Below the pieces are notes generated by a model. The model was not told where the DNA came from and searched no databases. It saw only the letters and a list, made by a program, of their open reading frames with translations. The translations under genes and the position numbers were made by a program. A stretch of 33,812 bases of DNA, from the IMG/VR virus record IMGVR_UViG_3300017716_001831, positions 1-33,812 of that record. The stretch is one strand, 5' to 3'. Positions 1 through 33,812 of this stretch are shown piece after piece. This DNA is from a virus. Its lineage: Duplodnaviria; Caudoviricetes. How positions within the stretch are numbered: the stretch's first letter is position 1; every line of letters starts with the position of its first letter.

Positions 1-46
1 GAAAAAAGGAAAAGCAGCGGGATACTCAAGCACCCACCCCTAAAAA

Positions 47-103
47 AATTCCACAGGTTCCTGTGGATAACTTTCGTGGGGTGGGCAGGTTATCTGTGTA
101 TAA
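47..103. promoter_or_regulatory. DnaA-box cluster (left end)
   Basis: TGTGGATAA at 62-70 (reverse complement of consensus TTATCCACA), TGTGTATAA at 95-103, and degenerate AATTCCACA at 47-55 forming an inverted pair with 62-70. Confidence 0.65.
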
Positions 104-125
104 CTATCTCACTCTTTGTGAGGTT

Positions 126-404
126 TCACCATTGCCTTGTGGCACCTGGTCGTTGTGGTTGCGCTCGGTTGTTGGAGCGTCGGCTGTTGCAGCCGTGGTG
201 TGCGAGCCGGAGGTTGGCACGGTCGTATGGTGCGCCGCCTTGGCTGATTGGGATGATGTGATCGACGCTGTGTGCCCATCGTGTTCTTGGTTGGATGGTG
301 TGGTCTACTGCTCGTCCGCATAGCCAGCAGTGTGTTTCTTCTGCGTAGACGGTGAGGCTTACCTGTTTCCACTGCCTTGTGCTGCGGCCTTTGGATGCCA
401 TCAC
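126..404 (-). CDS. HNH endonuclease (terminase-associated)
   Basis: CWLC...SVDHIIPISQGG...NLRLAHHGCNSRR HNH motif; lies next to terS if the window is circular. Confidence 0.9.
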   Translation of the reverse strand: MMASKGRSTRQWKQVSLTVYAEETHCWLCGRAVDHTIQPRTRWAHSVDHIIPISQGGAPYDRANLRLAHHGCNSRRSNNRAQPQRPGATRQW

Positions 405-477
405 TGTCCTGCTTCTAGGCTGGGTGTGGTGAGACTGCCCTTAGCGTTACATGTGGTGGTGGCGATCGTCAAGGTTG

Positions 478-1002
478 TCACCGGGTTTTATTTTCGTGGA
501 GTGCTTGGTTGATTTCTCGTGTGGTGATGCGTCGGCCTTGGCGTTGTCGGTCGACGAGTGTGGTTGGTGGTAGTTCGAGGGTGATGTTGTGTTGCATGTG
601 TATGCGGAGGATGAGCTCGTTGCATGTGCGGCATAGGGGGTTGTTCTTGGTTCGTGCGGTCCATGTGCCTACTCGTGCGCAACTCTTGCAGCCGTCATCG
701 TGTTGTGTGGTGGTGGCTTGGATGTGGATGGTTGTGCGTTTGGGTGGTCGTGCCCTGTTGAGGATGTCTTCTAGTTCGATGAGTAGGTTGATGGTTCGTT
801 CGTAGTCTTGGTCTGATCGTTCTGGTCCTTTGTCTGCTCGTGTGGTTGCGAGCCTGCCGGTGCGGTCACTGGTTGAGCTTGGTGTGCCGCCTGTGCCACC
901 GGCTGGGAAACCGCTGCGTTGTTCGATGAGTGCTTGTGCGCCTTGTTCGAGGATGCGTGTGATGGTTTGGGCTAGGGCTGTGAGTTGGTCTAGGTCTTTC
1001 AC
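478..1002 (-). CDS. hypothetical protein with C-terminal CxxC...CxxC zinc-binding motif
   Basis: GTG at 1002 with an AGGAG SD and GTGA overlap with the upstream stop; CKSC...CRTC motif. The longer ORF-track start overlaps the upstream gene. Confidence 0.6.
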   Translation of the reverse strand: MKDLDQLTALAQTITRILEQGAQALIEQRSGFPAGGTGGTPSSTSDRTGRLATTRADKGPERSDQDYERTINLLIELEDILNRARPPKRTTIHIQATTTQHDDGCKSCARVGTWTARTKNNPLCRTCNELILRIHMQHNITLELPPTTLVDRQRQGRRITTREINQALHENKTR

Positions 1003-1247
1003 TTGTTGCTCCTGTGGTGGTTGGCGATGATGGCTTGTGCTCCTGGTGTGAGTGGTGGCAGGGGCCCGCCGTGTAGGGCTGCGGTGAGTTGGTCGATGGC
1101 GATGATGAGTTGTGTGATGTCGATTGCTGTTGTGGTTGAGGTTGTTGGGTGTCTGGTTGTGGGTTGTGTTTGTTCCCAGTTGCGGTGGTGTTTGCGGTGT
1201 GCGTCGGTGAGGAGGTTGCCTGTGTATTGGCATTGACAGTTGGGCAT
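999..1247 (-). CDS. hypothetical protein
   Basis: ATG preceded by AAGGA; packs between the primase gene and the next gene with stop/start overlap. Confidence 0.6.
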   Translation of the reverse strand: MPNCQCQYTGNLLTDAHRKHHRNWEQTQPTTRHPTTSTTTAIDITQLIIAIDQLTAALHGGPLPPLTPGAQAIIANHHRSNK

Positions 1248-1259
1248 GGTTTGGTGTCC

Positions 1260-3332
1260 TTAGAACTCTTCGTATGTGGGTTGGTTTGGGTGTTCGGTTT
1301 GTGGGCTGTGAACTCTGTCCCCCTTACAGGGTGACAGAGTGTCCCGCTGTGCCTGCTCAATAGTGTCCCGCAGTGTCCCGTCCTCTGTCCCGCCTTTGTT
1401 TGTATGGGTTTCGGGTTCTGTCCCAGAGTGTCCCGCAGTCTGTCCCGCAGTTTTGTCCGAAGGCGTGTCCCGAGCTCTGTCCCGCCCTGTTTTTCGCAGC
1501 GAATACTGTGCCGATTTGCGGTATCTAACTGCCGCTTCAACGTCCTTCTTGAGGGTGCCTGTTGGCCCGTTTGTTTTGGTGTGTGCCCAGCATTCTCGGA
1601 TGGGTGCGTTGGCTGGGATTCCTTGTTCGTCTAGCCAGTCTGAGAGGTCGAAGATGTGTAGCTCGAACTGTTCGAGGTTGCCGCCTTGCATTGTGAACGT
1701 GGCTTCATCGTCGAGCTCGGCGATAGTGATGTCTGATCGCTCTGGGTACCAGGACATGCGCCTGTGTGTTGCTGTCCATGTGATGCCGGTTGGTGTGCGT
1801 GTGAGGTTGACCACTATGTCAACATCGTCGTTCTTTGCTGATGATCCTCTCTGGCCTCTGGTGGTGTCTTTGCCTGCGTGGTCGAGGCGTGCCCATGTGA
1901 TGCCCATGCGTTTGAGTTGCATGCCTGTGTGGCGGTAGAAGTCTTGGTATGTGCCTGCATCGTTTTCTTCGCCTTGTACTGAGCGGCCTGTGGTGTCGAT
2001 GATTACTATTTCTGCGCCGACTGCGTGGGCGGCTTGGCATAGTGCGATGCCGCCTTGTGATGTGTCGAGGGGTGCGATGACTGGTAGTTGTGCGTAGTGG
2101 AGGTGGTCGAAGATTGTGGACTCGTACCCGAACTCTGTTAGGCGGTCGTATAGGTCTGTTGGTGTCATCTCGTAGTCGACGTACAGAACGTGTTGTGGGT
2201 CTGTTTGGGGTTTGCGTAGGAATGGTTGGCCGGTTGCTAGGGCTGCGCATGCTGCGAGCGTGACGAAGCTTTTGCCTACTTTGGCTCCGGCGTAGATTGC
2301 GTGTGCCCTGCCTTTTGCGAAGAGGGGTTCGAGTAACCATTCTGTTTCTGTGTGGTCTGTGGTCCAGAAGGTTTGCCAGTCGATGAGGTATGGGGCAAGC
2401 GGGTTCGGATTTTCTGCGTCGGTGCTGGTGGTGAGGTGGTTGAGGATGTTTAGGTCTGGTTGTGGTGTTGTGAATCCTTGTGCTGCTAGTGCTCGTGCTG
2501 CTGCGGTGTGGTCGTGGTTGTGGTGTATGGCTGCGAGGTATCCGAGTTTTGTGTATGTTTCTTCTGCTCGGAGGTTGGGTACTGAGCTTGTGAATACGTG
2601 GAGGTTGTCGTTGGCTGTGTTGCCTGTGGTTGCGCTGATTCCGTCTCTGGGTTCTTTGCCGGGTCGTACCCAGTAGCGTTCGCCGTTGTTGTCGGTGTGT
2701 GAGAGTTGCCAGCCGTCGGGTATGAGGATGTATGCCCAGTCTGTCTGCTGTGCCCACAGGTCACCTGGACGATCAGTTGCGATGATGCTCGGGGTGGGTT
2801 GTGTGGTGGTGGTTTCTGGGTCTTTGTCGCAGATGAGGGCTAGGAGCCATTCGGGTGCTGCTGCGATTTCGGTGCATTGTTCGTCCCATTCGTAGGGGTT
2901 GCCGTTGGGGTGGATGGTTGGTGGTGCGACGATCTGCCCACCCTCACCCCTGACATCGATGCCTTGCATGAACCCTGATGCACTGTTGTGGATGGTGCGC
3001 CCATCTGCCGGCCACAAGTACACCTGGTGTTCACCGCCGCTGCCTGTGATCGATGTGAGCGTTGGTGGTAGCTCACCGTGTTCACGCTCGAGCTCGTACA
3101 GTGCGTCTCGGTCGTCGATGTCTAGAACCCAGATGCCTGATTGTTCTCCTGTTGCGATGCCTACACCGCAGCCTGATTGCTCACCGTTCCACCAATGATT
3201 GATCTGTTCGACGCTGGTTGAGGCTTGGTGTTGCCATTGGTTGACTGCTGGTCGTTTCTCTCCTGGCAGTATGGGTATTACCCGCCAGCCTCGGTGTGCG
3301 TACTGGAGTGCTGTCTTGTGCGGGTCATTCAT
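1260..3332 (-). CDS. bifunctional primase/polymerase (Prim-Pol) fused to a RecA-like (AAA_25) helicase/ATPase
   Basis: N-term GWRVIP...GVGIATG..IWVLDID...TGSGGEH...GIDVRGEGGQIVAPP; Walker A AGAKVGKS, Walker B VIIDT, RGSSA motif. Confidence 0.9.
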   Translation of the reverse strand: MNDPHKTALQYAHRGWRVIPILPGEKRPAVNQWQHQASTSVEQINHWWNGEQSGCGVGIATGEQSGIWVLDIDDRDALYELEREHGELPPTLTSITGSGGEHQVYLWPADGRTIHNSASGFMQGIDVRGEGGQIVAPPTIHPNGNPYEWDEQCTEIAAAPEWLLALICDKDPETTTTQPTPSIIATDRPGDLWAQQTDWAYILIPDGWQLSHTDNNGERYWVRPGKEPRDGISATTGNTANDNLHVFTSSVPNLRAEETYTKLGYLAAIHHNHDHTAAARALAAQGFTTPQPDLNILNHLTTSTDAENPNPLAPYLIDWQTFWTTDHTETEWLLEPLFAKGRAHAIYAGAKVGKSFVTLAACAALATGQPFLRKPQTDPQHVLYVDYEMTPTDLYDRLTEFGYESTIFDHLHYAQLPVIAPLDTSQGGIALCQAAHAVGAEIVIIDTTGRSVQGEENDAGTYQDFYRHTGMQLKRMGITWARLDHAGKDTTRGQRGSSAKNDDVDIVVNLTRTPTGITWTATHRRMSWYPERSDITIAELDDEATFTMQGGNLEQFELHIFDLSDWLDEQGIPANAPIRECWAHTKTNGPTGTLKKDVEAAVRYRKSAQYSLRKTGRDRARDTPSDKTAGQTAGHSGTEPETHTNKGGTEDGTLRDTIEQAQRDTLSPCKGDRVHSPQTEHPNQPTYEEF
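1312..1483. repeat. iteron-like TGTCCC repeats plus an imperfect hairpin in the 3' end of the primase-helicase gene
   Basis: TGTCCC at 1316, 1340, 1364, 1374, 1386, 1419, 1429, 1441, 1466 and 1478 (TGTCCG at 1454); inverted repeat ACTCTGTC...GACAGAGT at 1312-1340. Confidence 0.75.
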
Positions 3333-4755
3333 TGATGTTTCCTGTGAGCGGTGCAGGGTATTCGTCGGGTAGTTGCATGCCTGGTATTGTGAGCAGGTTG
3401 GGTTTGAGGTGGACTTTGCAGCCTGCTTTGCGTGCTTGTGCGACTATCGATGCGACCCATTCAAAGTGTGGTGAGAATGCTGGTATGCCGTTCGCTGTTG
3501 TTTGTGCGCCGATAACTACCCAGTCGAAGTCATCGAGTACACCGTCTGCGAACACGATTGGTTCTAGTAGGGGTTCGATGCTTAGCCATCTGACTTCTGC
3601 TGTTACGTGTTGCATTGAGTGGGCGATGATGTCTGCTCGTCGTTGTGTGTCTACTGATGCGCCGACGCAGGATTGTGGTGGGAATGTGAGCCCTTTGTAT
3701 CTGCTGGGGAACTTGGTAAGGAATATGTATCGCCATTGTGGGTTGTTGTTGCACGCTTCAAACACTTCTTCGATCCAGTGGTCTGGTACCCATTTGCCGA
3801 ACAGGTCGGCCATTGAGCAGACGAACACTGATCGTGATGCTTGTGTGGTTTGTTTGGGTGTTGGTGTGTTGCTTGGTGCTGTAAGGCGTTCGGGCCTGTA
3901 TACGGGCTCGAATCCTGTTGGGAATGCTTGTTTGGTTCGGTCTGATGTGGCGATGGCTCGTGCGTAGCAGTAGTCGCAGCCGTGGTCGCAGCCGGTTACT
4001 GGGTTCCATGACCAGTCTGCCCATGAGATCCCATCGCCTGTTGATTTGTTGAACACAGGTTTTTTGGATGCTTGGTGTTGCAGTGTTGTGCCGTCGGCTT
4101 TGTAGAGGGTTGTAAGTGTGACGGGTGTGCCTTCTGCTGGTGTATCTGGTTTTGGTTCTGGTGCTGGCTTGTCTGCTAGGCGTTGTTTGACTTGTTTCTC
4201 TGCTGCGTCGAGGGCGAGGTCACCGTTGGTGACTTGTTCTGCTAGGTCTGGTGCGTTGTCTTTGATGCGTTTGGCTGTGCCTACTGATCGGCCTGATGCG
4301 CCTGCGACTGCTGCAGCATGATCACGCGCTAGTGGCTCACGGTATTTAACTTGTGGCGGATCCGCCACAAGTTCTTTTGTGCCTGCTGGTCTGCCTACTG
4401 CTTGCCGTTGTGCGGCTTCGATTTCGTAATGCTCGAGGATGTTCGCTGCGAGCATTGCCCGCTGGCCAGCAGTCATATCCCTGCGCAGATCGTTAGCTCG
4501 AACGATTGCCTCTACAAGGTCAGCATTCTTCGGTAGACGTTTCCACGATGGGTATATGCCAGCTTCTTTGCATGCTGCTAAACGGTTGCGACCGTCAACG
4601 ATGATGAGTCCTGTGTGGTCGGTCAGTATCGGTTCCCGTAGACCGTTGTCTCGTATGTCAGCGACAAGGGCTGCGAACCTTTCCTCGTTAAACATCGGAT
4701 ATAGGTCTGCGAGCCAGTGCACGGTTGGTTCTTCAAGCTGTGATTCGGTCATCAT
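3325..4755 (-). CDS. ParB/Srx-like N-terminal domain + HTH fused to a DUF5131 (Gp37/Gp68) radical-SAM-like domain
   Basis: LVADIRDNGLREPI...IVDGRNRL (ParB-N); WSWNPVTGCDHGCDYCYA, VFVCSMADLF, FLTK, WLSIEPLL and DWVVIG (DUF5131 motifs). Confidence 0.85.
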   Translation of the reverse strand: MMTESQLEEPTVHWLADLYPMFNEERFAALVADIRDNGLREPILTDHTGLIIVDGRNRLAACKEAGIYPSWKRLPKNADLVEAIVRANDLRRDMTAGQRAMLAANILEHYEIEAAQRQAVGRPAGTKELVADPPQVKYREPLARDHAAAVAGASGRSVGTAKRIKDNAPDLAEQVTNGDLALDAAEKQVKQRLADKPAPEPKPDTPAEGTPVTLTTLYKADGTTLQHQASKKPVFNKSTGDGISWADWSWNPVTGCDHGCDYCYARAIATSDRTKQAFPTGFEPVYRPERLTAPSNTPTPKQTTQASRSVFVCSMADLFGKWVPDHWIEEVFEACNNNPQWRYIFLTKFPSRYKGLTFPPQSCVGASVDTQRRADIIAHSMQHVTAEVRWLSIEPLLEPIVFADGVLDDFDWVVIGAQTTANGIPAFSPHFEWVASIVAQARKAGCKVHLKPNLLTIPGMQLPDEYPAPLTGNINE

Positions 4756-5807
4756 TTCACCCCGTAATTGTCGTGTAGCTGTGCGTAAATTTGTTTCATG
4801 TTGAGGTGGTCGGATTGTTCTGTAAGTTCGTCAACGGTAAAGACCAGGTACTCGATCAGTTCGATGAACCCCTCGTTAGTCTTTGGCATTAGCAGGTCAT
4901 AGTGTTTTAGCTGCCCGGAATCTGATGCTTTCCGATACTCCTTTTCGATCCTCTTCACGGTTTCTTCGTAAAAGCGTTCTGCTGTGTTGATCAGGTATCC
5001 CCATCGTGAGTCATCTTTGCCGAACGCAAACATGATTGGAATGTGATGCTCTGGCCTGCCGTTAATCGTCTTTACGATCTTGTCGTACCATCCTGCTCGT
5101 TGCTCGTAAGGCAATCGTTTAAGACCATTCGGGTTACATCCAAGCGTTGAGTACTGCGTTACTCGTACATGTTTGTCAGCAAGTTTTTTGTACTGTGCTG
5201 CGTCGAGCGCAAAATCGTTGACGTTGTTTGGGTCGTTGTTAATAAACGCAAAGTCTTTTGACCGTAACGGGTAGCTCAGCAGATCAACTGTCCTGGCATC
5301 GTCGTTCAAAGTTTCGATATACAACTCTGTTTGAGTTGTCCTGTTTACAAACTTCCATGATCGACCAGTGTCCGTCGTGCCACGCCTTGTCTCGTATGAG
5401 TGGCCTGCTGAATTGACGTACAGGTTTATGTGATCCTCTAAATTACTTTCGAGTCGTTCGTGTGTCTGTCCGTGCCGTTCAATGAAGAACAGGTTGAGAT
5501 CGAACTGTTTTGCTTTTTTAAGGATGAATGCAGCGTGTTTGATGAAGATTTCAGGTGATGACGCAATGCCGCCATCACGATCTGGCCCACCATCACCTGC
5601 GCACAAGTCGACCCACATAGCCCTGCTGCCAGCGTGTCTATCTAGAGCGCATACGCCTGCTTCTGCGCCGACCATAGCGTTTAGGATCGCATGTTTCATT
5701 GGTGTTCTGTCTGATGCGCCAACGAGTGTCGGTACTCTCGGTTTGGCTTTGATTGGTACTGATGGTTGTTCTTCTGGTTCGTCTTGGTTGAACAGGTCTG
5801 CTTGCAT
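4752..5807 (-). CDS. tcmP: three-Cys-motif partner protein (TcmP)-like, SAM-methyltransferase fold
   Basis: TxxKHAIL...WVDLCAGDG...SSP...FFIE...NDP pattern; directly upstream of and overlapping the DUF5131 gene, its usual partner. Confidence 0.65.
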   Translation of the reverse strand: MQADLFNQDEPEEQPSVPIKAKPRVPTLVGASDRTPMKHAILNAMVGAEAGVCALDRHAGSRAMWVDLCAGDGGPDRDGGIASSPEIFIKHAAFILKKAKQFDLNLFFIERHGQTHERLESNLEDHINLYVNSAGHSYETRRGTTDTGRSWKFVNRTTQTELYIETLNDDARTVDLLSYPLRSKDFAFINNDPNNVNDFALDAAQYKKLADKHVRVTQYSTLGCNPNGLKRLPYEQRAGWYDKIVKTINGRPEHHIPIMFAFGKDDSRWGYLINTAERFYEETVKRIEKEYRKASDSGQLKHYDLLMPKTNEGFIELIEYLVFTVDELTEQSDHLNMKQIYAQLHDNYGVK

Positions 5808-5816
5808 GTTTGTCCT

Positions 5817-6248
5817 TTACTGCTGGTTGAAGTGGTAGGTGTCTGGTTCGGGTTGGGTGTTGGAGGTGTGTGTGATGATGCCGCCTTGTGCGAGGCGTGT
5901 GAGTGCGTTGCGTGTGGCGTGCCTTGTGAAGTGCGGATGTAAGGCTAGGTATACCTGGTTGACTGTCATGGGTTCGCCAACGTGTTCGAGTAGGGCTGCG
6001 ATGCGTTCTGTGCTCATCGGTGCAGCTGTTGATGATCTTCCGTATCCCCTTTCTGCTGGTGTGAGCCCGCCCCACATGCCGAACACCTCATGTTGCCCGT
6101 CTTGGAGGCATGGTTGTTTGACGGGGCATTGTGCGCAGATGTTGCGGGCCTGATCCCATACGTGCCCGTGGTTGTTGCTGCGTTCTGGGAACCACAGTTC
6201 TTTCGGATAATAACGGCACGCTGCGATGTCCCATTCATCAGGGCTCAT
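5817..6248 (-). CDS. whiB: WhiB-family Fe-S transcription factor with C-terminal winged-helix-like extension
   Basis: AAC...WFPE...ICAQCPVKQPC...GMWGGLTPAER; probable ATG at 6248; C-term IAALLE..EPMTVNQVY...TRNALTRLAQGGII. Confidence 0.85.
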   Translation of the reverse strand: MSPDEWDIAACRYYPKELWFPERSNNHGHVWDQARNICAQCPVKQPCLQDGQHEVFGMWGGLTPAERGYGRSSTAAPMSTERIAALLEHVGEPMTVNQVYLALHPHFTRHATRNALTRLAQGGIITHTSNTQPEPDTYHFNQQ

Positions 6249-6390
6249 CGGTTGTGGTTGACTCTCTGCATTGTGGGCAGTGTTCTGGGCACCACCAGCG
6301 GATGCCACGCACATCAGCTGTGTCGTGATCGATGCCAGGTGTTACCTGTTTGCCGCACTGGTGGCAGTGCTCAAGCTTTTGATCTGTCAT
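6238..6390 (-). CDS. small Cys-rich (zinc-ribbon-like) protein, 50 aa
   Basis: Translated by hand, below the ORF-track cutoff: MTDQKLEHCHQCGKQ...WWCPEHCPQCRE...; ATGA overlap with the upstream whiB stop. Confidence 0.6.
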   Translation of the reverse strand: MTDQKLEHCHQCGKQVTPGIDHDTADVRGIRWWCPEHCPQCRESTTTDEP

Positions 6391-6818
6391 GCGACTCCTT
6401 CGGGGTGTCGGGTGTTGTGCCGTCTGAGCGAGTCGGGTGTTATGTCAAGGTCGTGCGCTGCGATCTCTAAGGGTTCGGTCGCAATGATGTGATCTCGTAG
6501 TTGGAGGAGGTCGAGGTTTTTTTTGATCATGTGGCCTTTGGTGCGTTGTGCTGTGGTTTGCCCGCCGACAATCCCACCGGAATACCTGCCGAGGGCTTGT
6601 AGGCATTCGGCTTGTACTGGGCATTGTGCGCACACTGCTTGCGCTTGCCGTTGTTTCCTGTGCCCGTTGTACCCTGCTTCTGGGTAGAACAGGTTTGTGT
6701 CCATGCCACGGCACGCAGCGTGTTTACGCCAGTGGGCCTGTGCGTTGCAGTCCTCGACGATGATGGTGAGGTGGTCGATCATCTCAGCCCGCACAGGCAA
6801 CTTCATTAGGTCACTCAC
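6387..6818 (-). CDS. whiB: WhiB-family transcription factor with possible C-terminal HTH
   Basis: WRKHAACRGMDTNLFYPE...VCAQCPVQAEC...GIVGGQTTAQR; C-term EIAAHDLDITPDSLRR. Confidence 0.85.
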   Translation of the reverse strand: MSDLMKLPVRAEMIDHLTIIVEDCNAQAHWRKHAACRGMDTNLFYPEAGYNGHRKQRQAQAVCAQCPVQAECLQALGRYSGGIVGGQTTAQRTKGHMIKKNLDLLQLRDHIIATEPLEIAAHDLDITPDSLRRHNTRHPEGVA

Positions 6819-7125
6819 CTAACAGCAGTTGCTCTGAGAAGTACGTTTCGGCCGCAGCGATTTCTGCTTCGAGCAGGTCCGCTGCAGTCGTGAGTGCTTG
6901 TGCGATGTCTCGGATTGCTTGGCATTTTTGCAGCTTGGTGCCGGTCCCCTCGAGGAAGAACACCGCTTTGCCGATACTGAAACTCATATGGCCTACGTCA
7001 TCGCCACGCACCCTGACATCAACCATCTTTGCGTTGGTGTGGTGAAAGTCGATCTCTTCTACCTCCTGGTACACGGTTGCTTTGATTGCTCGCATGGTGC
7101 GTGCTGATGATTCTTTAGTGCTCAT
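6811..7125 (-). CDS. hypothetical protein (paralogue of 9773-10051)
   Basis: ATG at 7125 in TGATG overlap; shares FH..N.KMV...H..F..G.A.FFLEG with 9773-10051. Confidence 0.7.
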   Translation of the reverse strand: MSTKESSARTMRAIKATVYQEVEEIDFHHTNAKMVDVRVRGDDVGHMSFSIGKAVFFLEGTGTKLQKCQAIRDIAQALTTAADLLEAEIAAAETYFSEQLLLGE

Positions 7126-7466
7126 CAGATTGCCATCTGTTGTTGCGGTGGCCTGTAAGCCTCGATAGCTTCTGCGAGCTCCTCGTGTGTGAGCTCGATG
7201 CTGCGCACAACGTAGGCTTTGATCTCTGGGTATCGTTGCCCGTTTCGAGGGTTGAAACTGCATTCCTTGATGCGTAAGGCGATCAGACCCCAGTCGAGTA
7301 CTAGGTCGTGCCCGTAGTCGATGCCACTGCAGAATGGTCTGATCGTCTTGTTCTTAACGCCCATCTCATGTGACCATTCTGCGATGTCGGTTGCGGGTGC
7401 CATCTCTGACAGCATGCGCAGTGTGAGCATCAGTAGTTCAGGTTGTTCTTCTCCTAAGTGCATCAT
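7125..7466 (-). CDS. hypothetical protein
   Basis: ATG at 7466 after a GGGGAGG SD; contiguous gene packing. Confidence 0.65.
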   Translation of the reverse strand: MMHLGEEQPELLMLTLRMLSEMAPATDIAEWSHEMGVKNKTIRPFCSGIDYGHDLVLDWGLIALRIKECSFNPRNGQRYPEIKAYVVRSIELTHEELAEAIEAYRPPQQQMAI

Positions 7467-7887
7467 TTTCCTCCCCTGTTGCACGCACGAGCGTGCAGAC
7501 GTTTGCGAATGTGGTTTCTACCCATAGTTCTTTTAACCGTGGGCATGGGAACGGGAGCAGTCCTTTGCCGCCGATCCAGATGTAATCACGTTGTGGCATC
7601 TGTGCGGGCCATTGGCCTACATCGGGTGTGCCTCTTGTGCGTCGGGTTACGACGATCAGGTCTCCTGGTCGAGCCTGCTCAACTGCTTGCTCACGCCATG
7701 ATGGCCACGAGCTCGATGTGCGGTCTTTGATTTCGATGCTGATGCCCGCCCAGCATTCGATGTCTGAGTGTTGGTGCCCGTCGCCAGCAAGAACCCGCCG
7801 AGCGTGTAACCACCCCTCCGCCTTGAGGTAGTTCACCACTGCACGCTCGGCGTTTGCCCCACGGTTCCTGCTGGCGGCACCAGACAT
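7438..7887 (-). CDS. Holliday junction resolvase (Hjc-like PD-(D/E)xK)
   Basis: SRNRGANAERAVVNYL...GW..ARR...DI...IEIK pattern; ATG at 7887. Confidence 0.8.
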   Translation of the reverse strand: MSGAASRNRGANAERAVVNYLKAEGWLHARRVLAGDGHQHSDIECWAGISIEIKDRTSSSWPSWREQAVEQARPGDLIVVTRRTRGTPDVGQWPAQMPQRDYIWIGGKGLLPFPCPRLKELWVETTFANVCTLVRATGEENDALRRRTT

Positions 7888-7888
7888 A

Positions 7889-8317
7889 TCAGAACTCGTC
7901 GATGTCAATGATGGGTTTGCCGGGTGTCCACCTTGCCACATAGGTGGCCTGACGCATCTTGTCTACAGGATCAGCCGACACTGCGATCTTGAGTGTGTCG
8001 CCCTCTTTGGCTGGCTCACCACACGCTTTGATCGCTGCGGAGATCGCAGACTGCATGGCCTCGTTGCATGGCATTTTGCGTGTCCCGTCATCCTCGGGCC
8101 CTTCACGCTCAGCCAACGGCACCGACAGTGTTAGCAACCATTCTGTGCGAGGCGTGTCAGTACCACGCTTCATGACTACGTTGTTTTCCATGTCTGTGCG
8201 TGGCCGTGACTCAAATGCCACTAGTGTGCCCTCGAAACTGCCGTCCTCTTTGGTTCGCAGCTTCACCCACTTACCACCACTGGTGGTCGCTGCTCTGTTT
8301 AGTTCGTTTAGATCCAT
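7889..8317 (-). CDS. putative single-stranded DNA-binding protein
   Basis: KWVKL...FEGTLV beta-rich pattern with acidic C-terminus IDIDEF; lies between exonuclease and resolvase. Confidence 0.6.
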   Translation of the reverse strand: MDLNELNRAATTSGGKWVKLRTKEDGSFEGTLVAFESRPRTDMENNVVMKRGTDTPRTEWLLTLSVPLAEREGPEDDGTRKMPCNEAMQSAISAAIKACGEPAKEGDTLKIAVSADPVDKMRQATYVARWTPGKPIIDIDEF

Positions 8318-8420
8318 TGTCTTTGCCTGCTTTCGTGTTGTTGTGTTGTTGTGTTGTGTGCTGGTCGCAACTACTAATTTGCTACTGGTTGGTGGCGGTT
8401 TAGTAGTTGTGGCCTGCCCG

Positions 8421-9776
8421 CTAATTTGCGGTCTGGTTGGTGAGTCCTGCGCCTGTCGCAGCTTTCACGAATCGTTCTGTTTCCTCGAGCTTGAGGCGTT
8501 GTACTAGTTCGGGGTCTGTTGCACCGAATGGCATGTCGTGCGCCATTTCTACTGTGTCAACGCATTTGACGACTGCAGCGGTTTCGGCGATGTTCCATTT
8601 GGCTTGACGGCTGCGTACTGCTTTTGGTCCTGCGCAACCCTCGGGCCATTCAGCCTGGAGTGTTGTGATGAACCCTTGTTCGCCGATGATGCGGATGCGT
8701 TCTAGTAACCAGAGGCGACGGATGTGGAGCATGTGTTCACGCTCTTCGAGTGCAGCCTCGTCTGCGGTGATGTGTGTGGGGGTGTCGGATGTGGGTGAGG
8801 GTGCAGCAATTTGCGCAACCGAGGAGGCGGTCACCTCACCCACATCCTGTTCTGTTGCAGGTGTGCTTATATCTGCAGCAGAGGTTGGTGTGCTGGCGGC
8901 AGGTTCCGTGGGAGCCACCACAGCCTCATCGGCCCGCTCACCGCCAGCACTAACAAAGGGTACTAGCAGTTTGCGTGCCTTACGCCACTCACGCACCTCC
9001 ATCGCACACTCCAACGCTTCAAACCCTCGTTCGATGTTGAGGGCGTGTAGCGTGCAGCTGCCCGATTCGGGCTCGCAGTGAATGATAAACGCCTGTTGCT
9101 TGTTAACTGCTGGCATCGGTGCCCGGAGATCCTCCGAGCCGTCAACCGCAGCACCTTGGATGTATACGTTGTCTGCGTTGGCGTAGATCGATAGTTGGAT
9201 TGCCCAACCGAGCGCACCGTATGCCACACTGCTACCGGTTTTAAGGTCTGCAATGAACAGTTCGCCGTCACTGATGCGTTCGACGATGAGGTCTGCCATC
9301 CCTGCGACCTGATGTTTGTCGATCACAACCATGAGCTCGGAGCATTCATCGACTACCTGCAACCCTGCTTCACGCAACGTCTGATGTATTGCTGTGATGT
9401 CTGCTGCGTAAGTAGCCGGCGGTTTGTAACCAGGAGTGACACACGACTGCTCAAACATCTTGTGCAAAGCGGTCCCGAGGTCTCTGCGTGCTGTCGCACC
9501 GCCCGCTTCGGATGCCGATTCGCACAACCGGTCGAGGGCTTTTTTGTCTGCCGCATCGGTTGTTTGGACCATTGCTAGCAGATCAGGCCGCACCGCTAAA
9601 CCGAGTGCTGTCATGCGTTTACCCCACGCAGCGAGGTTGCTTGTGTCATCGAGTGCTTTGGCAATCGTTGTTGCCCTCGAGTAGCCCACAGGTTTCTTGC
9701 CCTTTAACGGCAACACCTTGTATCGCCCGTACTGGTCACGCCTTATCGGATCGGGGAGCGGTTCAATGACGCTCAT
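8421..9776 (-). CDS. PD-(D/E)xK exonuclease (Cas4/RecB-like) with C-terminal extension
   Basis: GTALH...E...VAGMADLIV...IADLKTG...IQLSIYA motifs. Confidence 0.85.
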   Translation of the reverse strand: MSVIEPLPDPIRRDQYGRYKVLPLKGKKPVGYSRATTIAKALDDTSNLAAWGKRMTALGLAVRPDLLAMVQTTDAADKKALDRLCESASEAGGATARRDLGTALHKMFEQSCVTPGYKPPATYAADITAIHQTLREAGLQVVDECSELMVVIDKHQVAGMADLIVERISDGELFIADLKTGSSVAYGALGWAIQLSIYANADNVYIQGAAVDGSEDLRAPMPAVNKQQAFIIHCEPESGSCTLHALNIERGFEALECAMEVREWRKARKLLVPFVSAGGERADEAVVAPTEPAASTPTSAADISTPATEQDVGEVTASSVAQIAAPSPTSDTPTHITADEAALEEREHMLHIRRLWLLERIRIIGEQGFITTLQAEWPEGCAGPKAVRSRQAKWNIAETAAVVKCVDTVEMAHDMPFGATDPELVQRLKLEETERFVKAATGAGLTNQTAN

Positions 9777-10051
9777 GTTGGTCCGTTTCGGAGCAGTTCT
9801 TCCGAGGCTGCGACGATGGCAAGGCCAATCAGTTGCATCTGCACAATCTTCTCCTCCGAGGTTTCACCCTCAAGGAAGAAAGTTGCTCGCCCAACATGGA
9901 ACGCAATGTGCTCGTGGCCTTCTGCGTCTTTTAGGTAATCGGCTTGGACCATTTTGCCGTTGTTGCCGTGGAAGCTCACACCGGTGATACTTGCCCGCAT
10001 TGATTCTTGGCGTGCCGCCCGGTTGTACTCGTACCTGTCTGTGTTGCTCAT
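9773..10051 (-). CDS. hypothetical protein (paralogue of 6811-7125)
   Basis: ATG at 10051 after AAAGGA; FHGNNGKMV...HIAFHVGRATFFLEG. Confidence 0.7.
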   Translation of the reverse strand: MSNTDRYEYNRAARQESMRASITGVSFHGNNGKMVQADYLKDAEGHEHIAFHVGRATFFLEGETSEEKIVQMQLIGLAIVAASEELLRNGPT

Positions 10052-10115
10052 GTGCTCTTGTCCTTTTGTGGTGGTAGTTGTGGTGGTAAGTGTGGTGGTG
10101 GGGTGTGACACTAAC

Positions 10116-10265
10116 TCAGCGTGAGCCAGGGTGACGGTATTTTGCTAACTGGATCTGCCGCTTGCGGTCTGAGCGTGCCTTGATGCGTGCCGGTATGTCT
10201 CTGCCGAAGACGTACAGGCCGACACCAAAGATCATCGCAAACCCGAGTATCTGATCTTTGCTCAT
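10116..10265 (-). CDS. small membrane protein, 49 aa
   Basis: Translated by hand: MSKDQILGFAMIFGVGLYVFGRDIPARIKARSDRKRQIQLAKYRHPGSR; ATGA overlap with the upstream gene and AGGAG SD. Confidence 0.6.
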   Translation of the reverse strand: MSKDQILGFAMIFGVGLYVFGRDIPARIKARSDRKRQIQLAKYRHPGSR

Positions 10266-10462
10266 TCGCCATTCTCCTCTTGCTCAAGCGCTAGGTCTGC
10301 TGCGACATCGAGTATGTATTCGTGGTCAAAGATCATCTGACCGTTGCCGAGTGTGAACTCTGGTTTGAGTTGGCCGTTATGAACCCACCGTGTGACAGTC
10401 GCACGGTTAATACCGAGGATGAACGCAACTTCGGTTGTTGTGATCTTGCCTTCACTGGTCAT
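10262..10462 (-). CDS. excisionase/MerR-like helix-turn-helix DNA-binding protein
   Basis: ITTTEVAFILGINRATVTRWVHNGQL...GQMIF pattern. Confidence 0.8.
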   Translation of the reverse strand: MTSEGKITTTEVAFILGINRATVTRWVHNGQLKPEFTLGNGQMIFDHEYILDVAADLALEQEENGE

Positions 10463-10679
10463 CAGTCGCCCTCTCTTCTGCTGCCATCTTCATCGCTTGC
10501 ACTGCACGGTTGATTAGAAGGTTTGACAGGGTGAACGCATCATCTGCGCTCATCCTCCATTCCATAAACCCGCACGACTCATCGAACTCGATCCACTTCG
10601 ATGCGGATGAGATGATGACCACTGGCACGCCAGCATCGGATACGCATGCACCGCCGATTACCTCGCCGTCGTTGCTCAT
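10452..10679 (-). CDS. hypothetical protein
   Basis: ATG at 10679 in ATGA overlap with the upstream stop. Confidence 0.6.
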   Translation of the reverse strand: MSNDGEVIGGACVSDAGVPVVIISSASKWIEFDESCGFMEWRMSADDAFTLSNLLINRAVQAMKMAAEERATDDQ

Positions 10680-11017
10680 AGCTGGCACCCTGCGATCAGG
10701 TGTGTGCCAGCTGGTGTGATGAGCTCGATGGTGTAATCACCTTTGTCGCCGCAAGCAGATGTTGCGTTGATACCAGAGTCAACAAGGTCGGCAACGATCT
10801 GCGCACAGCAGTCTTGCGACTCGTGGTGTAGGCCGCTGCGTGTCTCGTTGTCTACGCCTTCGAGCAGTTCGTAAATCGCTTTGTGTTGTGCTGTGTCTTG
10901 GAATGTTTCACGCAACGCCATGCCAAGTTCTTTGATCTGAGCGAGATGTTTGTTGTAGGTGAGGATCTGATCCTCGAGCCGGAGGTTGTGTAGGAGTCCT
11001 GCTGTAATTGCATTCAT
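10676..11017 (-). CDS. hypothetical protein, first gene of the early operon
   Basis: ATG at 11017 after AAAGGACAAAC; the longer ORF-track start would overlap the opposite-strand methyltransferase. Confidence 0.65.
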   Translation of the reverse strand: MNAITAGLLHNLRLEDQILTYNKHLAQIKELGMALRETFQDTAQHKAIYELLEGVDNETRSGLHHESQDCCAQIVADLVDSGINATSACGDKGDYTIELITPAGTHLIAGCQL

Positions 11018-11066
11018 GTGTTGTTTGTCCTTTGTGGTGGTGTGGTGGTACGCCCCGTTTCGTGGC

Positions 11067-11094
11067 GTGCAACCATTGTTGCACAGGTTGCAAC
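11067..11094. promoter_or_regulatory. operator-like palindromes in the divergent intergenic region
   Basis: GTGCAAC-CATT-GTTGCAC at 11067-11084 and GTTGCAAC at 11087-11094, between divergent starts 11017(-) and 11148(+). Confidence 0.4.
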
Positions 11095-11147
11095 GATTCG
11101 TGCGGCATTTCTCAAGTGTCACATCCGTTACATGGCAGACTGTCCTC

Positions 11148-12146
11148 ATGGAGACGAAACTAATCAGCAGCCGTAACGGCAGTGCAGACGCTCGCTCTCC
11201 AGAGTTGCTTGATGAACTCGTCCCTGAGGGCGTCCTATCGGCAATCACGGCTGAACCTCAACGGGCCGTGCCAAAGTTGGCTAAGGACGTCGACGTCTGC
11301 GCCGCTATTGAGGAGGCATGTGGGAAGATTCCGACATCCCATCAACTGGCATGTGGCGATGCCCGGGATCTTTCGTTCATTCCTGATGGCGCCGTTCAGC
11401 TGATTGTCACCTCTCCTCCTTACTGGACGTTAAAGGAATACGACGACGGACCAGCACAATTAGGGCACGTCGAGGATTACGAGTTGTTTAATGAACAGTT
11501 GGCTCTCGTTTGGGCTGAGTGTCTTCGCGTTCTTCAACCAGGCGGCAGACTCGTAATCAACGTCGGAGATGTATGCCTTCCTCGCCGCCGATTTGGTCGC
11601 CATGTTGTTGTGCCCCTCCACGCCACGATCCAGGAGCATTGCAGAACGATAGGCTTTGACAACCTTGCCACTTTGGTGTGGTACAAGATTTCAAACGCAA
11701 AGTTCGAGGCTGGCGGGGGCGCCTTTCTTGGCAAACCTTACGAGCCCAACGCCGTAATCAAGAATGACATCGAGTGGGTGCTCTTTCAAAAAAAGCCGGG
11801 TGGTTATAGGAGCCCAACCTACGCAGAGCGCTGCCTTTCAATTATCCCTGCGGAACGGCATCGCGAGTGGTTTCAACAGATTTGGACGCTTGGCGGTGCT
11901 TCAACGAAGAATCACCCAGCCCCCTTTCCACTCGCCTTTGCAGAACGTCTTGTGAGGATGTTTTCATTCGTTGGGGACACGGTACTTGACCCCTTTTCTG
12001 GGACAGCGACTACGTCTGCGGCGGCGATGGCTTGGGGGCGTGATTCGATTGGGGTGGAGAGCCAAGCTGCCTACCATTCGATGGCAGTAGAAAGGATCGA
12101 GGCTGCTGCGCTGGCGTCTCCCAAACCTATGGCGAGAAAACGGTGA
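11148..12146 (+). CDS. DNA N4-cytosine/N6-adenine methyltransferase, beta class (N6_N4_Mtase)
   Basis: Catalytic IVTSPPY precedes HPAPFP and SAM-binding VLDPFSGTATT; probable ATG at 11148. Confidence 0.92.
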   Translation: METKLISSRNGSADARSPELLDELVPEGVLSAITAEPQRAVPKLAKDVDVCAAIEEACGKIPTSHQLACGDARDLSFIPDGAVQLIVTSPPYWTLKEYDDGPAQLGHVEDYELFNEQLALVWAECLRVLQPGGRLVINVGDVCLPRRRFGRHVVVPLHATIQEHCRTIGFDNLATLVWYKISNAKFEAGGGAFLGKPYEPNAVIKNDIEWVLFQKKPGGYRSPTYAERCLSIIPAERHREWFQQIWTLGGASTKNHPAPFPLAFAERLVRMFSFVGDTVLDPFSGTATTSAAAMAWGRDSIGVESQAAYHSMAVERIEAAALASPKPMARKR

Positions 12147-12219
12147 GGGACAGCTCTCTGCCGCCTTTTGAGAGGGTATGCGTGCATCGGCAGGCTCGAA
12201 GTTGTTAGGGTAAATGGTG

Positions 12220-12243
12220 AAGCCCACGCAACAGCGTGGGCTT
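12220..12243 (+). terminator. hairpin downstream of the methyltransferase (possible terminator)
   Basis: AAGCCCACGC-AACA-GCGTGGGCTT perfect 10-bp stem; only a weak T-tail. Confidence 0.45.
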
Positions 12244-12273
12244 GTTCCATATCCCGACCAGGAGACAATCAAT

Positions 12274-12699
12274 ATGATACGCACACCAAAGGCTGCGGCA
12301 CTGCTGTTTGCCGTTACAATCCCGTTACTCTTTGCAGCTAGTTGCACACCAGATGAGATAGCGCTTTACGCAACGATGACCGCTGATGAGCAGGCCGCTG
12401 TAAAAGCGCACTTGCAAGCGCAAGCCGCACCAGCTGCGCCAGCGCACACACCTCCTGGCGGTTTCCTCGCCTGCGTGCGTAGGCATGAGTCCGGTGGGAA
12501 CTATCAGGCCGAGAACCCTGTGAGCACAGCATCAGGTGCGTACCAGTTTCTTGATTCAACCTGGCGCACGATGTCTGCTCGAGCAGGCCACAGTGGTTGG
12601 GGTCATGCAGCATCAGCACCACCATGGGTGCAAGACGCTGTTGCACAGTTCACAGTCGATTCTGGTTGGCGGTCTGCTTGGAACGGTACGGGCTGCTAA
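12274..12699 (+). CDS. Rpf-like lytic transglycosylase, predicted lipoprotein
   Basis: Signal peptide MIRTPKAAALLFAVTIPLLFAAS-C24; FLACVRRHESGGNY...GAYQF..STW...QD.VA...W...C lysozyme-like Rpf motif; AGGAG SD. Confidence 0.85.
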   Translation: MIRTPKAAALLFAVTIPLLFAASCTPDEIALYATMTADEQAAVKAHLQAQAAPAAPAHTPPGGFLACVRRHESGGNYQAENPVSTASGAYQFLDSTWRTMSARAGHSGWGHAASAPPWVQDAVAQFTVDSGWRSAWNGTGC

Positions 12700-12720
12700 A
12701 ACATAACTGCGGACATGAAA

Positions 12721-12811
12721 GAACCCCCACATCGGCGCAGTGGGCTTGCGCACAAGATGTGGGGGTTCAATCTGACGGCCTGCAGAAGAGGACAAACAAA
12801 ACTGCGCCGTC
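12721..12811 (-). ncRNA. structured two-hairpin non-coding element (candidate antisense RNA; also a likely terminator between convergent genes)
   Basis: Stem GAACCCCCACATC/GATGTGGGGGTTC (12721-12768) with inner GCGCA/TGCGC stem; second stem GACGGC..GCAG/CTGC-GCCGTC (12774-12811); loops complementary to 27931-27984. Confidence 0.55.
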
Positions 12812-12817
12812 GACCTG

Positions 12818-13183
12818 TTAACCCTCGGTGTCGGTTTTGGCTGCTGCTTGCATCATGCGAAGCAGTCGCCCATCCTGATCAGATATCTCAGCCATACGGG
12901 TTTCAACAATCTGAAGCCGTACATGGATCGGCGGTGCAAGCCCGTTCGGGCCGAGGTGATAACGGTTGTAAGCATCAGCGTGCTCGACCTGCTGCCCAAG
13001 CTCGGTGATCTGGTCGTTTGTCGGTTCGAGTGATTCTTTGAAGTGGCGTTCAAACCATCGGCCGAGACTGCCAGTTACTTTTTCAAACAGTACGAACATT
13101 GCGCCTAGTCCTATAATCGTGCCGCCAATAATCCCGACAGTGAGACTCACCACTTGTATTGGTTCTAGCTCTGCAGCAAACAC
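12818..13183 (-). CDS. membrane-anchored coiled-coil protein (possible lysis accessory)
   Basis: N-terminal hydrophobic helix VVSLTVGIIGGTIIGLGAMFVLF; last gene of the late operon. Confidence 0.65.
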   Translation of the reverse strand: MFAAELEPIQVVSLTVGIIGGTIIGLGAMFVLFEKVTGSLGRWFERHFKESLEPTNDQITELGQQVEHADAYNRYHLGPNGLAPPIHVRLQIVETRMAEISDQDGRLLRMMQAAAKTDTEG

Positions 13184-13185
13184 AA

Positions 13186-13446
13186 TCAGCCTCCGAGTGA
13201 AACGATTGCAGCGGCAAGACCTTCAGTGATCGCAGCTTTGATTTCTGGGATAGTCCCAGCAGGGTCGAGCCTGACTGTGATCTCATCGGAGATGGTTTGT
13301 GCAGCGTGAACCTCTGGCGATAGTTGTGGTTCTGGTTCTGGGTCTGCTGCCAGCTGTGCGTAGAAAGCTGCAGAAGGTGTGACGAGTAGCCAGGTGATCC
13401 CATCTTCTGATTCCCAGTCGCCGTTTACGTCGGTGCGTTCCATCAT
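13186..13446 (-). CDS. hypothetical protein (tail-fibre associated)
   Basis: Contiguous with the tail fibre gene (ATGA overlap). Confidence 0.6.
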   Translation of the reverse strand: MMERTDVNGDWESEDGITWLLVTPSAAFYAQLAADPEPEPQLSPEVHAAQTISDEITVRLDPAGTIPEIKAAITEGLAAAIVSLGG

Positions 13447-14318
13447 GCGAGTCCTAACACTGTTACCTCGGAGCCGGTTGCGAAGTTGTCAACAGATGGA
13501 AACACAGTGATCGATGTGATTGCAGCTGCAACACCTGTGAAGAACAGCGAGTTAGATGTGACTGCGACACCAGCGGTGGAGTTTGAGAGGATGTGAGCGC
13601 CACGTTGCAAACCAACCGTGAACTTGGTTGTTGAGCCAACAGCAAAATCGCACTCCCAGAACCCTTGCCTGTTCGTGTTTGTAAGTGAACCGGGCAGTGA
13701 ACCGTTGTTGTTGAATGAGGTTTGCGGTGATGTGCTTGCGTTGATCGAATATTCTGCAGCGGTTGAGTTGTTGACTCTCATGCGGACACCAACAGATGTT
13801 GCTGCGCTATCACCTTTGCCAAGCACAACAATCTTCACTGCTTGGTATCCGGTCGGGTTTACGTCCACTGATGCTGTCGGTGATGTAAACGTGGTTTTAC
13901 TGATCACCACATACCCAGTGTTCAAGGTGTTCAGAATGGTTTTATCGGCGGCACTGAGCGAACCAGCTGCACTCGTCGAAGCCGCTGCGATACTGATCAC
14001 AGGTGCCGCACCACCACTGCTCGAAATGGGTGCGGTGCCTGTCACGCCTGTGACAGTCGCACCAGCACCTACGCCATCAAGTTTCAGTTTGTCAGCTGCG
14101 CTCATCGACCCTGCCGCAGCAGTCGTGCTTGCAGTGATCGTCACGTTAGGTGTGATGGTGGCGGTTCCAGTGATGACCACTGGGGCTGAACCCGTCACCG
14201 ATGTTACGGTGCCGGAACCGCCACCACTCACTACCGAGCGGTCAATCGTGATTGTGATGCCACGGCCAGAGGTAAGCGTGATCGGTGGTTTGGATGAGGC
14301 GAGCGTCACAGCGGTCAT
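13443..14318 (-). CDS. tail fibre-like protein
   Basis: Thr/Ser/Gly-rich; two repeats VT.VTG.AP...A.T.AAGS.SAADK; ATG at 14318 in ATGA overlap. Confidence 0.7.
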   Translation of the reverse strand: MTAVTLASSKPPITLTSGRGITITIDRSVVSGGGSGTVTSVTGSAPVVITGTATITPNVTITASTTAAAGSMSAADKLKLDGVGAGATVTGVTGTAPISSSGGAAPVISIAAASTSAAGSLSAADKTILNTLNTGYVVISKTTFTSPTASVDVNPTGYQAVKIVVLGKGDSAATSVGVRMRVNNSTAAEYSINASTSPQTSFNNNGSLPGSLTNTNRQGFWECDFAVGSTTKFTVGLQRGAHILSNSTAGVAVTSNSLFFTGVAAAITSITVFPSVDNFATGSEVTVLGLA

Positions 14319-14671
14319 AGCGTCCAATCCTGAACTACGAAAAGGCCGGCGCACAACGGCACATCATTCGTGCCATCATTCCATTGCATCGACCACCAGT
14401 AAGTACCAGGTGTGAGCGTTGCGATGCTTTCATCAATGCGGATCTTGAATGCACCAGTGGCCGCTGATGTCACCGTGACAGTAAAAGTTTTGAGTGCAGC
14501 TGCCGTGTACGGATCTGCGCATATCTCAGCGGTGATTGTGTACCCTGTGAGGTCTATCGCTGCGTCTGTTGCGGTGAGTGTTGCAATAAAGTTGTCGGTC
14601 CATGTGGTGTTCTCACGGACAGTCCAATTCACCTGCGCTCCACTGTCATCAAGTAAGACTTGTGCGCTCAT
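14315..14671 (-). CDS. virion protein (baseplate/BppU-N-like beta sandwich)
   Basis: IDLTGYTITAEI...LTPGTYWWSMQ...G.F.V pattern; ATG at 14671. Confidence 0.6.
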   Translation of the reverse strand: MSAQVLLDDSGAQVNWTVRENTTWTDNFIATLTATDAAIDLTGYTITAEICADPYTAAALKTFTVTVTSAATGAFKIRIDESIATLTPGTYWWSMQWNDGTNDVPLCAGLFVVQDWTL

Positions 14672-14853
14672 AGGTCGGGCCCCTTTGTGCTTGTGTTCAT
14701 TGATGCTAGACCGACCCCACAAACAGCACCGATGACTCCCGCCCAGAGTGCTGCGGTGCGTCCGTCAATGATGCCGTAGGCGGTTACCAGCGGCACTGCT
14801 GCGGTGAGCACACGGTAAATGTATGCCCTTGTGACTTCATCTTTTAGGCTCAT
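14668..14853 (-). CDS. holin
   Basis: Small two-helix hydrophobic protein RAYIYRVLTAAVPLVTAYGII...ALW...GLA.MNT directly after the endolysin. Confidence 0.75.
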   Translation of the reverse strand: MSLKDEVTRAYIYRVLTAAVPLVTAYGIIDGRTAALWAGVIGAVCGVGLASMNTSTKGPDL

Positions 14854-14864
14854 GTGTGGCCCTT

Positions 14865-15710
14865 TCATTTCGTTAGCCAGAACCAGGTTGCAGGCCCAAT
14901 GATTCCGTCCACTGGCATCTGCTTGGATGAAAGTTTGAAGAACCGTTTGACGTTGCGTTGGAAGCGTTTAGCTGCTGCGACTGATGCTGGCCCGAAGATC
15001 CCATCAACTACTAGATCAGGCCCATCAAGCTTGTTGTTCAGTAGGGCTTGCGCCCATTTCGCAGCATCGCCCCTAGAGCCTTGTTTGACGATCTGTTTGG
15101 ATGCTGCCGCTATCCCTGCTGCGATTGCTGCAAGGTCAACTGTCGGTGGTGCAGGCGGTGCTGGTTCTGGCGGTGGTGGTGTGCCGTTGCAGAGTTGCAT
15201 GACTCGAGCACGCATCTCATTGCCGGAGACGCTGTGCATATCAATCTTGCGTGACGGTGCCCACTCTTTATGCATACAACAATCAGCGACGAGCGCAGGG
15301 TTGTAGCTGATGAGTGCTGCGGTTACCTCTGCGACGTTTTGCAGCTGGTCGGGTCGCCATGGTTCAGCAGTTGTGCCGACGTTCTCAACCTCCACGCCCC
15401 AGTAGGCAGTGTTGCCAACACTGTTGCCGTTCCAACTGCCAGCACCAGCGTGATTAGCCCGACCTGCTGCGATCACCACGTTGCAGTTATCCCGACCCGT
15501 AAGCACATGGCACAGTGGGCCTGCAAGGTCTGCACGGCCGTTGGTCACAATGTTCAGGCTTGGAAGGTTGCGCCCCATGGCACTGGCGGTGTGGTGCCAC
15601 ATCACAGCCCTCGGAGCAAACAGTGTTGAGCCACGAGTTTGCCACCCTGGTTGTTCCTCAACCACAAGACCAGCACCACGCAAACGATCAGCAATCCCAG
15701 TATCTCTCAT
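14865..15710 (-). CDS. endolysin: N-acetylmuramoyl-L-alanine amidase + peptidoglycan-binding domain
   Basis: WHHTA...GPLCH...ANHAG...GVEVEN...HKEWAPSRKID; C-term VDGIFGPAS...FQ...VDGIIGPATW. Confidence 0.92.
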   Translation of the reverse strand: MRDTGIADRLRGAGLVVEEQPGWQTRGSTLFAPRAVMWHHTASAMGRNLPSLNIVTNGRADLAGPLCHVLTGRDNCNVVIAAGRANHAGAGSWNGNSVGNTAYWGVEVENVGTTAEPWRPDQLQNVAEVTAALISYNPALVADCCMHKEWAPSRKIDMHSVSGNEMRARVMQLCNGTPPPPEPAPPAPPTVDLAAIAAGIAAASKQIVKQGSRGDAAKWAQALLNNKLDGPDLVVDGIFGPASVAAAKRFQRNVKRFFKLSSKQMPVDGIIGPATWFWLTK

Positions 15711-15713
15711 CTT

Positions 15714-16619
15714 TCACCCCCACGCATGACCACGCACCCAACCCACAGGAAGCGGACTGAACCTCTTACACGTACCAGAAGGCCCGAAAGCGTTTGCCCA
15801 GATAGACCCGCCACCAAACGTGATGCCCCACCACCTGTTCACAGTTGTGATTGTTTGCTTCACAGTCAACGAGGTGGGATCAATAACATATATTTCGCCT
15901 GCAATATCGGCAGCGATAATGTTTGTTCCGTCATCAGTGACCCCATCAACAGATGATATTGACAAGGTGATTGTGGTCAGAGCGTTTGTTGTCGGGTTGA
16001 TGCGTTGAAGGCCAGAGCCGGTGATGCTCCAAACGTACCCAAACGCATAATGCAAAAACGCAGACCCAAGAGTGATACCTGTTGTTAGTGTCGTGACAGT
16101 GTTTGTTGCTGGGTCAATCTTGTGTATCACTGTGAGTGCTGCGCCATAGAACCAAACATTGGTGCCGTCATCTACAAAGTTGTAACCATAGCTAAGCCCG
16201 CTTGGAGAGGCATATGTTTCTGCAAGTGTGGTCGTGTTGAATCTTCGGTAGCGGCCACTGCTACTCAACAAACTCACCCACATTTCACCAGCGCCCATAC
16301 CAATACCAATAGGCCGAAGCCCGTTTGTTGTGTAAAGAGATGCTGTGACTGTGTTTGTTGCGGGGTCAATCCGTGAAACGCTGCCGTCTGTAAAATCTGC
16401 AGATGCAACCCAGACGTTCCCTAGATCATCTTCAGCCAGCGCACTTATTCCAACAAAAATGCCAACAGCTGTGATCGTTGCTGTCACAGTGTTTGTTGAA
16501 GGGTCAATTCTGCTGATTGAACCTGAACCGTTGTTGCCCACCCAGATTGAACCATTGCTATACAAAACAGGAATTGGGTTTGATTGAACAGGAACACTTG
16601 CTTTCAGTACATACGTCAT
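15714..16619 (-). CDS. YVTN/Vgb-like beta-propeller protein (possible receptor-binding or tail protein)
   Basis: Repeated WV...SRIDP.TNTVT blades. Confidence 0.75.
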   Translation of the reverse strand: MTYVLKASVPVQSNPIPVLYSNGSIWVGNNGSGSISRIDPSTNTVTATITAVGIFVGISALAEDDLGNVWVASADFTDGSVSRIDPATNTVTASLYTTNGLRPIGIGMGAGEMWVSLLSSSGRYRRFNTTTLAETYASPSGLSYGYNFVDDGTNVWFYGAALTVIHKIDPATNTVTTLTTGITLGSAFLHYAFGYVWSITGSGLQRINPTTNALTTITLSISSVDGVTDDGTNIIAADIAGEIYVIDPTSLTVKQTITTVNRWWGITFGGGSIWANAFGPSGTCKRFSPLPVGWVRGHAWG

Positions 16620-16625
16620 CTCAGA

Positions 16626-18956
16626 TCATTCCCATATGAGACGGCCAACAGGTTGCACATCCTCGCCAGAAGCAAAAGCCGCCCACACCTGCACACCCAA
16701 CAGGCCGCCACCAACACCCTTGTTCACGAGCCTGAACGCCAGCTGATCGTTGGCTTGGAATGTGTGGTCCATTGTGAGGTATGTGGATGTGAACTCGCCT
16801 GCAGCAATGAACATGGAAACGTCTAGCTGTGCACCGTTCTTTAGCATGATTACTTCTATGGCTGATGTGAGCGTGCCTAGCTGCCCGATCTTGATGTAGG
16901 TCAATCTGACAGGCCGTTGGAAAATCTCAGGTGTTGACTGCCCCTTCAAAGGATCTTCGGTGTAGCTCACGAGTTCACCCTGCGAGAACCCGTCAATGCG
17001 GTACAGCTGGACAAGGCCACTGGTTCCACCATCAGCCAGCCAGCGTGAAGGTGTCGCCACCTTTGACAAACCAGCAAGCGCCCCTGGTACTCCACGCTTC
17101 AACATTGCAGCGATCCTGTCAGCGTCCTGTTCGGATGCTGAAGCAAGTTCAAACGAGAGTGCGACAAACCCGTTTGAATCCTCTGACACATCCAACGTTT
17201 TCAGGCGCACGTTCTCAGCGCCAGCACCGTTCTTATACAGGACAATGGTGTCGCCAATGCGGTAGTTCAAATACGGTGCATCGCCAGCGTAGATAGCAGA
17301 CACGGAAAGCGATTGTGTGCGAGCTGCGAACAGTTCCAACTGTGCTGCCGCAACTGCTTGTGCTGATGCAAGGTCACGCACATCAGCTATCTGAAACGCT
17401 GCCTCAATAATCCCAAACAAGGCAACCTGTGCCGCATCTGATGAAACAAACTGCCCGCCAGAAAAGGTACACACCAAAGTGTTGGGTTGCGGTGGACGCT
17501 TGTCACGAGTCACAGCTTGCAGATTTACACCAGCCTCAATGCCAGCGGCAGAAGTACCGCCACGCCCAAAAGCAAACGCATCAAGTGTTAGCCCTGCGGC
17601 AGCCATCCCAAACTCATAACCCAGATTTTGTAACTGCTGGCAGACATCCCAAATGGTGTCACCAACACGCACAGAGAACACATCCAAGGCAGGCCAGCCC
17701 ATCCCATCAGAATCAACTGTGGCACTGAACCCGACCGTGAACCCTGCAGGCAAAGAACCCCTAGCGATAGCCTCATTGATCAGTGTAATGAGTACTGTGC
17801 CCGCCGTGGGGTTGGGTATCACAGCAGGGTTGTCCAACGCATACCAAGAAGTATCAGATGCCATCACGAGTGTTGAAGCCGTGAGCACTGTTTGTGGTGA
17901 TTGAATCGAATGCAGGTTGAGTGCGAAGCAGTGTTCACGGTTCACTGTTGCAAGGGTGCCTGGTAGGGCTGATAGGTCTGGGCCTGCGATGTGCTCAAGT
18001 TCGACAGCGAACACATGGTCACCAGCGGTTAGTTCGATATTTGCCCGCCATGGTGAACGCCACGAGTCTGAGTATTCTTTGGAGTCGTAGAGTTGGATGC
18101 CGTCAACATAGATTCTGCCGCCAGAGTACATTGCTAACCAAAGGTCATACAGGCCATCTGATGCGACAGTGAACGTGCGTTTGAACAGGGTTGTGCGCAC
18201 ATCTGATGCTGCGATCCTGCCAACAAAACCTTGTATTGGTGTGGTTGACCCGATAGGCCAACCGTCAGGCGGTAGCCAAGGTTCAAACCATTCAGGCTGT
18301 GTGTTAGGTGTGCGCCACGCCAAAGACATTGCGTATGAGCGTGGTGTTGCTGCAGCCCAACCAGTTGTCGAACCTTCAGCTGAGTGCCATGCGAACGTGC
18401 GCAAGTCTGATGCAGGGATCTTCCCTAAACCGTTCTGTGGGTACACTGTCGCCCTGTCCAGAATGGACCGCACATCCAAACAGGTAACCTCAAACACCTT
18501 GTCAGAATCTTTGATGTCTGTTTCAACAACCTGCGTGGAAACGATACGACCAGTCCACGCCAGCGTTGTGCCAAGCGTGAACCTTAGGTGCCTGCCTAGT
18601 GTCATACCTGATGTTGCGCTGATGTCCGCTGCAGTTGCATAGGGCATGCTGATCTTGCCTTGGCTTAGCGAGTCCAGGCTGTCTTGCCATTTGCGTGAAC
18701 CAAGGATCGTGGTTGGCGTTGAGATCGCAGTGGCGTTGTTTGTGTCGAACAGTTGGACGCTGATAGCTGGCACTGGTGCAGCGTTCGGTGCTGGTGCGGC
18801 AGGTGTGGTGTCAGCGAAAAAGCCACGCACCGATGGCGCACGCACGATTGCTGGTAGTGCTGCGGTCTTGTTTCCTTGCACTGCTGTGAACGCAAGCGGT
18901 GCAGGAGCGCCAAGCGCTCGTGGTGTGAGGAAAGGAAACGCAAGGGTTTGCGCCAT
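16626..18956 (-). CDS. large minor tail protein (hub/Tal-like with inserted beta-sandwich domain)
   Basis: 776 aa, located after tape measure and Dit; WTGRI, YRIGDTI and LFKRTFTV...IYVDG...LTAGDHVFAVE segments. Confidence 0.7.
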   Translation of the reverse strand: MAQTLAFPFLTPRALGAPAPLAFTAVQGNKTAALPAIVRAPSVRGFFADTTPAAPAPNAAPVPAISVQLFDTNNATAISTPTTILGSRKWQDSLDSLSQGKISMPYATAADISATSGMTLGRHLRFTLGTTLAWTGRIVSTQVVETDIKDSDKVFEVTCLDVRSILDRATVYPQNGLGKIPASDLRTFAWHSAEGSTTGWAAATPRSYAMSLAWRTPNTQPEWFEPWLPPDGWPIGSTTPIQGFVGRIAASDVRTTLFKRTFTVASDGLYDLWLAMYSGGRIYVDGIQLYDSKEYSDSWRSPWRANIELTAGDHVFAVELEHIAGPDLSALPGTLATVNREHCFALNLHSIQSPQTVLTASTLVMASDTSWYALDNPAVIPNPTAGTVLITLINEAIARGSLPAGFTVGFSATVDSDGMGWPALDVFSVRVGDTIWDVCQQLQNLGYEFGMAAAGLTLDAFAFGRGGTSAAGIEAGVNLQAVTRDKRPPQPNTLVCTFSGGQFVSSDAAQVALFGIIEAAFQIADVRDLASAQAVAAAQLELFAARTQSLSVSAIYAGDAPYLNYRIGDTIVLYKNGAGAENVRLKTLDVSEDSNGFVALSFELASASEQDADRIAAMLKRGVPGALAGLSKVATPSRWLADGGTSGLVQLYRIDGFSQGELVSYTEDPLKGQSTPEIFQRPVRLTYIKIGQLGTLTSAIEVIMLKNGAQLDVSMFIAAGEFTSTYLTMDHTFQANDQLAFRLVNKGVGGGLLGVQVWAAFASGEDVQPVGRLIWE

Positions 18957-19354
18957 CAGATAGCGATAAGGCCCGTGGCTGAAAGTGTGAGCGTGATATT
19001 GGTGCCGTCAGGTACAACAGCGAACGCTGCGCCAGCTGCAGTGGCGTTCCAGAAACAGATCAACGCTGATGTGGAACTGGTGCCAGTGTCTTTGAACATC
19101 GCAAAGCTCACGATGGTTGAACCCGAAACGGCTGTGAACACTGGATCTGCTGCGTCGAGCACCCCACCTGTTGAAGTTTTTGATGAGAGGTTTGCGGATG
19201 TTGCGACAACGCCTGAGAGGTCGTTGCGGAAATCGTGCGCAGCGGAGTAAACGTAGGTGCTGCTCATTGCGACGATCTTGATGTCATCGACCAGGTAGTC
19301 GATGTCTGCATCTGCAAAGGCTTTCATGCCCGTTGGGTAAACGACGTTTGCCAT
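18956..19354 (-). CDS. minor tail/virion protein
   Basis: Located in the tail module; DDIKIV...DAADPVF...P.GTNIT pattern typical of small virion proteins. Confidence 0.6.
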   Translation of the reverse strand: MANVVYPTGMKAFADADIDYLVDDIKIVAMSSTYVYSAAHDFRNDLSGVVATSANLSSKTSTGGVLDAADPVFTAVSGSTIVSFAMFKDTGTSSTSALICFWNATAAGAAFAVVPDGTNITLTLSATGLIAI

Positions 19355-19375
19355 GTGGTTAACCTTCTCTTTGGA

Positions 19376-19828
19376 TCATGCGAGTACGCCTGCTGGTACT
19401 GAAACCTCGAGCACTGCAAGCGCCCATTTTGCGGTCGGTACAACCTCACCAATGGTCAGACCGAGGATATGTACTGGCCCTGTGAGCGTTGCCCCTGATG
19501 GCAGTGTGAGTATCGCTGTGCGAGTACCGTCAGTTGTTGCCGGTATGTTCGTGAAGTTTGTTGCGATGTACGCAAGGTTGGTTTTGAGCCGTGCCGGATA
19601 GTCACTGTCAGGCGTGCCGCTGGTTGACACCTCACCGGAGATGATGAGCTCGAGGCTGTGTGTCGTTGGTTGCACCAGTGGTTTGCGTGCGGTCATACCA
19701 GTGACACCAGCGAGTTTAATGTTTGACGCTTCTAGTTGTGCAGGTTGCCAGAACGTCCAAATGTTTCGGATCTTGATCGCACTGTTACCAAGTGCCACGG
19801 CATCGAACGTGATTGAGGATGCGGTCAC
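19376..19828 (-). CDS. putative distal tail protein
   Basis: Directly downstream of the tape measure gene (GTGA overlap). Confidence 0.55.
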   Translation of the reverse strand: MTASSITFDAVALGNSAIKIRNIWTFWQPAQLEASNIKLAGVTGMTARKPLVQPTTHSLELIISGEVSTSGTPDSDYPARLKTNLAYIATNFTNIPATTDGTRTAILTLPSGATLTGPVHILGLTIGEVVPTAKWALAVLEVSVPAGVLA

Positions 19829-22482
19829 AGCGCACCAGCCAGGAACAGTGAAGCCTTGTTGGCCCTGATGACTTCTAGCGCTGTCTGGCGTGGTGAACTG
19901 GTTTCGTTGATCGTGATGTTATTTGTCATACCACGACCACCCCCACCGCTAACCAGCTGAGACACACCCTGCACAAGTGATTGTGCGTTCGCTGCGTTCA
20001 TAATGAACCCGTTCGAGTTAGGCATGAACAACTCACGGCCACGCTCATTCACCATGTAAGTACGACCGCCACCAACAGGCCCACCCAACGCACGCCCAAT
20101 AATACCGTTAAAGTTGAAATCTAAACCTGTGGCGATCTCATCAGGTTGCAAAGGCAAAGAGTTGGGATTCATGCCAGCAGGTATTCTGCTGCCACCCGTA
20201 CCAGCTGGTTGAGGGTTACCAGGGTTCAGCAGGCCACCCTCACCGAACAAGCCGCCCGGACCAAACAGATTGCCTGGTGAAACCACCTTTGTAGGAATCT
20301 TCACAGGGTTCTGATCGGCTTGCGCTTGAGCAGTAGCCAAAGCGGCGTTCAACTCAGGTGCAAGATTCGGGTTCGCTTCGATCACCAGTTTCATCTCAGC
20401 AGGAGACAACTGCCCTGTGAACGCCTTAACCAGCAGTTCTGCCATAGCGAACTCACCAGAATCAATAAACTCCTGAACAGCAATCTTGATCTCAGGTTGG
20501 TTTTCATTAAGCTCTGCTTCAAACAGGGCAAGCAGGTTATACAACTTCAGCTTTTCTTCTTCTTTCAAACTGAGCCTGACAGCCGCTTCGATCTGCAACT
20601 CACCCAAACCGGCAAGACCGATGTACTCAGAAATCTGCTCAGCAGGAATACCAGCATTCTTGAGTACCTCTTCAAGCCTTGACCGGAAGATGCCACCGAG
20701 CAGACGTGGATCGCCGCCAGTTGAAACAGCCTGCTCGAGTACGCTCCCAGCCTTCTCACCAAACTCAATTACAGACTCAACAGCTTTGTTCTGCTCGTCG
20801 GTGTAATCGCCCAACGCAGACTTGATCACATCAAACTCTTTAGGCAGATCGTTCAGCGTGTTGAACAGTCCTTTGTACGCATCGTTCATACCGAACGCTG
20901 CAGTGGCCTGATCGTCCAATGTTGATGTTTCCTCAATAGCTTTTGTGAACGCTGCCGCACGATCAGCGCCAAGCTTCTGTGTTGCGGCAATGAACTGCAA
21001 CTGGCGGTCGTAATTAGCTGTACTGATTGTTGCTTCTTCAGTAGCGGCAGTTGTTTCATCAATCTGACCAGCGTTGATCTCTGCCGCCTTGCCACTATCA
21101 CGCAAACCTTTGCGACTGTTCTCTAAGAACTCAACAAACTTTGCCCGTTGCCGTTCCGCTTCAACCCCGCCACCCGTGCCAAGATCAGCACCCTTAAGGA
21201 GATCCAAAGCACCTTGCACACCTTTGTTGTCGCCCGCTGCTTTGAGTTTGTTGATCGCAGCAGTAGCACTATCAATCTGGATAATCTGACCATCAAGATT
21301 AAACGTGCCAGACGTTTTACTAAAGTTGAAAACGTCGAGCGTTTTATCACCAAAATCTGAAAGTTTGTCGATTGCACCGTCAGTGCTTTTCGCCAACTCT
21401 GCGAACGAGCCTGCAGTGATCGACCCTGTCGATGCGGTTTCTAAAGCGATCTGAGCAAGGATTGCCTCAACCCTTGCGGCGTTAACGCTTGCCTCATCTA
21501 AAGCTTGAGCTAACTGGTAAATCGCTATTGCTGCGCCAGCGGCACCGATAGCTGCAGCGGCCTTGCCAACATTTGTAAGTGAACGTGTCGCAGTTCCACT
21601 AACCATTGATACTTGTGTGAACTGGTCACGCATCTTGATGACAGCACCAGTGCCAACAGACAAAGCACCAACAAGGCCCGCACCGATAGCGCCCATAGTT
21701 GCAAGCTTGCCAGCAGTTTCACCGACCTTCGGGTTCACATCACCAGCTGCAGCACCAATACTCAAGATCGGGTTGACCACATCGAGCACGCCTTTACCGA
21801 CAGACTCTTTGAGCTCACCAAACTTGTTCTTCATGATGTCAAGCTGGCCTGCAAACGTCGCACCTTCTGACTCAGCAAACCCGCCGACAGAAGAAGCCAA
21901 CGCAGCAATCGTGTTCTCAGTAGCGGTAGCACCGCCACCAAGGTCCACAACCTCGATGCCCATTTTCTTTAACGCACCAGCTGAACCGTCGGATGCCTTG
22001 CCGACCGCTTTTGCAGCGCTGTCGAGATCGATGCCAAGTTTCCTCGACAAGTCAACAACCAAAGGTGTCAGTTTTTCTGTCTCTGAAGATGTGCGACCGA
22101 ACTGCACAAGCAAAGCCTGCGCCGAAACAATCGCATCATCATCAGCAACAGTGACCTTCATTAGCGCTGATGCTTGGTCACGCAAAGCTTTGCCGTTACC
22201 AGCAAAAGCATTCTCACTGTTCTTGATCGAGTTAGTCAGCTTCAACTGCTGCGTCTCAGCCGCAGAAGCCTCTTTAGCAAACATCGCCAAACCGGCACCG
22301 AGTGCCGCAGCGCCAACAACCGCACCAGCACCAAAGCTAGTCAGCTTTGCGCTCATGCGATCCATTGACTTAGTGGCTTTGCCGAGCTCACGATCAGCAG
22401 TGTTGCCAATCTTTTTAAACTCACGCACAGCACCACTGGCATCAGCGTCGATGAGGATCTGTAAACGTTCAAGTAGAGCCAC
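19825..22482 (-). CDS. tape measure protein
   Basis: 885 aa Ala/Gly-rich helical protein after the chaperone; C-term RALGGPV...YMVNERGRELFMP. Confidence 0.92.
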   Translation of the reverse strand: MALLERLQILIDADASGAVREFKKIGNTADRELGKATKSMDRMSAKLTSFGAGAVVGAAALGAGLAMFAKEASAAETQQLKLTNSIKNSENAFAGNGKALRDQASALMKVTVADDDAIVSAQALLVQFGRTSSETEKLTPLVVDLSRKLGIDLDSAAKAVGKASDGSAGALKKMGIEVVDLGGGATATENTIAALASSVGGFAESEGATFAGQLDIMKNKFGELKESVGKGVLDVVNPILSIGAAAGDVNPKVGETAGKLATMGAIGAGLVGALSVGTGAVIKMRDQFTQVSMVSGTATRSLTNVGKAAAAIGAAGAAIAIYQLAQALDEASVNAARVEAILAQIALETASTGSITAGSFAELAKSTDGAIDKLSDFGDKTLDVFNFSKTSGTFNLDGQIIQIDSATAAINKLKAAGDNKGVQGALDLLKGADLGTGGGVEAERQRAKFVEFLENSRKGLRDSGKAAEINAGQIDETTAATEEATISTANYDRQLQFIAATQKLGADRAAAFTKAIEETSTLDDQATAAFGMNDAYKGLFNTLNDLPKEFDVIKSALGDYTDEQNKAVESVIEFGEKAGSVLEQAVSTGGDPRLLGGIFRSRLEEVLKNAGIPAEQISEYIGLAGLGELQIEAAVRLSLKEEEKLKLYNLLALFEAELNENQPEIKIAVQEFIDSGEFAMAELLVKAFTGQLSPAEMKLVIEANPNLAPELNAALATAQAQADQNPVKIPTKVVSPGNLFGPGGLFGEGGLLNPGNPQPAGTGGSRIPAGMNPNSLPLQPDEIATGLDFNFNGIIGRALGGPVGGGRTYMVNERGRELFMPNSNGFIMNAANAQSLVQGVSQLVSGGGGRGMTNNITINETSSPRQTALEVIRANKASLFLAGAL

Positions 22483-22609
22483 TGCTCACCGCCTCGCTAA
22501 GAAGTCTGAGATCCCGAATGCTTAAGCTTCGGGTTTGTTCTGGGGTCCACTGGAATCGTAGGGCACACCAGACGACCCAGCTGTCTGTGGATCGTCCTCC
22601 CCTTTTGGG
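22469..22609 (-). other. programmed -1 frameshift extension (gpGT-like)
   Basis: C-CCA-AAA at 22609-22603; -1 frame reads PKRGGRSTDSWVVWCALRFQWTPEQTRSLSIRDLRLLSEAVSSGST* to 22469. Confidence 0.8.
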
Positions 22610-22884
22610 ATAGGCCCTTCATAAATCTCAGGCATATCATCAGGCACCTGGACAAACACATCGGTCAACATCCGCACGGTTAGCACAGCAGGCTCAACGC
22701 CTTGTTGTGCGCATGCTGCCGCATAGATGTACTTCGCATTCTTCGCACTTTTGAAAGGGTGCGATAGGAGCGCCCACCACTCCTCATCACAATCCGATTC
22801 AAGTTGCACCAGCTCATCAAGCGTAAAGTCAGAAAGCCTGACCTGCTTTTTGTCTGGAAGGTTGACGGCCCACTCGTCAGCCAT
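22522..22884 (-). CDS. tail assembly chaperone (gpG-like)
   Basis: Between tail tube and tape measure; contains slippery CCCAAAA. Confidence 0.8.
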   Translation of the reverse strand: MADEWAVNLPDKKQVRLSDFTLDELVQLESDCDEEWWALLSHPFKSAKNAKYIYAAACAQQGVEPAVLTVRMLTDVFVQVPDDMPEIYEGPIPKGEDDPQTAGSSGVPYDSSGPQNKPEA

Positions 22885-22886
22885 GA

Positions 22887-23297
22887 TCAGGTGCCAACGC
22901 TGCTGATCGTTGATGCAGCGGAACCAGTGCCGCTGATCTCAACTGCACCAGATACGGTCTGCGTGATCGACAGATCGAAGTGCGCAAGCCCGAAGAAGTA
23001 CTGAGCGTTGTCGGTCGATGGGTACAAGTAGAACTTTCGACCTGCAGCAACCGAGGTTGTGATGTTGAACTGCGAACCTGCAGCAGTGTCCCAAAATCCA
23101 CCGAAGGAAATTGACCCATCTGGAAGACCTACAACGTAGGTCTTCGAGCCGTCACCGAACGAGGTCACTTCGGTCTTGTCGGTTGTTGAATCCAAGCCCC
23201 ATGTGTTGAGGTTTGCAATCGGTGTAGCGGAACCGTTGCCTGCTGACGAGTTGTCTGCGTAGACCCGGCCTTTTCTGCCACTGATCGGATTAGCCAT
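22887..23297 (-). CDS. major tail (tube) protein
   Basis: ISGRKG.V...W.LD...EVTSFGD..KTYVVGL.DG.ISF.G.WD pattern. Confidence 0.85.
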   Translation of the reverse strand: MANPISGRKGRVYADNSSAGNGSATPIANLNTWGLDSTTDKTEVTSFGDGSKTYVVGLPDGSISFGGFWDTAAGSQFNITTSVAAGRKFYLYPSTDNAQYFFGLAHFDLSITQTVSGAVEISGTGSAASTISSVGT

Positions 23298-24336
23298 GTG
23301 TTTCTTCTTTCACTAGGCCACAAGCCTCTAGAAGCTTGTGGGCATTATTTGGAAACGTGCGATCAGTGACCACTCGTTTTGCCTGCTCAGCGGCAATTTG
23401 CCGCTCAACGGGATTCTCAAGAGCCCAGCGTATTAGCTCGCCAAGTTCTTCAGGACTATTAAAAGTAGGGAGCATCGGAAAGAGCTCGTCAGACTCACCA
23501 CGAGATTGCCGTGCGAACCAAGTACCAGATGCTGCAAGCTCGATCTCACGAGGCCCAACAGACCAACCATCAGCACCATCGGAGATGTCACCGTTGTTCT
23601 CGGTACGGTAAATGTTGAACGATGTCAGAGCGCCACGGTACAAGTGTGCGGTCTGTGCGTTATCAATGCAGTCTTCGATGTCATGCACAACACGATCAGC
23701 CAGGACTGTTGGCACGTTCTGCCAGTTACCAGCCAACGCAAGATCAATGCCGTCAAAGTTGCACCGCTCGAGGAAAGCAACCCTCGACGGGTAGCCCGTA
23801 CCGACAAACACACAATCGCTGTGGTAGTCCTCGTGTGCTTCGCCTTGAAAGTGAATGTCAGGCCGGTATGCGTGCGGTGTGTAAACCGCTGTTGTCAGCG
23901 TTGCGTACTGGCCCATGTTGGTCGGGTCGTTTAGTGCGACAGCGTCGAAGTGCGGTGCGATCAGCAGTTGCCGTGATTCCTCATACGGGCTCTCTGTCAT
24001 CACGCAAGCAGTTTTGATACCACGCCCACGACACACCTCAAGAAACTGCGGGTCAACGGTAAACCCGCTGACAAACACAATCAGTTGCGGCCACCAGTAC
24101 AACGCAGCCTGTGGCAGACCACTAATCGCAAACGAATACACGCTCTCTGGTTTCGGGAACGCTTTAATAAAGCTGCCGTCATCCATACCAAGGTGCGCTA
24201 TCGCAGCCCATGTCAAACGGTCACCCAGATTGTACTGCTGGACCTCGTGACCTAACTGCTCGAAACCCTCAACCCAACCATCATGCACATCTTGCACCGA
24301 GAAGTTAGGACCAGGGTGCACAACAAGTATGCGCAT
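23290..24336 (-). CDS. CgeB/YkvP-like GT-B glycosyltransferase (Glyco_trans_1_2)
   Basis: MRILVV...LGHEV; DCVFVGT.YPSR; LYRGA..SFNIYR; PREIELAASG; FNSPEEL...ER. Confidence 0.85.
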   Translation of the reverse strand: MRILVVHPGPNFSVQDVHDGWVEGFEQLGHEVQQYNLGDRLTWAAIAHLGMDDGSFIKAFPKPESVYSFAISGLPQAALYWWPQLIVFVSGFTVDPQFLEVCRGRGIKTACVMTESPYEESRQLLIAPHFDAVALNDPTNMGQYATLTTAVYTPHAYRPDIHFQGEAHEDYHSDCVFVGTGYPSRVAFLERCNFDGIDLALAGNWQNVPTVLADRVVHDIEDCIDNAQTAHLYRGALTSFNIYRTENNGDISDGADGWSVGPREIELAASGTWFARQSRGESDELFPMLPTFNSPEELGELIRWALENPVERQIAAEQAKRVVTDRTFPNNAHKLLEACGLVKEETHG

Positions 24337-24839
24337 TACCTGCGTGCCGCCTCGAGCAGTGCGAGTTTCTGTGTCCTCTTATACGCCTGCATCGCACCTG
24401 CACTGCTTGAACGAATACCGTTTGACCACGACCGCTGCCCCCTCATACCACGCACCGTTGCAGTAGTACCGAATATCTGGCCGTTACGACTCAGCACCTT
24501 CTTGCCCTGCTTCTTGCGAAGCTTAATCGGGTGAGTTGCCTCTCTAGTACCACTCTCCAGCAACCGCCACATGCCCAAAGGCCGAGCCTTTAACAGTGCG
24601 TTTGCATGTACTTTGCTGCCACCAACCTCGAACCCTGCGCCGAACCTTGGTGACGGCCCGTATGCGGGTGGTTTCTTCCACACACTGAACCGCAGATCCG
24701 AGCCAAGGAAACTAGCGGCAGATGTCAACACACCAGTTTTGTAAACAAGCGCAGCTGCAATCGTCGCCTTACGGTTCACATCGGTGAGGTTGTCACCGTA
24801 TGCGATCATCTTAAAACCGAAAGAATCAAGTGCGCTCAT
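24336..24839 (-). CDS. tail completion/neck protein (HK97 gp10-like)
   Basis: Basic protein with LLE.GT..H.I...V.G.RG..W pattern in the head-tail module. Confidence 0.6.
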   Translation of the reverse strand: MSALDSFGFKMIAYGDNLTDVNRKATIAAALVYKTGVLTSAASFLGSDLRFSVWKKPPAYGPSPRFGAGFEVGGSKVHANALLKARPLGMWRLLESGTREATHPIKLRKKQGKKVLSRNGQIFGTTATVRGMRGQRSWSNGIRSSSAGAMQAYKRTQKLALLEAARR

Positions 24840-25228
24840 GTTCGCACCGTCACACTCACATCTGCAGCGTAATAGGCCACATCGGCAACGGTGAGCTCAC
24901 GGTAACCGCCAATGGACTCAACAAAGAAGTTCATGCCAGGAGGTGTAGCGGATTCGATTGCGTCAACAACCGACCACGGCCCATCACTGTCGAGCATTGC
25001 GTCGAGGGTTCCGATCTGGTCAACGTGTTTGTGCGAGACAACAACGGTGATATCGGCTTTGGTTTCACGGTTCCCATCGAACGTGAGCGGTGTGATGTTG
25101 AATCCTGCGATGTAAGCGCATGGCGGGTTTACATCTTCTGGCGGGAACCGGTAAATGTTGAGCCCTGGCACTGCGTTAAGTGCTTGCGCTAATGCTTCTC
25201 GGATCTCGCCGTTCGTGATGTAACTCAT
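24836..25228 (-). CDS. tail terminator-like protein
   Basis: IREALA..L..VPGL..Y..PP..V.PP acidic protein in the head-tail module. Confidence 0.6.
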   Translation of the reverse strand: MSYITNGEIREALAQALNAVPGLNIYRFPPEDVNPPCAYIAGFNITPLTFDGNRETKADITVVVSHKHVDQIGTLDAMLDSDGPWSVVDAIESATPPGMNFFVESIGGYRELTVADVAYYAADVSVTVRT

Positions 25229-25845
25229 GCGATACCGAAGTTGCTTCCGTGCTTGTACGGTTGTAGGAGTTGGCGGGCCCTTGGTGGCATTGTCTGCGAA
25301 ACCCTCACAACACCAAACTCGCCAAAGCCTGCAACACCCAAAGGTGCTGATTCAAGCTTTGCGATCTCGGCGACGATAATCCTGCACGCCTGTTTCACAT
25401 CAAGCGGCACCTCAGGCCAACCCCACACACCAGTTATCTCAACCGTGTTCTGCCTCATGTTGAACGTCGGTACAGGCCACTGCACACCGCCGAGGAGTTG
25501 CAACGATTCGTATGGCTCATCTGCTTGCGGTGCGTTGTACGGCAACAACTGAAAACTCGTCGCACCGATGGTCGTGGAGTAGGTGCCACCGCCAGTCGGG
25601 TCTGTCTTCAGCGTAGTGACACTCACGAGATCGTTAAACGAACCGAAACCGAGCGAGTAGATGTCATCATCTGTAGCGAAGGTGCGTGCCTCGGTCACTT
25701 GGTAGAACTCTCGCCCGCAGTAACGGTCGATCATCCTCGAGCTCGACGTAACCACATCATCCAAAAGGCTTGTGTCTTGCACGAGGTTCTGGCCCACATA
25801 GGCGAGTGCTTCAGCTTGTGTGAGATAACCGTTTGTAATTGTCAT
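25225..25845 (-). CDS. head-to-tail adaptor (gp6/gp15-like)
   Basis: NGYLT..E...SRMIDRYCGR.F...VEITGVWGW.EVP.DVKQAC...LL.PY. Confidence 0.85.
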   Translation of the reverse strand: MTITNGYLTQAEALAYVGQNLVQDTSLLDDVVTSSSRMIDRYCGREFYQVTEARTFATDDDIYSLGFGSFNDLVSVTTLKTDPTGGGTYSTTIGATSFQLLPYNAPQADEPYESLQLLGGVQWPVPTFNMRQNTVEITGVWGWPEVPLDVKQACRIIVAEIAKLESAPLGVAGFGEFGVVRVSQTMPPRARQLLQPYKHGSNFGIA

Positions 25846-25849
25846 GCGT

Positions 25850-26332
25850 TCATCTCCATGCTGCAGCCCTTACGTCTTCGCCTTGCACATCAATCACATG
25901 CTTTGAAAACATGCGATCTAGAAGCTGTGCAAGCAAATCGGGGTCGATGTTGTTGTAGTACTCATCTGGTTGCAACGGTCCACCATCGGAAGCGGAGTGC
26001 GCTGGCCGACCATGAGTAGCTGCAGTGAAGATGAACAGACCAGTTTTCTTGTTCAGAAGGTCTCTGATGTGTTTGATGTGTAGCGGCCAGTCGTGCGTAT
26101 GTTCCGCAACCTCGAGGTATAGCCCCACATCAAATGGTTGTTCGTTGCCGTAGTCCAGTATGTCACCTACCCAAGTAACGCCAGGTGCGTCTACTAGGTC
26201 AACGATCTCGAACGTCGAATGCTCGAACAGAAAGTGCGGATGCCCGTTTATATCTCTGCCGCCACAGTCGAGCACACTAGACTGCCCTGCTGGCACCCAC
26301 CTTTGGACCCATTCGAGAACTGCTTGGTGCAT
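25850..26332 (-). CDS. class I SAM-dependent methyltransferase (likely glycan/small-molecule type)
   Basis: VLDCGGRDING motif I, FDV...EVAEH; ATG at 26332 in TAATG overlap. Confidence 0.8.
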   Translation of the reverse strand: MHQAVLEWVQRWVPAGQSSVLDCGGRDINGHPHFLFEHSTFEIVDLVDAPGVTWVGDILDYGNEQPFDVGLYLEVAEHTHDWPLHIKHIRDLLNKKTGLFIFTAATHGRPAHSASDGGPLQPDEYYNNIDPDLLAQLLDRMFSKHVIDVQGEDVRAAAWR

Positions 26333-27141
26333 TAGATCACCTCGGGTTTTCTCCACCAGAAGAAGTGTGCAATCAGGATGAGCGGCAACCATTGCACAGG
26401 TAACACTTGCGCTGCCGCTAAGGCCATCACAGGCCCTGCAGCCGTGTGCAACAAGCGAACCGTGTCAGTAGCAACCAACAGCTGTGCATACGCTAAAACG
26501 AGTATCAGGAGCGTCTGCCACGATGGCCGGTACAAAGCTGCCAAGGTTGCACCCCACGGTGCGACCATCAGCCAAGCGTCACGCCACCGCCCACGATGGG
26601 CTTCCAAAGCAGTGATCACAGGATGCTCATACACCCTGCGCAACAAAGGTTGTGCAGTTACCTGGTCGATCTGTGGTTTGCGAACAAACCACACAACAGC
26701 CGGCACAATCAAACCAATCAGCATGATCGGATGCCAAGCCCACACCGCAGCAAAAATTGGTGCAGTCTCTTTGATTGAAGCGGCAACAAGAATCAGCAGT
26801 ACCGCTACAGGCCACAGGCCGTGCTCGAAACAAGCAACAGCCATGATGCTCACTGCCATCGCAGGTAAGTCAACGCCAACAGGTCTTACTACTTGCGGGC
26901 CCCACACACCAGGCAGTGCAAGCAACAACACTGCTGCAGCCGTTGCACGCTCGATGCCAAGATCAGATCCCCACCACAACATGCCTGCTGCAGCGATCAC
27001 CCACGACGTAACCCACACTGCACGCCATCTGCGCAGATCATCCTTGCAGATGGTCGGTAGCAACCATCTCAGGTTGAACGGTCGTGCAACCGGAACACCA
27101 CGACCAGCGAGGATGTACCTAGACGCATCAGGTCCGAGCAT
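26332..27141 (-). CDS. polytopic membrane protein, GT-C-like glycosyltransferase candidate
   Basis: Multiple hydrophobic helices; D..RY, PF..R.L.P, VD and KET motifs reminiscent of GT-C fold enzymes. Confidence 0.5.
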   Translation of the reverse strand: MLGPDASRYILAGRGVPVARPFNLRWLLPTICKDDLRRWRAVWVTSWVIAAAGMLWWGSDLGIERATAAAVLLLALPGVWGPQVVRPVGVDLPAMAVSIMAVACFEHGLWPVAVLLILVAASIKETAPIFAAVWAWHPIMLIGLIVPAVVWFVRKPQIDQVTAQPLLRRVYEHPVITALEAHRGRWRDAWLMVAPWGATLAALYRPSWQTLLILVLAYAQLLVATDTVRLLHTAAGPVMALAAAQVLPVQWLPLILIAHFFWWRKPEVI

Positions 27142-27931
27142 TCTCGTCCGTAAGCTTTGGCTCCTCCGGCGGTGTTACACCCATTGTCTTAGTGTCTGAC
27201 GGCCAGTAAACCCTGCCGCCCTTGTGATGCCCAACATGCGCAGTCGTATCCACATAAACCTTGTGCCCTTGCTCGCCTGCACGCAAACAGAAACTTACAT
27301 CTTCGCCTAGCGCCCATTCCGAGCCGTCATCACCAAAGCGAATATCAAAACCAAACCAGCAGTTAGTACTACCACCACTCTGATCAAACATCTGTTGAAT
27401 GACTGAGCGGTGAATCAGCAGGCACCCTGTGCCAGTAGCGGCAACTTCTGCCAGCTGGTTTGGTGCCCAATCGAGCATCACTTGTGTGCAAGTCAAAGGA
27501 TTTTCGATAAACAAGGTGGGTATCACACCATCGGCGGTGAGGATCACACACAACGCACCAAGGATCTTGATGTCATGTTCGACCGCTCGTGCAACCATCT
27601 GGTGCATCAGCTGCGGTTCAAACACCATGTCAGTGTCCACAAACCACAGCCATTCGGCATCGGTGTACGTCTTTAAGAACTCGTCGCACAAACGGTTGCG
27701 AGCCTTCGCAAGGTTTGCTGTCGCCTCGAGCGCAACGTAATTGTGTAGTAGGCGCAACTCAATCGGGTTCGGTGACTCCGGACAGTCGAGCGCTTCCCAC
27801 ACTTGCACCGCACGTTCACGATCCCACACATCAAGCTCCCAAAAGGAACGCATGAACCGTGTGCTGATGTCGTGGCCTGTTGACGGAAACGCCAACAACA
27901 CTTGACCAGGGTGATCAAAACTGTCTTGCAT
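27128..27931 (-). CDS. GT-A (GT2-like) glycosyltransferase
   Basis: ARN...WLWFVDTDM (DxD), TGTGCLLIHRSV, GEDVSFC, VGH; ATG at 27931 after AAAGGACAAAC. Confidence 0.85.
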   Translation of the reverse strand: MQDSFDHPGQVLLAFPSTGHDISTRFMRSFWELDVWDRERAVQVWEALDCPESPNPIELRLLHNYVALEATANLAKARNRLCDEFLKTYTDAEWLWFVDTDMVFEPQLMHQMVARAVEHDIKILGALCVILTADGVIPTLFIENPLTCTQVMLDWAPNQLAEVAATGTGCLLIHRSVIQQMFDQSGGSTNCWFGFDIRFGDDGSEWALGEDVSFCLRAGEQGHKVYVDTTAHVGHHKGGRVYWPSDTKTMGVTPPEEPKLTDENART

Positions 27932-27962
27932 GTTTGTCCTTTGGTAGATCGGGTTAGGTGGT

Positions 27963-27993
27963 GTGGTGCAAGCAAGCCCACTGCTTGCACCAC
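27963..27993 (-). promoter_or_regulatory. 12-bp hairpin after the capsid gene (attenuator, stabiliser or antisense target)
   Basis: GTGGTGCAAGCA-(7-nt loop)-TGCTTGCACCAC with no T-tract. Confidence 0.6.
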
Positions 27994-28007
27994 CCATCCT
28001 AGTTAAC

Positions 28008-29357
28008 TCAGGAAAGAACCTGCTTAAAGCCTGTTCCTTGCAGGTTGCAGGTGGCCACTGGGTAGCGTCCTGCGGTGAATGCCGAGTAGCCGTAGGTCAC
28101 CATTGTGACGTTCAAGCTGGCTGCGGCAACCTCGTTAAGGGTAAGACCCACCGGAGCTCCGGCGTCTTCCATGAATAACACATCGCTGGCCCTCGTGACC
28201 ACTATGCGATCTTCATCAGTTGATGCGCCGAGGTTGGTTGGAATGCCTGCGTCAGTGATGACCTTGACGCCAGCGATTGAGCCAACGTAGCCATACGCTG
28301 CGGCTGCACCAGCGCCAACAGCGTTAAAGCTGTTGTAGCCCTCGATGGCAACAAGCGGACGCAGCGACGAATCAGACTGCGCACACAGGTAAGCCCAACG
28401 ACGAGGATGCATGACGATCAGGTCACCAGGAGCGAAGCGTGAGGTGTTGATCTTGCCGAGTGCATTGTGGATTGCAGCAACAAGGCTTGCGCCTGTGGTG
28501 CCGGTCCACGCTGCGGTCTGCACCGAAGTCGTGTTAAGGATTCCGAAGTGGCCTCCAGCGGTTCCGTCGCCACTAAGAGCGGAGACGTTGACCTTGGTTG
28601 CGTACTGCTGATACAGATCAGCCAGGAGGATCTGGCCGATGCCGGTTCCACGGTCGATGCTCTGACGAGAAACAACCTGCTGCCCAGCGAACGTGCGAAC
28701 CGGAACCGTAAGGTCAGACTCGGTGAACGTCTGGTTGGTTACTGCTGTGCCTTCAGTGGTCTGAGCGGCAACACCTGTGGAGGTAGCGCCACGAGGGATA
28801 AACATGCTCATCCCAGTTGCGGGCAAGGCCACTTTTGTGACCGCTTCAAGGAATGGCCGACCGGATGCAAGCGTCGCAGCGAACTGGTCTGTGAGATAGG
28901 CCGGAACGACTAAAGCCCCGAAGTTGCCGCTCGTCGAGCGGTACTCGGCGAGGGCTTCATCACGGGCACGAGCAATACGATCAGACGCAGCGTTGTCATT
29001 GCCGAACTTCGCAGCAATAGCATCGCTCAAAAAGTCATGCTCACCGTCTGCACGATAGGTCTTCTCTTCTGAAACAACACGGATGTTCATGGGTAGAACT
29101 TCTTTTCTGACCTCAGCGGCCTTGTCGGAACGGGTAGCAAGATCCACGAGGTCAGACTCACGAGCCTGCAATGCGGTGATCTTGTCATCAATCTCACGAA
29201 GCTCAGCACGAGCAACGTCGAACTTCTCTGTTTCTTCAGCCGTCATATCTGAACGGCCTTCGGTTTCTGCGACAGCGAGGATTGCCTCAACTGCAGCTTG
29301 TGACGCATCACGCTCATCGAGCGCTGCTGCGATCAGGGTACGAATTTGGTCCAACAT
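28008..29357 (-). CDS. major capsid protein, HK97 fold with N-terminal delta domain
   Basis: Coiled-coil N-terminus, G.LVVP, VSRQ.ID, L.GDG...G.LN, VMHPRRW; follows the protease. Confidence 0.93.
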   Translation of the reverse strand: MLDQIRTLIAAALDERDASQAAVEAILAVAETEGRSDMTAEETEKFDVARAELREIDDKITALQARESDLVDLATRSDKAAEVRKEVLPMNIRVVSEEKTYRADGEHDFLSDAIAAKFGNDNAASDRIARARDEALAEYRSTSGNFGALVVPAYLTDQFAATLASGRPFLEAVTKVALPATGMSMFIPRGATSTGVAAQTTEGTAVTNQTFTESDLTVPVRTFAGQQVVSRQSIDRGTGIGQILLADLYQQYATKVNVSALSGDGTAGGHFGILNTTSVQTAAWTGTTGASLVAAIHNALGKINTSRFAPGDLIVMHPRRWAYLCAQSDSSLRPLVAIEGYNSFNAVGAGAAAAYGYVGSIAGVKVITDAGIPTNLGASTDEDRIVVTRASDVLFMEDAGAPVGLTLNEVAAASLNVTMVTYGYSAFTAGRYPVATCNLQGTGFKQVLS

Positions 29358-29447
29358 CTGTGGGCCCTTTCTTGTTTGAGGATTGGGTAACAGCTAGTGA
29401 CTTCAAGTGGAACGCATGTGCCAGGAGGCGGCATGTGTTCCGGCTTG

Positions 29448-30764
29448 TTATCGGCGGGCTGGTATTGCTTCGAGTTGGCGTTTAGCCATCTCTACCGAGC
29501 GGCCTGTGGCCTGCTCAGAATCTTGTGGATCATCGCTGCGGACCTTCGCCACCGTGGCAGGGTTCGCCGGGTACGTCACCATACTGACATCGAATATTTT
29601 AAGCTCGTAAATCTTCCGCTCGGAATAATCACTGTTCCACTCGTCACGCAGAACACGAAACGCAAAGGACATCTGGTCCATGTCTCCACGTTCCATCGCA
29701 GAACGCAACGATGCGGAAAGTGGGTTCATCGGGTCAAGCTCGGCCATTACCCTCAAACCAATATCATCAGACTCTAAGGTCATCGTCCCACTCTTGGTGC
29801 GTGCCAGCGGGATGCCGTCATGGTTGATCAGCAAACGCACATCAGCCTCATTAGCTGATTTCGTTGCGGCACCGCTCATGATTGTTTCCATAAACCCGCC
29901 ACGGTCAACATCACCAATGCTGTAAGCGTAGTCATACACCGTGGCGTAACCCTCGAGGATCGCACCACCATCATGTGTTGCACGCACCGTAAGCTTTTCA
30001 AGCTTCCGCACCTCACGCTCAGGCACATCGACACCATTAACGCCACGCTTGTAACCGTCGATCTCAGGTAAAGGTGCAGGCTCAACCTCAACCACAGGTT
30101 CAACCTCAACGTCTGGTTCAGGGTCAACCTCATCATCATGCACGATCTGCAACGAATCAGGAATGACAAACAGTTTGCACAGCCCGTCCACAGCGATCTC
30201 GCCGCTCACAACCTCGCACATGCCTTCCATGAAGAACACGCAACTGCCGCACACAAGACCATGCTCCTGATTCGCAGGATTGATCTCATAGTTACAACCA
30301 TCAGCACTGTGGTCCTGCGTGTACTTTCCGAACACCTCAACAACAGACTCAGTACTTTCGTACTGTGCAAGCTGCCGATCATTCAAAGGATACGCTTCTA
30401 GATCAATCATTCGTTTGCTCCTGTCAGCTTCCAGCGCTGCAATCTCAGAGAGCCGAGCGTTAGCCCAACTCTGTCCAGGGTCGCCGCCCCATAGCGCCCA
30501 CGCAACCCTTCCAGCAGAAGGGTAACCATCTTCACCAGCCTCAAAACCTTGCCCTTGTTTATCCACCTCATGCCGTGCAAAGAACGATGCCATCCGCTGC
30601 ACAGTGTCCGCAGACAAGCGCACACGGTTGGAAATATCACGAGCTCGAGCAACACCAACAGCAGTGCCGCCACGGTTGAACTCCGCACGCCACGCAAGGC
30701 CACGCACAGCCTCATCAACCATCGCATCAGTGGGCACGAGGTCGATGTCATCAATAGTTGCCAT
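29448..30764 (-). CDS. HK97-type prohead protease with two extra N-terminal domains (helical WALWGGD domain and HiPIP-like Cys4 domain)
   Basis: C-term LEGYATVY...LLINHD...PLART...DDIGL...QMSFAF...DVSMVTYPA (S78); central CGSCVFFMEGMCEVVSGEIAVDGLCKLF. Confidence 0.9.
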   Translation of the reverse strand: MATIDDIDLVPTDAMVDEAVRGLAWRAEFNRGGTAVGVARARDISNRVRLSADTVQRMASFFARHEVDKQGQGFEAGEDGYPSAGRVAWALWGGDPGQSWANARLSEIAALEADRSKRMIDLEAYPLNDRQLAQYESTESVVEVFGKYTQDHSADGCNYEINPANQEHGLVCGSCVFFMEGMCEVVSGEIAVDGLCKLFVIPDSLQIVHDDEVDPEPDVEVEPVVEVEPAPLPEIDGYKRGVNGVDVPEREVRKLEKLTVRATHDGGAILEGYATVYDYAYSIGDVDRGGFMETIMSGAATKSANEADVRLLINHDGIPLARTKSGTMTLESDDIGLRVMAELDPMNPLSASLRSAMERGDMDQMSFAFRVLRDEWNSDYSERKIYELKIFDVSMVTYPANPATVAKVRSDDPQDSEQATGRSVEMAKRQLEAIPARR

Positions 30765-31897
30765 CAGGCAATGACCTGATCAGGTGCAAGCACAGGATCA
30801 GGTGTGACGAGCGGTGGCAGATCCTCATACGCTCTGGCCTCGTCAACTGTGAGGAAACCAGAACCGATACCAACAGCATGCGCTGCGTAACGTGTACTCA
30901 GATCCGAGCGCAACAGCCCGTCAACATTAAACTTCACACGCTGCGAACGAGGCACCAGCGTCGACAACGCATCCTCAATCGGGATCAGGTACGGCATCAG
31001 ACCAAAGGACAACCAGTCTGCTGCACGCTGCTCACGGTTCGCATACGTCACCGAGCTACCAGATGCAGATGCACCGACAAGCTCCGGTGGTATGCCGTAG
31101 ATGCGTGCGATCTGCTCGACCGTAAACCGTTGCGAATCCAAAAACTGTGACTCATCAGGACTGATCTGCACACGCTCATACTTGAGCCCGCTACCCATGA
31201 TTGCTGGTTCACGGTTGCCTTGTGTGGCATTGATGAACGCACCCTTGATGCCCTGAGCCTGCTCAGGAGTCAACTCAGAGTCCGAATAGATGATGGCGTT
31301 AGGATTGCCGCCACTGTTGAAGAACTGTGCACCGAACTGCTCAGCGCTGATGCCTGAACCGATAGCCTGCTTGGCACTGCTGATCGGACTCATACCCATC
31401 GGCATACCTGGCATGACAAACATTGGCATGTGCCACAGCGGTCCGTTAGGCCAACGGTTGATGCGCTTCTCGTTAATCTGTGTTGTCCATTCGCCGTCAA
31501 CGTGCCGCCACTGAACAGTGGCCGGATCGAGAATCTCGACTGTGACAGGGAACCCGTTAACACCCGTTTCGGTGACCAGCCCATAGGCGTTGCCGTCGAG
31601 TAGCAGTGATGACCACAGCTGGTAAAGCCATGTGGTGATGTTGACGTTTGGTGCTGGCGCACGAAACAGCGAACTGGCCGGCAACTGTGTACGACCACCA
31701 GGCCCATCACGGTACTGGTCAAGCGGCAACGTCGAACCCACACCAGCCAACAGGCGCACGCACGCCCACACTGCAGCCAACCGCATCGCACTATTGGAGT
31801 CAACGATTGGCGCACCAGTCCGCATACGCATCTGATTAACCGCAGCGATAATCGAATCAGGAGTGATCGCCCGCTGCTCACGCTTAAAGAAACCCAT
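30764..31897 (-). CDS. HK97-family portal protein
   Basis: AVWACVRLLA...LLDGNAY...GMSPI...FF.SG..P...QFLDS..F....IARIYGIPP. Confidence 0.95.
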   Translation of the reverse strand: MGFFKREQRAITPDSIIAAVNQMRMRTGAPIVDSNSAMRLAAVWACVRLLAGVGSTLPLDQYRDGPGGRTQLPASSLFRAPAPNVNITTWLYQLWSSLLLDGNAYGLVTETGVNGFPVTVEILDPATVQWRHVDGEWTTQINEKRINRWPNGPLWHMPMFVMPGMPMGMSPISSAKQAIGSGISAEQFGAQFFNSGGNPNAIIYSDSELTPEQAQGIKGAFINATQGNREPAIMGSGLKYERVQISPDESQFLDSQRFTVEQIARIYGIPPELVGASASGSSVTYANREQRAADWLSFGLMPYLIPIEDALSTLVPRSQRVKFNVDGLLRSDLSTRYAAHAVGIGSGFLTVDEARAYEDLPPLVTPDPVLAPDQVIA

Positions 31898-32043
31898 TAG
31901 GCACCGTCAATCAGAAAGCCCACAACGAACAAACACACGCCAGCAACACCAAGGGCAAGAATTGGTGACACCAAAAACACTGCAGCACACACAGCCATAA
32001 TCCCAGCGATCTCTAAAACGGTAGCAAGCGAATCCTTAAACAC
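31897..32043 (-). CDS. small membrane protein between terL and portal
   Basis: GTG at 32043 after GAAAGGG; two hydrophobic helices; TAATG overlap with portal. Confidence 0.65.
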   Translation of the reverse strand: MFKDSLATVLEIAGIMAVCAAVFLVSPILALGVAGVCLFVVGFLIDGA

Positions 32044-32056
32044 ACACACCACCCTT

Positions 32057-33487
32057 TCAGTAAGCAAACACTTGAGGCAACACAGGCTCAGGAGCCTCAC
32101 GAGCAGTAGCGCAACCCCACAAAGCTAACGTCACAGCAACCAGCGGTGAAATATCCACACTGCTCGACGTTCTCGACCACGCCCAACTGTCGCCAAGCTT
32201 GCGAGTATTAGCGCCCATCACCGCAGCAACAAGCTCAGACTGCCCAGTGTGCGTAACACTCTTAGCCATCACAGCATCAAACAACCTTGTGCACGCCTCG
32301 GAATACTCACGAGCCGAAGTGGTCCGCACACTCAAACCAAGGTTCTGCAGATCGGTGATGAACCCAGCCGACGGCCCAACACCATCAATTACAAACACGC
32401 TGCCAGGGTAACGATCAGCCAACTCAATGCAACGTGGTATCAGCCAATCAGTACCGGGCCGACGATCCGCAAGCTCAACAGCAAACCCGTACTCGCCAGC
32501 TGGCGAACACGCAGCAACCGACACAGACGAACGATCAGGCGGCAAATCCACACCGAACACAACACCATCAGTGCCAGGAGACTCGTCAACCTGCACAGCT
32601 TCCCACGCATGCAACGGAATCTTCGCACTCAAACTCTGCGACTTCCACACACCAAGACGCTCAACAGCAAACGCCTCCGCTGGCATCGTCTGCCGCTCAG
32701 CCTCAACAAACTCCGGATCAATACGCCGACCCAACGCAGGATTCGACGCAGCCCACACAGCAGGATCAGCAGGATCAGCGTTCAACTCAGAAGACCACTC
32801 AACCCAACACAACCTGCCAGGGTTCTCAGACATCGCACGCACCTTCGTGCGCCGGATCTGCTCCGAAAACTCATCAATCTCAGGCGGCGAAGACGTCGTA
32901 TACCAGAGTTGCGGATTAGGCCGAGCAGACAAAGTAGGCAACAACGCCGCCATCATCGCAGCGCTTAGCTTGTAAGCCTCATCAAAAATGATGCAATCAC
33001 CAGTGAACCCACGACCAGACCCAGAAGACCTAGCAACAAACCGCAACCTCGAACCGTTCTTACACTCAATCGCCTCTTCACCATTCGAGGTACGAACCCG
33101 TTTAACCATCCGGTCGAGGTCATCACAATTTTCTATCAGGTAACGAACCCTGCGGAACGCCTCCTGCGAAGTCTTAAACTCGTGAGCGCTATGCAAGATG
33201 AGCTCCTCACCCAGCAGAAACATTCCTGCAAGCTCACGAGCCTCAAGGATCGACCCCTTGCCATTCTGGCGTGGAACCACAAGACCAACCTCGAGCGCAG
33301 CCCACCGCCCATCCGCACGCTCCGACAAAGCCGACTGCAACACCAACTCTTGCCACGGATCAAGAAACAGGCCAGCAAGCGCAGCGAGCTCAACCGCTTC
33401 CGCACCAGCAGAACTAACCGCCGCTGGCGGCACGACCAGATGCGTTGGCACCTGGCTTCCGAGAAGCTCGTTTAGCTGCGAGGTCAT
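32057..33487 (-). CDS. terL: terminase large subunit
   Basis: LDPWQ, VPRQNGKG (Walker A), IIFDEA (Walker B), SNPALG, FGVD nuclease motif, DISPLVAVTLA. Confidence 0.95.
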   Translation of the reverse strand: MTSQLNELLGSQVPTHLVVPPAAVSSAGAEAVELAALAGLFLDPWQELVLQSALSERADGRWAALEVGLVVPRQNGKGSILEARELAGMFLLGEELILHSAHEFKTSQEAFRRVRYLIENCDDLDRMVKRVRTSNGEEAIECKNGSRLRFVARSSGSGRGFTGDCIIFDEAYKLSAAMMAALLPTLSARPNPQLWYTTSSPPEIDEFSEQIRRTKVRAMSENPGRLCWVEWSSELNADPADPAVWAASNPALGRRIDPEFVEAERQTMPAEAFAVERLGVWKSQSLSAKIPLHAWEAVQVDESPGTDGVVFGVDLPPDRSSVSVAACSPAGEYGFAVELADRRPGTDWLIPRCIELADRYPGSVFVIDGVGPSAGFITDLQNLGLSVRTTSAREYSEACTRLFDAVMAKSVTHTGQSELVAAVMGANTRKLGDSWAWSRTSSSVDISPLVAVTLALWGCATAREAPEPVLPQVFAY

Positions 33488-33680
33488 TAACAAGATTCAC
33501 CGCCCGCCCATCAGAAATCCCCTCAAGGATCTCAGTCACCACAATCATCTGCCGTGCAAGCGAAGCCAACTCCGCACCAGTCGTAGAAGGTGCATCAATC
33601 ACCAAAGCAATCTGATCACGCAAAGCCTCGAGGGTCGCACGACGGTCACCGCTTTGCGCAGCCGCAAGAATCTCACTCAA
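33414..33680 (-). CDS. terS: terminase small subunit
   Basis: Directly upstream of terL; GD.R.TLEALRD.IA..ID...LA.L.RQ...DLAAKR pattern; TTG at 33680 after GGAGG. Confidence 0.75.
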   Translation of the reverse strand: MSEILAAAQSGDRRATLEALRDQIALVIDAPSTTGAELASLARQMIVVTEILEGISDGRAVNLVNDLAAKRASRKPGANASGRAASGG

Positions 33681-33698
33681 CGTGACCACCTCCCGAAA

Positions 33699-33784
33699 CA
33701 ATCCACAAGCCCTGTGGACAACCTTTTTAAGCTTCCGAGGTTATCCCCAGAAATCTGTGGATAACGTTGAGAAATTGTGGAGAG
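33699..33784. promoter_or_regulatory. DnaA-box cluster (right end)
   Basis: Inverted pairs CAATCCACA 33699-33707 / TGTGGACAA 33713-33721 and TTATCCCCA 33741-33749 / TGTGGATAA 33756-33764; degenerate TGTGGAGAG 33776-33784. Confidence 0.65.
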
Positions 33785-33798
33785 AAAAACAGGCCTAC

Positions 33799-33810
33799 AA
33801 AAGCAGCGGG
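33799..33810 (+). repeat. 12-bp direct repeat shared with positions 10-21
   Basis: AAAAGCAGCGGG at 10-21 and 33799-33810. Confidence 0.7.
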
Positions 33811-33812
33811 CC

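Follow-up and report, generated by a model that had tools for sequence, protein, structure and literature searches.

The DNA analysed here (the window, 33,812 nt) is the near-complete genome of a siphovirus of ~31-34 kb, and two WhiB genes, an Rpf-like transglycosylase gene and a capsid 33-35% similar to those of mycobacteriophages point to an actinobacterial host. Late genes run along the minus strand from the terminase gene to 12818, early genes lie on the same strand starting at 11017, and the only opposite-facing genes are the Rpf-like gene and a DNA methyltransferase gene. A relative, G001, is circularly permuted and holds the same gene set minus the methyltransferase. Integrase and repressor families gave no match among the 47 window ORFs scanned, and neither function was found among the ORFs scanned in the main lineage of relatives. 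G001-G003 lack the methyltransferase gene (11116-12165), an insertion that contigs from 4 of the 4 sequencing runs compared also skip; these runs show strain variants. Between the divergent early and Rpf promoters, positions 11065-11095 carry conserved, operator-like GTTGCA/TGCAAC inverted repeats, and the window has an HTH gene at 10262-10462. Short GTGTCCC(G) repeats lie at the end of the primase-helicase gene (1335-1499), where relatives have a hairpin, and are possibly a replication origin.

The major capsid protein (HK97 type; PF05065, phrog_2263) is encoded at 28008-29357 on the minus strand. The first cistron past it (27128-27931, minus strand) encodes a GT2-like glycosyltransferase, hereafter GT2, with weak family matches (PF13641, E 6e-5, below the curated cut-off; phrog_34859, E 2e-6; TIGR03469, E 6e-6, below the cut-off). 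From GT2 to the last late gene, all cistrons lie on the same strand and overlap or nearly touch, with every gap ≤39 nt, and we infer that the stretch up to the late operon end is one continuous transcript. That last gene (12818-13183, minus strand; 121 aa) is without a family match and variable among relatives (36-86% identity). The Rpf-like gene (12274-12699, plus strand; PF06737) is its convergent neighbour, outside the system described here, and is displaced or absent in L144, L155, L228 and G006. INPHARED contains no GT2 relative and capsid relatives at best ~33-35% similar, and thus offers no cultured model phage.

Directly past the late operon, the minus strand folds into two hairpins, as an earlier note made from the letters of this DNA had described. 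Their extent is slightly greater than the 12811-12721 given there, as an outer helix and a UUUC tail carry the candidate RNA (hereafter the element) from 12815 to 12717, a length of 99 nt that begins 3 nt past the last late stop codon. Hairpin 1 (12815-12769) is closed by an outer GGUC/GAUU helix that directly abuts hairpin 2, and bears a pyrimidine-rich loop of 16 nt (UUUUGUUUGUCCUCUU; loop 1, 12801-12786) that is complementary to the GT2 ribosome-binding site and is a variable seed in relatives. Hairpin 2 (12768-12717), with its UUCUUUC end, presents the 7-nt AGCCCAC (loop 2, 12746-12740), a predicted kissing loop. The 99-nt element folds at -48.5 kcal/mol (z -4.9), and the span 12721-12811 reaches z -5.7 on the minus and -6.3 on the plus strand, with 0 of 200 shuffles as good. 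In the computed ensemble both loops are largely unpaired. Hairpin 2, with its U-rich end, is likely the late-operon terminator; a simple terminator scan called 0 sites, hairpin 2 included. In L155 the next gene on the late strand has its own promoter-like TAGGGT (read by eye).

Both loops have complementary sequence 15 kb upstream, between the capsid and GT2 genes. A 13-nt word, GCAGTGGGCTTGC, occurs at 12737-12749 on the plus strand and at 27984-27972 on the minus strand, and AGGACAAACA occurs at 12789-12798 (plus) and at 27940-27931, 5816-5807 and 11031-11021 (minus; 11 nt in the last case), the final A of the copy at 27940-27931 being the A of the GT2 ATG. These are the places to which the earlier note had assigned the matches, and the similar spacing that it reported also holds (gaps of 39 and 31 nt). 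The 13-nt apex complement is exact as sequence, but the free match is 7 nt, because in each of the two hairpins 6 of the 13 apex bases belong to self-complementary stem. The predicted partner of loop 2 is the apex GUGGGCU (27981-27975) of a post-capsid hairpin that has no U tract (27954-28001, minus strand), an apex found in 35 of 37 leaders. That of loop 1 is the GT2 translation-initiation region (AGGACAAAC-AUG-CAAGA; 27923-27940, minus strand), whose ribosome-binding site is covered by loop 1 of the main lineage over 10-11 nt.

In silico, the two-loop complementarity to the GT2 leader amounts to 10 + 7 nt, and the GT2 start ranks first of 45 annotated starts in combined two-loop pairing (-26.7; next -24.1). 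Among the starts compared, the GT2 leader alone offers the loop 2 site. G003 carries both ends, with a C-to-U change in the target absorbed through G·U. The cofold minimum-energy structure, a model in which kissing loops cannot be represented, contained no extended intermolecular duplex. The ribosome-binding word also precedes, as had been claimed, a tcmP-like gene (5807-5816, minus strand; 10-nt match) and the first early gene (11017-11031, minus strand; 11-nt match), both candidate second targets through loop 1 only. The tcmP-like gene has a TIGR04474 match of E 0.002, below the cut-off, and is missing from G001 and G002.

Chance has to be weighed here, since the window holds 63 maximal repeats of at least 13 nt and paired matches of the 13 + 10 size arise by chance in coding DNA. 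Such a pair is not rare by itself, because the window contains three, counting the one between element and leader (a scan in the other orientation gave two), and 10 of 120 block shuffles yield at least one. Its placement is what goes beyond chance: both ends are intergenic, in a genome where intergenic DNA makes up 3.6% of the window, both lie within strong intergenic hairpins, and the apex match recurs across G000-G003, whereas no background pair recurs. In G003 the 10-mer has one G·U, and the script there coupled the 13-mer to a chance partner. Thus, while the shuffling comparison proposed at the outset does not make the paired match rare, location and conservation, not the paired match alone, carry the case for the element.

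The element is present in 22 other contigs, comprising 8 viral contigs, 13 metagenomic Rpf loci and 1 GTDB contig. Seven viral copies are full-length and L281/G006 keeps hairpin 2 alone; the 13 loci are among 80 kept from 220 found in metagenomes, where one further locus is the window's own contig and the element of L144 is cut off. Several of the 22 contigs probably represent the same population, and there are 14 distinct full-length sequences including the window, with all carriers belonging to one phage clade. In the main lineage the element is 93-99% identical to the window, and in 6 of the 7 cases that could be measured identity drops to 50-54% in its 5' flank. A scan for a promoter from which the element might be transcribed separately gave no promoter-like site; this and the unconserved 5' flank make it likely that any small RNA is a processed end fragment. 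Hairpin 2 ends in GGGGUUCUUUC in 15 of 15 aligned rows, and the GCCCAC of loop 2 is invariant in the same 15 rows and also in G006.

Across the 15 rows, 95.6% of cells are paired, and double-sided changes occur in 7 of 33 pairs, a level reached in 0 of 500 shuffles (the structure being derived from the window, and hairpin 1 being misregistered by MAFFT in four rows). Searches beyond the clade returned little: a covariance model run against 74 sources found no match beyond the window and L144 (next best 22 bits), and no homologue was found in G004, G005 and G007, whose structural genes are more distant. The whole window gave 0 Rfam matches at E≤2 against 4227 families including RF01695, and INPHARED yielded only partial 16-29% matches to the terminator stem (4 records). 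Of 37 GTDB matches, all screened by blastn and 5 read by eye, one is real (L236). Stem-only and linker scans returned the same six close contigs, the remaining 12 of 18 and 13 of 19 matches being chance, and exonuclease and tail-protein scans added no element. The virus RNA catalogue of Fremin et al. (PMC10690425) gave 0 matches in three of its supplementary files, and the element may be present as an unannotated candidate in other supplements. On sequence evidence, we conclude that the element is a real, conserved RNA structure, uncatalogued in the collections searched.

Several lines of evidence attach this structure to the late strand. For the elements of L138, L139, L146, L149 and L228, folding on the late strand gains 2.3-12.9 kcal/mol over the opposite strand. 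Main-type copies show no strand preference, apart from that of L156, for which the opposite strand is favoured by 1.5 kcal/mol. The late-strand version of hairpin 1 contains more pairs in 11 of 14 variants, and the two strands tie in the other 3. G·U pairs and the invariant UUCUUUC tail point to the late strand. In L155 a 416-aa gene separates the element from Rpf. In the temperate L228 and G006 there is no Rpf at the element, which is immediately followed by an attP-like tRNA end and an integrase; in L228 identity to the window begins at 12717 and the early genes differ. As Rpf is replaced in temperate carriers of the late module, lytic-looking and temperate early modules are exchanged at the element. 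Together, the late-strand bias, the invariant U-rich end and the arrangement in L155, L228 and G006 show that the element belongs to the 3' end of the late operon. The segments that replace Rpf (L228 3688-6170, L281 10440-11114) consist of a tRNA-3'-end attP-like segment, a tyrosine integrase and an HTH repressor. The 416-aa gene is of the alginate-lyase family (PF05426, tested for L155), convergent with Rpf and apparently leaderless (L155 360-1610, L148 3411-4661).

Two alternatives place the function with the Rpf-like gene instead, and both fail on the observation that the element stays with the late module when Rpf is displaced or absent. According to one, which was also raised in the earlier note and which we regard as very improbable, a protein binds the GUGGGCU-loop and AGGACAAAC motifs in the same sense, the plus-strand copy past the Rpf-like gene serving as a decoy. 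In the window's copy, the plus strand does fold as well as the minus strand, and it has the same 5-nt, G·U-closed loop that is seen in the post-capsid hairpin. However, G·U pairs in the diverged variants speak for the late strand, and in L144, L155 (by the 416-aa gene), L228 and G006 the element is severed from Rpf. Between lineages, the word in common moves to other registers, as suits base pairing and not a protein motif. Decoys of the CsrB/RsmZ type carry repeated, conserved GGA motifs in loops; there is one loop GGA in the window, and it is lost in L138-L140 and L228.

The other, which we find hardly credible, has a late-strand RNA repress the convergent Rpf-like gene through its leader (GUGGGCUUG ... 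AGGAGACAAUCAA). Both words have degenerate copies in that leader, which takes rank 5 of 45, but the site is buried in the leader's own hairpin and has become GUGGGCC in L004 and L149 while loop 2 is unchanged. Antitoxin RNAs of the par/Fst type, which such an arrangement would resemble, are obligately convergent with their target gene and share its terminator. In L155 the 416-aa gene intervenes, and in L228 and G006 there is no Rpf beside the element.

Diverged relatives provide natural variants of the predicted pairing. Their loop 1 is rewritten, and the GT2 start is still matched in other registers. The loop of L139 and L140, UUGCAUGUU, is the exact complement of AACAUGCAA, pairing 9 of 9 bases across the GT2 AUG; AACAUGCAA has two copies in the window, one at the GT2 start codon and one at that of the tcmP-like gene, and is present in 34 of 36 GT2 leaders. 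The L149 loop has an 8-nt pairing with the AGGAUAAAC leader type (12 of 36 leaders), and loop 1 of L228 pairs over 8 nt, one of them through G·U, with codons 2-4 in L022. An A-to-G variant of loop 2 (L138-L140, L228) makes a G·U with GUGGGCU and pairs fully with GUGGGCC, and the L228 loops reach their best helix energy with the sole GUGGGCC leader, that of L022; the contig names of L022 and L228 share a dataset number. The natural variants of loop and target are mostly complementary across contigs, with L138 and L042 as exceptions: with the window-type leader, loop 1 of L138 is mismatched at its centre and gains no net pairing, and in leader L042 both variant matches and the loop-2 core (GUGUGCU) are broken. 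The loops of L149 (rank 20 of 43) and L228 (rank 5 of 43; partly self-paired) are poor fits to the window-type leader. Loop-target covariation is putative and read across contigs, because no diverged loop (L138-L140, L149, L228) shares a contig with its own GT2 leader.

Hairpin 1 has changed fast and yet kept its shape, as the elements of L138-L140, L149 and L228 are 70-85% identical to the window and their own coding 5' flanks 83-89%. Such turnover bears on another alternative, namely that the element is a terminator with a stabilising hairpin only, and that the matches come from a repeated ribosome-binding phrase, common GGGCUU/AAGCCC hairpin words and shared ancestry. We consider this unlikely, as a terminator needs no open matching loop, and the rewritten hairpin 1 keeps its stem and an open pyrimidine-rich loop, matching the GT2 start again in 4 of 5 contigs. 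The background paired matches and the confinement of all carriers to one clade agree with it, as do a third GTGGGCTT palindrome at 12220-12243, similar words in unrelated hairpins of L151 and L152, and the retention of hairpin 2 by itself in G006.

G006 is a natural control: it has a different capsid, no GT2 behind it and a tetraloop hairpin in that place, and it has lost hairpin 1. It keeps loop 2 unchanged without an exposed partner, and its hairpin 2 stands at the edge of a block 81% identical to L228, so that hairpin 2 may have been exchanged recently with the attP block. As for the palindrome at 12220-12243, we rejected it as a partner of loop 2. In the Rpf-like leader it folds into a hairpin immediately behind a TAGGGT box; L149 shows a compensatory change there, and the hairpin is likely a 5' stabiliser or a late-strand read-through terminator.

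The targets of loop 1 may extend to other genes. On the late strand, loop-1 matches of at least 9 nt lie at gene starts in 3 of 5 cases in G000, 4 of 5 in G001, 4 of 5 in G002 and 3 of 4 in G003 (the last count including one doubtful internal start), mostly at early genes and in a set that differs between genomes. The main match is largely anti-Shine-Dalgarno and common to 2-3 other starts per genome. Loop 1 might therefore be read as mainly an anti-start-tag guide that silences several early genes late in infection, with the GT2 leader as one target among several and, in temperate relatives, the first lytic cistron shut off. This we think improbable, even though long loop-1 matches cluster at gene starts in G000-G003, reaching 11-12 nt at the first early gene, and loop 1 of L228 has an 8-nt match on its own contig, at the GTG that opens a leader ORF of 24 codons, the stop of which overlaps a cro-like ORF at its start. 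In L138-L140 the loops fail to match the early starts of the same phage (-3.1 to -5.5 kcal/mol), and L003 and G003 combine a main-type loop with a first early start that it does not match. Which early starts are matched differs from genome to genome, and the loop-2 site is found only in the GT2 leader. Because the L138-L140 loops miss their own early starts, GT2 stands out as the most consistent target, to which early genes may be added. Other AGGACAAAC-led genes may also be repressed, as proposed earlier, but through one loop only, and early-gene starts may be second targets.

We favour, at a probability of roughly 60%, the reading that the element yields a 3'-end-derived antisense RNA that damps the genes downstream of the capsid gene, with two loops and otherwise like OppZ of Vibrio. 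It builds on the observed position, fold, conservation, late-strand bias and complementarity of the element. Termination, processing, binding and repression would take the following course. Hairpin 2 would terminate the late transcript, and the closed 5' helix would let an end fragment of ~100 nt survive mRNA decay. Loop 2 would kiss the loop of the post-capsid hairpin over 6-7 bp, and loop 1 would cover the GT2 ribosome-binding site or start codon over 8-11 bp. As the cistrons from GT2 on overlap or nearly touch, reduced GT2 initiation would lower the whole downstream block, the effect spreading through lost translational coupling or polarity. Capsid output would be unaffected, so that negative feedback would keep capsid high relative to modification, connector and tail proteins, and polarity would also lower the antisense RNA's own supply. 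Alternatively, the pairing may take place in cis, over 15 kb within the same mRNA.

The minus-strand two-loop RNA acting on the capsid-GT2 leader, as the earlier note conceived it, gains from conservation, strand asymmetry and the re-registered loop variants, with loop and target linked across contigs only. Its naming of a 'glycosylation cassette' as the target is too narrow, as the downstream cistrons include head-tail joining and tail genes. More tentatively, the final 100 nt of the late mRNA could give rise to a chaperone-free phage RNA that docks by two loops 15 kb upstream and sets virion stoichiometry by feedback, the same re-programmable loop silencing early starts. The seed loop, rewritten faster than the neighbouring coding DNA, may define specificity groups among co-infecting phages.

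Comparison with known systems supports a change of framing. The C4 RNA of P1/P7 uses separate exposed segments to pair with two target sites, and the plasmid antisense RNAs ColE1 RNA I and R1 CopA rely on loop-loop recognition by 6-7 G+C-rich bases. RNA I and CopA are cis-encoded and fully complementary, whereas the element's complementarity consists of two short loops and a distant site. C4 constitutes Rfam family RF01695 (as cited in PMC2864571), and P4 CI, in the account of PMC4825925, arises by processing of a transcript that is not translated, has its targets seqA and seqC on either side, and imposes the termination that goes with lysogeny. Like these, as far as those accounts go, the element would be a small structured phage RNA with separate exposed segments against two sites, a likeness established here in silico. 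Unlike them, it ends the late operon, and its predicted two-site target is the mRNA of structural genes 15 kb upstream. The window shows no immunity-operon location with flanking targets and the family covariance model found no match, so the C4/CI framing of the earlier note does not hold; the temperate L228 has a one-site match at its own first early start.

By analogy, the closer counterpart is a 3'-UTR-derived autoregulatory sRNA of the OppZ type. OppZ and CarZ are such sRNAs of Vibrio cholerae (PMC7398697; review PMC9438474), and OppZ is described there as 52 nt long, RNase E-released and Hfq-dependent, with a single 5' seed that pairs at the oppA-oppB junction and spares oppA (PMC7398697, PMC9438474). 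What the element would share with OppZ and CarZ, on those descriptions, is origin at an operon 3' end, pairing at the start of the second cistron, sparing of a first, high-demand gene and stoichiometric feedback, the last three being predictions here. Its place 3 nt past the stop codon, with an invariant GGGGUUCUUUC, a predicted terminator and linkage to the late module, agrees with that type, as does complementarity to a translation start within its own operon (GT2, rank 1 of 45). The element differs from OppZ as described in being phage-borne and ~99 nt long, in having two loops, one of them the predicted terminator loop, and in its predicted reach of 15 kb; the Rfam comparison found no sequence relation between it and OppZ or CarZ.

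Hfq is not known from Actinobacteria. An Hfq-independent 3'-UTR RNA of a size similar to the element, s-SodF, has been described in the actinobacterium Streptomyces coelicolor, where it destabilises the RNA of another gene, sodN, through one 19-nt stretch (PMC3919588, PMC9438474). According to these sources it differs from the element in lacking feedback on its own operon, in being non-phage and in not having two loops. In a literature search of mostly open-access papers, we found no phage late-operon RNA of the element's kind; the logic was found for bacterial operons.

The excess of siphovirus capsid over connector, tail and modification proteins made from one late mRNA is usually ascribed to ribosome-binding strength and leaky terminators. 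If the favoured reading is true, feedback by a 3'-end RNA on the post-capsid junction adds active RNA control of virion stoichiometry. The system is tiny, with a 99-nt RNA, an 80-nt target and natural variants of loop and target supplied, so that a two-colour reporter in a laboratory actinobacterium would suffice and the uncultured phage would be unnecessary.

Hairpins with tag-complementary or anti-SD-like loops occur in other phages too. G005 (L116/L117) carries four repeated promoter-plus-leader modules in late orientation (5655-5715, 21325, 22400 and 26280) with the same terminal RBS tag, and a fifth start has the RBS tag alone. Just upstream of its GT2 gene, a hairpin at 6358-6415 has a loop complementary to the RBS tag over 11-12 nt; hairpin and tag are a possible separate antisense system, as read from their complementarity. 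L152 (2843-2918) and L154 (383-458), in which the element is absent, have a 13-bp hairpin between Rpf and the convergent late end, whose late-strand loop UGCCUCCCAUUCCC contains anti-SD and anti-AUG words and may be an analogue. Among the distant capsid relatives L053-L086 (~40% identity), many have hairpins past the capsid stop codon with CCCCUC/CCCUCC (anti-SD-like) loops.
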